NCBI GenBank assembly: GCA_963665275.2
Contig: CAXXIN010000005.1
Location: 128,745-192,744, forward strand
From: Negativicutes bacterium
GTDB taxonomy: Bacteria > Bacillota > Negativicutes > UBA1444
Direction of reading: 5' to 3'
DNA: 64,000 nt
The position numbers were made by a program, and so were the translations under genes. Each line of letters begins with the position of its first letter. The stretch's first letter is position 1. The notes beneath the pieces are model-generated. The model made no database searches. It had not been told where the DNA came from and saw only the letters and a program-made list of their open reading frames with translations. Shown one piece after another: positions 1-64,000 of this stretch.

Positions 1-999
1 AATATTGTTGCCTGTACACTGTTCGCCGCAGTCAGCGGATCCTCCGCGGCTACTACAGCTACGGTCGGTAAAATCACATTGCCTCAATTGTTGCGGCGCA
101 ACTATGACCGGTCCCTGGTTCTGGGATCGTTGGCCGGTGCTGGAACGCTCGGAATTATGATTCCGCCGAGCATGATGATGCTTGTTTATGGAATATTGGC
201 TGATGTCAGTATCGGTAAACTGTTCATCGCGGGAGTGATCCCCGGATTGCTCCTGGCGGCCGGATTCAGTGGCTTTGTCATGTTGCGGTGCATCCTTAAC
301 CCCAAATTGGCGCCGCCAAGCGACTTGACCTATACCTGGCGCGATCGCTGGAATACGATTCCCCAGCTGCTGCCGGTCATCTCTCTGATTGTGATGGTTT
401 TGGGCAGTATTTACCTGGGCTGGGCCACACCTACCGAGGCGGCCGCCGTCGGCGTGCTTGGTTCGGTATTCTTTGCCTGGATCACGAAAAGTCTGGATGT
501 AAAGGTGCTGGCAGAAGCATTGATGGGCTCGGTCAAAACCAGCTGCATGATCATGTGGATCGTTTGCGGCGCGTCATTTTTGTCGGTTGCCGTTGGCTAT
601 CTCGGGATTCCCAACAACCTGACGCTCTACATCGGAACGCTGGGCCTGTCCAAGTATATGCTGATCGTGATTCTGTCGATTATGTATATTATTCTCGGAT
701 GTCTGCTGGATGGTTTCTCCATGATCGTTATGAGTCTGCCGATCGCTTTGCCGCTAATCAAGGCGGCTGGGTTCGATCCCATCTGGTTCGGGATCTACCT
801 GGTTGTCATGATCGAGGTGGCGCAGATTACTCCGCCGGTTGGCTTCAATCTGTTCGTCATCAACGGCTTGACCCATGATAGCCTGTTTAAAATTGCCAAA
901 TATGCGTTGCCATCCTTCATTATCATGATGACGTTCACCGCGCTTATCACCATCTATCCAGAGCTTGTTCTGGCATTGCCCCGCCTGATGATCAAGTGA
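1..999 (+). CDS. TRAP transporter large permease (DctM family), 5'-truncated by window edge
   Basis: Frame open from base 1 (NIVACTLFAAVSGSSAATTATVG); DctM motifs GTLGIMIPPS, TPTEAAAVG, AQITPPVGFNLFV. Confidence 0.92.
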   Translation, partial: NIVACTLFAAVSGSSAATTATVGKITLPQLLRRNYDRSLVLGSLAGAGTLGIMIPPSMMMLVYGILADVSIGKLFIAGVIPGLLLAAGFSGFVMLRCILNPKLAPPSDLTYTWRDRWNTIPQLLPVISLIVMVLGSIYLGWATPTEAAAVGVLGSVFFAWITKSLDVKVLAEALMGSVKTSCMIMWIVCGASFLSVAVGYLGIPNNLTLYIGTLGLSKYMLIVILSIMYIILGCLLDGFSMIVMSLPIALPLIKAAGFDPIWFGIYLVVMIEVAQITPPVGFNLFVINGLTHDSLFKIAKYALPSFIIMMTFTALITIYPELVLALPRLMIK

Positions 1000-1030
1000 G
1001 GCTGGGCTGAAACCTTCGTATATATTACGA

Positions 1031-1073
1031 AAGAAAAGTCTGTTTCTCGGTATCGGAGAAGCAGGCTTTTCTT
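1031..1073 (+). terminator. Intrinsic terminator-like hairpin
   Basis: aagaaaagtctgtttctc-loop-gagaagcaggcttttctt just after the DctM stop. Confidence 0.6.
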
Positions 1074-1128
1074 CAATATGCGGCGTATTGTTTTTAGGGA
1101 AATGCTTTATTGCGAAAGGAAAGTTTAT

Positions 1129-1461
1129 ATGAATATCCAGATATTCGGCACGAAAAAATGCCGGGATACTCAGAAGACCGAACGGTATTTCAAGGAACGT
1201 CGGATTCCCTACCATTTAATCGACCTCAACGAAAGGGGTCTCTCCAAGGGAGAATTCGAAAAAGTGAAGGCGGCTGCCGGGGTCGAGCGTCTGCTGAACC
1301 GGGAGAGCAAAGAATATGCTAAGCTCAACATGCAATACATCGTTCATAATCGGGAAGAAATGATGATTTTGCATCCGATGTTGCTCCGAACTCCGATCGT
1401 ACGCAACGGACCCAAGGCGACAGTGGGGTATTGCCCCGAAATCTGGCAGGCGTGGGATTGA
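1129..1461 (+). CDS. ArsC/Spx/MgsR family protein
   Basis: MNIQIFGTKKCRDTQKTERYFKER...HPMLLRTPIVRNG; AAGGA RBS before ATG 1129. Confidence 0.85.
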   Translation: MNIQIFGTKKCRDTQKTERYFKERRIPYHLIDLNERGLSKGEFEKVKAAAGVERLLNRESKEYAKLNMQYIVHNREEMMILHPMLLRTPIVRNGPKATVGYCPEIWQAWD

Positions 1462-1715
1462 TGGGGCCTTGCATTTACATAGTGGAGTGTGCGGATGGAA
1501 GCTATTATACCGGCTGGACCAACGATTTGGAAAACAGGCTGGCGGCCCATAACGCCGGAACTGGCGCCCGCTACACTCGTGGAAGGGGACCGGTCCGGCT
1601 GGTTTACAAGGAAGAGTGTGAAGACAAACAGTCTGCGCAACGGCGCGAGTGGGCGATAAAAAAACTGACCCGCGCTCAGAAAGAGCAGCTGGTCAGCAGT
1701 ATTAAGGCAGAATAG
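1461..1715 (+). CDS. GIY-YIG nuclease family protein (UPF0213/YazA-like)
   Basis: IYIVECADGSYYTGWTNDLENRLAAHNAGTGARYTRGRGPV. Confidence 0.9.
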   Translation: MGPCIYIVECADGSYYTGWTNDLENRLAAHNAGTGARYTRGRGPVRLVYKEECEDKQSAQRREWAIKKLTRAQKEQLVSSIKAE

Positions 1716-1755
1716 TCTGAGGCGCAGAATGCTTGGAATCGGCAAGGCAGGGGGT

Positions 1756-2892
1756 TTATTGCGGGTTATTATCCGGCGCAGCATTAAAAACAATCTGGTT
1801 ACGCCCCTGCAGCTTGGCCTGGTACAGGGCTTTGTCGGCCGTGCTGATCGCTCTGGTCGGGTTGATGTCGTTGGTGGGAGAGATGGAAGTGTAGCCGATA
1901 CTGACTGTGATTGTTGCCGCAGCTGAGGCAAAACCATGACTCATGGATTGCGCCATTACGGATTGACGCATAGCCTCCAGCACTTTTATGGCTCCATCCG
2001 AATCGGTATTCGGTAAAATGACGACAAATTCTTCGCCGCCATAGCGTGCGCAAAAATCCGCCGGACGTCGCAGTGCATTATTGATGGTAGCGGCGATGGC
2101 CTGCAGGCATTCATCGCCGGCAGTGTGCCCGTAATGGTCATTGTAGTGTTTGAAGAAGTCGAGGTCGAGCATTGCGATCGATAAGGTTGTCTGTTCGCGT
2201 CGGGCCCGGCTCCACTCACGGCAGAGGACTTCGTCACAAGTCCGGCGGTTGGGAATCTGGGTCAAGTAATCAATGGAAGCCAGTCGTTTCAGTTCATCCA
2301 GTACAGCATCGTGCTGAAGGCAGGAATAGGCTTGACAAAGGCGGCTGATGGATGACGGGGTGGCAATTCGCGGCGGACTGACTAATACAGTGGTATCTTT
2401 GGTGAGATAGGGACCGAATTTTTTGTATAAATCCTTGCCGGGACCGATATATGAACTGCCGCCGGTGATGAAAGTTGCTGCCGCGATTTTTTTGGCAATA
2501 GATGCCGGCTCCATTTCATCGTAGGCGACAACGTCATAATCAAGATGCATCAAATCGTACTTCCGCAAATGCTCCATCAAAACACGCGTTCCGGCGATAC
2601 TATTATTGATGACTAACACTGGCGTTCCGGCGGGAATCTTGCTGAGCGCGAGGAAATATTCGACAGGCGGCACAAACTCAAGCGCAACGACCTTTTCACA
2701 ACCGAAGGCTTCTTCCATCTGCTCTTTTCGGTTGACCAGACAGACATATAAATCCGCATCAGTCAGATGGCGAAAACTATCAATGGTGGCAGTTTCGATT
2801 TCGATACCGCCAGCAAGACTTTCCACCACGACGTTTTTGATTTCTTCTATATTAGCAGGATTAGCGCCGATCACGGCAATTTTTATCGACAA
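1756..2892 (-). CDS. Diguanylate cyclase (GGDEF) with uncharacterised soluble N-terminal domain
   Basis: DYLTQIPNRR, DLDFFKHYNDHYGHTAGD, RPAD I-site, RYGGEEF. Confidence 0.9.
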   Translation of the reverse strand: MSIKIAVIGANPANIEEIKNVVVESLAGGIEIETATIDSFRHLTDADLYVCLVNRKEQMEEAFGCEKVVALEFVPPVEYFLALSKIPAGTPVLVINNSIAGTRVLMEHLRKYDLMHLDYDVVAYDEMEPASIAKKIAAATFITGGSSYIGPGKDLYKKFGPYLTKDTTVLVSPPRIATPSSISRLCQAYSCLQHDAVLDELKRLASIDYLTQIPNRRTCDEVLCREWSRARREQTTLSIAMLDLDFFKHYNDHYGHTAGDECLQAIAATINNALRRPADFCARYGGEEFVVILPNTDSDGAIKVLEAMRQSVMAQSMSHGFASAAATITVSIGYTSISPTNDINPTRAISTADKALYQAKLQGRNQIVFNAAPDNNPQ

Positions 2893-2961
2893 AATGTCGC
2901 CTCCCCAGTCAGCAGATGGAGAACCTTTAAACTAATTTGACAGAAAATTCAATACTCCTGC

Positions 2962-3498
2962 TTACCGCTTCAAAGCTTTTTGTAATCTGGGCGCCAGGAA
3001 GAGGGCAACAATCAACCCGACAGAGGAGGTAAGGAGAGAGGCCGGCATATTAGAGAAAGCCACGGCAAGACTGCCGGTTACCTGCCACCAGGCGATGATA
3101 TAGCCGCCCAGTGTCCAGGTCGCTGCTGCCAGACACCCGAGTGTTGCACGGAGAATCCACCGCCCACGGGCTACAGGGGACTCTGCTTGGATATGCGGCC
3201 ATAATCCGTGGGCAATTACGCCGGCGAGGAGGCCGGCGATGCCCTTGATGAGAAACGACCAAGGCGTATAAGGGGAAAAACCCATCAATAAATCGAAAAA
3301 TGCGGACCCGATGGCTGCCGATAACCCGGCATATACACCGCCGAAGATAATGGCTACCGTGAACATGAAAGCGCTTCCGAGGTGCACCATGGCGCCGACG
3401 CCGAGAGGAATCTTGATGGATGTGGCGATCGCGCACATTCCGGCCAGCACGCCAATGGTTACCGTATCTTTGAGTTCAAGCTTGCGTTTTTTCGTCAT
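2962..3498 (-). CDS. ECF transporter S component, probably vitamin B6 (PdxU2/HmpT-like)
   Basis: VHLGSAFMF...AAIGSAFFDLLMGFSPYTPWSFLIKG; overlaps pdxK; GGAGGG RBS before ATG 3498. Confidence 0.8.
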   Translation of the reverse strand: MTKKRKLELKDTVTIGVLAGMCAIATSIKIPLGVGAMVHLGSAFMFTVAIIFGGVYAGLSAAIGSAFFDLLMGFSPYTPWSFLIKGIAGLLAGVIAHGLWPHIQAESPVARGRWILRATLGCLAAATWTLGGYIIAWWQVTGSLAVAFSNMPASLLTSSVGLIVALFLAPRLQKALKR

Positions 3499-4351
3499 GA
3501 ACATACCCTCCACTACAGAGCTGAGATAGCCGATTTTCCAGGAGAATTCCTTCACGGGCAGGAGTCCCGGCCGTGAAGGTGTCACGGACGGCGGCGGAAA
3601 CAAAGTTGCCGGCACGGCTAATGGCCATTGGCAAAGGCGCTCCCCACAATAGTTCGCCTAGCAGGACGCTGGCGAAAATATCTCCGGTTCCGGGGTATTT
3701 CGCGGGAATCAGAACGCTGGTGAATTGCCAAAATTGGTTCAGGTTGCGGTCGTAACCAAGATTGACCACTTTGCTGCCGGGAAGCGGGACGCCTGTGACA
3801 ACAACACGGGGCGGTCCCATTTCGGATAAACGGACAAGCCAGGATTGTAGGGCACCTGCATCTGGAACGATCGATTGCCAGGTTTCGCCAAGCAAAAAGC
3901 AGGCTTCGGTGTAATTGGGGGTGATGACGTCTGCTTTTTGGACCAAGGCCTTGATTTTTTCTTTCATGGTATTTGTGAAGAAAGAATAAAGCTTGCCGTC
4001 ATCGCCCATAACGGGGTCGACGAGAACCAAAGGCCGCCGGGAGGAAAAATCTTCAATAAAGCGGGAAACGATACCGATCTGTTCTTCAGAAGCAAGGAAC
4101 CCGCTATATATGCAGTCGAACCCGATACCCTCGCGCTGCCAATGCGCCGAAAAATCAGGAATGTGGCTGGTGAAATCGCAGATCGAGACGTCCGTGAAAC
4201 CACCGGGGTGGGTACTGAGAATGGCGGTGGGAAGAGGACAGACCTGGATTCCCATGCAGGACAGAACAGGCAAAATGACCGTCAGGGAACAGCGGCCGAC
4301 GCAGGAGAGGTCATGCACGGCAGCGACTTTCTTTATCTGGGCGGGAATCAT
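3476..4351 (-). CDS. pdxK: Pyridoxal/pyridoxine/pyridoxamine kinase
   Basis: VAAVHDLSCVGRCSL, PLPTAILSTH, VDPVMGDDGKLY, TPNYTEA, PGTGDIFAS. Confidence 0.88.
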   Translation of the reverse strand: MIPAQIKKVAAVHDLSCVGRCSLTVILPVLSCMGIQVCPLPTAILSTHPGGFTDVSICDFTSHIPDFSAHWQREGIGFDCIYSGFLASEEQIGIVSRFIEDFSSRRPLVLVDPVMGDDGKLYSFFTNTMKEKIKALVQKADVITPNYTEACFLLGETWQSIVPDAGALQSWLVRLSEMGPPRVVVTGVPLPGSKVVNLGYDRNLNQFWQFTSVLIPAKYPGTGDIFASVLLGELLWGAPLPMAISRAGNFVSAAVRDTFTAGTPAREGILLENRLSQLCSGGYVHDEKTQA

Positions 4352-4491
4352 GGATAGCCTCCATTCTTTCGTGACACAGCACAATCCATTTGCTTTCGCA
4401 ATATGCGCGAAGGGGGTAGGGATTTCGTCGTCTGAATTCGAATACTGTAATTATACCTCTATAACTATTAAATATGAAAGCAGGGATGAGA

Positions 4492-4812
4492 ATGTTTGTC
4501 AAAGATTCCGCCAAAACTTTACTGTCTGTTGTGCCGGGGGTGCAACGGAAAACTCTCGCCGTGGGTGAGCATTCCCTCATGACGAAATTTGTACTGGAAG
4601 CCGGTTCGGAATTGCCAATGCACAAACACCCCCACGAACAAGTCGGTTTCCTGGTGTCCGGGCGTCTCGTCCTCACGATCGGCGACGAATCCTGTGAAAT
4701 GGAACCGGGCGACAGCTGGGCGGTCCCTGGCGACGTCGAACACTGTGCGAAAGTCATTGAACGCGCTGAGGCGATTGAAGTGTTTTATCCGGTGCGGCAG
4801 GATTATTTATAA
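4492..4812 (+). CDS. Cupin domain protein
   Basis: PMHKHPHEQVGFLVSG...PGDSWAVPGDVEH. Confidence 0.88.
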   Translation: MFVKDSAKTLLSVVPGVQRKTLAVGEHSLMTKFVLEAGSELPMHKHPHEQVGFLVSGRLVLTIGDESCEMEPGDSWAVPGDVEHCAKVIERAEAIEVFYPVRQDYL

Positions 4813-4904
4813 GATTATTTTTGACTGCGCGGCTCTCCTTGCGATAGAATAGAAAAGATTACGACATACTCTATTTTTATTTCGGGGAGAGAAGATAACA
4901 AGAC

Positions 4905-6461
4905 ATGAGTGTATTGAATGTAGAAAATGTTACGCACGGATTCGGCGCCCGCCGGATACTGGAAGAAGCTTCATTTCGTTTGCTGAAGGGAGAACATGTT
5001 GGCCTGATTGGCGCGAACGGGGAAGGAAAGTCGACTTTTCTCAGCATCATCACCGGTCAGCTGCAACCGGACGCCGGCAAGGTGGAATGGTCCAACCGCG
5101 TCACGGTCGGTTATCTGGACCAACATTCCGTTCTGGCCAAAGGCAAGACGATCCGCGACATCCTGCGGACGGCCTTTCAACAGATGTTCGACTGGGAAGC
5201 GGAAATGCTGGGTATCTACGACCGGATGGCGGAAGCCGGACCGGATGAAATCGACAAAATGATGGAAGACGTTGGTGAGCTTCAGGATCTATTGGACCAC
5301 AGCGGCTTTTATACGCTGGACGCCAAGATCGAGGAGGTTGCCAACGGACTGGGACTCGGGGACATCGGACTGGATCGCGACGTCAGCGACCTGAGCGGCG
5401 GGCAGCGGACCAAGGTATTATTGACCAAGCTGTTGTTGCAGAACCCGACCATCCTGATTCTCGACGAACCGACCAACTATCTGGACGTGGAGCATATCGA
5501 GTGGCTGAAACGATACCTGACGAACTATGAAAACAGCTTTATTTTGGTATCGCATGATATTCCCTTCCTGAATGAAGTGGTCAATGTGATCTATCATGTG
5601 GAAAATACCGCTTTGACCCGTTACACTGGAAACTATGAGCAGTTCCAGCAGTTGTACACTATGAGAAAGAGCCAGGAAAATCGGGCTTTTGAGCGGCAGC
5701 AACAGGAAGTCGAACGTCTGGAAGACTTCATTGCCCGCAACAAGGCGCGCGTCGCGACACGCGGGATGGCCAACAGCCGCCAGAAGTGGCTGGACAAGAT
5801 GGAAGTGCTGGAGAAACCCCGTGAAAAACCGAAACCGACCTTCCAGTTCCGGGAAGCGCGGACACCGGGGCGCGTGATGGTGGAAGCGGAAAATTTGGTC
5901 CTCGGCTACGAAGAGGCGCTGACTCGCCCGGTGAAGTTGTTGCTGGAACGCGGGAAAAAAGTCGCGATTCGCGGCGTCAACGGCTTGGGCAAGACAACGC
6001 TGCTGAAGACGCTGCTGGGGAAAATCTCTGCGTTCGAGGGCGAAGTGAAGCTGGGCGACAACTTGTTCCCCGGTTATTTCGAGCAGGAGTCGGGCCGCGA
6101 CAATACAAATACTGCGATGGAAGAAGTATGGCAGGATTATCCGGGCATGAGCAACGGCGAAGTCCGGGCGGCGCTCGCACGCTGCGGCCTGACGAACGAG
6201 CACATTACCAGTCAGATGCAGGTGCTCAGCGGCGGCGAGAATGCCAAAGTCCGCCTGTGCAAACTGATGCTGCAGGAAGTGAACTGGCTGGTGTTGGACG
6301 AACCCACCAACCATCTGGATATTGATGCCAAAGCCGAACTGAAGCGCGCCCTGATGGAATTCAAGGGAACGATCCTGCTTGTCTCGCATGAACCGGACTT
6401 TTACGAGGACTGGGTGAGCGACATCTGGAATGTCGAAGACTGGACGAATAAAGTCGTATAA
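4905..6461 (+). CDS. ABC-F family ATP-binding protein
   Basis: Two ABC domains (GANGEGKST/LSGGQ/LDEPTN; GVNGLGKTT/LSGGE/LDEPTN), no TM segments. Confidence 0.93.
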   Translation: MSVLNVENVTHGFGARRILEEASFRLLKGEHVGLIGANGEGKSTFLSIITGQLQPDAGKVEWSNRVTVGYLDQHSVLAKGKTIRDILRTAFQQMFDWEAEMLGIYDRMAEAGPDEIDKMMEDVGELQDLLDHSGFYTLDAKIEEVANGLGLGDIGLDRDVSDLSGGQRTKVLLTKLLLQNPTILILDEPTNYLDVEHIEWLKRYLTNYENSFILVSHDIPFLNEVVNVIYHVENTALTRYTGNYEQFQQLYTMRKSQENRAFERQQQEVERLEDFIARNKARVATRGMANSRQKWLDKMEVLEKPREKPKPTFQFREARTPGRVMVEAENLVLGYEEALTRPVKLLLERGKKVAIRGVNGLGKTTLLKTLLGKISAFEGEVKLGDNLFPGYFEQESGRDNTNTAMEEVWQDYPGMSNGEVRAALARCGLTNEHITSQMQVLSGGENAKVRLCKLMLQEVNWLVLDEPTNHLDIDAKAELKRALMEFKGTILLVSHEPDFYEDWVSDIWNVEDWTNKVV

Positions 6462-6514
6462 ATGATGAGATTGCTAAGAAAATAAAATAGATAAATAAGA
6501 GGAGAGATGCAATT

Positions 6515-6895
6515 ATGCCAAGAAAAGCATTTACCGCCGCCGGTGCGACTGCCGTTGGACCTTACTCGCATGCCGTGGAAGCCGGAGATTTGATCTTTTT
6601 GTCCGGACAGACCCCGATGGATTCGGCAACAGGCAAACTTGCAGAGGGCGACATCGCAGCCCAGACCGAACAGGTCTTCAAGAATCTGTTCAATGTGTTG
6701 GCATCTGCAGGACTAACTGAAGCGGATGTTGTCAAAGCGAATGTATTCCTGACGGACATGGGCAATTTTGCCGCGATGAATGCCGTCTACGCAACCAAGT
6801 TTTCCGCTCCTTATCCTGCCCGCTCGACAGTTGCGGTTGCAGGACTGCCGCTTGGTGCGCAGGTTGAAATCGAACTGATTGCCCGCAAGGGATAA
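6515..6895 (+). CDS. ridA: RidA family enamine/imine deaminase
   Basis: AVGPYSHAV, FLSGQ, FAAMNAVY, PARSTV, VEIELIA. Confidence 0.9.
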   Translation: MPRKAFTAAGATAVGPYSHAVEAGDLIFLSGQTPMDSATGKLAEGDIAAQTEQVFKNLFNVLASAGLTEADVVKANVFLTDMGNFAAMNAVYATKFSAPYPARSTVAVAGLPLGAQVEIELIARKG

Positions 6896-6906
6896 AAAAG
6901 GATAGC

Positions 6907-8085
6907 ATGAAGCAGACAAAAACGATCGCAGGGACTGCGACTTCAGGCGGCACCCAGCGATATGCAGAAAGTCATCAGGATTTGCCGTTTACACCGCTGG
7001 GATCAACCGACCTCTTGGTCAGTGCGGCCGGATTCGGCAGTTATCGGGTCGATGTGTCGGAGCGGACTCACGAACTCGCTCTGATTCATGCGTTGCGTTC
7101 GGGCATTAATCTCATTGACACCAGCGCCAACTATGCCGACGGCGGCTCGGAACGACTGATCGGCAAGGTGCTTGCCGCAATGGCGGCGCAGGGAGAAATC
7201 ACTCGCGAACAGGTGGTCGTGGTGTCCAAAGCCGGCTACCTGCAGGGCGAAAACTATCAGCTGAGTCAGGAACGCAAAGCAGCAGGGAATCCTTTCGCCG
7301 ATTTGGTTCTGGCGGGTCAGGGGCTGGAGCATTGCATCCACCCGGAATTCCTCGCCGATCAGATCACGCGGAGCCTGGCCCGCTTGAAATTGCAGAGCCT
7401 GGACTGCTGTTTGCTGCACAATCCCGAGTATTATCTGACGACCGCGAAAGCTGAAGGCGTACCTGTCGAGCAGGCTCGCAGGGAGTACTACCGCCGCATC
7501 GAGGTAGCCTTTCGCCACCTGGAGCAGGAAGTGCAGGCGGGACGGATCGTTTCCTACGGTATCAGCTCGAATACTTTTCCTGGGTCAGTCGAGGATCGCA
7601 ACTTCACTTCGCTGGCGAAGGCGTGGGAGATTGCCTGCGATATCTCTCCAGCTCATCATTTTCGGGTTATCGAATTTCCCTTGAATTTGATGGAAACTGG
7701 CGCGGTGCTGCGCGAAAATCAACCGACGGGACAAAGTCTGCTGGAATTTGCGCGGGAGAAAAACTTGGGAGTGCTGATCAATCGTCCGCTGAACGCAATC
7801 GTGGGAGACCGCCTGGTACGGCTGGCGGAGAACCATTATACCGGCGATGGCGTCACTCAGGCCCACCGTTTCCGTGACAAAGTGGCAGCGGTGGATGAGG
7901 ATTGGTCGTCCGCCGAAACGTTAAGCCAAATAGCGCTGAGGGCGATTCGCTCCACCGCAGGAATCTCAGCGGTTCTGGTCGGAATGCGCGCCGAGGAGTA
8001 TGTCGGGGATGTGCTCGCAGAGCTGCGACGCTCCTGCCCAGTCGATTCCAGAGTGGAAAGCTGGCAGAAAGTTGAAGACCTTTAA
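6907..8085 (+). CDS. Aldo/keto reductase family protein
   Basis: GFGSYR, GINLIDTSANYADGGSE, VVVSKAGY, LLHNPE. Confidence 0.85.
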   Translation: MKQTKTIAGTATSGGTQRYAESHQDLPFTPLGSTDLLVSAAGFGSYRVDVSERTHELALIHALRSGINLIDTSANYADGGSERLIGKVLAAMAAQGEITREQVVVVSKAGYLQGENYQLSQERKAAGNPFADLVLAGQGLEHCIHPEFLADQITRSLARLKLQSLDCCLLHNPEYYLTTAKAEGVPVEQARREYYRRIEVAFRHLEQEVQAGRIVSYGISSNTFPGSVEDRNFTSLAKAWEIACDISPAHHFRVIEFPLNLMETGAVLRENQPTGQSLLEFAREKNLGVLINRPLNAIVGDRLVRLAENHYTGDGVTQAHRFRDKVAAVDEDWSSAETLSQIALRAIRSTAGISAVLVGMRAEEYVGDVLAELRRSCPVDSRVESWQKVEDL

Positions 8086-8110
8086 AAGTTGAGGTCGGTT
8101 AGGAGACAGA

Positions 8111-8917
8111 ATGTTTTCATTGGAAAAAGCAATGGATGCAATGCAGGGAATCGCCCGCCAAGTCGGAACGCTGCAACGCGAAAATCTGGGTCGGCAGGAT
8201 TTGGTAATGAACCGCAAATCCACCAGCATTGATCTGGTGACAGAAATCGACCGAGCGTCGGATGATCTCATCGTCGGATACCTGCATCAGGAATATCCTG
8301 ATCATGCGATCCTGGCCGAAGAATCCGGTGAATCCGGGCAGGATTCGGAATACCGCTGGGTCATCGATCCACTCGACGGCACAACCAACTATGCGCAGGG
8401 ATTGCCGATCTTCGCGGTTTCAATCGCCTTGGAATATCGGCGGGAGGCCGTTCTCGGCATCGTCTACGAACCGGTCACCGATGAGCTGTTCACCACGATC
8501 CGCGGCCAGGGCGCCTACTGTAATGGCAAACGACTGCATATCGCCGATAAAACGGAACTGATCGACTGCGTGTTGGCGACGGGTTTCCCATACGATATCG
8601 CGATCCATCCGGTCAATAACATCGACTATTTCATTTCCATGGCCCCCAAAGCCCGGGCGATCCGGCGCATGGGCGCTGCCGCTTATGATTTGGCCTGTGT
8701 CGCCTCCGGCCGATTCGACGGGTTTTGGGAAATGGCTCTTTCGCCGTGGGATGCGGCAGCCAGCGCATTGCTGGTCAAGGAAGCCGGCGGCGTAGTGTGG
8801 CCGTTCCGCAGTGATCGCAAAATTTCGATTGTTGCCGGTAACGAGTGCATCAGCCGCCAAATCATGGACGTTCTGCGTCAGGTCGATCACCTTGTCGAAC
8901 CTGATCTGAAGTGCTAA
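8111..8917 (+). CDS. suhB: Inositol monophosphatase family protein (SuhB-like)
   Basis: DLVTEID, WVIDPLDGTTNY, RRMGAAAYDL, WDAAA. Confidence 0.85.
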   Translation: MFSLEKAMDAMQGIARQVGTLQRENLGRQDLVMNRKSTSIDLVTEIDRASDDLIVGYLHQEYPDHAILAEESGESGQDSEYRWVIDPLDGTTNYAQGLPIFAVSIALEYRREAVLGIVYEPVTDELFTTIRGQGAYCNGKRLHIADKTELIDCVLATGFPYDIAIHPVNNIDYFISMAPKARAIRRMGAAAYDLACVASGRFDGFWEMALSPWDAAASALLVKEAGGVVWPFRSDRKISIVAGNECISRQIMDVLRQVDHLVEPDLKC

Positions 8918-8941
8918 AATAGAGATATTACCAAAGAAGTG

Positions 8942-9030
8942 AAGCTAGGGGAGCCGGAGCGGCCGGCTGAGAGTCAGACACAGAGTCTGTTACCCTTGAC
9001 CTGATCTGGATAATACCAGCGTAGGAACAG
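8942..9030 (+). ncRNA. TPP riboswitch
   Basis: ggggagccg...ggctgaga...acccttgacctgatctggataataccagcgtaggaa consensus upstream of thiW. Confidence 0.92.
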
Positions 9031-9054
9031 CGAAACATTGCGACAGCGACGAAC

Positions 9055-9090
9055 AGCGCATTCCTGCGGGGATGCGCTTCTTTCATTTTG
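9055..9090 (+). terminator. Riboswitch expression-platform terminator
   Basis: agcgcattcc-tgcg-gggatgcgct followed by tctttcatttt between aptamer and thiW. Confidence 0.65.
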
Positions 9091-9118
9091 GGGTCTTCGC
9101 GAAACGGAGGAATCGTAA

Positions 9119-9619
9119 GTGGAAACGAGAAAATTGACTTTCACGGCCTTGTTCATGGCGGTAGGGGTGCTGTCCGCCCACTTGGTGTATATTCCGGTGG
9201 GCGTGTCCAAATGTTTCCCGATACAGCATGCGATCAACGTTCTCTTGGCGGTGTTGCTCGGAACGCGGTACTCCGTTGGCGCAGCTTTTGGCGTGTCGAT
9301 GTTGCGCAACATTCTGGGGACGGGATCTTTGCTGGCATTCCCCGGCAGCATGTTCGGCGCGGCACTGTCCGGCATCCTGTATTCGAGGACGCACAGCATC
9401 TGGGGCGCATTGGCCGGCGAGATTATCGGGACCGGCATTATCGGCGGCTTGGTCGCTTATCCGGTTGCGAAATATTTCTTGGGGTCCGGCGTGGGCGCGA
9501 TGTTTTTCGTTGTGCCATTTATGATCAGCACGGTTGGCGGCAGTATTATCGCCTGGGGGCTGTATCATTCGCCAGTGACCAGTTTTTTGCGAGAACGGTT
9601 GGGTCAACGGACAAAATAG
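9119..9619 (+). CDS. thiW: ECF S component ThiW (thiazole precursor uptake)
   Basis: KCFPIQHAINVLLAVLLG, RNILGTGSLLAFPGSMFGA, GEIIGTGIIG; downstream of TPP riboswitch. Confidence 0.92.
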   Translation: METRKLTFTALFMAVGVLSAHLVYIPVGVSKCFPIQHAINVLLAVLLGTRYSVGAAFGVSMLRNILGTGSLLAFPGSMFGAALSGILYSRTHSIWGALAGEIIGTGIIGGLVAYPVAKYFLGSGVGAMFFVVPFMISTVGGSIIAWGLYHSPVTSFLRERLGQRTK

Positions 9620-9649
9620 ATTTAGGGGATAAGTGAGTGGAGGAATCGG

Positions 9650-11320
9650 TTGATGGACATGGGAGAAAAAATCAAAGCGCTGGCAATCGAGCTAACCCAA
9701 ATTCGCAGCGTAGTCGGAACTGCCGGTGAAAACGCCGTAGCACAAAAAGTGTATGACAAGCTGACACAGCTGGAATATTTCCAACAACACCCTGAGAACC
9801 TTCGCCTGATGCCGGTACAGGGAGACGAGCTGGGGCGGACAGGTGTGTTTGCGATGATTGAAGGGACGCATACGGAATCGAATAAAACGTTGTTGTGCAT
9901 TGGCCATATTGATACGGTCGGGGTGGCGGATTACGGCGGACTGCAGGATATCGCCACCGATCCGGCTGCTTTGAAGCAGCAACTGGCGGCGGCGACGAAG
10001 TTCAGTGAACCGGCCTTGTCGGAGATTTTGTCGGACGGCTGGCTGCTCGGTCGTGGCATTTTGGATATGAAAACAGGCGTAGCGTCGCTCATGGTCATGC
10101 TGGATCATTTTTCCCGGTGCCCAGAGACGTTGACAGGGAATCTGGTATTCTGCGCCGTGCCGGATGAAGAAGGTAATTCGGCGGGAATGCTCTCCGCCGT
10201 GCAGGATCTGGCCGCACTGCAAGGTAAACGCGACTGGGAATTCATTGCCGCTATCGACACCGATTTCATGACCTTCCGCTATCCGGGCGACGAACACCGT
10301 TACGTTTATGTCGGAACGACCGGCAAATTGCTGCCCTGTTTTTTCATCTACGGCGAAGAAACTCATGTAGGAGAACCGTTCAATGGGCTGGATGCCAATC
10401 TGCTCGCATCCGAAGTGATGCGCCGGATCGATCTTTCTACCGATCTTTGTGATATCGCCGATGGCGAGGTTGCCTTGCCGCCGATCAGCCTCCATCAGCG
10501 CGACAACAAGACGGAGTATTCGGTGCAGACAGCGAACACGGTCAATCTTTATTTCAACTGGCCCACCCACTGCAGTGAGCCTGCCGAAGTCCTGGCCAAG
10601 TGCCGGGGGAAGGCGCTGGAATCATTTGAGGCGGTTATCCGCCATCTGAATGAGGAGTATGAGAAGTTCTGCGCCTTGAGTCATATTCCGTTTCAACGGT
10701 TGCCGTGGGAGGCAAATGTTCTGACTTACGACGAACTCTATCAACAGGTAAAATCGGAAATGGGCGAGGAAATTGACCGGAGGCTGGAAGAACTGATTGA
10801 ACGCCTGCGGGCAAGGAATGCGGATGACCGGGAAGTTTCGATGGCAATCGTTGATGAGGTGCATAAAAACTGCTCAGATAAAAATTCCAAGATCGTGGTA
10901 TATTTTGCGCCGCCATACTATCCGCACAATTTCGTGAGGGACGGCGACGAGCGGAGCGACGTTTTGCTGTCCGCCGTGGAACGGGCCGTGTCGGAAGCGA
11001 AGGCAACCTTTGATTATTCCATCGTGACCCGCAAGTTTTACCCGTATATTTCAGATTTGAGTTATTGCGGAATCGCCGCGGCCAAGCACATGGACAAACT
11101 GACGGAAAACATGCCGGCCTGGCAGCGCACTTATCATCTGCCGGTGCAGGAAATTCAGTCCATCAGCATGCCGGTGGTCAACATCGGACCTTACGGCAAG
11201 GATGCGCACAAGTTGTCGGAGCGGGTAAGCACCGCCTATTCTTTCGATGCGATGCCATTGATTTTGCGGCGGACGATAGAAAATCTGCTCGGGGTTAGTT
11301 CACAGGAGGCATCACGATGA
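9650..11320 (+). CDS. M20 family metallo-hydrolase, RocB-like
   Basis: GHIDTVG, GRGILDMKTG, PDEEGNSAGM, GKLLP, ETHVGEPFNG, YISDLSY, NIGPYGKDAH. Confidence 0.85.
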   Translation: MMDMGEKIKALAIELTQIRSVVGTAGENAVAQKVYDKLTQLEYFQQHPENLRLMPVQGDELGRTGVFAMIEGTHTESNKTLLCIGHIDTVGVADYGGLQDIATDPAALKQQLAAATKFSEPALSEILSDGWLLGRGILDMKTGVASLMVMLDHFSRCPETLTGNLVFCAVPDEEGNSAGMLSAVQDLAALQGKRDWEFIAAIDTDFMTFRYPGDEHRYVYVGTTGKLLPCFFIYGEETHVGEPFNGLDANLLASEVMRRIDLSTDLCDIADGEVALPPISLHQRDNKTEYSVQTANTVNLYFNWPTHCSEPAEVLAKCRGKALESFEAVIRHLNEEYEKFCALSHIPFQRLPWEANVLTYDELYQQVKSEMGEEIDRRLEELIERLRARNADDREVSMAIVDEVHKNCSDKNSKIVVYFAPPYYPHNFVRDGDERSDVLLSAVERAVSEAKATFDYSIVTRKFYPYISDLSYCGIAAAKHMDKLTENMPAWQRTYHLPVQEIQSISMPVVNIGPYGKDAHKLSERVSTAYSFDAMPLILRRTIENLLGVSSQEASR

Positions 11321-12402
11321 AGTTCAAAATGCCATTATACCGGGAACCGGATTTCTCAGCGGAGTCGTTCCGAACCAGTCCCGATGCGGTCACGATGCCG
11401 GTACTGCGGGCTGGAGTCGCGCCAGATAATTTTCACGCCACGACAATTTTCCCTGAATACTATAAGATCGATGGAAGCTGGGTATTGCTCAATCAGGGCC
11501 GCATGGACGGGGTCGTGGTTCTGCATGACGATGGGAAGCTGGAAGTCAAAGAGTTCAGGCGTCTTGCGGCGGGGGATCGGGTTTTTGTCGGACGCACGGA
11601 AGATGGCAGCGACGGAATCTTCGTCCATGCCACAGGTTTCTGTCAGAGCGAAACTGATGCCGAAACCTTTGCCTTCCGCACCGGCCGTTCCCGCGAAACC
11701 TCCTATTCACGCGATTACGACCGATTATATGAACTGCTGCGATACGAAAAAGAGCATGGCTACATTGTGTGGGTGTTGGGCCCGGCGGTGGTGTTCGACT
11801 GGGACTCGAAGCAGGCGTTGATCTCCTTGATTGAAAACGGTTATGTCGATGCCATTCTAGCCGGCAACGCGCTGGCGACGCACGATCTGGAAGGGGCGTT
11901 GTTTCAGACGGCGCTCGGGCAGGATATTTACACACAGGAAAGTGTGGCCAATGGTCACTACCATCATCTGGATGTTTTGAACCAGGCCCGGGAACATGAA
12001 ACGATCTCCCAATTCGTTGCGGCAAAAAATATTCAGGACAGTGTTGTGTCCGCCTGCATCAGGACCGGAATCCCCATGGTGTTGGCAGGTTCGATCAGGG
12101 ATGATGGTCCGCTGCCTGAAGTGATCGCTGATGCCTACGCAGCCCAGAATTCGATGCGGCAGCAGGCAAAACAGGCAACGACAGTAATTTGTCTGGCAAC
12201 GCAGCTTCATTCCATCGCTACAGGAAATATGACGCCCGCCTATCAATCCGTGGGAGGCGTAATGCGACCAGTATTCATTTACAGCGTGGATGTATCGGAA
12301 TTCGCCGTGAACAAGCTGAAAGATCGTGGATCGCTCGAAGTGACCTCTATCGTGACCAATATTCAGGATTTTTTGGTGCATATCCAGCGCGAACTGGTGT
12401 AA
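11317..12402 (+). CDS. LOR/SDH-ArgZ/AgrE C-terminal-like protein (putative ornithine cyclodeaminase, TIGR00300-like)
   Basis: GVAPDNFHATT, LAGNALATHDLE, GHYHHLD, LAGSIRDDGPLP, LHSIATGNMTP, KLKDRGS. Confidence 0.75.
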   Translation: MKFKMPLYREPDFSAESFRTSPDAVTMPVLRAGVAPDNFHATTIFPEYYKIDGSWVLLNQGRMDGVVVLHDDGKLEVKEFRRLAAGDRVFVGRTEDGSDGIFVHATGFCQSETDAETFAFRTGRSRETSYSRDYDRLYELLRYEKEHGYIVWVLGPAVVFDWDSKQALISLIENGYVDAILAGNALATHDLEGALFQTALGQDIYTQESVANGHYHHLDVLNQAREHETISQFVAAKNIQDSVVSACIRTGIPMVLAGSIRDDGPLPEVIADAYAAQNSMRQQAKQATTVICLATQLHSIATGNMTPAYQSVGGVMRPVFIYSVDVSEFAVNKLKDRGSLEVTSIVTNIQDFLVHIQRELV

Positions 12403-12417
12403 GGAGTTGGACTGGCA

Positions 12418-13209
12418 ATGAAACGATTGCTGACGCGCGGCGAAATCTGGCCGCTGCCGGGGGGCGGAACCGCCGATGAAATTGTGGCGGTTGCCCGGGA
12501 ATTGCAGATGGATTTTTGTTTTTTTGATCACTTTCCGGGCGCGCCAGCGAAAGCTAACGCGTTGGGCTTGTCAGTCGGAGCAGTGGTCAATGGCCCTTGG
12601 CAGCGATGGATGATTGAGGTCGGCTGGGAGTCGGCCATGATGAAAATCGGCCGGGGATCCACTGAAGTGACGGAGGGTTTGGCTCAGGCAAAAGCAAAAG
12701 CCGAAGCCGAGATCGCTGCATGGGTTGCCGCGGGAATCGATATGATTCTGCTGGCGGATGATGTCGCTTATGCCGGCGGACCTTATATGTCGCCGCAACA
12801 GCTGGAAAAACATCTGCTGCCATTGTATTGCGAGTTGAGCAAGCAGGCAAAAGCATCAGGCGTTACCGTGGGATTCCATACCGACGGCATGGTTGATGCG
12901 ATTCTGCCACTGCTGAAACAGGCCAGCTTCGAGTTTTTATCTTTGGAACCGGAAGCGACTGATCCAATCAAAGCCTGGAGCATTTTGGGCGAGGAGCTCA
13001 CTCTGTTTTCCGGTCTTCCTGCGGCATGGCTGGCCTCGGGCGGATTCTTGCCGTCACGGGAAGGTCGGATTTTGCGGGAGTGGTTGTCATCAGGTCCGTT
13101 GGTCGTGACTTCGGCCTGTGGTCTTTTTCACGCCGACGCCGCGAGTTCCCTGCAGGAAATCTATCGCTGGCTCGACCAGGAAAAAAATATTTCGCACCAG
13201 CGAAAATAA
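12418..13209 (+). CDS. Uroporphyrinogen decarboxylase/cobalamin methyltransferase (URO-D) superfamily protein
   Basis: ILLADDVAYAGGPYMSP, FHTDG, TSACG; short for the family. Confidence 0.65.
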   Translation: MKRLLTRGEIWPLPGGGTADEIVAVARELQMDFCFFDHFPGAPAKANALGLSVGAVVNGPWQRWMIEVGWESAMMKIGRGSTEVTEGLAQAKAKAEAEIAAWVAAGIDMILLADDVAYAGGPYMSPQQLEKHLLPLYCELSKQAKASGVTVGFHTDGMVDAILPLLKQASFEFLSLEPEATDPIKAWSILGEELTLFSGLPAAWLASGGFLPSREGRILREWLSSGPLVVTSACGLFHADAASSLQEIYRWLDQEKNISHQRK

Positions 13210-13288
13210 TAGCAGGATTTTCAGCGCGAGTGCCTAAATTATAATATAACGGATAAATATTATCCATAACAGAATGGAGGGAAAACAA

Positions 13289-13753
13289 ATGAAAAGAATT
13301 GCTGTGGGAGATATCGCCCCGGATTTTGTATTGAAGGATAACCGCGTTCAGGATGTGCGGCTGTCGGATTTTCGCGGCAAGAAAGTGCTGCTGGCGTGGC
13401 ACCCGCTGGCGTGGACCGGTGTATGCGCCAACCAGATGAAAGCCCTAGAAGACCATCTGCCGGAGTTCGAAAAATATAACACTGTGCCACTCGGAATGAG
13501 CATCGACTCCTACCCGAGCAAGAATGCCTGGGCCAAAGAATTGGGCATCGCCAAGGTCCAATTACTCGCAGACTTTTGGCCGCATGGTAAAGTGGCGCAG
13601 GATTATGGCCTATTTCTCGAAGACAAAGGATTTTCTGAGCGGGCCAATGTTCTCATTGATGAGGAAGGCAAGGTTATCTGGGTGAAAACTTATGATATCC
13701 CTGAATTGCCGGATATTGAAGAAATTTTGAGCAAGGTTCGCGGGGAAAAATAA
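13289..13753 (+). CDS. Peroxiredoxin (AhpE-like)
   Basis: APDFVL, HPLAWTGVC, LLADFWPHG, SERANVLID. Confidence 0.88.
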   Translation: MKRIAVGDIAPDFVLKDNRVQDVRLSDFRGKKVLLAWHPLAWTGVCANQMKALEDHLPEFEKYNTVPLGMSIDSYPSKNAWAKELGIAKVQLLADFWPHGKVAQDYGLFLEDKGFSERANVLIDEEGKVIWVKTYDIPELPDIEEILSKVRGEK

Positions 13754-13772
13754 CAAAGATCGAAAAAGAGAT

Positions 13773-13813
13773 AAAGAGATGCTGACAACTTTACGTTTCA
13801 GCATCCCTTTTTT
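13773..13813 (+). terminator. Intrinsic terminator
   Basis: gagatgctga...tcagcatccc followed by T-run. Confidence 0.55.
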
Positions 13814-13961
13814 AATTAAAACCGCAAAATCAAATTCACTGAGCTGCCGATTTATATTTCAACAAAATATGATATCATTTGGGTAGAATTCCTATCGGAA
13901 GTAGCTGTCAGCCATCTGTCGCGCTAAAGAAAGATAATTCGTCAATATGGAGGTTAAGGTT

Positions 13962-15428
13962 TTGGCATTATTCAACAAAGCCCCATGTAGTGAAGCTTCT
14001 GGCATTATTCAGTATGTGGAAGATCGACTGAACGGCAAAATCGTCAAGCAGCCCAGTGCCGAATATCCCATTCATCAATCGATGTTAAAACAGTTTCTCC
14101 ATCTTCTGGCGAGTGAAGAGAAAATTTCGGGCAGTGTAAAACAAATGGTGGGTATACTTCCCTCCTTGAGCGACTTTGATGTAAAGATGAGCTATTCGTC
14201 CGACAAACTCACTCGGTTCGCGGCGGAAATTGCGGCGCTCAGCGAGTCCAACCTTGCTATTGTTGAGCAGATTACAGCCAGTATGAATGAAGTGACCGGA
14301 ACCATTAAGACTACTTCTGAAACTATGGGGCAAGTAGCTCGTTCTTCGGGAACCCTTATCGAAAAAAATGATGAGAGCATGGATCAACTGAAAGCGATTC
14401 ATGCTTTGAAGGAAGACGTCGTTCGAGACACAACACAGATGAGCGCCCAGATAGAACAATTGGTTGAGATGGCGACCAAGGTCAATGAAATTGTAAATGG
14501 AGTTGCGGCTATTGCGGAACAGACGAATCTTTTGGCGCTGAATGCATCGATTGAAGCGGCCCGCGCGGGAGAATCGGGGCGAGGGTTCGCTGTGGTGGCG
14601 ACTGAAATCCGCAAGTTGGCTGATAATACAAAAGCAAGCCTTAATGATATGCGGGGTTTTGTGAAAAATATTCAGGGTGCGGCTCAAGGAAGCCGGGGCA
14701 GCTTGGAAAATACCCTGCAATCTACGAGCAAAATGAATGAAAAGCTTGATGTTGTTTCGAATACAATCAACCAAAATGTGTCGATGCTAAAAGAAACTGT
14801 TCAAGATGTGAAAATGATTTCCGAATCGATGCGAAGCGTTGAAGAGTCAACCAGACAAGTCAACCAGGCCATGGGGCTATCGGCCCAGGATGCGGAGAAT
14901 TTGCATGGTATGACCCAGACGATTCACGCAGACGCGCAGCAGAGCGCCGAAAATGCACGGCAGATTTCTCGAGTGGATGAAGAATTAAGCACTATTGCTC
15001 GTGAAATGATAACTTCTTTGACTGGCGGCATACATGCGATATCCAATACAGAGTTGATCAGCAATTTGGAGAAAGCAAAATTGGCGCATGAAAAGTGGGT
15101 TAAAGCATTAAACCAAATTACAGAAGAAATGAAAATATATCCGTTGCAAACGGATTCAAAACGTTGCGCGTTCGGACATTTTTACCATTCTGTTCACGTT
15201 GACCACCCGGAAATTGCCAAAGACTGGAACGCGATTGATGGAGTTCATCATGAACTGCACAACATGGGCATGAAAGTGATTGAGGCGGTGAGAAAAGGTG
15301 ATCAGGTATCGGCCAAAACATTGTTCCATGAAGCGGAACAACTTTCAAAGCAAGTCATAGGGCATATTAATCAAACCATTCATGCGCTGGAAAGCTTGTC
15401 GAAGCGTGGAGTTGAAGCGTTGCATTAA
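13962..15428 (+). CDS. Soluble methyl-accepting chemotaxis protein with C-terminal CZB (zinc-binding) domain
   Basis: [30 protein letters not shown]; CZB motifs [17 protein letters not shown]; no TM; GGAGG RBS before TTG 13962. Confidence 0.88.
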
Positions 15429-15470
15429 TGACTTGGGATTAATGCGGAAAGCCTTATAGGGATAAAGCAA

Positions 15471-15525
15471 AAGGCTTCCAGCCATTCGTGATTGGAAGTC
15501 TTTTGCGTTGGGCAAGTGAAGTTTG
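15471..15525. repeat. Dispersed hairpin repeat, copy A (related to 30103-30136 and 32383-32437)
   Basis: aaggcttccagccattcgtgattggaagtcttttgcgttgggcaagtgaagtttg. Confidence 0.7.
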
Positions 15526-15528
15526 CTA

Positions 15529-15648
15529 TCAGGAAATGTTATACTCACCGGGCGTTACCCCAACCATCTTTTTGAATACGGTGGAGAAAATGACACTGGT
15601 CAGTAAAATCTGCCCTTCTTGAAACGCCTGCAGAATATCCAGACTCAT
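15529..15648 (-). pseudogene. Remnant of AraC-family regulator
   Basis: 39-codon ORF MSLDILQAFQEG...FSTVFKKMVGVTPGEY; the adjacent frame supplies DFTDQCH, rebuilding the AraC C-terminal signature. Confidence 0.65.
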
Positions 15649-15828
15649 TTTTGCCGAACCTCTTTCAATTTTGCGATTTGTTTAAAGATATTATCGCGTG
15701 AATGGCAGGGAGAAGTATTGAAGATTGTTGCTTTTTTTGGCTGAAGTAAAAGGATGGGACAATTTCACGTGGACTTCTTTAAGCAATAAAATATAATTAG
15801 GATAATATAGTGAAAGGCGGGTAAGAAT

Positions 15829-16158
15829 ATGCAAATTAACGCTGTACCTTTTTGTACCATTGATTGGAAAAATATTGCTCCGACTGAACATGCGGGCACA
15901 ACCGGCGTAGCTTACTGGCGTACTTTTGAAATGGGAAATATCCGTGTAAGAATGGTGGAATACACTCCAGGGTATTTGGCCGATCATTGGTGCAAAAAAG
16001 GTCATATTTTATTGGTGTTGGAAGGTGAATTGGTGACAGAGCTTGACGATGGGCGCAAATTTACCTTGACGCCTGGTGTCAGTTACCAGGTTGCTGATGA
16101 TGCCAATCCCCACAGGTCGTATACGAAAACAGGCGCGAAACTGTTTATTGTCGACTAA
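15829..16158 (+). CDS. DHCW-motif cupin fold protein
   Basis: RVRMVEYTPGYLADHWCKKGHILLVLEGEL. Confidence 0.9.
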   Translation: MQINAVPFCTIDWKNIAPTEHAGTTGVAYWRTFEMGNIRVRMVEYTPGYLADHWCKKGHILLVLEGELVTELDDGRKFTLTPGVSYQVADDANPHRSYTKTGAKLFIVD

Positions 16159-16205
16159 AAACTTTTTCCCATAATTATTCCAGAGATGCTAAGGAGATGG
16201 TTTGA

Positions 16206-16565
16206 GTGGATAAAATCAATCTGGCTCAGAAATTTAGCCTGTTTAACGAGCATTGGAGTCCGAAGATTGTCGGGGAGTTAAATGATTCCTTCATCAAACT
16301 GGCAAAGCTCAAAGGCGAGTTTGACTGGCATCATCACGAACGGGAAGATGAGCTGTTTTTGGTTGTTAAGGGCGAGCTTATAATCAAATTCAGAGATAAC
16401 GAGGTTTCCCTGAAGCCAGGGGAACTCATTGTCATTCCCAAGGGGATTGATCATCTGCCGGTGGCAACCGAAGAAGTGCAGGTAATGTTGATTGAGCCAA
16501 AAGGAACATTAAATACAGGGAATGTGGTGACGGAAAAAACCAAAGAGATATTGGACCGAATATAA
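16206..16565 (+). CDS. Cupin domain protein
   Basis: WSPKIVGELN, GEFDWHHHEREDELFLV, IPKGIDHLP. Confidence 0.88.
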   Translation: MDKINLAQKFSLFNEHWSPKIVGELNDSFIKLAKLKGEFDWHHHEREDELFLVVKGELIIKFRDNEVSLKPGELIVIPKGIDHLPVATEEVQVMLIEPKGTLNTGNVVTEKTKEILDRI

Positions 16566-16573
16566 GGAGCAAG

Positions 16574-17410
16574 ATGAAACTAACCGTTTTAGTGGATAAT
16601 AATACCATGATTGATCGATATTTTTATGGCGAGCCGGGAGTGTCCTATTTCATCGAGTGCGACGATAAAAAATACTTGTTTGATACCGGATATTCGGACA
16701 TCTTTCTGCAAAATGCCGCTAAAATGGGCATTGACCTATTGGCGGTAGATGCGATAGTTCTCTCGCATGGTCACAATGACCACACATGGGGACTATGCGA
16801 GTTGGTTAAACGATATTCCGAGGCGATGGCTGAAGGCTACGAGCACAAAAAAACTGCGATAATCGCGCATCCCGACGCGTTTTTGGATAAGAATGTGGAT
16901 GGGCTTGACGTGGGGTCAATGTTTTCCGTGAATCAATTACAGAAATCATTTTCGATAAAGCTGAGTAAAGGGCCAATGTGGCTCAATGAAAAACTGGTGT
17001 TTTTGGGAGAAGTTGAAAGAGCTAATTCTTTTGAGGCGCAAACGCCAATCGGCGAAACCCTGCGGGATAATGTTTGGGAAGAGGACTTTGTTCTGGATGA
17101 TTCGGCTATGGCATATATGTCCGACAAGGGTTTGGTTATCATTACAGGATGTTCCCATGCCGGGATCTGCAATATTATCGAATATGCGAAAAAGGTCTGT
17201 AAGGAAGAACGGGTTTATGATGTTATTGGGGGATTTCATCTGCTAAATCCTTCGAAACACACGTTGGAGAATACCATGGAATATCTTCAAAAATGCCGCC
17301 CTCACGCCATCCATGCAGGCCATTGCACTGATTTGCATTCGAAAATAAGGTTGGCTCAAGTTGCAAATGTGGAAGAGGTTGGCGTCGGGCAAGTGGTGGA
17401 ATATAAATAA
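16574..17410 (+). CDS. MBL-fold metallo-hydrolase
   Basis: LFDTG, LSHGHNDHTWG, TGCSHAG, GGFHL, GHCT. Confidence 0.88.
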   Translation: MKLTVLVDNNTMIDRYFYGEPGVSYFIECDDKKYLFDTGYSDIFLQNAAKMGIDLLAVDAIVLSHGHNDHTWGLCELVKRYSEAMAEGYEHKKTAIIAHPDAFLDKNVDGLDVGSMFSVNQLQKSFSIKLSKGPMWLNEKLVFLGEVERANSFEAQTPIGETLRDNVWEEDFVLDDSAMAYMSDKGLVIITGCSHAGICNIIEYAKKVCKEERVYDVIGGFHLLNPSKHTLENTMEYLQKCRPHAIHAGHCTDLHSKIRLAQVANVEEVGVGQVVEYK

Positions 17411-17553
17411 GAAATAAGGCTTATGTCAATTGGAGAAGTGGGCGGAGTTTTCTCGAAATGGGAAAATGACATAAAAATGATAATAATCCCCTTAAGGTAA
17501 AGCTGCAACTATTACGATATAAGGTATGAAGATATTTACCAGGGGGCAAGAAC

Positions 17554-18267
17554 ATGCAGAACTTATTTTTCAGGAACGCACCTTCAATTTTTGTGGTTCT
17601 TGGAACAATCTACGGATTGATGTTATATATTAACATTCCGCGAGGTGGCACCGAGGCAATCTTTATTGCAACAATCGTAATGCTTGGCTATTTCATTTAT
17701 TCTGGAAAAGTTATTCAACAACTTTATGAAAAGGTATACACGGACAGCCTGACGGGTCTGAAAAGCAGAGCGGGGTTTGAACCGATGAAAGAGAAAAGGA
17801 AGGGTCATACTGGAGCGCTATCGTCACTATTGATGGTTGATGTGGATGATTTCAAAGCAATCAATGACGAATATGGTCATCCAGCAGGTGACGTGGCGCT
17901 GAAATCTCTTGCAACGATTCTCCGTAAAACCGTACGGGACAAAGATAGCGTATTTCGTTGGGGCGGAGATGAATTTGTCGTCATTCTCCCGGATGCTTCA
18001 CCGGAGGTTGTAACCATCGTTGCTGAAAGAATCAGAGCTGCTGTCGAGACCTATGGACTGTATTCCCTGACTGTGAGCATCGGCATAGCCACAATCATTA
18101 ACGATAATGTTGGAGCGGCGCTCGCAGAGGCCGACAAAGCAATGTATGAAGCCAAAGAAATAAAAAACTCAATCGTAACGTATAAGGAAGATCCTAATCG
18201 GATCATTATAAATCCGCAGAAATGCCTGCAAGCAGAACATAATGCTGACGTGATATGGGTACAATAA
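17554..18267 (+). CDS. Small membrane-anchored diguanylate cyclase
   Basis: Two N-terminal TM segments, DVDDFKAINDEYGHPAGD, RDKD I-site, RWGGDEF. Confidence 0.88.
   Translation: MQNLFFRNAPSIFVVLGTIYGLMLYINIPRGGTEAIFIATIVMLGYFIYSGKVIQQLYEKVYTDSLTGLKSRAGFEPMKEKRKGHTGALSSLLMVDVDDFKAINDEYGHPAGDVALKSLATILRKTVRDKDSVFRWGGDEFVVILPDASPEVVTIVAERIRAAVETYGLYSLTVSIGIATIINDNVGAALAEADKAMYEAKEIKNSIVTYKEDPNRIIINPQKCLQAEHNADVIWVQ
18211..18267 (+). repeat. 57-bp direct repeat, copy 1 (copy 2 at 29997-30053)
   Basis: aatccgcagaaatgcctgcaagcagaacataatgctgacgtgatatgggtacaataa; 51/57 identical by manual alignment. Confidence 0.85.
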
Positions 18268-18303
18268 AAAATAATTTGCCACTGGGAACATTTAAACGAT
18301 GAG

Positions 18304-18344
18304 TTTGATTGAGCACGCTATAATGGCGTGTTTTTTTTGTCCAA
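18304..18344 (+). terminator. Terminator hairpin with a related copy at 39157-39198
   Basis: gcacgcta-taa-tggcgtgt followed by T-run. Confidence 0.65.
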
Positions 18345-18367
18345 ATAAAATAGCGCTAAATGAGGAC

Positions 18368-18428
18368 TTGCAAATCAATAAAAAGGAAGATAAAATAGAA
18401 ACCAAATACAAGCGAGTGATCACTCGCT
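18368..18428 (+). promoter_or_regulatory. Sigma-A promoter and TetR-type operator
   Basis: TTGCAA(18368)-17 bp-TAAAAT(18391); perfect 18-bp palindrome agcgagtgatcactcgct at 18411-18428. Confidence 0.75.
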
Positions 18429-18442
18429 CGAATGGTGAAAAC

Positions 18443-19030
18443 ATGACGATTAATTTTTTGCATCGTAAAGAAAGTGTGATACTGACAGCTATTGAAATAA
18501 TTGACGAGCTGGGCATTCAAGGGCTGTCAACGCGAGAGATTGCGAAGCGGCAAGGGATTTCAGAGGGGACGCTCTTCCGGCATTTCAAGTCGAAGAATGA
18601 GATCGTAATTGCTGTTTTGGACTATTTTTCCAAATATGACGCGGATATATTTGACTCAGTAAAGTTGAAAGGCTTGAAATCCAAAGAAGCAATCATATTC
18701 TTAGTAGACTCTCATGTGTCATACTATGAGAATTATCCAGCCATTACTGCAGTGACACAATTATACGGGGTGTTATCAGCTGAACCTGATTTCACGGAGA
18801 AGATAAAGAGTATCTTTTTTGGGCGCATGAACTTTCTTAAAGAGGTCATTGAGGGGGGGCAGAGAGCCGGTGAAATAAAACCGGATCTTGATAGCAACAT
18901 AGTGGCGCATATCATAGACGGAACTTTCAGAAGTATATGTCTAACGTGGCGAATGAATGGGCGCACTTTTCCTTTGCGGGAGAAAATGCTTTCGGCGATT
19001 AATGTCTTGTTGGAGGCGTTTTGCCAATAA
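18443..19030 (+). CDS. TetR/AcrR family transcriptional regulator
   Basis: ILTAIEIIDELGIQGLSTREIAKRQGISEGTLFRHFKSKNEI. Confidence 0.9.
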   Translation: MTINFLHRKESVILTAIEIIDELGIQGLSTREIAKRQGISEGTLFRHFKSKNEIVIAVLDYFSKYDADIFDSVKLKGLKSKEAIIFLVDSHVSYYENYPAITAVTQLYGVLSAEPDFTEKIKSIFFGRMNFLKEVIEGGQRAGEIKPDLDSNIVAHIIDGTFRSICLTWRMNGRTFPLREKMLSAINVLLEAFCQ

Positions 19031-19055
19031 CAAAATAACGAACGGGAGGATGAAA

Positions 19056-19418
19056 ATGAAAAGAGTATTAATTGTGGATGACATGGTTTTTATGCGGTTT
19101 GCGCTCAAGGGAATGCTGACTAAGAATGGATTCGAGGTCGTGGGAGAGGCGGAAAACGGTGCTCTCGGGGTAGAAAAATACAAAGAATATTCGCCTGATA
19201 TTGTGACAATGGATATCACGATGCCGGTAATGACTGGACTTGAGGCGCTGCAAGAAATCATAAAATATGATCCTCGGGCTCGAATTGTAATGGTTTCTGC
19301 AATGGGACAGGAACGCTTTGTAAAAGAAGCGATTTTGTATGGAGCGAAATACTTTATTGTGAAGCCGTTTAAAGAAGAGCAGGTATTGGAGACGATTAAA
19401 AAAGTTGCTGCTTTGTAG
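19056..19418 (+). CDS. cheY: Chemotaxis response regulator CheY
   Basis: VLIVDD, DIVTMDITMP, MVSAMGQ, FIVKPF. Confidence 0.85.
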   Translation: MKRVLIVDDMVFMRFALKGMLTKNGFEVVGEAENGALGVEKYKEYSPDIVTMDITMPVMTGLEALQEIIKYDPRARIVMVSAMGQERFVKEAILYGAKYFIVKPFKEEQVLETIKKVAAL

Positions 19419-19445
19419 AAGAGCAGATTGAAGGGGTCGATAGTG

Positions 19446-21521
19446 ATGTCTGACCACAACGTACTGGAACCCATGCTTGATTTGTACCTGTTTGAAACTT
19501 CTCAGCTGGTAGAGCAGCTAGAGCAAAACATAATATGCAGTGAGAAATCGGGCGGCTATAATTCTTCCCAGATTGATGAAATTTTCCGAGTGATGCATTC
19601 GATCAAAGGGTCATCGGCGATGATGATGTTTGATAACATTGCTACCTTGGCTCATTCTATCGAAGATGTCTTTTATTATTTGCGCGAGGCGAAACCAGCA
19701 AACGTTGATTGTTCACAACTAACGGACCTGATTTTGGCAGGTGTCGATTTTATCAAAAACGAGTTGGAGAAGATCAGAAATCTTAGCAATGCGGATGGCG
19801 ATGCATTGCTATTAATTGATGCCATAAAGACCTTGCTGGAAGGGTTGAAAAAATCCAATCCCAATACTGTGAATGGCGAGCCTGCCAAAGGCGCTTCTGC
19901 TAAGAAACAGCAGTACTATATCAGTCAGAATAAGAGCAAAGGCCTATTTAACAAACATTTTTTCATGGCCACGATATTCTTTGAAGATCATTGTGAAATG
20001 GAAAATATCCGGGCCTATACAATTATTCCGGGACTGCAGGAAATTGCCGAAGATATTTCCTACATTCCGGAAAATATTATGGAAGACGATTCTACAGCTG
20101 AAATTATCCAACGAGAAGGATTCAAGCTGTTTTTTGCTACAGAGCGAACACATAATGAAATTTACGAATATCTTGGGAAAACCATCTTTCTGAAAAAACT
20201 GGAGTTGGCGCAAAGTGATGAGTCTACTCCCGCCAAACAAATTCTGCGACCCCAACGGATTCTACTTGAAGATGCACCTGTAATTGTTCCGCAGACTGTG
20301 GAAAAGTGTGTGGTCGAAAGAGATGCCGAAGTCGTTGCCGCCAGCAATCCCAGTATGATCAACGTCAATGTGGTCAAACTGGACAAACTGATGGATCTGG
20401 TGGGTGAATTGGTCATATCCGAGGCCATGGTAACGCAAAATCCTGAACTGAAAGGCCTCGTGCTCGATAATTTTACGAAGGCGGCTCGTCAACTGGAAAA
20501 AATCACTGGTGAATTGCAAGATATGGTCATGTCGATTCGAATGGTTCCGTTGACAACGACATTTCATAAGATGCACCGGGTTGTTCGGGATATGTGCAAA
20601 AAACTTGGCAAGGAAGTTCAGTTGGAGCTGATCGGCGAAACCACGGAAGTGGACAAAAACATTATCGAACATATTTCGGACCCTTTGATGCATTTGATTC
20701 GAAATTCTCTCGACCACGGCCTGGAATTGGGCGAAGAACGAATAGCAGCAGGAAAACCCGCTGTCGGTAAAATAACTCTGGAAGCAAAGAATGCCGGCAA
20801 TGATGTTGTTATTCTGATTAAAGATGACGGACGAGGGCTGAACAAGAGCAAGATTCTTGAGCGAGCCCGGCAAAAAGGGCTTTTACTTAAACCTGAAACC
20901 GAGTTGACCGATAAAGAAATTTTTTCCTTCATCTTTGCCCCTGGATTCTCCACCAACGACCAAGTGACGGAGTTTTCGGGCAGAGGGGTGGGGATGGATA
21001 TAGTATCCAGAAATATCAATAGTATCGGCGGCATCGTATTGATTGAGAGCACTCCAGGCCAAGGAACGACCATTTCTCTAAAAATTCCCCTGACATTGGC
21101 GATTGTTGATGGTATGACGATTGGAGTGGGGACGGCCCGATATACCATTCCGATTACATCGATCAAAGAATCGTTCAGACCTCGCGAAAAGGATATCATA
21201 GTCGATCCCGACGGAAACGAAATGATTATGGTACGGGGGCAATGTTATCCGATACTTCGTATTCACCGAATATTTGCCGTCAAAACCGACGTTGCCAGCT
21301 ATACAGACGGGATCATTATCATGGTGGAAAACGAAAGTAAAATTCTTTGTCTTTTCGCGGATGAACTTATTGGCGAACAACAAGTGGTTGTAAAAGCGCT
21401 GCCGCCTTACATCAAAAATATCCGGCAAGTGGAAGGCTTGGCGGGATGCACTCTTCTGGGCGACGGCAGTATCAGTCTGATACTGGACATCGGCGGATTG
21501 ATGCACAGATGCTACGCGTAA
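19446..21521 (+). CDS. cheA: Chemotaxis histidine kinase CheA
   Basis: Hpt IFRVMHSIKGSS, KLDKLMDLVGELVI, HLIRNSLDHG, GRGVGMD, C-terminal CheW domain. Confidence 0.95.
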   Translation: MSDHNVLEPMLDLYLFETSQLVEQLEQNIICSEKSGGYNSSQIDEIFRVMHSIKGSSAMMMFDNIATLAHSIEDVFYYLREAKPANVDCSQLTDLILAGVDFIKNELEKIRNLSNADGDALLLIDAIKTLLEGLKKSNPNTVNGEPAKGASAKKQQYYISQNKSKGLFNKHFFMATIFFEDHCEMENIRAYTIIPGLQEIAEDISYIPENIMEDDSTAEIIQREGFKLFFATERTHNEIYEYLGKTIFLKKLELAQSDESTPAKQILRPQRILLEDAPVIVPQTVEKCVVERDAEVVAASNPSMINVNVVKLDKLMDLVGELVISEAMVTQNPELKGLVLDNFTKAARQLEKITGELQDMVMSIRMVPLTTTFHKMHRVVRDMCKKLGKEVQLELIGETTEVDKNIIEHISDPLMHLIRNSLDHGLELGEERIAAGKPAVGKITLEAKNAGNDVVILIKDDGRGLNKSKILERARQKGLLLKPETELTDKEIFSFIFAPGFSTNDQVTEFSGRGVGMDIVSRNINSIGGIVLIESTPGQGTTISLKIPLTLAIVDGMTIGVGTARYTIPITSIKESFRPREKDIIVDPDGNEMIMVRGQCYPILRIHRIFAVKTDVASYTDGIIIMVENESKILCLFADELIGEQQVVVKALPPYIKNIRQVEGLAGCTLLGDGSISLILDIGGLMHRCYA

Positions 21522-21570
21522 AGTGAGCAGCGACGTTAAATTAATTATAACAATATAAGGAGGAAGACCG

Positions 21571-23277
21571 ATGAACTGGTTCCAGAATCTCAAAATTGCA
21601 AAAAAACTTATTGTTGCGTTTCTCGGCGTGGCGTTGATTACGGGTATCGTTGGTATCGTGGGGATCGTCGGCCTGTATAATCTGGCTCAAGAAGATACTC
21701 TATTGTATGAGTTCTATACCGTGCCGATGGAGCAGATGGGGAATGTAACCGAGGCGTATCAAAAAAGTCGCGTCGATTTTAGAGAGGCTCTTCTCAATAA
21801 AGACCCGAGAATCCAAGAGGAAAATTTTAAAAAATTTGATGATCAGATCAAGAGGATGAGAAGCGAAAGCAGCAAGCTCACGAAGACTTTAGTCAGTGAA
21901 GAGGGGCATAAACTTCAGAAAACGCTTGAAACGACAATCGATGGATATGACGTTTACGCCAAAAAGCTATTTGTTATGGTCCGAGCCGGTCAAGTTGACC
22001 AAGTGAATCAACTGATGCAAACAGAGGGATACAAGATTGCCGAGATTATGGGAACGACTCTCGGGACGATGGGCGATATGAAAATCCAATTGGCGAAACA
22101 GAAAGCAGCAGGCAATAAACAGACCGCGAACATGGCCATCATCATAATGGCGGCATTTATCGTCGTTGGAGCGTCCCTGGCCATGGTGCTCGGTGTTTAT
22201 ATCGCAAGGGTGATCTCCAAACCAATTCGCGCTATTGTTGAGGTAGCCGACAAAATTGCCGCCGGTGATTTAGATGTCAATGTAGACATAAAGACACGCG
22301 ATGAAATCGGCGCGTTGGCCGGGGCTTTCAATGTAATGTCGGATAATATGAACAAGGCGTTGTTTAATATCAACGAAGCGGCTGAACAAGTGACGGCGGG
22401 AACTCAGCAGATCGCTGCATCCGGCGAAGCTTTGTCGCAGGGTTCCACCGAGCAGGCTAGCGCGATTGAGGAGATTACGGCCTCGATGGAACAAGTGGCC
22501 GTTCAAACGAAGGCAAATGCGGTGAACGCCAATCAGGCGAACGAACTGGCTATCACTGCGAAAGACAATGCGATCCAAGGTAACCGTCAAATGCAGGAAA
22601 TGGTCAAAGCTATGGCGGAAATCAACGAGTCTTCGACTAATATCTCCAAGATTATTAAAGTTATTGATGAAATTGCATTTCAAACGAATATACTCGCGCT
22701 CAATGCGGCTGTAGAAGCGGCACGAGCAGGACAACACGGCAAAGGATTCGCTGTGGTGGCTGAGGAAGTCCGTAATCTGGCCGCCAGAAGCGCCAACGCC
22801 GCCAAGGAAACTACAGCGATGATCGAAGGCTCGATCAAAAAAGTGGGCGCAGGAACGCAAATCGCCAATCAAACAGCGGAAGCGCTAAATGTTATTGTGG
22901 ATGGGGTATCCAAGGCGGCCGTGCTGGTTGGCGACATCGCGGCGGCTTCCAATGAGCAGTCAACGGCTATTTCTCAAGTCAACCAAGCGATTGCCCAGGT
23001 GTCCCAGGTGGTCTTGACGAACTCGGCGACGGCGGAAGAAAGTGCAGCGGCGAGTGAAGAACTGGCGAGCCAGTCGGAAGCGATGAAAGAAAATGTGGGG
23101 AAATTTAAACTAAAAAAAGCAGATCGCGGGTTCAAAGATGTTGAAAATCTGAGTCCTGAAATATTGCGGGCGATTGAAAATATGATGGCGCAGAAAAAGC
23201 AGGGGTATGCAAAATATGAACCTGTATCGGCGCGAGGGAAAATAGTTCTTGACGACAGCGAATTTGGCAAGTATTAA
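21571..23277 (+). CDS. Methyl-accepting chemotaxis protein (4HB sensor, HAMP)
   Basis: Two TMs, [33 protein letters not shown]-terminal pentapeptide-like EFGKY. Confidence 0.93.
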
Positions 23278-23319
23278 GACCTGAAAATGCGGTTTTGATA
23301 CAGGAAAGGAGCAAGCGCC

Positions 23320-23817
23320 ATGACTGCAATTACTGACAATGATTTGGAACTGGAAGAAGATACGCAGAAGGGCAAGTTCTTGACATTCCCCCTGGGTGCG
23401 GAAGTCTACGGCATCGAAATACAGTTTGTTACAGAGATCATCGGGATGCAATCGGTAACGGAAGTGCCTGATCTGCCGGAATACGTAAAAGGGATTATTA
23501 ATCTCCGAGGGAAAATCATTCCAGTCATTGATGTACGATTACGGTTCAAAAAACCACCCATGGATTATAATGACCGAACTTGCATCGTAGTTGTGGAGAT
23601 TAAGGATGTCGCCGTTGGACTGATTGTCGATACGGTCGCGGAAGTGCTGACTATTGCCGACCAAGAGATCGTTCCACCGCCGCAACTGAATAACGGCAGC
23701 TATCAACAGCGCTTTACAAAAGCGATTGCTAAAGTGAATAATGATGTAAAGCTGATTTTGGATTGCGACAGACTGCTAAGTGATGACGAAATGGCCAACT
23801 TGCCGCAATCCAGCTGA
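23320..23817 (+). CDS. cheW: CheW coupling protein
   Basis: GIINLRGKIIPVID, GLIVDTVAEV. Confidence 0.93.
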   Translation: MTAITDNDLELEEDTQKGKFLTFPLGAEVYGIEIQFVTEIIGMQSVTEVPDLPEYVKGIINLRGKIIPVIDVRLRFKKPPMDYNDRTCIVVVEIKDVAVGLIVDTVAEVLTIADQEIVPPPQLNNGSYQQRFTKAIAKVNNDVKLILDCDRLLSDDEMANLPQSS

Positions 23818-23843
23818 GAAGCGGTATTGAAGGACGGAAAACC

Positions 23844-24659
23844 ATGGATGCGATAACCGATAAAGAGTTTATCGAGCTGGTTCATTTTATCAAGAAAAAT
23901 TACGGGATTGATCTCTCGCAGAAAAGAAGCTTGGTATTGGGCCGTTTGCATAATTATATTTTGCAAAGTGGCTTCGACACTTTTTCCGCTTATTTTCAAT
24001 ATGTGTGGCATGACTCTTCTGGTAAGGCGGGGGCCATCCTGGTGAACAAGCTGACAACCAACCACACTTATTTTTTGCGTGAGCCACAGCATTTTGATTT
24101 TTTGGAACGAGTGGCGTTGCCGTATCTTGCCAAGACCGAGACGCGGGATAAGGATTTGCGGATATGGAGCGCCGGCTGTTCGACAGGGGAAGAACCCTAT
24201 ACGGTGGCAATGATTATTGATTCATTCTTTGCTACGGAAAAAGCCAAGTGGAATACAAAAGTTCTGGCTACCGACATTTCCACTGCCGTGTTGGAAAAGG
24301 CGCAGGAAGCGGTTTATCCCAGTGAACAGTTGGCGGTTTTGCCGGACGTCTGGCGAAGAAGATATTTTCGCAAGGTCGACGAGGAGAATAGTATTCTGCA
24401 CGAGAAAATGCGAAATGAAGTCATCTTTCGACGGCTTAACCTGATGAATGAAGCTTTTCCTTTTAAGAAAAAATTTCATATCATTTTTTGCCGCAATGTA
24501 ATGATATACTTCGACGCCGAGGTAAAGCGGGCTTTAATTAACCGGTTTTACGACTATACGGAGCCGGGCGGCTATTTATTTATTGGCCATTCCGAATCCC
24601 TGAATCGTCATGAAACGAAATATGATTTCGTGGGGCCTGCTATTTACCGAAGGGGATAG
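23844..24659 (+). CDS. cheR: Chemoreceptor glutamate methyltransferase CheR
   Basis: TTNHTYFLRE, IWSAGCSTGEEPY, IFCRNVMIYF, GHSES. Confidence 0.94.
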   Translation: MDAITDKEFIELVHFIKKNYGIDLSQKRSLVLGRLHNYILQSGFDTFSAYFQYVWHDSSGKAGAILVNKLTTNHTYFLREPQHFDFLERVALPYLAKTETRDKDLRIWSAGCSTGEEPYTVAMIIDSFFATEKAKWNTKVLATDISTAVLEKAQEAVYPSEQLAVLPDVWRRRYFRKVDEENSILHEKMRNEVIFRRLNLMNEAFPFKKKFHIIFCRNVMIYFDAEVKRALINRFYDYTEPGGYLFIGHSESLNRHETKYDFVGPAIYRRG

Positions 24660-24662
24660 ATT

Positions 24663-25694
24663 ATGATAACTGCTAAGAAAAAAATCAGAGTTCTGGTAGT
24701 AGATGACTCCATTGTTTTCAGGGAAACCTTGGCGCGAGAACTAAGCCGCGATTTTTTTATCGAAGTAGTGGCGACGGCGCCTGATCCCTACGTGGCCAGG
24801 GACAAACTGTTGGAGTTTGGACCGGATGTCATGACTTTGGATGTCGAAATGCCACGCATGAGCGGTATTGATTTCTTGCGAAAGCTCATTCCCCAGTACC
24901 CTATACCGGCGGTAGTGGTCAGTGCGGTCAGCGCCAACATATTCGATGCGTTGAGCGCCGGGGCCGTTGATTTCGTCACCAAACCGGATGCGAAATCGCC
25001 GAAAAACATGGAACTGTTCATTCAGGAGCTAATAAGCAAGATCAAAATCGCTTCAACGGCAAAAGTCGAGCCGCCGAAACGAGAGTCTGTCCGTGACTCG
25101 GTTTCCGCTGGCGCTATCACAAAAAGTGGTAATAGAATAATAGCCATTGGTGCATCAACCGGTGGAACGGAAGCTATATTTGAAGTAATACGGTCTTTTC
25201 CGCGTAACATGCCCGGCATTGTTATTGTTCAACATATGCCGCCTATATTTACCGCAATGTATGCGCAACGATTGAATAATTCCTGCCTAATGGAGGTGAA
25301 AGAAGCGGAGACCGGCGATGTGGTAGCGCCGGGAAGAGTGTTGCTGGCACCCGGAGCCCTGCACATGCGTATTAACCGTCAGGGGGGCAGATATATTGTC
25401 GAGTGTTTTAAAGGGGAGAGCGAAAATGGACACTGCCCTTCCGTTGATGTTTTGTTTAACTCTGTGGCGGAGAGGGCCGGTGCGGCCGGTATCGGCGTCA
25501 TTCTAACAGGCATGGGGTATGACGGGGCCAAGGGATTGCTAAAAATGAAGCTGGCTGGCGCAGTCACAATCGGGCAGGATCAGCAATCCTGCATTGTCTA
25601 TGGAATGCCCAAAGTTGCTTATGAAATCGGAGCCGTGGCCAAACAAGCGCCTCTGGGCAACATATCACGGCTTATTTGCTCTTACTTGAATTAA
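24663..25694 (+). CDS. cheB: Chemotaxis methylesterase CheB
   Basis: REC domain, GASTGG, VQHMP, PSVDVLF, LTGMGYDGA. Confidence 0.95.
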   Translation: MITAKKKIRVLVVDDSIVFRETLARELSRDFFIEVVATAPDPYVARDKLLEFGPDVMTLDVEMPRMSGIDFLRKLIPQYPIPAVVVSAVSANIFDALSAGAVDFVTKPDAKSPKNMELFIQELISKIKIASTAKVEPPKRESVRDSVSAGAITKSGNRIIAIGASTGGTEAIFEVIRSFPRNMPGIVIVQHMPPIFTAMYAQRLNNSCLMEVKEAETGDVVAPGRVLLAPGALHMRINRQGGRYIVECFKGESENGHCPSVDVLFNSVAERAGAAGIGVILTGMGYDGAKGLLKMKLAGAVTIGQDQQSCIVYGMPKVAYEIGAVAKQAPLGNISRLICSYLN

Positions 25695-25706
25695 ATTCGG
25701 CAGCGG

Positions 25707-28418
25707 GTGATGACGATGATGAATAACAGTTTAACGGCGCAAATATTAACCTCCATTGGCGATGGCGTTATCGCCGTCGATACAGCGGAGAAAATCATTT
25801 ATATGAATGCGGCTGCGGAGAAAATCACCGGTTGGGAGAGTGCTGCGGCGAGCGGTATAGAGTTTTCCACCGTGTTCAGTCTCTATAATTTACATACCAA
25901 AGAGCGGCTGGACAGTCCCGTCGCCCGGGTTCTTCAAACCGGCGCCGCCATCGGACTTCAGGATCAAACCGTGATTGTTACCAAGGATGGATCGATAAAA
26001 TTCCTATCTGCAAGCTGCGCACCAATCGAACATAGGGGAAATGATGTTACTGGCGTAGTGTTAGTGTTTCGCGATGTCACACGGTATAAAATCTTGGAAA
26101 GAAAACTCGCAAGTGAAGAACAAAATTTCAGAACGATCTTTAATTCCGCACCTGTGGGAATGTATATTGTGGATGAGACAAGAGCGATAACGAAGATTAA
26201 TGATGCGGCTCTTAAGTTGCTTGGTGGAGAACGAAGCCAAGTAATAGGCTACAGCTTTGGTAACGCCTTCAGCTGCCAAAGGAGCTTTGAAGACGAACGG
26301 GGCTGTGGCTACAGCGCCGCTTGCCAGTACTGCGAATTTCAACGTGCGGTTTCGCTTGCCTTTGAAGGTTCGACAGTATCGGGTATCGAATGCACCAAGA
26401 CTATAGTCCACAATGGGAAGGCTGTTCCATTATGGTTTCGAGCCAGCGCCACCCCAATCGAAATCGACGGCGATAATTTTGTGGTGGTGGCTTTGGCCGA
26501 TACCACCGACCAAAAACAAAAGGAAATCTCTATTACCAAAACTCGGGATTTTTATCTGCGAATTTTTGAAAGTTTTCCCACGATTATTTGGCGGACCAAC
26601 ATGGAAGGCGAAACTGAATCTTTCAACGAAAATTGGCAAACGCTGACCGGTCAGCCGGTTGAGCAGGCTTTAGGATATGGCTGGATGGAACGGGTTCATC
26701 CAGACGATAAACAGAAATGCTCGGACCGCAACAAAAGAAAGAAAAACGAACATGATCTGTCCGAATGCGAGATTCGGATATTGGACCGCAAAGGACAATA
26801 TCGCTGGATGTTTTGTGTTCACAAGTTATATTACAATATGTCCGGTGTAGCCGAAGGCTATATCGGTATGGGCATTGACACCACTGAACGAAAGATGGCG
26901 GAAGAAGAGCGTAAACGGGCCAAGGATAAAGCGGAAGCCGCCAATAAGGCGAAAAGTGAGTTCCTGGCCAATATGAGCCATGAAATCCGCACCCCCATCA
27001 ACGGCATTATGGGAATGATCGAGTTAACCCTTTTGACGGAGCTGAATAGTGAACAAAAGGATAATCTGATAACCGCGAAATCCTGCGCTCATTCGCTACT
27101 GAGCATTATCAATGATATTCTGGACTTTTCTAAAATGGAGGCAGGGAAACTTTTACTGCAGAATAATACTTTCCAGCCAAGGGAACTGTTGGACGAAGTG
27201 GTAAGAACATTTTCGCACAGGGTCAGCAGCAAGGGGCTGACTTGGGAATACACTTTTTCAAACTCCATTCCGGAAATACTTCTAGGGGATTCCAATCGAC
27301 TGCGCCAGGTTTTGAATAATCTAATCGACAATGCGGTAAAGTTCACGGAACAGGGTGAAGTGTCGTTAGCAGTACAATCTACAAGTATCGGCAAAGATTC
27401 GGTGGAACTAAAATTCACCGTCAAGGATACCGGCATCGGGATTGCTCCAGAGGATATGGATAAGCTGTTCAAAACCTTTAGTCAAGTGGATGGGTCAACT
27501 ACCAGACGCCATGGGGGAACCGGACTGGGACTGGTGATTTCTAAAAATCTGGTCAAAATGATGGGTGGACAGCTGTGGGTCGAGAGTGCGAAGAATCACG
27601 GCAGCACTTTTTGTTTTACTCTGCCGTTTACTATCGGCGCTTCCGTGGAGGAGAAACCGCAACTTCGCCAAAATCTTGGCGAACCGGTATTGGCGATGAA
27701 ACTCCTGTTGGTTGAAGACGATACCGTCAGTAGAAATGTCATCCAAAGATTGCTCCAGAAGATCGGCCATCAGGTAGATACTGCCGTCAATGGTGTTGAA
27801 GCATTATCGCTTTGGCGGCAAAAAAAATATGATGCCATTGTTATGGACATTCAAATGCCTGAACTGGACGGAATCGAAACAACAAAACGGATAAGGGCGG
27901 AGGAGTCCGATGCTGGAAATCATATTCCTATTCTGGCATTAACTGCCCATGCCCTGGTTGGGGACCGGGAAAGGTTTTTGGCGGCCGGGATGGATGAATA
28001 TATGGCAAAACCAGTGCAAATGGCGGAACTGTCCAAAAAACTCGAGCTGCTTTCGCAGCCAAATCAGCGAGAAAAATTCACCGCGATTAGTAGTATCCAG
28101 ATCAATGATAGCGGAGAGGTTGTTTATGTCTGTGCAGTTGCAGACTCGCTGAAAGACGCGCCTTCTGCATTGTCCGGCATGGAAGAACTGATTGCGGGAA
28201 TGGATGACGAAACTTTGCAGGACGTGAATCAGATTGAAATCGTTGCTCATGAGATTAAAGGACTAGCAAATCAAATTGGCTCAGACGAATTAAAAAGCGT
28301 TGCATTCAAAGCTGAGCTGGCTGCACGACGCGGAAATTCAGCGGAAGCGGTTGAACATATCAGGCATATCGGCAGAATTTGCGAAGCCTATAAGAAAACA
28401 GGATTGGGGGCTGGATGA
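25707..28418 (+). CDS. Hybrid sensor histidine kinase (3 PAS, HisKA, HATPase, REC, Hpt)
   Basis: [44 protein letters not shown]. Confidence 0.92.
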
Positions 28419-28822
28419 TGAGAATATTAATAGCCGAGGACGACATGGCCAGCCGAAAGTTTCTTTTTAAGATTCTTTCGCAATATGGGGAATGTGACTT
28501 GACAGTAGACGGGCTCGAAGCATTGAATGCCTTTTTGCTGTCATTGAATGAGAACAAGTGTTATGATTTGATCTGTCTGGACATTATGATGCCCAAAGTG
28601 GATGGGGTTAAGGTCTTGAAAACGATCAGAGATTTGGAACGCGAGAACAAGATCGCGCCGGAGGCTCGCTCCAAGGTAATCATGACAACGGCCCTCGGAG
28701 AGACCGCCTATGTTCAGCAGGCTTTTGATATAGGTTGTGAAGCCTATGCGTCAAAACCCATTGATGTTGAGAAGTTTGTGAAAGTGATGGAAAAACTGGA
28801 GTTGATTCATCAAGCCGTATAG
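28415..28822 (+). CDS. Single-domain response regulator
   Basis: ILIAEDD, LDIMMP, MTTAL, SKPID. Confidence 0.9.
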   Translation: MMRILIAEDDMASRKFLFKILSQYGECDLTVDGLEALNAFLLSLNENKCYDLICLDIMMPKVDGVKVLKTIRDLERENKIAPEARSKVIMTTALGETAYVQQAFDIGCEAYASKPIDVEKFVKVMEKLELIHQAV

Positions 28823-28869
28823 AGAGTGACAATACTTAGCCGCTGTTAAAGTGCGGCGTGGAGGGTATC

Positions 28870-29997
28870 ATGCTTCGTTTGACAATTGGACAGCTTCAAC
28901 CAGGAATGGTTACGGCTCGGAACCTTTTTAGCGCGACGGGGAAGCTCTTGCTGGCGCAGAATTTAACATTGGACGAAGCCTTGATTTCAAGGTTGGACAT
29001 GATGGGTATTGATTCTATATTCGTCAATCATCCATGCCTGGAAGTTGAAACTCCGGAAATTATTAATGAGCATACTCGGGTCGAGACGATCAAACTGACA
29101 CATCAAGCATTTGAAGGCTTCGAACAGCATCGGACGCTCAATTTGGCTGGAATCCGCCAAATGATGAAAAAAGTGATTGAGGATGTAGTAGACAATCGCC
29201 ATGTGTTGATACATCTCACCGATATCCGTGCCCACGGGGATTATACTTTCGGACATTCCATAAATGTGTGTTTGCTGTCGGTAATGCTGGGGGTAAAAAT
29301 ACACCTGAATGAACAGGAACTGTCTGAACTGGCCATGGGAGCAATTTTGCACGATTTGGGAATGATGTTGGTTCCTCCCGATATTCTTCAAACCCCAGGC
29401 CTACTGTCCGCTGATGGTTGGAAGATAATACAAGAGCACACGGAAACAGGCTTCGAAATTCTACGCAAAGTAGGCCCGATTCCCTTGGTTTCTGCGCATA
29501 TTGCATATCAACATCATGAGAACTTCAACGGTTCCGGCTACACTCGCGGGCTATCAGGGGAGGACATTCACCTATTCGCGAGAATCGTCGCGGTTGCGGA
29601 TCTATATGATGCTATTACTTCCGATAGACCTTATCGGAAAGCGCTTCCCCCGCATGAAGCCTATGAAATCATGTTTGCTTCCCGAGGCATTAAACTTGAT
29701 CCCCAATTGGCCGATGTGTTTTTGGAAAATGTAGCGCTATATCCAATGGGGGCTACTGTTTTGTTAGACACAGGCGAGATCGGGGTGGTCGTAGAAGTGT
29801 TTCCCAAATTACAAGCGCGACCCTGCGTGCGGGTTATTGTGGACCGGCTTGGTCGCCCATGGCGTGGGCAGGAAAGAGTAGTTGATCTCACAAAGGACTT
29901 AACCAGGTATGTTATCAAGGTTTTGCGACCTGAAGAAATATTTGCTTCCAGTCAGGGGAGCGCCAATATGATAAGGGAAGATAAGCGTACATTTTGA
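28870..29997 (+). CDS. HD-GYP domain c-di-GMP phosphodiesterase
   Basis: YTFGHSINV, ILHDLGM, HHENFNGSGYT, VADLYDAITSDRPYR. Confidence 0.88.
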   Translation: MLRLTIGQLQPGMVTARNLFSATGKLLLAQNLTLDEALISRLDMMGIDSIFVNHPCLEVETPEIINEHTRVETIKLTHQAFEGFEQHRTLNLAGIRQMMKKVIEDVVDNRHVLIHLTDIRAHGDYTFGHSINVCLLSVMLGVKIHLNEQELSELAMGAILHDLGMMLVPPDILQTPGLLSADGWKIIQEHTETGFEILRKVGPIPLVSAHIAYQHHENFNGSGYTRGLSGEDIHLFARIVAVADLYDAITSDRPYRKALPPHEAYEIMFASRGIKLDPQLADVFLENVALYPMGATVLLDTGEIGVVVEVFPKLQARPCVRVIVDRLGRPWRGQERVVDLTKDLTRYVIKVLRPEEIFASSQGSANMIREDKRTF

Positions 29998-30053
29998 ATC
30001 CGCAGAAATATCTGCAAGCGGAATATAATGCAGACGTGATATGGGAACAATAA
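29997..30053 (+). repeat. 57-bp direct repeat, copy 2
   Basis: aatccgcagaaatatctgcaagcggaatataatgcagacgtgatatgggaacaataa. Confidence 0.85.
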
Positions 30054-30102
30054 TGCAACACGAAACTAACAGTTTTTGTTGACAATAATAACACGAGTAT
30101 AT

Positions 30103-30136
30103 AAGGACTTCCAGCCATTTGCGGCTGGAAGTCCTT
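30103..30136. terminator. Hairpin between convergent genes; dispersed repeat copy B
   Basis: aaggacttccagcc-atttgc-ggctggaagtcctt, perfect 14-bp stem. Confidence 0.75.
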
Positions 30137-30152
30137 GGTATCTATAGTTGGA

Positions 30153-30953
30153 CTATTTTTTTACCGGGAAGTAGATTTCGGTAATATAATCGTCGGGAGA
30201 AGGGGTTGTGGCAGGGTCCGTTACGTAGATTTCGTAAGGCGGCGCGGCTAATTGGTATTTTTCCTTCTCCATCCACTCCACTATTTTTGCATAGGTGGAT
30301 GTGAGCCCGGAATAGGCGCCTTTGTGCACTCCTTTCACGCATAACCCGCCAGGAAGTTCGCGAGTTCCTTTTACTCGCTCCGCAATAGGAATGGCGATTT
30401 CCGTATCGTTGCTTACCGGATTGAACTCTTGATCATGATAGATGGCAATCGGGGGAGCTAGGCACGTCAGTTTTTCTCGCGCAATGATCGCGAAAAGTTT
30501 GCCGAAATATTTACAATACTCGTCAATGCTCATTTTTTGGCGTGAAAACAAAATGTTTTTGGGCTCTGTTTCCACTAGCTCCACAGTGATATTATCTAAA
30601 TATGCCATAATATCGATACCCCTCTCTAAATTGTGAATATCTTCATTCAGTTGTTTCAGCACATATTGGTCATTTGCCAATTTTTCCTGCAGTGCTTGTT
30701 GTTTTTGTCGGATCAGCAAGGATAACTTTTCCTCACCGGTATCTCTGATTACGGCTTCGATTTCTTCCAGCGAAAAAGAATACATCTTCAGTTTGTTTAT
30801 GAAAAGAATCGTTTTCAGCTGGTTGACATTGTAATAGCGATAACCGTTGTGTTCAGTGATAATCACCGGCTTGAGCAACCCGATTTCATCGTAGTACCGT
30901 AAGGTTTTGGTTGTAACGTTACATATTTTTGAGAACTCGCCTATAGGCAGCAT
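30153..30953 (-). CDS. MerR family regulator with GyrI-like effector domain (BmrR-like)
   Basis: IGEFSKICNVTTKTLRYYDEIGLL, GYRYY; C-terminal HKGAY...YEIY...TEIYFPV. Confidence 0.9.
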   Translation of the reverse strand: MLPIGEFSKICNVTTKTLRYYDEIGLLKPVIITEHNGYRYYNVNQLKTILFINKLKMYSFSLEEIEAVIRDTGEEKLSLLIRQKQQALQEKLANDQYVLKQLNEDIHNLERGIDIMAYLDNITVELVETEPKNILFSRQKMSIDEYCKYFGKLFAIIAREKLTCLAPPIAIYHDQEFNPVSNDTEIAIPIAERVKGTRELPGGLCVKGVHKGAYSGLTSTYAKIVEWMEKEKYQLAAPPYEIYVTDPATTPSPDDYITEIYFPVKK

Positions 30954-31002
30954 TGAAATACCTCCATGAATTATTGAGTGTAAACTAACCTAGGTTGATT
31001 TT

Positions 31003-31033
31003 AGTATACAGCTTCCCCTTAGGGAAAAGTCAA
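31003..31033 (-). promoter_or_regulatory. MerR-type promoter (19-bp spacer with dyad)
   Basis: Minus strand TTGACT-19 bp-TATACT; spacer contains the ttccc/gggaa dyad. Confidence 0.75.
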
Positions 31034-31081
31034 CAGCAAAATGAAACACTAACGATCAATGGCGATGGGAGTGTACTCGGC

Positions 31082-31876
31082 ATGATACAGTTTTATATTG
31101 ACCCGGAATTGCCTTATTTCGAACTGAAATTGTGCAACTCGACTGAGTTGTCCTATAGAAAACATGCGCACGAGGAATATTCAGTTGGCATTGTCGAATT
31201 GGGGAAAAGTCGCTTTTGGTATGAAGGGGAAATTCTCGATTTAGGTCCGCAGACTATCATTTATCTGCCGCCGGGATTAGTGCATTCGTGCAATCCAATA
31301 GATCGCAATCAGTGGAAATATAAAATGCTCTATATCAATAAGGAATGGATGGAACATTTCCTCGCAAGCAATAGCGCATTAGCATTGAATCTGCCTATAA
31401 TCAGAGCCGATTCGACCGGTATGGATTTCGCACAAGTGACTAAGATGATGAAACGGTTAAATGGTTGCGTTAGTCCCTTGGAAAAAGAAGCGAACATCTT
31501 GGCTGTATTCGAGCAAGCGCTACTTGGGCAAGAGCTGACGCGCGAGTTGAAGCTGCCTATGGAGCAATTCCAATTAAAAATCGTTCGGGAGTATTTGCAA
31601 AGTTGCTTCACGGAAAAAATTACCTTGGATCAACTGGAACGGTGCTCGGGGATCAATAAGTTTCATCTGATCCGCTTATTTAAAGCAGCGTTCAAAATAC
31701 CGCCGCACACTTATCAAACCTTACTCAGAATAAATTATGCTAAGAAAGAACTGCGCCGAAACGAAACCATATTGGAAGTTGCGCATAAGGCTGGATTCTA
31801 TGATCAAAGCCATTTTAGCAAGACATTTAAAAGCTATACAGGGACAACCCCGGAGCGATATCAAAAATCAATGTGA
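31082..31876 (+). CDS. AraC family transcriptional regulator
   Basis: KHAHEEYSVG cupin; GFYDQSHFSKTFKSYTGTTP. Confidence 0.9.
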   Translation: MIQFYIDPELPYFELKLCNSTELSYRKHAHEEYSVGIVELGKSRFWYEGEILDLGPQTIIYLPPGLVHSCNPIDRNQWKYKMLYINKEWMEHFLASNSALALNLPIIRADSTGMDFAQVTKMMKRLNGCVSPLEKEANILAVFEQALLGQELTRELKLPMEQFQLKIVREYLQSCFTEKITLDQLERCSGINKFHLIRLFKAAFKIPPHTYQTLLRINYAKKELRRNETILEVAHKAGFYDQSHFSKTFKSYTGTTPERYQKSM

Positions 31877-31950
31877 ATCGCGCCGTCAATTTTTTACAAT
31901 ACACTTCAAACTTGATTTGCTACCCTTGTAAGATAAAAGGGGGAGATCAA

Positions 31951-32361
31951 GTGAAGATAGTGATGATTATTGGGACAGAACTGCCGTTGGGATTGGTGGC
32001 GAATACGGCTGCGGTGCTGGGAATCAGTTTAAGCAAAATGTTTCCTCAGGACATTGTGGGGCCGGACGTTCTGGATGCTGACGGCAAGATGCATGTTGGA
32101 ATTACGGCTCAAACGATTCCTGTATTGGCAGGAAGCCGCGAACAGATTAAAAATATCCGGGATATTCTATTTGACAGTGCCTACGCTGATGTTGCCGTGA
32201 TCGATTTTAGCGAAGTGGCGCAAAAGTGCCTGGATTATGATGATTACATCAAACAGTTATCTGGTTTTTCGAGCGAAGAACTTCACTATTTGGGCATATG
32301 CCTATACGGACCCAAGAAAAAAGTCAATAAATTAACAGGGAACTTGGGATTGTTACGCTAG
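31951..32361 (+). CDS. DUF2000 family protein
   Basis: LPLGLVANTAAVLGISL, YLGICLYGPKKKVNKLTGNL. Confidence 0.8.
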   Translation: MKIVMIIGTELPLGLVANTAAVLGISLSKMFPQDIVGPDVLDADGKMHVGITAQTIPVLAGSREQIKNIRDILFDSAYADVAVIDFSEVAQKCLDYDDYIKQLSGFSSEELHYLGICLYGPKKKVNKLTGNLGLLR

Positions 32362-32382
32362 GATTCAGGTCATCCTATGTAT

Positions 32383-32437
32383 AAGGGCGTCCAGCCATTT
32401 GCGGTTGGACGCCCTTTGCGCTAGGTTATGAAGTTTG
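32383..32437. terminator. Hairpin/terminator; dispersed repeat copy C
   Basis: aagggcgtccagcc-atttgc-ggttggacgccctt then tgcgctaggttatgaagtttg. Confidence 0.7.
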
Positions 32438-32460
32438 AGATGAGTGGTGGTCGTGAAAAA

Positions 32461-32943
32461 CTACAGAGACAGGGGTTCGGTTTTTTTGTCATCATTTTTA
32501 CGCCGCGGGTGATTCGTTTTCCTGTTGAGGACAGAGGCGTTTTGATTAATTCCAAGTTGTTCCATCAGACTGCGCTGCAGGATTTGTGAAACATTAAGAC
32601 TGTGGCGATCGGCTTCTTCCTTTAGCCATGCAGGTAGCGTAACCATTTTATTTACCGAGCGGTTGGCGCGTTTATCACGCAAAGGCGGTAAATAAGCTTC
32701 TACTAGAGAATAGAAAGAGCCTTTCGGTGGGGTAAACTTTTCAGGATTCGTGGGCGGTGGAATAAAATCGCCATCCCGTTCCATGCCCAGGATGTGCAAA
32801 GCCAATGCTTCTTTAGCCATAGCAATGGCTTCATCCACATTATCTCCCTCGGTAACGATTCCCGGCAGATCAGGAAAAGTAATCGTGTAACCGCCCTCTT
32901 CGCAGGATTCAAAGAGTGCCGGAAACCGATAGGTGTTTTGCAT
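32461..32943 (-). CDS. hicB: HicB family antitoxin
   Basis: YRFPALF, GYTITFPDLPGIVTEGD, AKEALALH, VNKMVTLPAWL, NVSQILQ. Confidence 0.9.
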   Translation of the reverse strand: MQNTYRFPALFESCEEGGYTITFPDLPGIVTEGDNVDEAIAMAKEALALHILGMERDGDFIPPPTNPEKFTPPKGSFYSLVEAYLPPLRDKRANRSVNKMVTLPAWLKEEADRHSLNVSQILQRSLMEQLGINQNASVLNRKTNHPRRKNDDKKTEPLSL

Positions 32944-32969
32944 AAATATATCCTCCAGTGCAAGCAAGG

Positions 32970-33029
32970 TTACTCATACCAGCCATCTTCACGTAATAAT
33001 TGCAATACTTCTTTAAACGAATAAACCAT
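32970..33029 (-). pseudogene. hicA: Truncated hicA toxin remnant
   Basis: MVYSFKEVLQLLREDGWYE* resembles a HicA N-terminus; lies directly upstream of hicB; stops before the GSH motif. Confidence 0.7.
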
Positions 33030-33309
33030 TTGATGAGTCGCCTCGGTTGATTAAAACAATAATAACGTATGTTTTGACATATGTAAATGAACGGAAAGCT
33101 GCGCTGCAAGTGTCGGGAAAACTGGAAGTGCTGAGCGACATCTTTGGATCTGCAGCAGGAGGACATCTTTTATATAACATTGGAACGCATTGACGAATGT
33201 TCGATTCGCGCAGAGATTTTAATTTCGCTGGCAAACAAAGGGAATCTAATTGCTTTCGAGAATAAAAGTTATGAAAGCAATTGCTGTTTTATTTAAGGAT
33301 GTGATTCTT

Positions 33310-36300
33310 GTGGCATTTGAACCAGGTGGCAGAGCGGACAAATTGGGCAATCGACATGAAGGAAGATGGGTTGTTAAGCAACTTCTTCGTCTAATAAATG
33401 AAGACATCAAATCAGTCACAATTGAATCTATTGGCGACGATGAACGCGGGGTTGATTTAGTGCTTGTGTTGAATGATGGGCGGAAGCAGTTTCAACAATG
33501 CAAAGCACGCAATACAAGCGAAGATTCTTGGTCCATTAGCCATTTAAAGGCGCGTGGAGTCTTAGAAAACATTCAATTTCAGCTGGATCGCGATCCAACT
33601 GTGGAATTCATTTTTGTAAGTGGTGTTCCCTCTACAACTCTTCGTGATATTTGCCATAGTGCCCGAAACTCTAACGGCAATGCGGAAGACTTTTTTCAAC
33701 ACCAACTTAAAGGAAACCCTCGACAAGACGCAATCCGCCAATTTTGCAGTGCGCTGGGACTTGATCCAGCAGAAAAAAGCGTCCGTGGGAAAGCATACGA
33801 CTATTTGCGTAGAATTTATATACAAACCTATCCTGATGACGAAAATACTTGGAATGATTTAATTGCTTTGTCAGGATTTATGCTTGATGGTGCTCCGGAA
33901 ACTGTTATTTCTACATTGCGGACCTACGCAGAAAACAACGATAAAATGGGTTCTCCTATCTTTGCAGATATATTGCTGGATTATCTTGTTAGCCAAAACA
34001 TTCACCCGAAATATCTGGCGCGAGATTCCAGAATATATCCTGTCATTGAACGGTTGCACGAAGAATTTAGCGACTCCATTGCTCCTGGGCTTATTAATGC
34101 TCAATGTATTCCACGAGAAGAGACAACTAAATGCATGGAAGCTATTGAAAGTAAAGGAATTGTCATATTGCATGGCCCAGCAGGTTATGGGAAAAGCAGT
34201 ATATTATATGAATTAGTCTCCAAATTTAAGGAGAAGGGAATATTATTTCTGCCAATAAGGCTTGATCGTCGCATCCCCGAAAATACGGCCACGCAATTTG
34301 GTGAGGATATGGGGTTGCCGGATTCACCGGCTTTATGTCTTGCAAAGGTTGTAGAAAAACGTTTCTGCGTTCTCTTATTGGATCAATTGGATGCTATTCG
34401 CTGGACTACTGCCCATTCGGCAAATTCTCTTGACGTATGTAAAGAATTGGTACGGCAGGTACTATCGTATAGAAACATGGATAGAAACATAAACATCAGC
34501 GTTGTACTAATTTGTCGCACTTTCGACCTAAACCATGACCCGGAAATAAAAAATTGGCTTAGCAATAACAAGGATTTAGAGCAAGCGACCAAAGTGGAGG
34601 TTTTGCCTCTTCCCGACGTGACGGTACGACAGTTCGCTGGAAACTCTTATGAAAAAATGAACGAGCAGCAAAGAAGAATTCTATCCATTCCCCAAAATTT
34701 ATCTATGTGGATAGAATTAAGTAAACAGGAAGGGCAACCACTTTTTGTATCATCAGTTGACCTGATGAAGCAATTCTGGGCTATAAAAAAGAGCCAATTA
34801 GAAAATAATGGCATATCAACTGAAGATATAAATAGTGTCATAGACACTCTAAGTAAATGGTTGGAAGAAAAAAGTAAGATTACTGCACCAAACAGAGTGT
34901 TGATGCGTTGTTCTGAAAATGCTGTTGCTGCTTTTAAATCGTGTGGAATAATTCAAGAGCAGCATAATAGCGTCGGATTTTATCATCAAAGTTACTTGGA
35001 TTTTTTGATTGCAAGCAGAGTAATTGAACAAATCGATTCCGGCGGTAGCATTCTGCAGTGGTTGGGTGAAAAAAAGCAGCAAACTCTTTTTCGAAGAGAA
35101 CAATTACGGCAAGCCCTGGCCATGTTAGCTATGGAATCGCCACATGGATTTTATGAAGCAGTAACACAAATTCTATCCAGTGACGATGTTCGTTTTCATC
35201 TGAAGTATCTAGTGCTTGAATTAGTTGGAGAAATAGAGCAAATTGACAGTCGCCTTTTCGATTATCTCTACAATCTTTCACTTCATGACAATGGGGAAAA
35301 TCAAGTAATGGACACGGTTTTTTACGGTCGCCCCAAATTTATACAAGAACTGATCAAAAGAGGAATAATTAACGAGTGGATTTGTTCTGGCAATGACATC
35401 AGCGTGAATCGGGCATTATCGCTTTTGCGATCTGTGTCTGAAAAAATACCCGAGCAGATAACCGAAATTTTATCTCCACTAGTTAGTGCAGGGAATGAAT
35501 GGCCATCCAAAGTACTGGAAACACTTTGTTGGAAGCTATCCGATGATTCAGAAGATATGTTTGCATTGCGGTTACGCTTAATGCATTTGAGATTGATACC
35601 AAACTTTGTAGACTGGAAGGATATCTGCGCCCAGCATCCCCTCCGAGCAATTCGTTTGCTCAATTCATTTCTGGAAACATGGGATATTAATGAAGATAAA
35701 AGAGAAAAAAACTCTCGATTGGAATATTGGTATGATATTGATCTACAAGAACTATTGCAAGCTGCTCAACGTAACCCATTAGAAACTTGGGACTGTTTGA
35801 TGCCACATGTCATACGACATACTACATTTGAAGCAACGCCATATTATGACACACGACTATATAAATGGCGAAAGGACGATATCGATTACAGTCAGCTGGA
35901 TATTGCTCGTGGCATAGTGGAATTATTAATAAAGGCGGGGCAAACTATTGCCATAGAAACGCCGGAATTATTGTTGGATCGTTTGCCAAGTGTAGAAGAT
36001 AGCCTTTCGGTTGTAGTGCAGGAGATTCTTCTGGATGCTTTTTTATATCTTCCGCAGCAATATGCCGACGTTGGTGTTCGTTGGCTGCTAAAGGATCTTG
36101 CCAAAGTGAATTTAGGTTATGGCACAAATGAACCCCAATGGATGCCTGCCTTTAGGTTGGTTCAAGCACTTTCTCCCTATTGTTCAAGTGAACTTTTTGA
36201 CGAGTTGGAGAACGCTCTCGTTACTTACCACGACCCAAATGAAAAGCAATATGCAAAAAGTGCGTTAAAATCATGGCATCGTGAAGATTTTGACTACTTT

Positions 36301-37920
36301 TGGGGAGAAGCGCAGTACTTTTTGTTGCCCGCGCTAGACGCAAAGCGTATTAACAAAAAGACCGCAGAACTCATCCAGGTTTTAAAACGAAAATTTGCAG
36401 GTTGCTTTTCATCTCGTAGTCATACGGGCGGGTTTATTGGTTCCAAACTTGACAAAAACTTGCTTCGTATTAGCGATAGCGCATGGCTGGATATTATATC
36501 GAACGATAAAATTCCAATTGAGAGTCGTGGTAAGTGGGAACAGGTTGGCAATGACCACATTGTAGAAACGTCGATTTGGCAGTTTTCAAGCAGTCTCGCT
36601 TGCGCAGCTAAGTGGTGGCCGGAACGATTTGCGAGACTATCGCTGCGGTTTCCTGCTGGCACTCATACGAGTTACATTTCAGCAATTCTGGATTCGTTGC
36701 GTTTGAAGCAGCACGATAAAGACACTCCTGAAAATATTGCAATGAATTGGAAGCCGGCTTCTGTAGATGCAGTATTAAGAGTAGTCGAAAAATATTGTGA
36801 TTTGAAGGAGCGCGAAGTAGCCATTTCTTTTTGCAGGCTAATAACTGATCGCGCCGAGGAAAATTGGCCGGATGCAGTTTTAGAGAAGCTTATGCATTTA
36901 GCTGTGGAGCATCTCGACTTGGAGGAGGATAAACTGAATGTCGGATGTGACAAGGCCGCCAGAGAAGCAACCGTCGATACGTTGTTTCAAAACACCATCA
37001 ATTGTGTACGCGGCGTAGCTGCTCATGCAATCGGGCAGTTGCTTTGGCAACATTCTGAACTGTATCAAAAAGTTTGCCCGGCCATAGAGTCTTTGGTCGC
37101 CGATCCGCATCCAGTTATTCGAATGGCTGCTATTGAGATATTGCTTCCCGCCTTGAATATTGATCGAATGCAAGCAGTCAAATGGTTTTGTGCGGCTACT
37201 GTGAACGATTCTCGAATTCCTTCTTCGCCACGAGCAACTATTTTTTTTAACTATACAATCTTGCAGTATGCCGAACTATTGGAGCCGATAATAAGCCAAA
37301 TGGTTGACTCAGGAAACACTGAAATTTCCCAGCATGGGGCTGAGATTGCAACTGCTTATTACTTGTTTTATTCTATTTTGAAAGGTCCTTATAGTGCTTG
37401 CCTTCTTGGAAGTACTTGGCAGAGAAAAGGTGTAGCAAAGGCTGCAGCTAGATTCGTTTCTGATCGCAAATATGCAGAAAAGTGCAGAGATATTTTGATT
37501 GAACTCATGAATGACAACGAAAAAGAAGTGAGAGTTGAAGTATCGAATCTGTTTAGAACTGATGTTTTGCACATTAACGAAAATATTTCTTTCGTTCAAT
37601 CCTTTGTAAAATCAAAATCGTTTCCAGAAGAAACTTTTGGTTTTTTTCATTGTATCGAAGAACACAAAGAATCCTTGATTCCTTTCGCAGACGTCATTTT
37701 GGATACCTGCGAAGCGATTTGCAATGCTGACGATTCCAAAGATAAAAGTACAAGATTGTATTTTGCAAATACCCAAATTTCACCGTTGTTGCTACGGCTA
37801 TATGAACAGTCACAGGATCAATCTCCCGATATTTCTGATCGTTGTTTGGATGCTTGGGATGAGTTGTTTGAGAAACGTATTGGAAATACGAGAGAAATGA
37901 CGAAAGGAATAGGTTTATAA
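33310..37920 (+). CDS. Large STAND NTPase with N-terminal PD-(D/E)xK-like nuclease and C-terminal helical repeats (Avs/AVAST-like candidate)
   Basis: GVD...QQCK nuclease-like motif, Walker A GPAGYGKS, Walker B LLLDQLD, LICRTFD, FYHQSYLDFLIA, HEAT-like repeats; GTG start at 33310 inferred from RBS. Confidence 0.75.
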   Translation: MAFEPGGRADKLGNRHEGRWVVKQLLRLINEDIKSVTIESIGDDERGVDLVLVLNDGRKQFQQCKARNTSEDSWSISHLKARGVLENIQFQLDRDPTVEFIFVSGVPSTTLRDICHSARNSNGNAEDFFQHQLKGNPRQDAIRQFCSALGLDPAEKSVRGKAYDYLRRIYIQTYPDDENTWNDLIALSGFMLDGAPETVISTLRTYAENNDKMGSPIFADILLDYLVSQNIHPKYLARDSRIYPVIERLHEEFSDSIAPGLINAQCIPREETTKCMEAIESKGIVILHGPAGYGKSSILYELVSKFKEKGILFLPIRLDRRIPENTATQFGEDMGLPDSPALCLAKVVEKRFCVLLLDQLDAIRWTTAHSANSLDVCKELVRQVLSYRNMDRNINISVVLICRTFDLNHDPEIKNWLSNNKDLEQATKVEVLPLPDVTVRQFAGNSYEKMNEQQRRILSIPQNLSMWIELSKQEGQPLFVSSVDLMKQFWAIKKSQLENNGISTEDINSVIDTLSKWLEEKSKITAPNRVLMRCSENAVAAFKSCGIIQEQHNSVGFYHQSYLDFLIASRVIEQIDSGGSILQWLGEKKQQTLFRREQLRQALAMLAMESPHGFYEAVTQILSSDDVRFHLKYLVLELVGEIEQIDSRLFDYLYNLSLHDNGENQVMDTVFYGRPKFIQELIKRGIINEWICSGNDISVNRALSLLRSVSEKIPEQITEILSPLVSAGNEWPSKVLETLCWKLSDDSEDMFALRLRLMHLRLIPNFVDWKDICAQHPLRAIRLLNSFLETWDINEDKREKNSRLEYWYDIDLQELLQAAQRNPLETWDCLMPHVIRHTTFEATPYYDTRLYKWRKDDIDYSQLDIARGIVELLIKAGQTIAIETPELLLDRLPSVEDSLSVVVQEILLDAFLYLPQQYADVGVRWLLKDLAKVNLGYGTNEPQWMPAFRLVQALSPYCSSELFDELENALVTYHDPNEKQYAKSALKSWHREDFDYFWGEAQYFLLPALDAKRINKKTAELIQVLKRKFAGCFSSRSHTGGFIGSKLDKNLLRISDSAWLDIISNDKIPIESRGKWEQVGNDHIVETSIWQFSSSLACAAKWWPERFARLSLRFPAGTHTSYISAILDSLRLKQHDKDTPENIAMNWKPASVDAVLRVVEKYCDLKEREVAISFCRLITDRAEENWPDAVLEKLMHLAVEHLDLEEDKLNVGCDKAAREATVDTLFQNTINCVRGVAAHAIGQLLWQHSELYQKVCPAIESLVADPHPVIRMAAIEILLPALNIDRMQAVKWFCAATVNDSRIPSSPRATIFFNYTILQYAELLEPIISQMVDSGNTEISQHGAEIATAYYLFYSILKGPYSACLLGSTWQRKGVAKAAARFVSDRKYAEKCRDILIELMNDNEKEVRVEVSNLFRTDVLHINENISFVQSFVKSKSFPEETFGFFHCIEEHKESLIPFADVILDTCEAICNADDSKDKSTRLYFANTQISPLLLRLYEQSQDQSPDISDRCLDAWDELFEKRIGNTREMTKGIGL

Positions 37921-37965
37921 TACAATAAGAGTAGTCTAGGAGTGGGTGTAAGGAGTTGATTTGGT

Positions 37966-38931
37966 ATGGAACCAATAAAAGTTTGTGATATTGGCAGTTT
38001 TTATGTTGGCGGAAAAGAAGTGACGTTGTCAGGACTGCCAACTTATGAAGCGTCTATGGCACTGGGTGGACCTGCACGCGTCGTTAATCCCAATGGAGAT
38101 TTTGAAACTGGACAGATGTATGTTCAATACATTCGGCTGGCAGAGGCTAAAGCGAAATATCCTCTCATGCTTTGGCACGGTGGTGGGCTAACGGGATCAA
38201 CGTGGGAAACGACACCTGATGGACGGCAGGGATGGCAGATGTTTTTTTTGCATGCAGGGCACGACGTTTATGTAACAGATGCAGTAGAACGCGGCAGGGC
38301 TTCATGGTCAAGATATCCGGAAATATATACAACCGACCCGATTTTTCGCACCAAAAAAGAAGCCTGGGAATCGTTTCTGATTGGTCCAACTTATGTTAAT
38401 AAACCAGAAGATAGAGTGGCGTTTCCCGACACAAAATTTCCGATTCAATTCTTTGATCAGTTTATGAAAGAAGCTGTTCCTCGTTGGTCAACTAATGATG
38501 CGGTAACACAGGAAGCATACGATGCTTTGCTACAGAAAGTCGGACCGTGTGTTATTGTCGTCCATAGTCAAGGGGGTGCATTTGCCGAACAAGCCGCTCT
38601 CAATGCTCCAGATAAAGTCAAAGCTATCGTTTTTATCGAGCCGTCAGGAGCGCCAGATCTTTCAAATATTAACTTGACGACAATAAAAAACATTCCGCAT
38701 TTATATATATGGGGAGATTATATGGACCAATATCCCACGTGGATCAAATATTATGCCAATGTGCTGGAATATAGGGATGCGTTAATCGAGAAGGGGGTGC
38801 CGGTAACTTGGATTGAACTACCGCGGATAGGCATCAAGGGAAACTCACATATGCTGATGATGGACAAGAATTCTGATGACATTGCGATGATTGTTCAAAA
38901 TTGGCTGAAAGACCAGCAATTGATGAAATAA
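37966..38931 (+). CDS. Alpha/beta hydrolase (esterase-like)
   Basis: WHGGGLTG, WETTPDGR, VHSQGG nucleophile elbow, GNSHMLM. Confidence 0.85.
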   Translation: MEPIKVCDIGSFYVGGKEVTLSGLPTYEASMALGGPARVVNPNGDFETGQMYVQYIRLAEAKAKYPLMLWHGGGLTGSTWETTPDGRQGWQMFFLHAGHDVYVTDAVERGRASWSRYPEIYTTDPIFRTKKEAWESFLIGPTYVNKPEDRVAFPDTKFPIQFFDQFMKEAVPRWSTNDAVTQEAYDALLQKVGPCVIVVHSQGGAFAEQAALNAPDKVKAIVFIEPSGAPDLSNINLTTIKNIPHLYIWGDYMDQYPTWIKYYANVLEYRDALIEKGVPVTWIELPRIGIKGNSHMLMMDKNSDDIAMIVQNWLKDQQLMK

Positions 38932-39312
38932 CAAACAGATTTCGCAAAGAATCACTAATGGCGCGATGCCGGTTCTCTGCCGCTTTTCCTGTCCGTTGGA
39001 GGCGCTGGCCGCATCCGAGCGGGTGTATGTGTGTAAGGCGGAAACGTTGTGAACCGTTTCATAGCTTTTGGCCGAATCGAGAAATAAAATAAAAAAAGAC
39101 CGTGGTTTTGCGCCAAGAAAAGTACCGTGCAGACGCCGCGGCTTTTGTCGTAGGATTTTGACTGCGCACGCTAGAACGGCGTGCTCTTTTTTGTTCAAGC
39201 AAAATGGTGGAAAATGCAATGAAAAAATGACAGAAATCAGTGAGATGGCTGATGAATAAGGCGTTGAGTGGCGTTTCGTCTTTGAGTGAAAAGCAAAAAA
39301 TGCTTATGCGTT

Positions 39313-39428
39313 GAGTTACCGAAGTTATCAAAGTTACCGTAAATTGCATTAATGTGTAATAGAAAAAAGTTTCACGCCATTATATTCATTATAGGATTTT
39401 TCGGTAACTTGAGTAACTTGGGTAACTT
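39313..39428. repeat. Inverted sets of three 9-bp tandem repeats flanking an AT-rich spacer (iteron/origin-like)
   Basis: gagttaccg-aagttatca-aagttaccg, 62-bp AT-rich spacer, cggtaactt-gagtaactt-gggtaactt. Confidence 0.75.
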
Positions 39429-39505
39429 TGCATGATATAATAATTCAAAAAATTGTTGTCTCATATGTGATATGTGGTGAATCAAGAAAATTTTGGAGGC
39501 GTGCT

Positions 39506-39973
39506 GTGTTTAGAGAAATGCGAAGAAAAGATCGGGCCATGTTGGATGAAGAAGCAATTTCAATCCTGGAGACTGCGCAGGTTGGGACGTTGGCGACTGT
39601 AAGTGAGAAGCACCTTCCGTATTTGGTTCCCATGAGTTTTGTTTATACCGAGGGCGTGATTTATTTGCACAGCGCGGTGGAAGGGAAGAAACTCGATAAT
39701 ATGCGCAGCAATCGAAATGTTTGTTTCAATGTTGTTGAGGCGGTTGAGTTGTTGCCGGCGGCTTTTTCCACCAATTATAAGTCGGTTACTGTGTTTGGGA
39801 CGATTTCTATCGTTGAAGAGGTTGAAGAAAAACGCCAGGGATTGATCGCTATCGTGAAAAAGTATAGTCCTGATTTTTACGAAGCTGGCATGCAATACAT
39901 TGACAAGGCGATCGAAAAAACCAAGGTGCTGAAGATTGCAGTGGATAGGATAAGCGGCAAAGCAAGGGTTTAA
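39506..39973 (+). CDS. Pyridoxamine 5'-phosphate oxidase/NimA-like flavin-binding protein
   Basis: MFREMRRKDR, PYLVPMSF, IYLHSAVEGKK, YKSVTVFG. Confidence 0.85.
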   Translation: MFREMRRKDRAMLDEEAISILETAQVGTLATVSEKHLPYLVPMSFVYTEGVIYLHSAVEGKKLDNMRSNRNVCFNVVEAVELLPAAFSTNYKSVTVFGTISIVEEVEEKRQGLIAIVKKYSPDFYEAGMQYIDKAIEKTKVLKIAVDRISGKARV

Positions 39974-39994
39974 CCGCCGGGAAGGGAAGATACG

Positions 39995-40040
39995 AAAGGC
40001 TGCGGAAGCGCTGATTGAAAAGCTCGCCTGCAGCCTTTTT
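39995..40040. terminator. Bidirectional terminator between convergent genes
   Basis: aaaggctgcgg...ctgcagcctttt. Confidence 0.55.
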
Positions 40041-40054
40041 GATATTGTCTTGTA

Positions 40055-40630
40055 TTATGCGCAGCTTGTTGTGGCGAGAAAGTTGCCTAACAGAGTAGTC
40101 CCCTCGGGCGTCAGGATCGACTCGGGATGGAACTGGACTCCCTGCACATTGAACTGCCGATGCTTCATGCCCATGATTAGGCCTTCGTCATTGGTCGCCG
40201 TGATTTCCAGGCATTCCGGCAGGGTGGCGCGATCGACGATCAGGGAATGGTAGCGCCCTGCTGTAAAGGGCTGGGGCAGGTTGGCGTACAGGCCGTTTCC
40301 CTCATGCTGGATTCGGGCGATTTTGCCATGCACCGGCTGCGGCGCACGGATTACTTTGGCGCCAAAGGCTTCGCCGATGACCTGATGGCCGAGGCAGATT
40401 CCCAGGATGGGCATCTTTCCGGCGAAATGAGTGACGACCTCCTTGCTGATTCCAGCGTCGTCGGGCGTGCCGGGGCCGGGCGAGATAATGATGGCGTCGT
40501 AATGAGCGGCCGCAATTTCATCCAGGGTGATCTGGTCGTTGCGCACGACTTGCAACGGCTGGCCCAGGTTCGCAACGGCTTGATATACGTTGTAGGTAAA
40601 GGAATCATAATTGTCGATGAGAAAAATCAT
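40055..40630 (-). CDS. trpG: Anthranilate synthase component II
   Basis: IDNYDSFTYN, SPGPG, GICLGHQ, RYHSL, QFHPES. Confidence 0.93.
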   Translation of the reverse strand: MIFLIDNYDSFTYNVYQAVANLGQPLQVVRNDQITLDEIAAAHYDAIIISPGPGTPDDAGISKEVVTHFAGKMPILGICLGHQVIGEAFGAKVIRAPQPVHGKIARIQHEGNGLYANLPQPFTAGRYHSLIVDRATLPECLEITATNDEGLIMGMKHRQFNVQGVQFHPESILTPEGTTLLGNFLATTSCA

Positions 40631-40633
40631 GGT

Positions 40634-42112
40634 TCAGTTCCCTCCCAGCACTTGAAACAGGACTTTGGCCTTGTGGTGGATTTCTTCGTATTCCGTGGCG
40701 GGCACCGAGTCGGCGACGATGCCTGCGCCGGTCTGGATCGTCACTTCTTCGCCGTCCACGCTGAAGGTGCGGATGGTGATACAAGTATCCATGTTGCCGC
40801 GAAAATCGAAGTAGCCGACAGCGCCTGCATAGGGGCCTCGGCGCTCGGTCTCCAGTTCGTTGATGATTTCCATGGCCCGGATTTTCGGTGCGCCGCTGAC
40901 CGTTCCTGCAGGGAAACAGGCTGACAGCACTTCGGTTGCCGTGTATTTCGGATCCAGCGTTCCGTTGACTTCTGAAACGATATGCATGACATGGGAGAAG
41001 TTTTCGACTTCCATCATTTTGGTGACATTCACCGTACCTGGCAGGCTGATCCGTCCGATGTCGTTGCGACCGAGATCCACCAGCATGGCGTGTTCGGCGC
41101 ATTCTTTTTCGTCGGCGAGCAACTCCGCCGCCAAGCGGGCATCCTCCGCAGGGTTCTTGCCTCGGGGGCGGGTGCCTGCGATGGGGCAGGTGAATACCTG
41201 ACCGTTTTGCAGCTTGACGAGCATTTCCGGTGATGCGCCCACAAGCTGCCGCTGACCGAAATTGATGTAAAACATGTAGGGGGAAGGATTGATCCGGCGC
41301 AGGCGTCGGTACAGGGAAAATGGTTTTTCTGCCAGCGGGCGGCGGAAGGCGTGGGAGAGAACAACTTGGAAAATGTCGCCGGCAGCGATGTATTCTTTGG
41401 CTTTTAGTACGTTGTCCATGTAGTTCTGCCGGATTTTTTCGGCGTCCATCGGCGGGACCGGTGCGGGGGTAGCTGGGGCCGCTTCATCGGCGGGGAGCTG
41501 CAATGGGCTTCGCAGGAGTTCGCTGATTTCTAGGATACGGGCAGCGGCCTTGTCATAAATTTCGGCGAGTTCGTCCGCAGTAGTTTTTTCTGGGATTTCC
41601 GCCAGGTAGATCAGTTTGGCGGAATGCGTCAGATGGTCCATGGCGATGATCAGGCGGCAAAACATGTACTCGCCGAGAATCATGTCGTCAGGAACATTCA
41701 TGCCGCGAATCCGCTCCCAAGTGGATACCGACTCAAAACTGAGATAACCGACCGCGCCACCGCTGAAAGGCGGCAGACCTGGCAGGTCTGCGAAAGAGAA
41801 TCGGTTCAGGATGTCTTGCAGCGCTTTTAGGGGCGCTTTTTTCATGGACTCGCATCCGTCGGCACTTTTCAATTCCAGGCCTGCTTTGTGCGCTTCGATC
41901 ACCAGGAAGGGCTCGACGCCGATGAACGAGTACCGTCCGAAGTTTTTGCTGGTTTCGGCGCTCTCCAGCATGAAGCCGGGTTCGTCGCCCACGATCTTAT
42001 AGTAAAGTGACACCGGCGTTTCCAAATCGACAGGCAGGTCGACATAGACGGGGATGAGGCTGTGCTTGGCGGCGAGACGGAGAAAGTCCGCTTTACTTGG
42101 GGTCAGTTGCAT
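40634..42112 (-). CDS. trpE: Anthranilate synthase component I
   Basis: LESAE, GDIFQVVLS, NPSPYM, PIAGTRPRG, EHAMLVDLGRND, PAGTVSGAPK. Confidence 0.94.
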   Translation of the reverse strand: MQLTPSKADFLRLAAKHSLIPVYVDLPVDLETPVSLYYKIVGDEPGFMLESAETSKNFGRYSFIGVEPFLVIEAHKAGLELKSADGCESMKKAPLKALQDILNRFSFADLPGLPPFSGGAVGYLSFESVSTWERIRGMNVPDDMILGEYMFCRLIIAMDHLTHSAKLIYLAEIPEKTTADELAEIYDKAAARILEISELLRSPLQLPADEAAPATPAPVPPMDAEKIRQNYMDNVLKAKEYIAAGDIFQVVLSHAFRRPLAEKPFSLYRRLRRINPSPYMFYINFGQRQLVGASPEMLVKLQNGQVFTCPIAGTRPRGKNPAEDARLAAELLADEKECAEHAMLVDLGRNDIGRISLPGTVNVTKMMEVENFSHVMHIVSEVNGTLDPKYTATEVLSACFPAGTVSGAPKIRAMEIINELETERRGPYAGAVGYFDFRGNMDTCITIRTFSVDGEEVTIQTGAGIVADSVPATEYEEIHHKAKVLFQVLGGN

Positions 42113-42908
42113 GACTTGCATCCTCCCGGTCAAGCTCCTGCCGGATGGAAGCAATCAAATTTTTCACGGCAGCGACGTCTTTGGTTTCGAGCAGCTGGAC
42201 TACGGCGCTGCCGACAATGACGCCGTCTGCGTAACGGGCTGCCTCCCGGGCGGCTGCCGGAGTGCCGATGCCGAAGCCGATCGCGATGGGAATGTCGGTG
42301 ATGGAGCGGGCCAGTTCGACGGTGGGCTGGGTAGCGCTGTAATCGACAGAGCGAACGCCGGTGACGCCGGTGTTGGAAACGCAGTAAATAAAACCGGAGG
42401 CGTTGCGGCAGGCGAGGGCGACCCGCTCCTCATTGCTCGTGGGTGCGATGAACGCGATGAGGTCGAGACCGTATTTGTCGCAGGAACCTTGCAGCATGTC
42501 GCTTTCCTCCGGCGGCAGGTCGGGCACGATGAGTGCGTCGACTCCTGCTTCGCGGCAGTCATGGGCAAAAGCTTCCGGCCCGTGGTGGAGAATCAGATTG
42601 ATGTACGTCATGAAGGCGAGCGGGATTTGTGATTTTTTGCGCAGGTTGCGAACCAGTTCGAGCGAGGAGCGGGTGGTGGTTCCGGCGGCCAACGAAGCAA
42701 CGGCGGCTTTTTGAATGACTGGGCCGTCGGCGATCGGGTCGGAAAAAGGAATCCCGAGCTCCACCAGATCGGCGCCGGCTGCTTCCGCCGCCAATACGGC
42801 GGCTTCTGTCGTTTCCATGTCCGGATAACCGGCGGTGATATAGACGATGAGGCTTTTATGCCCCTTTGCTTTGTTTGCTTTCAATTTGTCAGCTAACACA
42901 GACATCAT
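42093..42908 (-). CDS. trpA: Tryptophan synthase alpha chain
   Basis: [40 protein letters not shown]. Confidence 0.95.
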
Positions 42909-44083
42909 AATCCCTCCAGTACTTTTGCTACTTGCTGGACATCCTTGTCACCCCGGCCCGAGAGACAGACGACGACGCTTTCATCGGGGCGGGTGGTTGG
43001 CATCAGTTCTTCCAGATAAGCTAGGGCGTGGGAGCTTTCCAACGCCGGGATGATGCCTTCGGTTAGCGCCAACCGCTGAAAAGCAGCGAGAGCTTCAGTG
43101 TCGGTAACAGAAACATAGCGGGCGATCCCGGTTTCTTTGAAGAAGGAATGTTCGGGGCCGACACCGGGGTAGTCCAGACCGGCGGAAATCGAATAAGCGG
43201 GGATCACCTGACCGTCGGGGTCCTGCAGCAAGTAACTCAGCGCTCCATGCAGTACGCCGGGACGACCGAGAGTGAGCGACGCCGCATGTTCCAACCCCAG
43301 TCCTTTGCCGGCGGCTTCGACGCCGATTTTCTGGATGGAAGCGTCATCCTTGAAAGGATAGAAGATTCCCATCGCATTGCTGCCGCCGCCCACGCAGGCG
43401 ACGACGTAGCGAACCGGGGCGTCGGAGAAACTCTTGATCTGCTCTTTGATCTCCTGCCCGATGATGGACTGGAAATCGCGGACAATCATCGGATAGGGAT
43501 GAGGGCCGACGACCGAGCCGATGATGTAGTGGGTATCGCGAATATTGGTGACCCAGTAGCGGATCGCCTCACTGGTGGCGTCCTTCAGGGTTCCGGTGCC
43601 GCTCGTGACGGGAATGACCTCGGTGCCGAGCAGTCTCATGCGAAAGACGTTCAGCGACTGGCGCTCCATGTCTTCTTCCCCCATGAACACGCAACATTCC
43701 AATCCGAATAGGGCCGCAACGGTCGCGCAGGCGACTCCGTGCTGCCCCGCGCCGGTTTCGGCGACGATCCGTTGTTTGCCCATGCGCCGGGCCAGGAGTG
43801 CCTGACCGAGCGCGTTGTTGATCTTGTGCGCGCCGGTGTGCAGCAGATCTTCGCGTTTCAGATAGATTTTGGCTTTGCCGTAGTGGCGGGTCAGATTTTC
43901 GGCGAAGTAGAGCAGCGTCGGGCGACCGGCGTATTCTTTCAGATATCGGCTGAATTCCGCCTGAAATTCGGCGTCGTCCTTGATTTTCAGGTAGAACTCT
44001 TCCAGCTCGTATAAGGCGGGCATGACGGTTTCCGGCACGAACCGTCCACCGAAATTTCCGAAGCGTCCTCTTTTATCAGGCAT
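42905..44083 (-). CDS. trpB: Tryptophan synthase beta chain
   Basis: [43 protein letters not shown]. Confidence 0.97.
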
Positions 44084-44861
44084 GTTGATTCCTCCTATTC
44101 ATCATTTCAGGTTGCGCCAGAGCGCGGGTCATGGCGCTAATATCCGGGGCGCGTACCAGGCTTTCGCCGACCAGTACGCCTTTCACTCCAGCTTCCTGGA
44201 GCCGCCGGGCATCGGCTGTATCGTGAATGCCGCTTTCGCTGATGATACGCCAACGGGGATCGCAGTGCGGCAGCAGGTCGAAAGTGCGAGCGATGTCGGT
44301 GGTAAAGGTCGTCAGATCCCGATTGTTGATGCCGACAGTTTCGGCGTCGGTTTGCTTGACTCGTTCCAGTTCGCCGAGGGTGTGGACTTCCACCAGACAA
44401 TCCATCCCCAAGCTGCGGGTCGTGGCGAGATAGCGGTTCAATTCGGCATCGCTTAGGATCGCTGCGATCAGTAGGATGGCATCAGCTCCGGCGGCGCGTG
44501 CTTCGTAAATCTGGTATTCATCAATGATGAAATCTTTGCGCAGGATCGGCAAAGGGCTGACAGCCCGGACGGCGGCGATATCTTCCAGCTTGCCGAGAAA
44601 AGGAGTGCTGGTGTGGACGGACAAGGCGGCGGCGCGACCTGAGGTGAAAATCCGCGCCAACTCCGGCACTGTATGAGTCTGGCATAACCTCCCTTTGGAG
44701 GGGGAAGCCAGTTTGCATTCGGCGATGAGCGCCCAGTCGGTTGCGACCAGCGCTTGGCTGAAGGCGTAAGTCCCGGGCTGGACTGGCAAGGAATCCTGCG
44801 GGTGCGAAAGCTTGCGGGCGGCGACTTGCTGCCGGATGGTTTCTACGATCTGGTTCAGCAT
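44076..44861 (-). CDS. trpC: Indole-3-glycerol phosphate synthase
   Basis: [37 protein letters not shown]. Confidence 0.94.
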
Positions 44862-45481
44862 GTTGGTCTCCTTTCTGCAGCCGACCGGGCTGCTGCGATG
44901 AATCGCCGGATTTTATCCGGGTCTTTGGCGCCGTTCGTTTCCACGCCGCCGGATACATCGACCCCGTCAGGGTTCAGGATGCGGATGGCATCCGATACAT
45001 TTTCCGGGGTCAGGCCACCGGCGACGAGAAATTGCTGTCGGGGTCGGCCAATGCGCAGGCTGACAGCGCGCCAATCAAAAGGGATGCCGGTGCCGCCCGG
45101 CTGTCCGGGAACGAAACTGTCCAGTAGGAGGTAATCTGCAGGATAGTCTGCAACCGCCGCCGAAGTGAAGTCCGGCCCGACGCGACAAGCCCGGAACACG
45201 GGGCGGTTCAGAGCCCGACAGTAGTCCGGGTCTTCTTCGCCATGAAGCTGGAGGTAGTCGAGACGACAGCGATCGGCGATTTCCAGAACATCGGACAAAG
45301 GTTGATTCACAAATACGCCGACTTTGCCGGGCCCTTTCACTGCCACTGATATAGTGGCGGCGGTTGCTACATCGATTTTCCGCTTGCTGTCGGCGAATAC
45401 GAAGCCGATCAGGTCGGCGCCGGATTCAGCAGCGGTTTGGGCCGCTTCGAGGGTGCGGAGTCCACAGATTTTGATGAGCAT
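44855..45481 (-). CDS. trpF: Phosphoribosylanthranilate isomerase
   Basis: IKICGL, QLHGEE, GGTG..FDW, AGGLTPENV, DVSGGVE. Confidence 0.94.
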   Translation of the reverse strand: MLIKICGLRTLEAAQTAAESGADLIGFVFADSKRKIDVATAATISVAVKGPGKVGVFVNQPLSDVLEIADRCRLDYLQLHGEEDPDYCRALNRPVFRACRVGPDFTSAAVADYPADYLLLDSFVPGQPGGTGIPFDWRAVSLRIGRPRQQFLVAGGLTPENVSDAIRILNPDGVDVSGGVETNGAKDPDKIRRFIAAARSAAERRPTC

Positions 45482-45505
45482 GAGATCAGTCTCCCCACAC
45501 AATTT

Positions 45506-46516
45506 TTATTGCAGGCTGAGTTCGCGCATCCGGTCGAGTTTCGCGTGGGCGGCCCCGCTGTCGATGCTATCGGCGGCCAGTTTCAGGCCTTCCTTGATGT
45601 TCTCCGCTTTGCCGGCCACGACGAGAGCGGCGGCGGCGTTGAGCAGCACCAGATCACGGCGCGCGCCCCGGTTGCCATGCAGGATGGATTGGATAATATC
45701 GGCGTTTTCTTCCGGCGTGCCGCCGCTGATAGCGCTCAGGTCGGCGGAGGGAATCCCGTAGTCGGCGGGATCAATCATGTAAGAACGGATTTGTCCATCG
45801 ACCACTTCGGATACCTGGGTTGGTGCGGACGTCGATATTTCATCCAGACCATCCAACCCATGCACTACCATGGCGCGGCGGGTTTTGAGCTGCAGCAGCA
45901 CTTCGGCCAGCTTGTGGGTCAGTGAACGTTCATAGACTCCCATCAGTTGCCGTTCGGCAGACAGCGGATTGGTCAGGGGGCCCAGAACATTGAACACAGT
46001 GCGGAAGCCGAGTTCGCGTCGCGGTTTTCCTGCATACTTCATGGCCGGATGGAAAGTGGGCGCATAGAGAAAGCCGATCTGCGCGTTTTCGATGATAGTG
46101 GCGACGTTTTGCGCCGGCAGGTCGATCCGGATTCCCAGCGCTTTCAGCACGTCGGCGCTGCCGCAGGAACTAGAGACGCCGTGGTTCCCGTGCTTGGCCA
46201 CAGATGCGCCCGCCCCGGCCACAACGAAGGCTACCGTCGTGGAGATGTTGAACGTTCCTTTGCGGTCGCCGCCTGTACCGCAGGTGTCGAGCAGGTCGGA
46301 CTGAGTGCAGTTCACTTTCACGGTGTGACTGCGCATGCTTTCGGCAAATCCGGCGATTTCGTCGCTGGTTTCTCCCTTGATCCGCAGGGCCGTAAGCAAA
46401 CCGCCGATCTGTGCATCGCTGGAGGCGCCTGACATGATGGCTTGCATGGATTCACGCGCTTCCTGTCGGGACAGGTCTTCGCCGCCGATTACTTGATTTA
46501 GAGCTGCTTTTAACAT
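45506..46516 (-). CDS. trpD: Anthranilate phosphoribosyltransferase
   Basis: DTCGTGGD, FNIST, KHGN, GSADVL, LGPLTNP; GGAGG RBS before ATG 46516. Confidence 0.95.
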   Translation of the reverse strand: MLKAALNQVIGGEDLSRQEARESMQAIMSGASSDAQIGGLLTALRIKGETSDEIAGFAESMRSHTVKVNCTQSDLLDTCGTGGDRKGTFNISTTVAFVVAGAGASVAKHGNHGVSSSCGSADVLKALGIRIDLPAQNVATIIENAQIGFLYAPTFHPAMKYAGKPRRELGFRTVFNVLGPLTNPLSAERQLMGVYERSLTHKLAEVLLQLKTRRAMVVHGLDGLDEISTSAPTQVSEVVDGQIRSYMIDPADYGIPSADLSAISGGTPEENADIIQSILHGNRGARRDLVLLNAAAALVVAGKAENIKEGLKLAADSIDSGAAHAKLDRMRELSLQ

Positions 46517-46550
46517 GTTGTTTTCCTCCCCGTATTTTCTATAGATTTTT

Positions 46551-46842
46551 TGATAAATAAAAAGAACCATTCCACTCCCTATACAGGGGCGAAATGGTTC
46601 GCGGTACCACCCTACTTCGGAAAACTGACGTTTTCCCTCTGATTCAGGTACGAGCTCGCGCCGATACCCTAAGCCTTGTAACGGAGGCGTTCCGGCCCAG
46701 CCTACTTTGTGAACAAAGCTCGGTGGGCAGCTCGCGGGACCATTCGACATGGACTCTGGACCGGTCATCTCACCTCCGGTTACCCGGACACCGGCTCGCT
46801 GATACCAAAGAAAACATGTGTACTTTTCCCGTTCATCGCTAT
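46551..46842 (-). ncRNA. T-box leader (Trp), gene-proximal copy
   Basis: Minus strand: AGCGAG/GGTGAGA stem I motifs, GAA-TGG specifier, AGGGTGGTACCGCG T-box, terminator plus T-run. Confidence 0.92.
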
Positions 46843-46860
46843 GCGTGCAATATGCAATTT

Positions 46861-47152
46861 TGATAAATAAAAAGAACCATTCCACTCCCTATACAGGGGC
46901 GAAATGGTTCGCGGTACCACCCTACTTCGGAAAACTGACGTTTTCCCTCTGATTCAGGTACGAGCTCGCGCCGATACCCTAAGCCTTGTAACGGAGGCGT
47001 TCCGGCCCAGCCTACTTTGTGAACAAAGCTCGGTGGGCAGCTCATGGGACCATTCGACATGGACTCTGGACCGGTCATCTCACCTCCGGTTGCCCGGACA
47101 CCGGCTCGCTGATACCAAAGCAAACATGTGTACTTTTCCCATTCATCGCTAT
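46861..47152 (-). ncRNA. T-box leader (Trp), promoter-proximal copy
   Basis: Same motifs; 310-bp period relative to the other copy. Confidence 0.92.
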
Positions 47153-47349
47153 ATGTATGTTGAATTGCGTTTACTATAGCACAAAGCAAAAAGGACTGTC
47201 AACACGAGAGAAAAAAAGATGCGAATATCCGCAATGTGTAACTCAACATTGTTCAGCACTCAAACAGGGGATTCGGCATCGCCGCGCGAAATCATACTCG
47301 AGGAAATTATACGGAGCCAACATCGCCTGGCAGCGTGAGGAGGATTGAC

Positions 47350-50160
47350 ATGTCCTATTCGGAAATGGATTTGATTGCCTATCTTGAGGAACGCAATTTT
47401 AAGATCAGTCAGCTGATTTCGGCGGAAGAAAAAAGCATTCTGCAGGAACTAATCGAAGAAATATCAGCTGAATTCGATATTGCGACGACACTTTCCGATC
47501 CGGACGGCAATCCGGTATTTCCCTATTGTAATTTTACCGAGCTTTGCCAGGAACATATCCGAGGCTCGGCTGAAGGCCTGAAACGCTGCAAACAGGAGGC
47601 AAGCCGACAGGGACAGCTGTCGGAGGAACGGGGAGAGCCCGTAGTCTATCAATGCCATGCCGGAATTATTGACTTTACTGCCCCGATCATGTTGCTGAAC
47701 CGACGAATCGGCAACGTATCGGGCGGACAGGTGTGGACGGAGAAGCCGGATGCGGCAGCGGTAGGAAGGTTGGAACAGTATTTTGATGAAATTGGCGTGA
47801 GGGACAAAAAACGCGCGCTAGCATCGATTGATTCACAAAAAGTCAATGATTCGGCGAAAATTCGTCGATTGGCCTCTATTTACCATAATATCGGCAAACT
47901 ATTGTCCAATTATTTTCATTTCCAGGCAGAGTATGGCTATTGGAAGAAATCCCTCCTGGCGCTCAATACTGAGCTGGAAAACCGAATTCGTCAGCGTACC
48001 AAATTGCTGGAAGAGACGGTGCAGGATCTGAATCTGGCGCAGCAATTGTTGAAAACCCAGAATGAAGAGCTGCGACGCAGCGCCGAAATTCAATCGGTTC
48101 TCCGCGAAATCAGTGAATCAGCGGTGTTGGCGAAGTCCCTGGACGAATTGTATGCGACACTGCACCGTCTGCTGAAGCGAGTTTTGCCAGCGAAAAACCT
48201 TTACATTTCCCTGTTGGACAAGGCGACCGGAAAGATCGTCCGCCCCTACTGCGTTGACGAGACCAATTCCGTCTTGCAGCAAAGGCCTCTTGGCAAAGGC
48301 GTTACGGAGTACTTTATGGGACTGGGGCACTCTGACTATATCCCTGCCGAGGACTTTGCCCGCTTGGTGGAAGAGGGGAAAATCACCAACGACCTCGACG
48401 AAGCTTTTGATTGGCTGGGAGTTCCCCTGAATGACTCACGAGGGCAGGTTTTCGGCGTCATTATCCTGTTCTCCAATGATCGGACGCAATCGTTCAAAAA
48501 AGAAGACAGCGAGGTCTTGGCGATCATTGCCGCACAGGTTTCCATGGCGATCGAACGGAAACAGGCCGAAAACGCGTTGCGCGAGAGTGAGGAAAAGTAT
48601 CGTTTCATCACCGAAAACATGGTGGATACGGTGTGGCTTCTGGACGTGGGGGATATGCGGTACCGTTATGTCAGTCCCTCCGTTGCCAATTTGCGCGGAT
48701 ACACACAGGAAGAAGTGATGCAGCAGGAGTTTACGGACACCTTTGCACCGGCTTCCGCCGCTTTCGCGGCGCAGATCCTGCCAGACCAGATAGCGGCTTT
48801 TGAGGCTGGAGATCATCGGGAGCGAGTCAAGACCCATGACGTTGAGCAGTCCTGCAAAGATGGAACCCAGGTGTCGACCGAAGTCGTTACCCGGCTGGTC
48901 ACAGACGAAAAGGGAAAGGTCACCTCGGTGTTGGGAGTATCACGGGATATTTCAGAGCGGATTCTTTTTTACTCCGATATGGCGCCTACGCTCTCTCTAG
49001 CAAAACGATCGGAGATTATCGCGAAATATCAGACGCAGCTGCTGAACCAACTTCAGGAAGCCATTGTGATTACCAACCGTGAGAACAGGATCATTTACTG
49101 GAACCAAACGGCGGAAGCTCTGTTCGGGTTTTCGGCGGAAGAAGCGCATGGGCTCGATGCTACAGTGCTGATTGCAGGGAATGTGAATGAGCAAACGGAA
49201 AAAAGGCGCCAGATCGTTACTGCCACGGTGGCAGGGGGTCGTAGTACGACGGAGATTCTCGCCCGCCACAAAGAAGGGTGGATTTTCCCTGCCCAATTGT
49301 TTTCGGTGCTGCTCAAAGACCAGGGCGGTGAATTTTCCGGCATTGCGATGTTTGCGGTTGATTTGAGCAAATTGCGGGCGGCGGAAGATACTATCAGCAA
49401 AATCAAACGGGACCATGAACGGCAACTTTTGTTAACTGAACTGATCAAAAGCGGGGAACCGGCGACTCCTGTGCTATTGGAAAAAGCGGCCGAACTTGAT
49501 TTGGAGTGGGGCCGTCCCTTTACTGTTTTGGTTTTGGAGTTGTCTGAACGACCCGTATTATCGCACTTGTTGGCGATGGTTCAGAGGACTGATTCGTCCA
49601 TCATTGCCTGGGAATATAAAGATGCGGTGGTGGCGATGACCTGCGATTTTCCTGGAGCCGTGGAGGGTTCTCCACCTGTCGCGAGCTGGTTTCAACGATG
49701 GGAAACAGACTTGCGGCAGTCATCTCCTGGCGCTGTCCTGGTGATGGGAATAGGGAGTCGGAGCGTTTCGTTGAATGGGCTGAAGAAAGCCTATGAACAG
49801 GCTAAACAAGCGGCCTGGTTTTGCAAGGCGATGGATGGATCCGGCCGTCCCTGTCATTTTAAAGACTTGGGCATTTTCCAACTGTTGACGCCAATCTGGG
49901 ATTCCAATCTGGATGATTTTTCTCGGCAAAGTCTCGGGCCGCTGCTAGAGATGAAAGAACCCAAACGTCAGGAATATATGGAAACCCTGGAGGCTCTGCT
50001 ACGGGAAAACACTCAGAAGGCGGCAGCTGAAAAACTATTCGTGCATGAGAAAACAATACAGTTTCGCAAACAGCGAATCGAATCGGCTTTGGGTTGTTCT
50101 CTTGATAATGCCTCGCAGCGGATGGCGCTGACGATGGCCCTGAAGTTTTGGAAAAAATAA
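47350..50160 (+). CDS. Multi-sensor transcriptional regulator: PocR-GAF-PAS-PAS-PucR/CdaR HTH
   Basis: PocR (FTELCQEHIR, YQCHAGIIDFTAPI), GAF (WLGVPL), two PAS, AAAEKLFVHEKTIQFRKQRIE. Confidence 0.8.
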   Translation: MSYSEMDLIAYLEERNFKISQLISAEEKSILQELIEEISAEFDIATTLSDPDGNPVFPYCNFTELCQEHIRGSAEGLKRCKQEASRQGQLSEERGEPVVYQCHAGIIDFTAPIMLLNRRIGNVSGGQVWTEKPDAAAVGRLEQYFDEIGVRDKKRALASIDSQKVNDSAKIRRLASIYHNIGKLLSNYFHFQAEYGYWKKSLLALNTELENRIRQRTKLLEETVQDLNLAQQLLKTQNEELRRSAEIQSVLREISESAVLAKSLDELYATLHRLLKRVLPAKNLYISLLDKATGKIVRPYCVDETNSVLQQRPLGKGVTEYFMGLGHSDYIPAEDFARLVEEGKITNDLDEAFDWLGVPLNDSRGQVFGVIILFSNDRTQSFKKEDSEVLAIIAAQVSMAIERKQAENALRESEEKYRFITENMVDTVWLLDVGDMRYRYVSPSVANLRGYTQEEVMQQEFTDTFAPASAAFAAQILPDQIAAFEAGDHRERVKTHDVEQSCKDGTQVSTEVVTRLVTDEKGKVTSVLGVSRDISERILFYSDMAPTLSLAKRSEIIAKYQTQLLNQLQEAIVITNRENRIIYWNQTAEALFGFSAEEAHGLDATVLIAGNVNEQTEKRRQIVTATVAGGRSTTEILARHKEGWIFPAQLFSVLLKDQGGEFSGIAMFAVDLSKLRAAEDTISKIKRDHERQLLLTELIKSGEPATPVLLEKAAELDLEWGRPFTVLVLELSERPVLSHLLAMVQRTDSSIIAWEYKDAVVAMTCDFPGAVEGSPPVASWFQRWETDLRQSSPGAVLVMGIGSRSVSLNGLKKAYEQAKQAAWFCKAMDGSGRPCHFKDLGIFQLLTPIWDSNLDDFSRQSLGPLLEMKEPKRQEYMETLEALLRENTQKAAAEKLFVHEKTIQFRKQRIESALGCSLDNASQRMALTMALKFWKK

Positions 50161-50162
50161 TT

Positions 50163-50186
50163 TTTTTTATCTAAAACGATAAAAAA
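50163..50186. promoter_or_regulatory. Inverted repeat, possible operator upstream of lactate genes
   Basis: ttttttatc-taaaac-gataaaaaa. Confidence 0.3.
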
Positions 50187-50397
50187 TGTTGGCTTTTCTT
50201 ATCTCTGATGTTGCAGGAAGAAATCGACGCTGAATCGTATATTCCTGATAGAGAATCGAGGCGGGTTTATACCGTCGGCTTTTTCTTGTCAAGAGGACGG
50301 ACACCTGAAAAAACAGTGTGAACCCTGCGACCTAAGTGAAAATCCGGAGCTGTGGCCTGTACAAAGGGGCAGCATCCAAAACGAAGGGGGAAGAAGA

Positions 50398-51801
50398 GTG
50401 GCGACCTATAATCCATTGACTGCGGAGCTGGTGAAAGAACTCGAAACTATCGTGGGCGCTAAAAATGTTAGTATCGACCCGGATAAACTGGAAACCTATT
50501 CACACGACGAAGAAACCGACAAACGCTATCAGCACATGCCTGAAGCGGTGGTCTTCCCGGAAAATGCCCAGCAGATTGCTGAAATCCTGAAGCTTGCCAA
50601 TCGTGAATTGGTTCCGGTCGTCGCCCGCGGCGGCGGCACGGGACTCGCTGCCGCCGCCGTTCCTCTGTTTGGCGGAATCGTGGTCAGTACGGAACGGATG
50701 GACCAGGTTCTTGAAATCAACGCAGATGCCATGTATATGGTCGTCCAACCCGGAGTCAGAACCGATGATGTGCAGAAAGCCGCTCGTGAAAAAGGACTGT
50801 TCTACGCCGGCGATCCCTGCAGCGGCGACAGCTGCGTCATCGGCGGCAACGTAGCGACCAATGCCGGCGGCAACCGGGCTATCAAGTACGGCACGACCCG
50901 CAATCAAGTGTACGGATTCGAAGTTGTGACCCCTCTGGGTAAAATCGTGAACCTGGGCGGGCGGCTGGAGAAATCGACTACCGGCTATTCCCTGGACCAT
51001 TTGGTGATGGGGGCGGAAGGCACGCTGGGGATCATCACAGAAATTACGCTGCGCTTGAAGCCATTGCCGAATAATGTCATCGATCTGCTGGCGATTTTTC
51101 CGACGATTGATCAAGCCATCGGCATCGTGACCAAAGTGATTAAGGCAGGGATCACGCCGACCTGCGTAGAGTTCATGGATAACGGCACCGTCAAAAGTGT
51201 TGAGCATTTTCTGAAAGTGAAGCAGCCGCATAGTGACGTTGGCAACTATATCATCATTCAGGTCGAGGGACAAAGTGAAGAAGATATGGAAGACAAGAGC
51301 ATTTTACTGGACGAACTTTGCATGGCCAACGGCGCTCTGGAAGTGCTCGTGGCTGATCCGGCCAAAATCTGGCACGCGCGAAAATCTTTCCTGGAAGCGG
51401 CGCGCGAAGAGAGCCTGATCCAATCAAAAGAGGACATGGTGGTGCCTGTCAACCAAATTGCCAACCTGATGCATGAAGCTGGAGCCATTAGCGCCAAGTA
51501 TGGCCTGGCCGCCCGAATTGCCAGTCATGCCGGCGATGGAAATGTTCACTTCCATGTGCTCAAAGGCGATCTTTCCGATGAGAAGTGGGATGAAACGCTG
51601 AAACTTTTTCAAAAAGAGATATATACATTGGTGTACAAACTCGGCGGCAAGCTGTCCGGCGAGCACGGCATCGGCTACAAACGGCGTCAGTTGATGGAGG
51701 AATACACGAATCCTGACGAATTGGACATGATGCGGGCGATCAAAAAGGCTCTGGATCCCAACCTTATCTTGAACCCTGGGAAAATCTTCACGGTCAGTTG
51801 A
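50398..51801 (+). CDS. FAD-linked 2-hydroxyacid dehydrogenase (LctD/GlcD-like, probably D-lactate)
   Basis: RGGGTG, GGNVATNAGG, GAEGTLGIIT, HAGDGNVH, SGEHGIG, LNPGK; adjacent lactate permease. Confidence 0.88.
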   Translation: MATYNPLTAELVKELETIVGAKNVSIDPDKLETYSHDEETDKRYQHMPEAVVFPENAQQIAEILKLANRELVPVVARGGGTGLAAAAVPLFGGIVVSTERMDQVLEINADAMYMVVQPGVRTDDVQKAAREKGLFYAGDPCSGDSCVIGGNVATNAGGNRAIKYGTTRNQVYGFEVVTPLGKIVNLGGRLEKSTTGYSLDHLVMGAEGTLGIITEITLRLKPLPNNVIDLLAIFPTIDQAIGIVTKVIKAGITPTCVEFMDNGTVKSVEHFLKVKQPHSDVGNYIIIQVEGQSEEDMEDKSILLDELCMANGALEVLVADPAKIWHARKSFLEAAREESLIQSKEDMVVPVNQIANLMHEAGAISAKYGLAARIASHAGDGNVHFHVLKGDLSDEKWDETLKLFQKEIYTLVYKLGGKLSGEHGIGYKRRQLMEEYTNPDELDMMRAIKKALDPNLILNPGKIFTVS

Positions 51802-51844
51802 ACCGGAATGCATGATTCGAAAAAATGAATAAGGGGGTTTCCCA

Positions 51845-53500
51845 ATGAAGTGGGTTCAAGTCTATGATCCTTTGAGCAACATTTTTCTGTCCGCGCTGAT
51901 TGCAGCGATCCCGCTGATGCTGTTGCTCTACATGTTGGGAGTTCGGCGCGCCAAGGGACATCATGCAGCGTTTTTGGGCACCGGGTCTGCAGTTTTGCTG
52001 GCCATAGCAGTCTGGGGGATGCCTGTGTCGATGGCGGTCAGCGCAACGCTTAACGGGATGTTGTACGGGATATTTCCGATCGTCTGGATCGTCATCACGG
52101 CGATCTGGGTTTACAATATGACGGTGGAATCGGGAGAGTTCGAGATTATCAAGAATTCCCTGGCTTCTGTGACGGATGACCGACGCCTGCAGGCGATCCT
52201 GATCGCGTTCGCATTCGGCTCCTTCATCGAAGGCACGGCAGGGTTCGGCACGCCGGTGGCCATTACAGCCGCCATGCTAGTCGGCCTCGGATTCAACCCC
52301 CTCTATGCGGCGGGAATCTGTCTGATTGCTAATACCGCACCGGTTGCTTTCGGCGCCATCGGCATCCCTATCGTCGTGGCGGCGCAGGTGTCAGGACTGG
52401 ACATGATGCATATCAGTCAGGTGGTTGGCCGCCAGCTGCCCTTCCTCTCTTGCCTGGTTCCTCTCTGGCTGGTGGTTACCATGGCCGGCTGGAAGCGTGG
52501 TATGGAAGTGCTGCCGGCCGTTTTGGTCGCGGGCGGACTCTTCGCCGGAACTCAGTTTATTACTGCGAACTATGTGAATCCTTACTTGCCTGACATCACG
52601 GCGGCTATCGTGACGATTGTCGGGTTCCTCATGTTCCTGAAAGTGTGGAAACCAGCCACTGTCTGGCATTTTCCTGATGAAAAACCGTCTGCCGGTGGCA
52701 AAGCTGTTCTACAGTACTCACACGGAGAGGTGCTGCGGGCCTGGGCGCCCTATCTGATTCTGGCGGGACTGGTGTTTCTGTGGGCGGATGACAAGTACAT
52801 CCAGTTCAAACAGGTCGTGGTCGGCGTCGACAAGTTGTTTCCCTTTTTCTTAAACAGCTGGCCCGGACTGGATGGTCTGGTCATCAAAACGACTCCGGTG
52901 GTTGCGAAAAACACTCCCTATGCCGCGGCATACATGTTGAACCTGATTTCCGCCTCCGGCACGGCGTTGTTTCTTTCCGGCATTTTGTCCCTGCTTGTCA
53001 TCCCGAACTATGGCCCGGGAAGAGCAGCTGCTTGCTTCGGTAAAACCGTGAAACAACTACAGTTCCCGATCATCACGATCTCCATGATTTTAGGGTTGGC
53101 CTACATCATGAACTATTCCGGTATGAGTTCGACCCTCGGAATCGCATTTACAGCGACGGGCTCGCTGTTTCCGTTCTTTTCTCCGATTCTGGGCTGGCTG
53201 GGCGTGTTCCTGACCGGTTCGGATACCTCAGCGAATGCATTGTTCGGCTCTATGCAGAAAACAGCGGCGGAACAGATCGGCGTCGATCCCTATCTCACTG
53301 TGGCTGCCAATAGTTCCGGCGGGGTATGCGGCAAGATGATCTCGCCGCAAAGCATCTCTGTCGCCACGGCGGCATCAGGCCTGGTCGGCAAAGAAGGCGA
53401 CCTCTTCCGCTTCACGCTATGGCACAGCATCGCGATGGTGTTGGTGATGGCGGTGATCACGTTCCTGCAGGCGTATTGGCTGAAGTGGATGTTGCCGTAG
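51845..53500 (+). CDS. lctP: Lactate permease (LctP family)
   Basis: EGTAGFGTPVAI, ANTAPVAFGA, GVFLTGSDTSAN, GKMISPQS. Confidence 0.93.
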   Translation: MKWVQVYDPLSNIFLSALIAAIPLMLLLYMLGVRRAKGHHAAFLGTGSAVLLAIAVWGMPVSMAVSATLNGMLYGIFPIVWIVITAIWVYNMTVESGEFEIIKNSLASVTDDRRLQAILIAFAFGSFIEGTAGFGTPVAITAAMLVGLGFNPLYAAGICLIANTAPVAFGAIGIPIVVAAQVSGLDMMHISQVVGRQLPFLSCLVPLWLVVTMAGWKRGMEVLPAVLVAGGLFAGTQFITANYVNPYLPDITAAIVTIVGFLMFLKVWKPATVWHFPDEKPSAGGKAVLQYSHGEVLRAWAPYLILAGLVFLWADDKYIQFKQVVVGVDKLFPFFLNSWPGLDGLVIKTTPVVAKNTPYAAAYMLNLISASGTALFLSGILSLLVIPNYGPGRAAACFGKTVKQLQFPIITISMILGLAYIMNYSGMSSTLGIAFTATGSLFPFFSPILGWLGVFLTGSDTSANALFGSMQKTAAEQIGVDPYLTVAANSSGGVCGKMISPQSISVATAASGLVGKEGDLFRFTLWHSIAMVLVMAVITFLQAYWLKWMLP

Positions 53501-53514
53501 GAAAAATAGGAATG

Positions 53515-53564
53515 GGTCAAAAAAGAGAAGTCCCGCACGCAAGCGGGACTTCTCTTTTTTGACC
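53515..53564. terminator. Strong intrinsic terminator
   Basis: Perfect 22-bp stem ggtcaaaaaagagaagtcccgc/gcgggacttctcttttttgacc. Confidence 0.85.
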
Positions 53565-53674
53565 AACAGACCTCTGCTAGGTTCAACGTTTTCTAATGCG
53601 CGGCACTGGCAGGAGCCGGCGAAAAAATGTTGAATAAGTGTTGAATAACTAATGAAAACCGGGAAGGGGCAAGT

Positions 53675-54805
53675 ATGAATAACGTTCGAGTCGCCGCTGT
53701 ACAAGCGGATGATTACTCATCCGACAATATCGCTGGGGGTATTGATGCAGCCCTGGGGCTTTTGGGAGGGATGAAACAATTCGTCCATGCAGGAGACCGC
53801 GTGCTGCTGAAACCCAACATATTGGAAGGGATACCCAGTGAATGCGCGATTACCACGCATCCGGAAGTGGTGCGGGCAATGATCCGGCAGGTGAAAAACC
53901 TTGGCGGCCTTCCAGCCGTGGGCGATTCGCCGGGGGTCACCGGGACCCTGAAAGCGGCGGAAAAATGCGGTATTTTGTCGGTGTGTCAGGAAGAAAACGT
54001 GGAACTGGTTCCGTTCGAAAGAACGGCGGAGTTCCCGTTCCCCGACGGACTCACAGTCAAGAAATTTCAGCTTGCCGAGGCCCTCACACAGGTAAATAAG
54101 GTAATCTCGCTGTCCAAGATGAAGACACACACTTTCATGGGAATGACCGGCGCGACCAAGATATTGTTCGGTTGTATCGTCGGGATGCAGAAAGCCCAGT
54201 TCCATCTGAGGATGCAGCAGCGCCGCGAATTCGCAGGTATGCTGATAGACCTGGCAAACCTCATCAAACCGGTGCTTTCCATCGTGGATGGAGTGGTAGG
54301 CATGGAAGGAAATGGCCCCCGCAATGGAAGGCCGTTCCAAGCGGGCGTTATTCTCGCTGGCACAAATTGTTTCGCTGTGGATATCGTGATGGCCGAAATG
54401 ATGGGGTTACCCCCTGAATCATTGCCGGTGGCCGCGATTTCTCTGGAAAGAGGACTGACGCCTTCTTTCGGGGGAATTGCTCTGATGGGCGACGGGCGCG
54501 GGATTCGACATCAATTTGCGGCTCCTCGTAGTATGATGTCCCTCGAAGACCGGGTGCCGGCCTGGCTAGCCGGTTGGGGAAAAAAACGCCTGACGGCCCG
54601 TCCGCAAATTGGCCCGAACTGCATCGGCTGCGGTCGCTGCGCTCTCCACTGCCCGCCGCAGGCCATGACCGTGGTGGAAGGACGGGCGATTATCGATGAT
54701 GCGAAGTGCATTCGCTGTTACTGCTGTCAGGAACTTTGCCCGGAAGATGCGGTGCAGCTTCGGGAAGGCAGCTTGTTGAAGTTCGTTCAGCAGTTCGAAA
54801 AATAA
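53675..54805 (+). CDS. DUF362 domain protein with C-terminal 2x[4Fe-4S] ferredoxin
   Basis: VLLKPN, TTHPEVV, KMKTH, GMEGNGP; CIGCGRCALHCP and CIRCYCCQELCP. Confidence 0.88.
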   Translation: MNNVRVAAVQADDYSSDNIAGGIDAALGLLGGMKQFVHAGDRVLLKPNILEGIPSECAITTHPEVVRAMIRQVKNLGGLPAVGDSPGVTGTLKAAEKCGILSVCQEENVELVPFERTAEFPFPDGLTVKKFQLAEALTQVNKVISLSKMKTHTFMGMTGATKILFGCIVGMQKAQFHLRMQQRREFAGMLIDLANLIKPVLSIVDGVVGMEGNGPRNGRPFQAGVILAGTNCFAVDIVMAEMMGLPPESLPVAAISLERGLTPSFGGIALMGDGRGIRHQFAAPRSMMSLEDRVPAWLAGWGKKRLTARPQIGPNCIGCGRCALHCPPQAMTVVEGRAIIDDAKCIRCYCCQELCPEDAVQLREGSLLKFVQQFEK

Positions 54806-54827
54806 GCGTTCCGCTGTTGGCCGATTC

Positions 54828-56288
54828 CTAGAGTCTGAACAGATCACTGCGTCGGGCCCGCTCAGCGAGATTCGAAGAACACTCCCCCTTGCCGCAGACT
54901 TCGGCGGGAGGGATGGACAGTTCCCTGGCCAGCAGTTCGCGGACGCGGGGACCGCAGAAAGCCCCCTGACATCGTCCCATGCCGGCGCGGGTGCGGAATT
55001 TCACCCCATCCAGCGAGCGGACAGGAATTCCCCGGTTCAGGGACTCGATGATCTCCGCTTCGGTGACCTGTTCACAACGGCAAATGATATGGAGCGACGG
55101 ATCAGCGATATTAATATCGCCGGCGAAATCCGCCGCTTTTTTGCGGATGATGGGTGGGCGCTGGGCCTGGAACTCCGGATTGGGTTCCAATACCAAGCCG
55201 CATTTTTGAAGGATGCCGGCGACCTTAAGCGCGATTGCCGGGGAGGCCGTCAAACCGGGGGAATCTATTCCGATCAGGTTGATGAAGTTCTTCACGCGAC
55301 TTTCGCCGATGACCCAGTCTTTTTGGTTGGAAACTGGCCGGTTCCCGGCGAAAGAAGTCAGAGCCTTGCGCATGTCGAAGCCCGGTACAGAGCGGCGGGC
55401 TTGCTGGACAATGTGCTCGAGAGTTTTGAGGTCAGTGCCGACATCCGCTTTGTCGTCAATTTCTTCGGCATTGGGTCCGATCATCAGATTGCCGTGGAAA
55501 GTCGTCGTGACCAGGATGCCCTTGCCGAGATTGGTGGGGACCTGAAAGATGACGGAACGAACCAGGTAATTCTGATCTTTGTCCAGAAGGACGTACTGAC
55601 CGCGCCGGGGAGTGATCCGATAATCTTCGATGCCGATCATGGCGGCGATGCTATCACTGTTGGCTCCGGCGCAGTTGATGATGTATTGCGCTGTAACGGT
55701 GCTCCGGTTGGTTTCGACACGAAAGGCAGCGGGGGTCGTTGCGATGGCTTTCACTTCTTCGTTTAGCCGTAAGTCTACGTGATTGGTGAGGGCGTTTTCC
55801 GCCAACGCAATGGCGAATTCATAGGGCGAAGTGACACCGGCGTCTTCACAGAAGAGCGCCGCAACGATCTCCGGGCTCAGATGCGGTTCCATACGACGGA
55901 CTTTCTCGCCGTCGATGATTCTCAGACCTCCCACGCCGTTTTCACGTCCATACTCGAGCAGTTTTTGCAGCGTCGGTACTTCTACGTCGGAAAAAGCGAG
56001 AACGAGCGAACCGGTCCGGCGATACCCGAAATGCAACTCCCTGTCCAGTTGTTCATAGAGATGATTGCCGGCGACACATAACTCTGCTTTCAGTGTGCCA
56101 GGCTCGTCGGAGTAGCCGCCGTGGACGATGCCGCTGTTGGCTTTGGTGCAGCCGCGCCCCACGTCTTCTTCTTTGTCGATGACACAGATTCGCAGGCGGT
56201 AGCGGGACATTTCCCGGGCAATGTTCAGACCGACTACGCCGGCGCCGATGATACAAAGGTCGTAGGGTAAATTCGAATCTTGGCTCAC
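54828..56288 (-). CDS. FAD-dependent oxidoreductase (LhgO/GlpA-like) with BFD-like [2Fe-2S] domain
   Basis: IIGAGVVG, TKANSGIVHGG, SPGLTASPAIA, ICRCE, RAGMGRCQGAFC. Confidence 0.88.
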   Translation of the reverse strand: MSQDSNLPYDLCIIGAGVVGLNIAREMSRYRLRICVIDKEEDVGRGCTKANSGIVHGGYSDEPGTLKAELCVAGNHLYEQLDRELHFGYRRTGSLVLAFSDVEVPTLQKLLEYGRENGVGGLRIIDGEKVRRMEPHLSPEIVAALFCEDAGVTSPYEFAIALAENALTNHVDLRLNEEVKAIATTPAAFRVETNRSTVTAQYIINCAGANSDSIAAMIGIEDYRITPRRGQYVLLDKDQNYLVRSVIFQVPTNLGKGILVTTTFHGNLMIGPNAEEIDDKADVGTDLKTLEHIVQQARRSVPGFDMRKALTSFAGNRPVSNQKDWVIGESRVKNFINLIGIDSPGLTASPAIALKVAGILQKCGLVLEPNPEFQAQRPPIIRKKAADFAGDINIADPSLHIICRCEQVTEAEIIESLNRGIPVRSLDGVKFRTRAGMGRCQGAFCGPRVRELLARELSIPPAEVCGKGECSSNLAERARRSDLFRL

Positions 56289-56869
56289 GGCGTTATCACT
56301 TCCCCGTTCAGCAAATCGAAGGTAAGGGTTTTGGTGTTGCGCTGCTTGTTCTGGGACTGTGCAACTTCCAGTTTCAACAGGCCGAGCGTCTCATTGATGG
56401 ATGCTTTCGTCCTCCACCAGCGGGAGCTGACGCTGTGGGGAACTTTATTGAGTTCTGCCGCTGACAGCAGAGACTCTAATGAATGCTTTTTCAGCAGGGC
56501 GCCTGTTTCATCGTAAAAAACGATGACTTCATCACCAAAACCGGCGGAGTACCAGCTGTCGAACGTGACCACGCGCCAGCCTCCATTGGCGATAAGGGCA
56601 GTGACGGGGAGATTCTGCAGGGGCGCCTCCCATCGTTTGATCCAATCGGCGGAATCAGTTCCGGTCTGTTTGGTGTAGACAGCGCCACTGCTGGACAGGA
56701 GTGCACTTGAATGAGTAGTGGCGGTCACAATGAAGCGGGCATCCTGCGCGGCAGATTCATAAGTTGCCTCTGGTTTGGGCGGCAGCCAGGAATCAGCGTA
56801 AGCAGTCGGATTCAGGGTGGACAGGACCATGAATAGAATCCCGAGACGCAAAAAAAGCCGGAACGACAT
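56285..56869 (-). CDS. Hypothetical exported protein
   Basis: Signal peptide ending AYA-DSW; overlaps downstream gene by 4 nt. Confidence 0.65.
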   Translation of the reverse strand: MSFRLFLRLGILFMVLSTLNPTAYADSWLPPKPEATYESAAQDARFIVTATTHSSALLSSSGAVYTKQTGTDSADWIKRWEAPLQNLPVTALIANGGWRVVTFDSWYSAGFGDEVIVFYDETGALLKKHSLESLLSAAELNKVPHSVSSRWWRTKASINETLGLLKLEVAQSQNKQRNTKTLTFDLLNGEVITP

Positions 56870-56995
56870 GAATGCACCTTCTTTCCTAAGCCTTGAAAAT
56901 AAACGATGGGGAGAACTCTAATAAATCCTTTCGTGACGGGGGCCGCATTTCCTGCCTTCAGGGAACTTGAGGCTCCACGCGGACAATAATGAAAA

Positions 56996-57048
56996 CGCCC
57001 CTGCACCAGGTGGGAAGCAATGCTTCGCCATAACTGCGGCAGGGGCGG
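56996..57048 (-). terminator. Terminator-like hairpin after lipoprotein gene
   Basis: cgcccctgc...gcaggggcg with T-run on minus strand. Confidence 0.5.
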
Positions 57049-57093
57049 ATGTTCTACAGAGGGTCAGATCGCAGTTGCTTTTTGAGTGCAGGG

Positions 57094-57561
57094 TTAGTGG
57101 CGTAACGACATAATCAAGGTGCTTTTATTTTTTTTGTTATAAGCGGCGGAAACTTCGAGTTTGTCTTTTTTCCCAGAAAACATGGTCTGAGAATCATCGG
57201 AGATTTCAATTGACTTGACAAAGCCGCTGTCTTGTAATTTTTTCACGTAACTGCGATAGATTTCTTCAGTTGTGTTATCAATCATGACGCTGACTTTCTT
57301 TTGCGCTGGATCCGGTTTGGAGATCCGCTTCAATGAACCTCCTTCATATTTGGGAACTTCTGCGGGGATGTCCGTCGGCCAGGCTTCGGAGAGTTGACCC
57401 GCAGGAGATTTTGGGGACTCGGCTTGTTTGGCGGCTTCTGTAGCCGGCTTGATCTGTGCAGCTTGGATCGCCGGTGGAGTGGGTTTGTCACTGGCGCAGC
57501 CAGTGACAAAAACTAATACAAGAATCAGAAGCAGGGAATAAGTTAGCCCTCTTTCCATCAA
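57094..57561 (-). CDS. Hypothetical lipoprotein
   Basis: Lipobox VTGC, Pro/Ala linker, WPTDIPAEVPKY. Confidence 0.75.
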   Translation of the reverse strand: MMERGLTYSLLLILVLVFVTGCASDKPTPPAIQAAQIKPATEAAKQAESPKSPAGQLSEAWPTDIPAEVPKYEGGSLKRISKPDPAQKKVSVMIDNTTEEIYRSYVKKLQDSGFVKSIEISDDSQTMFSGKKDKLEVSAAYNKKNKSTLIMSLRH

Positions 57562-57746
57562 ATGGGTGCCTCCTTGAATTTGGTTTTTTTATAGAAAAAG
57601 CCATATGCAAAACAGGATCTGTTTAAGATGCATAGGGCTAATAACAGCAATATTCTACCATTAAATCCATGCGATTTCCAATACGATTTAAAGAAATGAA
57701 AATACTGAGGTGGCATGACAAACAAAATAAGAATGGACGGAATATC

Positions 57747-58616
57747 TCAGTGTTTTGAGAAAATCGCCAGCGCAAGCCAGATGAGACCGAAAGAAATCGC
57801 GTGTGTCTGCGTGAAAGGCTCGTGGTAAAGAAAGACCCCCGTGAGCAGCGCAAAAGTCGGCGACAGGTATTGTATGAAGCCGAGCAACGACAAAGGCAGG
57901 TGGTTCGCGGCGTTGGCAAACAGCACCATCGGCAGGGCAGTGACGATGCCGGCGCCGATGAACAGGATTGTTGGGATGGGGTTGGCGGGGCCAAAAACGC
58001 CGGTTCCCTGTGAGTTCAGGAACAGCAGATAGATAAGCGCCGGTGGTGCGATCAGCAGAGTCTCCAGGGTGATACCGGTGATGGGTGAAATCCCCAGCAT
58101 CTTTTTGCATAGACCATACAGGGAAAAGGTGATGGCCAGTGACAGGGCTACCCACGGGACAACGCCAAAATACAGGACGAGATTCAGGACGCCGAGGGCG
58201 GCCAGCGCGACGGCCAGATATTGCCGCTTCGAGAGTTTTTCTTTCAATAGGGCGATCCCCAGCAGAACGTTGACCAGTGGATTGATGTAATAACCCAGAC
58301 TGGTCTCGACGATGCGGTTGTCATTAACCGCCCAGATGTAGACTAGCCAGTTCAGCGAGATGAGCACTGTGGCAGCGAAGACACCCAGTATCCGACGCGG
58401 GTCCTTGCAAATGCTGCTGATTTCGCTGCGAAAGGAAGGTAGCCGCCGGGCGATGATCAAAAAAATGAGCAGAAAGAACAGAGACCAAAGGACACGGTGT
58501 GACAGGATTTCTATCGCGCCTGCCTGACGCAGGAGCTTCCAGTAGATCGGCAGGAATCCCCACATCAAATAAGCGCAGATGGCGGAGGCGATTCCTCCTG
58601 ATCGATTATTTAGCAT
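57747..58616 (-). CDS. rarD: EamA/DMT transporter RarD
   Basis: WGFLPIYW, EILSHRVLWS, SLGYYINPLVNV, GFIQYLSPT. Confidence 0.9.
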   Translation of the reverse strand: MLNNRSGGIASAICAYLMWGFLPIYWKLLRQAGAIEILSHRVLWSLFFLLIFLIIARRLPSFRSEISSICKDPRRILGVFAATVLISLNWLVYIWAVNDNRIVETSLGYYINPLVNVLLGIALLKEKLSKRQYLAVALAALGVLNLVLYFGVVPWVALSLAITFSLYGLCKKMLGISPITGITLETLLIAPPALIYLLFLNSQGTGVFGPANPIPTILFIGAGIVTALPMVLFANAANHLPLSLLGFIQYLSPTFALLTGVFLYHEPFTQTHAISFGLIWLALAIFSKH

Positions 58617-58777
58617 GCAACACCTTCCTAGCAAGATATGCCCATTGTAGAGGATCCATGTGGAAATGACAACTTGTGCCAGAAACGATTGGCAGGAATA
58701 TGAAATGAATTGACGAATGAAAATAGCACAAGGTAAAGAACCGGTATGAGGGTCCGGATTTAGGAGGTGTGACCGCA

Positions 58778-59248
58778 ATGAACAAGATAAAGTTGCTGAT
58801 CAGCTTGGCGATCTGTTTTGCGGCGGAGGGCCTCGGCGGTCTATTTACCGCTCAATCCGTCGGCGCCTGGTACCTGACGCTGCAAAAGCCGGCTTTTACT
58901 CCGCCCGGTTGGATTTTTGGACCGGTTTGGACGCTGCTGTATTTGATGATGGGGATTGCCTTATATTTAATATGGAAGAGGGCGGGTTCCGGCGCGGAGG
59001 TTCGCGGTGCGGTAACGTTGTTTGCGTTCCAGTTGCTACTTAACGTGGCCTGGTCAGCGGTTTTTTTCGGCAGGCAGTCTCCACTGGGAGGGTTGCTGAT
59101 CATTGTGGCGTTATGGCTGACGCTGGCGCTGACAATTTGGCGTTTTCGGCAGATTTCCCCCTTGGCGGCGGGACTGTTGCTACCCTACTTGGCGTGGACT
59201 TCCTTTGCCGCAGTTCTCAACTTTGCGATCTGGCGTCTGAATTCTTGA
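58778..59248 (+). CDS. tspO: TspO/MBR family protein
   Basis: WYLTLQKPAFTPPGWIFGPVWTLLY, QLLLNVAWS, LLLPYLAWTSFA. Confidence 0.92.
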   Translation: MNKIKLLISLAICFAAEGLGGLFTAQSVGAWYLTLQKPAFTPPGWIFGPVWTLLYLMMGIALYLIWKRAGSGAEVRGAVTLFAFQLLLNVAWSAVFFGRQSPLGGLLIIVALWLTLALTIWRFRQISPLAAGLLLPYLAWTSFAAVLNFAIWRLNS

Positions 59249-59333
59249 CGACTGAGGATGGAGCTTTCGCATAGCGCTTAAGTTGAGCTGTACGAGGTAA
59301 AAGGTTGACAAAACCGTGAAGGAGGACAAAGTC

Positions 59334-59855
59334 ATGTTCGGGTTTGCTGGAACCAAGTCGTTGAAATTCTGGGGATTGGCTCTAGCCTTGGTGTTCATGA
59401 CCGCGCTGCCGCTGCCGGCAGCTACTGCCGGAGAATTGTCGGTGTCGCCGGTCAGTGTGGGCACGAGTCAGGAGGCTCTGGAGTACTATCTGGATCTCGT
59501 GGAAAAACTGGATGTGACGACCGCTATCGGAAAATCGGTATTTTACTCAGGACAGGGCAACCGGAAGTTGGCTGAGCAGTTCGCGATCGCCGAAGACAAG
59601 ACGACGTTGGAGATGACTGCGGGAGGCAAATTCCTGGATGACCTGAAGCTGTTCGACCAGGGGAGTCCGTTGAAACCGGAACAGGCGACGCGCGTGTGGT
59701 CGCGGCTTTCGCAGCGTTATGCGGAGCAGGCTGCGGGGGATGTGTTTTGTTTCGTTACCGGGGCGCGGCCAACAGGCGTTTTCACAACGGTCGAACTGCC
59801 TGAACTGAAGAAGAACCGCAAAGTGGGGGCTATGTACAATGTGTCCCGACTATGA
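59334..59855 (+). CDS. Signal-peptide protein with ADP-ribosyl cyclase (CD38-like) NAD+ glycohydrolase domain
   Basis: Hydrophobic leader ending ATA; motifs VFYSG, TLEMTAGGKFLDDL, WSRLSQRYAEQAAGDV, FTTVELPEL; AAGGAGG RBS. Confidence 0.7.
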   Translation: MFGFAGTKSLKFWGLALALVFMTALPLPAATAGELSVSPVSVGTSQEALEYYLDLVEKLDVTTAIGKSVFYSGQGNRKLAEQFAIAEDKTTLEMTAGGKFLDDLKLFDQGSPLKPEQATRVWSRLSQRYAEQAAGDVFCFVTGARPTGVFTTVELPELKKNRKVGAMYNVSRL

Positions 59856-60108
59856 AATCAGCATCCCGCATTTCTACTGCCTGGAATATCGGGAAGGCGG
59901 CAGGACGATGCTGCTGGAGATCGATTTTCGTGACTCGGTGATTTATCTGGATGATACACTGGTGATGGCATGGGAAACGCCTCACGCAGGAGAAACAATT
60001 GCATCAGCTGAAAAAAAAAGAATCTTGGACAATGTGTACGAATATCTGACAGGGGAACGGGGATTTAAAAATGTGGAGTATGCCGGGTCATCGTTGTCAT
60101 GCCAATAG
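59839..60108 (+). CDS. Small acidic protein, candidate immunity protein (Imm74-like)
   Basis: Overlaps upstream gene by 17 nt; pattern Y.EG.RTM.LEID...W..PH....I...EKKRILDNV..YL. Confidence 0.55.
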   Translation: MCPDYEISIPHFYCLEYREGGRTMLLEIDFRDSVIYLDDTLVMAWETPHAGETIASAEKKRILDNVYEYLTGERGFKNVEYAGSSLSCQ

Positions 60109-60216
60109 GGCCGGACAATGGAGCACAGCGACGTTTGATTAACCTTCGTCTACCCCATGGCCCGGCCCCTATTCAATCAATTCCAGTTTCTGATCATATC
60201 GCAGTGATCACATTGA

Positions 60217-61098
60217 TTATTCGAGATAATTATTGTCGCCGCCGGCAGGAAGTACAGGCGTAAAGATGGAAATGAATTTCAGGTCATCTGTGCCGGTGAC
60301 ACGGGTGGCGTGGATGTTGCCGCGCGGGTTCACATGCACGTCGCCGGCTTTAACCGGCATCCAGACATCATTGATCAGGACCTCCCCGCTGCCGCCCATG
60401 ACAATGACGATTTCATCGGTGGTGGAGTGGAAGTGGTTCTTGATGACTGTGCCTTTACCTGCATCGCGCACCATAACGACTGCGCGGGGCGAGGTGAAGA
60501 TGGTTTTGCCGGCGATTTTGGGTTCGCCCGGCTTGGCGTTGGCGGCGTACCATTCATCATAATTGACCAGGATCGAGTTGGCGGGTGTGGAATCAACCAA
60601 CCCCAGAGGGATGACAGCGGGTTTGCCTTCTTCGAGGAAATTGGCGTCACCGCTGGCCGGGAGCACAGGCGTGAAGAGGGAAATGAACTTCAGGTCTTCC
60701 GTGCCGGTGACACGGGTGGCATGGACATTGCCACGCGGGTTCACGTGGACATCTCCGGCCTTGACCGGCGTCCATACTCCGTTGATCATGATTTCGCCTT
60801 TGCCGCCCATGACAACGACGACTTCATCGGTGGTGGAGTGGAAATGACTCTTAGCCAACGTGCCGATTCCACCATCGCGTAGCATGACAACTACGCGGGG
60901 GGAAGTGAAAATGGTGTTGCTGGCGATTTTGGGATCGTTAGGCTTGGCATTGGCAGCATACCACGCGTCATAATTGACCAGGACTGCGTCAGTGGGCGTG
61001 GAATCGACCAGACCTACGGGGATGACCGGTTGGGCAGAGCAAGTCAGCGTTCCGAGCAACAAGAGAACCACGAGTGCGAGTGAAGCTTTTTTGAACAA
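60217..61098 (-). CDS. Exported tandem cupin (internally duplicated bicupin)
   Basis: Signal peptide; two highly similar units each with HFHSTTDE...GxGE...PRGNxHAT. Confidence 0.8.
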   Translation of the reverse strand: MFKKASLALVVLLLLGTLTCSAQPVIPVGLVDSTPTDAVLVNYDAWYAANAKPNDPKIASNTIFTSPRVVVMLRDGGIGTLAKSHFHSTTDEVVVVMGGKGEIMINGVWTPVKAGDVHVNPRGNVHATRVTGTEDLKFISLFTPVLPASGDANFLEEGKPAVIPLGLVDSTPANSILVNYDEWYAANAKPGEPKIAGKTIFTSPRAVVMVRDAGKGTVIKNHFHSTTDEIVIVMGGSGEVLINDVWMPVKAGDVHVNPRGNIHATRVTGTDDLKFISIFTPVLPAGGDNNYLE

Positions 61099-61240
61099 TT
61101 TTTCTCCATCTCCCTTGTATTAAGATATTTAGTACTTCATTACCAATACTTCTGAGTTTGATTGGAGAATCCTGCCAAAAAAAATAAATTGATACAAATA
61201 TTTTGTTTTTGGATTTACTTTAGGAAAGGGGCGATGATTC

Positions 61241-61792
61241 GTGATCAGTGTTGGTGAGAAGAAAATTCACATCAAGCAGGGAGACATCACGGCAGAAACT
61301 TCGGATGCCATCGTCAATCCGGCCAATTCACAGCTGATGCATGGCGGGGGAGCTGCTCGTGCCATTGCCGTCAAGGGAGGATCTGTAATCAACGAACAGA
61401 GCCGTCGTCTGATCGAGCGGATCGGGACAGTTCCGGTGAGCAAGGCGGTGCTGACGGATGCGGGAGAGTTGCCCTGCAAATTTGTGATCCATACGGTTGG
61501 GCCGGTTTGGGGTGAAGGGGACGAAGAGGGGAAACTTCGCCGCGCGGTATGGAATGTGCTGACGCTGGCAGACCTCTATAACCTGGAGTCAGTATCGATG
61601 CCGGCTATCAGCTCGGGCGTGTTCGGGTTCCCCAAAGCGATGTGCGCGCAAATTTTGCTTGATTCAACCGTGAAGTTCCTGCAACAGCCATATGTTACGC
61701 TCGCGGATGTGGTCATGTGCAACTTTGATCATGAAACGGTGGAGATTTTCCTGGCAGCGGAGCATACATTGAAAAAAGCTAGACAGCATTAA
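61241..61792 (+). CDS. Macro domain protein (ADP-ribose binding/hydrolase)
   Basis: QGDIT, DAIVNPAN, HGGGAARAI, VIHTVGP, MPAISSGVFGFP. Confidence 0.92.
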   Translation: MISVGEKKIHIKQGDITAETSDAIVNPANSQLMHGGGAARAIAVKGGSVINEQSRRLIERIGTVPVSKAVLTDAGELPCKFVIHTVGPVWGEGDEEGKLRRAVWNVLTLADLYNLESVSMPAISSGVFGFPKAMCAQILLDSTVKFLQQPYVTLADVVMCNFDHETVEIFLAAEHTLKKARQH

Positions 61793-61837
61793 TGACTTGG
61801 CGAACGACAAAACTGCGTGATAGCTAGGAGGATCCGC

Positions 61838-63565
61838 ATGGAAAGCGAATTCTATCGAAAATGTCTACCGTTTTCCCGGGGGGATATTCCAGCTGAGCTG
61901 GTGATTCGCAATGCCCGCGTGGCCAATGTGTTTTCCCTTGAGTATGAACTGACGGACGTGGCGGTTGCGCAAGGAATTGTGGTTGGCATGGGCGAGGGAT
62001 ATGAAGGCCTCGAAGTTGTTGATGCTGCGGGAAAAGTATTGATCCCGGGAATGATTGACGGGCATATCCATATTGAAAGCACGCTGATGACGCCGGCGCG
62101 ATTTGCAGAGGCGGTGGCCATCCATGGTACTTCGGCAGTGATGGCTGATCCGCATGAAATTGCCAATGTCATGGGAATCGAAGGCGTTAAGAGCATGTGG
62201 CGGAATGCCCAGGACTTGCCGGTGGATTTCTTTTGGGGAGCTTCTTCCTGTGTACCGGCATCCGGGTTTGAGACGTGCAGGAAACCCCTCGGACCTTCGG
62301 ACTTGTCGACGCTGCTGCAAGACGGAATCTGCCAACACTTGGGCGAGATGATGAATTATCCTGCGGTGATTGGTGGCGATGCGGAGATTTGGGCCAAAAT
62401 CGCCGCTGCCCAGGGAAGACCCTTGACGGGGCACATTCCTGGTGTGGGCGGCAAAGACCTCTGCGCATACTTGCTCAGCGGGTGCAACTCGGATCATGAA
62501 ACAGTCAGTTACCTGGAGGGGTTGGAAAAGTTGCGGCGAGGCTGCTGGATTATGATGCGCTCAGGGTCGGCAGCTTCAGACTTGTCTGCGCTTGCTTCTC
62601 TGGTGATTGAAAACCCAGCCCGTTCGTCACGCTGCATGGTTGTGAGCGATGATTTGACACCGACATCGATCGCGGCGGGCGGACACATGGACGCCAAGCT
62701 GCGGCTGATGTGCCGATTGGGGATTGATCCGCTCGTTGCCTTGCGGATGGTGACATTGTCGCCAGCCGAATATTTCATACTGCCGCGACGGGGCGGAATC
62801 GCACCCGGCTGGATCGCAGACATGTCGCTTGTAGACTCGCTGGAGTCATGCCGGGTGGAGGCGGTCTGGCATAAGGGAAAGCTCGTCGCCAGTAGAGGAC
62901 GACTTTGCCAGCAAACCAGCAGGGCTTTCCCCAATGAAAAAATGATGCTGCCGCCACCCGCTTCTGCCGATGATCTTCGCGTTGCGGCAATTCCTGGCAC
63001 ACAAAAAATCCGCGTTATCGGCTGGAAACAAGGATCCTTGCTGACCGAATCTCTCTGCTTCGCTCCACGGGTTGAACAGGGCCTTGTAGTCGCTGACCCC
63101 GACAGGGACATTGCCAAATTGGTGGTGCAGGAAAGAAATCGGCGCACTGGTAAAGTAAGCGTTGGGTTCGTAAACGGCTTGGGACTCCGGTCGGGGGCTT
63201 TGGGCGCATCTATGGCTCATGATGCTCATCCTTTCATCGTGGCAGGGAGCGATGATCCATCGATTTTGCGGGCGCTAACTTGGTTGCGTGAAAATGGCGG
63301 CGGATTTGTGGCCTGCAAAGGTGAACGGGTTTTGGCTGCATTACAGCTCCCCATTGGAGGATTGATGAGTGAGGCGAACCTTGCAGAGGTGGCGCAGGCT
63401 TTGGACAAAGTCGATAGGGCGGCAGCGGGACTGGGAATAACGGGCGCTCATCCCTGTATGGCATTATCCTTCCTGTCCTTATCCGTTATTCCTTCCCTGA
63501 AATTGACGGATCAGGGTTATGTGGACATTGGAAGAGGAGGGGGACAGGAACTGTTTGTGGATTGA
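61838..63565 (+). CDS. ade: Adenine deaminase
   Basis: PGMIDGHIHIES, DPHEIANV, GEMMNYPAV, SDHE, AHDAH, LSVIPSLKLTD. Confidence 0.9.
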   Translation: MESEFYRKCLPFSRGDIPAELVIRNARVANVFSLEYELTDVAVAQGIVVGMGEGYEGLEVVDAAGKVLIPGMIDGHIHIESTLMTPARFAEAVAIHGTSAVMADPHEIANVMGIEGVKSMWRNAQDLPVDFFWGASSCVPASGFETCRKPLGPSDLSTLLQDGICQHLGEMMNYPAVIGGDAEIWAKIAAAQGRPLTGHIPGVGGKDLCAYLLSGCNSDHETVSYLEGLEKLRRGCWIMMRSGSAASDLSALASLVIENPARSSRCMVVSDDLTPTSIAAGGHMDAKLRLMCRLGIDPLVALRMVTLSPAEYFILPRRGGIAPGWIADMSLVDSLESCRVEAVWHKGKLVASRGRLCQQTSRAFPNEKMMLPPPASADDLRVAAIPGTQKIRVIGWKQGSLLTESLCFAPRVEQGLVVADPDRDIAKLVVQERNRRTGKVSVGFVNGLGLRSGALGASMAHDAHPFIVAGSDDPSILRALTWLRENGGGFVACKGERVLAALQLPIGGLMSEANLAEVAQALDKVDRAAAGLGITGAHPCMALSFLSLSVIPSLKLTDQGYVDIGRGGGQELFVD

Positions 63566-63611
63566 CTGGTTTTTAAAAACTTGGGACAATATTGATAATG
63601 GAGGTGACCCA

Positions 63612-64000
63612 GTGTTCAGACGATACAAAGCCATGACCAGATTCTTTCTCGTGTTGCTTCTCAGTGGGGTGGTGTCAGGTTGTGCTCAGAGCCCGGCATC
63701 TGCTGGCGTGGATGTCTCGGTGGAGGAGGCTCAGCGGCTATGGCAGAATAAAGAAGCAATCATTATCGATGTCCGGACTCCAGGCGAATATCGGGACGGT
63801 CATATTCCCGGCGTGGTCAATATTCCGCTTGATGAGCTGGAGAAGCGCATGAATGAAGTACCCAGAGATAAAAAAGTGGTGCTCATTTGCCGCACAGGAA
63901 ACCGGAGTGCGCAGGGAACCCAATTGCTGCGCAGCAAGGGCTTCCAAAATGTATTTAATAGTACCGGCGGGATGTCTACGTGGAAAGGACCTGTGGAAAA
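63612..64000 (+). CDS. Rhodanese-domain lipoprotein, 3'-truncated by window edge
   Basis: GGAGG RBS, GTG start, lipobox VSGC, IIDVRTPGEYRDGHIPG, ICRTGNRS; missing from ORF track because there is no stop in the window. Confidence 0.85.
   Translation, partial: MFRRYKAMTRFFLVLLLSGVVSGCAQSPASAGVDVSVEEAQRLWQNKEAIIIDVRTPGEYRDGHIPGVVNIPLDELEKRMNEVPRDKKVVLICRTGNRSAQGTQLLRSKGFQNVFNSTGGMSTWKGPVE

Follow-up and report, generated by a model that had tools for sequence, protein, structure and literature searches.

What is the use of a small ADP-ribosyl cyclase (ARC) enzyme that carries a Sec-type leader in place of any toxin-delivery carrier and keeps an immunity-like partner gene at its 3' end? This question is raised by two overlapping genes in the 64,000-nucleotide stretch of DNA that we analysed (the window). 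The characterisation of bacterial ARC enzymes dates only from 2025, and they have been sorted into two classes, the delivered toxins with immunity and the exported, harmless makers of cyclic ADP-ribose (cADPR). The explanation that we favour, with moderate confidence, is that the pair encodes an NAD(P)+ glycohydrolase with the CD38/Tac1 ARC fold, exported through Sec, together with a cytoplasmic inhibitor of the Imm74 family, and that NAD(P)+ would be turned over outside the cytoplasm by what was once a toxin-immunity pair and is now domesticated. The features on which the argument draws are the following.

59318..59325, + strand: Shine-Dalgarno sequence GAAGGAGG, 8 nt 5' of the ORF A ATG (direct reading of the sequence)
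59334..59855, + strand: ORF A, enzyme gene, 173-aa product
59334..59426, + strand: putative Sec-type leader, residues 1-31 (heuristic scan)
59427..59465, + strand: variable linker between leader and catalytic domain, residues 32-44 (low pLDDT, variable in alignment A1)
59466..59855, + strand: ADP-ribosyl cyclase-fold catalytic domain, residues 45-173 and stop codon (PF02267, profiles, AF2, Foldseek)
59839..60108, + strand: ORF B, Imm74-like inhibitor gene, 89 aa, no leader

An initial annotation of this DNA had described a 173-aa ORF overlapped by 17 nt by an acidic ORF of 89 aa, and all of these properties were reproduced (overlap at 59839-59855; pI of the ORF B product 4.5, with 16 Asp and Glu residues against eight Lys and Arg). 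The overlap and the organisation of the pair are kept in nine of nine related loci, and pairwise comparison gives a dN/dS of about 0.17 for ORF A and of about 0.14 for ORF B, both rough estimates at dS >1. Thus, by these comparisons, ORF A and ORF B are true genes and not chance ORFs. Furthermore, the overlap suggests that their translation is coupled. The ATG at 59334 is favoured as the start of ORF A over a GTG at 59316 because the MF.F.G N-terminus recurs among the aligned homologues of the enzyme. A promoter scan of 58600-60760 gave no promoter-like site on the + strand, and a terminator scan gave nothing convincing 3' of the pair. A scan of 56500-62000 against Rfam (E<=1) returned no NAD or other riboswitch, and its single match, to a lncRNA, was at chance level. 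One RNA run (X20, contigs) covers just the bicupin gene at 60222-60937, which lies on the opposite strand, and is uninformative on the pair.

The proposal that the enzyme is CD38-like was borne out both by profiles and by its predicted structure. Pfam PF02267 matches residues 50-162 of the 173-aa protein at 30.4 bits (E 3.3e-7; the family cut-off is 25 bits), and a frame search of the whole genome for ARC domains gave 29 bits with neighbouring segments; an NCBIfam scan of the enzyme and its partner gave zero matches. Among PDB profiles, the enzyme matches 9ouf (Tac1) at E 5.7e-18, 9ro8 (Pantoea ARCtox) at 3.5e-17 and CD38 at about 1e-7. The AF2 model agrees with the two-lobed ARC core and has a pLDDT of 87.7 overall and of 93-99 across blocks 41-170, and Foldseek finds 68 matches to it in the PDB at E<=0.001. 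The best of these are again 9ouf (E 2e-7) and 9ro8 (6e-7), followed by CD38, CD157 and Aplysia cyclase; a structural check against CD38 and Aplysia cyclase had been proposed. The TM scores, 0.5-0.67, are depressed because about 40 residues of leader are unstructured.

The motifs from which the initial annotation had argued, VFYSG (FYSG being residues 70-73), TLEMTAGGKFLDDL, WSRLSQRYAEQAAGDV and GVFTTVELPEL, are all found in the translation. Its alignment of the catalytic residues to CD38 was repeated motif by motif in HMMER profile alignments, in which TLE, W..S and VE line up with porcine and bovine CD38, Tac1 and Pantoea ARCtox. E154 (in TVELP; codon 59793-59795) aligns with the VE of these four proteins and, through the numbering given in PMC12356396, is the counterpart of the essential catalytic Glu, CD38 E226 and Tac1 E573. 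Similarly, E93 (in TLEMT; codon 59610-59612) is the counterpart of CD38 E146 and Tac1 E516, a second Glu by which hydrolysis of cADPR is driven; D102, W122 and S126 lie between the two glutamates, and W122 and S126 align with the Trp and Ser counterparts of the nucleotide pocket. The offsets along the alignment chain match the spacing of Tac1 E516, W540 and E573 as published in PMC12356396. All 24 rows of alignment A1 keep E93, W122, S126 and E154, which are among 25 invariant enzyme residues. There is only one Cys in the mature enzyme and so, as had been noticed earlier, the disulfides of CD38 are missing.

From these residues we infer both the activity of the enzyme and its product. As E93 is retained, linear ADP-ribose would be expected rather than cADPR, which argues against an option that the initial annotation had held open, namely that the enzyme is a cADPR producer. 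The same residue bears on one alternative, in which an exported cyclase would produce cADPR (or NAADP) as an extracytoplasmic signal, as proposed for Nac1 of Actinophytocola oryzae. In PMC12356396, Nac1 is presented as a small 'non-toxic ADP-ribosyl cyclase' with a predicted Sec signal peptide and no toxin-delivery machinery; according to that report, the position of Tac1 E516 is taken by Ala, the product is cADPR, and no immunity gene accompanies the enzyme or is needed to produce it in E. coli. Our enzyme is likewise small, has a predicted Sec leader (here a heuristic call) and shows no linkage to polymorphic-toxin machinery. However, its Glu is invariant in all 24 rows at the position where Nac1 has the Ala that releases cADPR, and an Imm74-like partner is conserved in nine of nine loci, whereas the Nac class is defined in that report as lacking an immunity gene and being harmless in E. 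coli. A Nac-like role therefore strikes us as very improbable.

Whether the enzyme leaves the cytoplasm turns on its N-terminus, where a positive n-region (K8, K11) is followed by the hydrophobic core WGLALALVFMTAL, then by a P-rich c-region, with A-T-A preceding G32, so that signal cleavage would be placed after A31. The same n/h/c layout was found by our own heuristic scan in 47 of 47 clade members, and a small-x-small site at positions 28-39 in 46 of the 47. Residues 1-40 have an AF2 pLDDT of 49-66. The leader may be an uncleaved membrane anchor, although its h-region, at about 13-15 residues, is short for a membrane span; its layout suggests that the enzyme would be exported and cleaved. 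The host is a diderm, as its genome encodes Omp85 and two secretins; LpxC was looked for in the host genome and not found, and the diderm call is made from Omp85 and the secretins. The initial annotation had also claimed that there is a Sec-type leader and no delivery scaffold, and this held: PF02267 is the sole Pfam domain in the 173 aa, with no LXG, Rhs, PAAR, VgrG or CdiA/filamentous haemagglutinin carrier. A survey of homologues for leader versus carrier, which it had proposed, found the leader throughout the clade and SLH, PT-TG, Fil_haemagg_2 or RHS domains on relatives.

Were the N-terminus instead an inner-membrane anchor, or irrelevant, the pair could be an intracellular toxin-antitoxin or abortive-infection module that depletes NAD. 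NAD depletion is a common outcome of defence and toxin-antitoxin systems, and a tight, overlapping layout of toxin gene followed by inhibitor gene would fit such a module. Set against this are the n/h/c layout, the small-x-small sites and the short h-region of the leader, a syntenic and non-mobile context, and zero PADLOC matches for either protein; moreover, even if the leader were a signal-anchor, its positive n-region would leave the catalytic domain outside the cytoplasm. We give this explanation hardly any credence, and retain export as the preferred reading.

The partner gene, which had been put forward as a candidate immunity gene, lies directly 3' of the ARC gene in the window and in nine of nine related loci. 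Its product is Imm74-like: it matches PF15603 (Imm74) at E 2.4e-5 and 24.8 bits, a score under the cut-off of 27.1, and PF15603, and no other family, is matched by 18 of 25 aligned members of the partner family (E<=0.01, best 2.3e-6). Lacking a leader, the partner is predicted to be cytoplasmic. Modelling of the complex, another of the earlier proposals, gave a median ipSAE of 0.90 over three runs, with the best control at 0.00; 58 of the 80 solved complexes come up to this mark, as do two of the 110 mismatched pairs. At least 97% of contacts are common to the runs, and the partner pLDDT is at least 84. The partner is predicted to occupy the catalytic cleft of the enzyme, with an interface that covers E93, D102, W122, S126 and residues 152-153 and holds eight of the 15 invariant inhibitor residues and ten of the 25 invariant enzyme residues. 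It is unlikely that the model merely recalls a solved complex, since searches for solved relatives of the inhibitor gave zero matches, whether by sequence (E<=10) or by fold (E<=0.001).

Taken together, the overlapping reading frames would have the two genes co-translated, and the inhibitor would capture any enzyme that folds before export. In such a complex, the conserved IPHFY (residues 9-13) and DFRD (residues 29-32) segments of the inhibitor would enter the catalytic cleft, spanning E93, D102, W122 and S126 and lying beside E154. The leader would take the enzyme through SecYEG to the periplasm of a diderm Firmicute, where it would stay in the envelope or move farther out, and the inhibitor-free enzyme would then convert NAD+ and NADP+ to nicotinamide and ADP-ribose. 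Its role after export may be NAD scavenging in the cell envelope or that of a diffusible weapon. It can be remarked that the need for an inhibitor is not obvious for a fully Sec-exported protein.

A precedent for this logic, although not for the proteins, is found in Streptococcus pyogenes. SPN (Nga) of that organism belongs to a different fold class, and streptolysin O delivers it into host cells. Neither protein of our pair matches the SPN or IFS families in Pfam; the resemblance is one of analogy and not of descent. As described in PMC1298937, SPN is a secreted NAD+ glycohydrolase with a cytoplasmic 1:1 competitive inhibitor, IFS, that is vital for the viability of the producer; by analogy, the pair studied here would likewise combine an exported NADase with a small cytoplasmic inhibitor.

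What the exported enzyme is for can be approached through its distribution. In the host genome, the ARC match is single copy and there are no orphan cassettes. Within one Negativicutes order, 10 of 13 genomes carry the pair (seven of eight of the high-quality ones); elsewhere in the class, matches were found in four of 388 sampled genomes, only as distant carrier-borne or cassette forms. A genome of the same genus (G012) has a true empty syntenic site without the pair. In two others (G010 and G011), the contigs break at the locus and absence is unreliable, and G011 has an Imm74 piece at the contig edge. EamA and TspO genes lie upstream of the pair in a synteny that is conserved in related genomes, and the GC content of the pair equals that of its flanks. 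The dN/dS values of the flanking genes (0.11-0.15) are close to those of the pair, with the same roughness at dS >1. On these comparisons, the pair is vertically inherited and under purifying selection, and features expected of polymorphic toxins are absent, given the single copy, the syntenic position and dN/dS like that of the flanks.

These data bear most directly on the choice between an enzyme of the host's own physiology and a weapon. In the latter case, the pair would be a minimal, bacteriocin-like member of the polymorphic toxins, and the enzyme a diffusible or vesicle-borne NADase toxin, antibacterial or anti-eukaryote, that leaves by a Sec plus secretin-type route and hits neighbours without the Imm74 partner. 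The close relatives that have been characterised are all toxins, and Tac1 and Pantoea ARCtox are reported to deplete NAD(P)+ and to have adjacent immunity proteins that neutralise them. Here the immunity gene is retained, as are both glutamates, two secretins are encoded in the genome, and the same-genus bacterium without the pair could be a sensitive target. In addition, Zhang et al. (2012; Biol Direct 7:18, PMC3482391) name Imm74 as the main immunity protein of Tox-ARC and tabulate a signal-peptide ('T2SS') route for this toxin domain. However, the mature protein, of about 142 aa, has only a linker of 13 residues besides its catalytic core; as domains for receptor binding or translocation are missing, its entry into a target cytoplasm would go unexplained. 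The gene is single copy, without orphan cassettes or carrier, and the pair is vertically inherited with dN/dS like that of housekeeping flanks and not diversifying. Its locus is also syntenic and non-mobile, in contrast to a cassette in another genome (G029) with transposase-like genes on its flanks. We regard the weapon as unlikely, though less so than the signalling and intracellular alternatives. Retention of the inhibitor is equally what a true weapon would show.

Extracytoplasmic turnover of NAD(P)+, for instance in nicotinamide salvage, is thus favoured over a delivered weapon. A fuller version can be offered tentatively, in which a polymorphic-toxin NADase and its immunity protein were domesticated and became vertically inherited and housekeeping-like in one order of diderm Firmicutes, leaving a periplasmic or surface 'bacterial CD38'. 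It is conceivable, at less than even confidence, that external NAD(P)+ would then be used for nicotinamide and purine salvage, or read as a cue of lysed neighbours. With similar reserve, we suggest that the former immunity protein would survive solely as a cytoplasmic safety catch.

The nicotinamide-salvage idea has no specific support in the NAD metabolism of these bacteria. NadA was not found in 12 of the 13 genomes of the order, and a link to NAD auxotrophy was considered on this account and dropped: searches likewise failed to detect NadA in 295 of the 401 genomes sampled across the class, almost all of which lack the ARC enzyme, and in the three ARC-negative genomes of the order. NAPRTase and isochorismatase-family genes are present in the host genome; a QRPTase-like gene is present, and PnuC was looked for and none found. 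Downstream of the pair, a Macro gene is found in three of ten loci (the window, L006 and L008), TraX in five, and unrelated genes in L007 and L009. The Macro link is thus not conserved, and Macro and adenine deaminase were rejected as pathway partners. As the downstream neighbours vary in this way, there is no conserved pathway context.

Among known systems, the nearest in chemistry is Tac1-Tci1 of Streptococcus parasanguinis, an LXG/T7SSb-type ARC toxin with Imm74 immunity (PDB 9ouf; Colautti, Kim and Whitney, JBC 2025, PMC12356396). The two enzymes have a common catalytic fold, with E93, W122 and E154 here standing for Tac1 E516, W540 and E573; in both cases a gene for an Imm74 (here Imm74-like) protein lies directly downstream and, by the AlphaFold3 model in that report and by ours, the immunity protein is predicted in the cleft. 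Unlike Tac1, the enzyme here has no LXG domain, Lap partners or T7SS context and only a Sec-type leader, its TLE loop is five residues longer and keeps the CD38-like DD, and the pair is single-copy and vertically inherited and not a polymorphic toxin locus. Both domain family and usual immunity partner also match the Tox-ARC/Imm74 systems, but in published descriptions Tox-ARC domains, and that of Pantoea ananatis PAAR-ARCtox (PDB 9ro8, PMC12605009), form the tips of large polymorphic toxins (RHS, FilH, LXG, PAAR). With CD38 and Aplysia cyclase, the enzyme has in common the core of the fold, the catalytic motifs and a catalytic domain that would face away from the cytoplasm. It differs from them in its core of about 130 aa instead of about 250 aa, in its lack of disulfides, in a leader that is probably cleaved and not a type II anchor, and in its dedicated protein inhibitor.

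A signal-peptide ARC enzyme with an immunity gene is less unprecedented than the initial annotation had implied, given the 'T2SS' route and Imm74 in PMC3482391 and Nac1 in PMC12356396. Judged by sequence, the pair joins features of the published "Tac" proteins (toxic, with immunity) and "Nac" proteins (exported, without immunity), differing from Nac1 in its retained Glu (E93) and its conserved Imm74-like partner. Both families were already known, and the new twist is the minimal, stably inherited, leader-only arrangement. Our literature search found no paper on a lineage-fixed ARC protein made of leader and core only; supplementary tables may list such proteins. Toxin-type chemistry and its inhibitor here meet the export of the harmless class, in a locus that is fixed in a lineage and not cassette-borne. 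The pair is therefore a compact and testable case of toxin-immunity retention after loss of the delivery arm, as well as a candidate extracytoplasmic NADase in wastewater anaerobes. If domestication is the true history, animal CD38, for whose origin a route from toxin to ectoenzyme has been proposed, would have a parallel in bacteria, and the Tac/Nac split would become a continuum. Finally, as the partner scores under the Imm74 cut-off and the precomputed PF15603 label is found on only three of 36 partner homologues, loci of this kind can be misread as immunity-free.

Our analysis supports the view that the 173-aa enzyme P0001 and its 89-aa partner P0002 form a single-copy, syntenic module under purifying selection. 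As the initial annotation had described, the window holds two overlapping frames:

59334..59855, + strand: P0001, enzyme ORF, 173 aa
59839..60108, + strand: P0002, partner ORF, 89 aa

The overlap is 17 nt, and a Shine-Dalgarno sequence, GAAGGAGG, lies 8 nt 5' of the first ATG of the enzyme gene. Every motif quoted earlier was found in the enzyme, which contains one Cys, and the small partner is indeed acidic (pI 4.5). The same overlap is present in all nine related loci, each from a Negativicutes MAG labelled Veillonellaceae, Sporomusaceae or Negativicutes. Pairwise dN/dS across 8 genomes, which is rough because dS exceeds 1, is ~0.17 for the enzyme, ~0.14 for the partner and 0.11-0.15 for three flanking genes (L007 and L010, whose copies contain runs of N, were excluded). 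As the pair and its overlap recur in 9/9 loci and dN/dS is low, both are real genes. Their GC content (53.4%) equals that of the flanks.

P0001 shows all of the features of the ADP-ribosyl cyclase (ARC) family that were examined, in both sequence and fold. It falls within Pfam PF02267 (30.4 bits; cut-off 25), and a profile built from 75 relatives matched two bacterial ARC toxins best among solved structures, Tac1 of S. parasanguinis (9ouf, E 5.7e-18) and ARCtox of Pantoea (9ro8, 3.5e-17), followed by porcine and bovine CD38 (~1e-7) and Aplysia cyclase (~1e-6). The profile alignment pairs VFYSG with VFWS, TLEMT with TLE(N/D)T, W..LS.RYAE with W..LS.RFAE, and VE with VE. Counted along the Tac1 chain, the aligned Trp and second Glu lie 24 and 57 residues after the first Glu, matching the published E516, W540 and E573 (Colautti et al., 2025; PMC12356396); by this alignment, E93 corresponds to Tac1 E516 and CD38 E146, and E154 to Tac1 E573 and CD38 E226. 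All 24 aligned relatives keep both residues unchanged, as they do D102, W122 and S126. The AlphaFold2 model has a mean pLDDT of 87.7 (blocks 41-170 at 93-99), and its Foldseek matches in the PDB were 9ouf (E 2e-7), 9ro8 (6e-7) and then CD38, CD157 and Aplysia cyclase. The CD38-like structural reading proposed from the sequence is thereby backed, and P0001 is supported as an ARC-fold protein with a complete predicted active site of the Tac1/CD38 type.

The sole Pfam match of P0002 was Imm74 (PF15603; E 2.4e-5, 24.8 bits), to which it likely belongs although the score is under the cut-off of 27.1; PF15603 was also the only family matched by 18 of 25 aligned homologues. For Tox-ARC, Imm74 is described as the main immunity protein (Zhang et al., 2012; PMC3482391), and Tci1, of the same family, neutralises Tac1 (PMC12356396). 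A precomputed Imm74 label is attached to only 3 of the 36 partner homologues, so in practice surveys resting on Pfam would score such loci as lacking immunity. A multimer prediction, suggested earlier as a check, gave the pair an ipSAE of 0.90 (median of three runs), with 0.00 for the best control. In the calibration, which is only rough because our own alignments were used, 58 of the 80 solved complexes came up to this ipSAE mark, as did 2 of the 110 mismatched pairs. Contacts agreed by at least 97% between runs, with a partner pLDDT of at least 84. In this model the partner is predicted to plug the catalytic cleft of the enzyme (residues 72-75, 77-78, 93, 101-102, 105-109, 114-119, 122-123, 126, 145-149 and 152-153) through residues 8-13 and 29-34, including the invariant IPHFY and DFR. 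The score is unlikely to be recall of a solved complex, since no solved structure resembled the partner either by sequence (0 matches at E<=10) or by fold (0 Foldseek matches at E<=0.001; model pLDDT 85.7).

The enzyme begins with a candidate export signal, and the partner has no leader:

P0001 residues 1-31, + strand: Sec/SPase I-type leader; n-region with two Lys, hydrophobic core of ~13, prolines, and A-T-A then G32

From this layout we infer cleavage; the 13 residues that follow are variable in the alignment and modelled with low confidence. A heuristic scan devised for this analysis covered 47 clade members (P0001 and P0003-P0048; P0049-P0063 were left out). In all 47, a net-positive n-region is combined with 16-36 uncharged residues in a row and a hydrophobic 10-mer with KD >=2.26. 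A small-x-small site falls at positions 28-39 in 46 of them, and none of the leaders scanned has a lipobox Cys. The earlier description of a Sec-type leader with no delivery scaffold also holds for the absence of a carrier domain. Genes for an Omp85 protein and for two secretins in the host genome (G000) mark the organism as a diderm, though LpxC was not found (genome 92.6% complete); in such a host the leader is predicted to bring P0001 at least to the periplasm. An intracellular toxin-antitoxin or defence module is very improbable, given this layout and the lack of PADLOC matches for the pair.

The enzyme is single copy in G000. Within the window's order, which coincides with its family in the genome collection used, 10 of the 13 genomes have it (7 of 8 of high quality). 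Of the three genomes scored negative, G011 retains a fragment of Imm74 at the edge of a contig, the contig of G010 breaks at the locus, and only G012 has an intact locus without the pair (EamA-TspO-TraX-Ade). Elsewhere in the class, 4 of 388 sampled genomes gave a match, all weak (E 3.7e-4 to 5.7e-10; frames of 189-3589 aa); G029, whose locus L028 is described below, is one of the four. The surroundings of the pair are as follows:

Window 57747-58778, - strand: RarD/EamA transporter gene, divergent, its start overlapping that of TspO
Window 58769-59248, + strand: TspO/MBR gene, 85 nt 5' of the enzyme gene
Window 60217-61098, - strand: secreted bicupin, 293 aa, two near-identical halves with Cupin_2 in each, own leader
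Window 61241-61792, + strand: Macro-domain gene (ADP-ribose-binding or deacetylase-like)
Window 61817-63565, + strand: adenine deaminase gene (TIGR01178, above cut-off)
L006 and L008, 6766-7314: Macro gene, starting 9 nt after the Imm74 stop
L002 4453-5145; L003 1311-2003; L004 3782-4495; L005 6757-7449; L010 6176-6868: genes for TraX-family membrane proteins of 230-237 aa, whose starts overlap the 3' end of the Imm74 gene by 4 nt
L027 (G012) about 2830-3520, - strand: TraX gene between TspO and Ade

Upstream, RarD/EamA is conserved and TspO is usual (absent from this position in L003, L006 and L008); a search for promoter-like sites gave no + strand candidate in the gap separating TspO from the enzyme gene. 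Downstream neighbours differ between loci: in the window the bicupin precedes Macro and adenine deaminase, whereas TraX (PF05857; E 1.5e-40 for the L005 copy) follows Imm74 in five. The Macro and adenine deaminase genes hint at a role in handling ADP-ribose or purines, but of the 10 loci examined only 3 have Macro after the pair, and no conserved pathway neighbour was found across them. A secreted calcineurin-like phosphoesterase is encoded ahead of the adenine deaminase gene, on the other strand. RNA contigs from one run covered only the bicupin gene of this stretch.

Among ARC proteins, toxic Tac forms have immunity and exported Nac forms do not. The immunity of the pair and the chemistry predicted from its active site are Tac-type, whereas its leader-like N-terminus would give it a Nac-type mode of export. 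Tac1 relies on E516 to hydrolyse the cADPR intermediate, and Nac1 of Actinophytocola oryzae, with Ala at this position, releases cADPR (PMC12356396); because of these roles, linear ADP-ribose would be the expected product of P0001. The Nac features of no immunity and a non-Glu residue at E516 are absent, and with E93 retained and a partner present, Nac-like cADPR signalling is improbable. The pair likewise lacks the carrier domain and polymorphism of polymorphic toxin systems. What appears to be new is that Tac-type predicted chemistry and an immunity partner occur together with Nac-type export, in a pair that has become fixed in a lineage. We found no published description of such a leader-only form with a partner, although such proteins may be listed in the supplements to the papers of 2012 and 2025, and a signal-peptide route for Tox-ARC was already listed by Zhang et al. 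(2012; PMC3482391). The observation in the initial annotation is thus confirmed and its interpretation supported.

In the mechanism that we propose, enzyme and partner would be co-translated, the partner would capture any enzyme folding in the cytoplasm, and the remainder would be exported by Sec and, outside the cytoplasm, would hydrolyse NAD(P)+ to nicotinamide and ADP-ribose. There is precedent for this logic in S. pyogenes, where the secreted NADase SPN is matched by IFS, a cytoplasmic 1:1 competitive inhibitor essential for viability (PMC1298937). Toxic relatives, a retained immunity partner, the 'T2SS' listing for Tox-ARC (Zhang et al., 2012; PMC3482391) and the secretins of the genome would all suit a diffusible or vesicle-borne toxin, but this is rather unlikely as P0001 has no entry module and the pair is non-polymorphic and behaves vertically. 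Rather than a delivered weapon, we weakly prefer a role in turning over NAD(P)+ in the envelope or outside the cell, whether for salvage or for sensing, because the mature protein would be the catalytic core only and the pair behaves as a resident gene would. Searches for NadA (quinolinate synthase) came up empty in 12 of the order's 13 genomes; genes for NAPRTase and isochorismatase are present, and G000 has a QRPTase_C (NadC-like) frame (93 bits). The preference is weak because this niacin-auxotrophy context is common to most of the class and no pathway neighbour is conserved. In the boldest reading, a tentative one with less than even odds, a toxin and its immunity protein would have been domesticated to serve as an ecto- or periplasmic 'CD38' of bacteria.

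When cluster representatives were searched in full with HMMER (E<=0.001), 814 homologues were found, with the entire 173-aa clade reduced to one representative. The best 150 of these are 104-6434 aa long, and the long ones match at the C-terminus (e.g. 2247-2397 of 2405 aa; 6291-6403 of 6434 aa). Ten longer relatives were scanned, of which one each had three SLH domains, haemagglutinin repeats, RHS repeats and a PT-TG domain (23.2 bits, just below the cut-off of 23.5). A quick tree built from 85 domain sequences, with an arbitrary root, places the 13 leader-only proteins together on one side of a branch (SH-aLRT 81), with the SLH-ARC protein P0100 as sister (support 92). P0100 (385 aa; three S-layer-homology domains, the ARC domain, then extra C-terminal sequence) is the nearest relative outside the clade among the best 150 of 814, with 64% identity in the domain, and has the look of an ARC anchored to the cell wall, not of a toxin tip. 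Several ARC proteins of ~105-124 aa from other metagenomes (P0054-P0062) begin at the catalytic domain, without leader or carrier, and could represent orphan cassettes, truncated gene calls or the ends of contigs.

DNA near-identical to the stretch with the pair occurs in wastewater metagenomes from several studies, and two metagenome runs (one wastewater, one bovine) covered 29 of 30 bins at 90-99% likeness. Another Negativicutes family has a different arrangement:

L028 (G029:C1) 1840-2583, - strand: leaderless Tac1-like 169-aa ARC ORF with a 75-aa downstream ORF

This locus looks like a classical orphan toxin-immunity cassette, and is flanked by two nearly identical transposase-like genes of ~290 aa.
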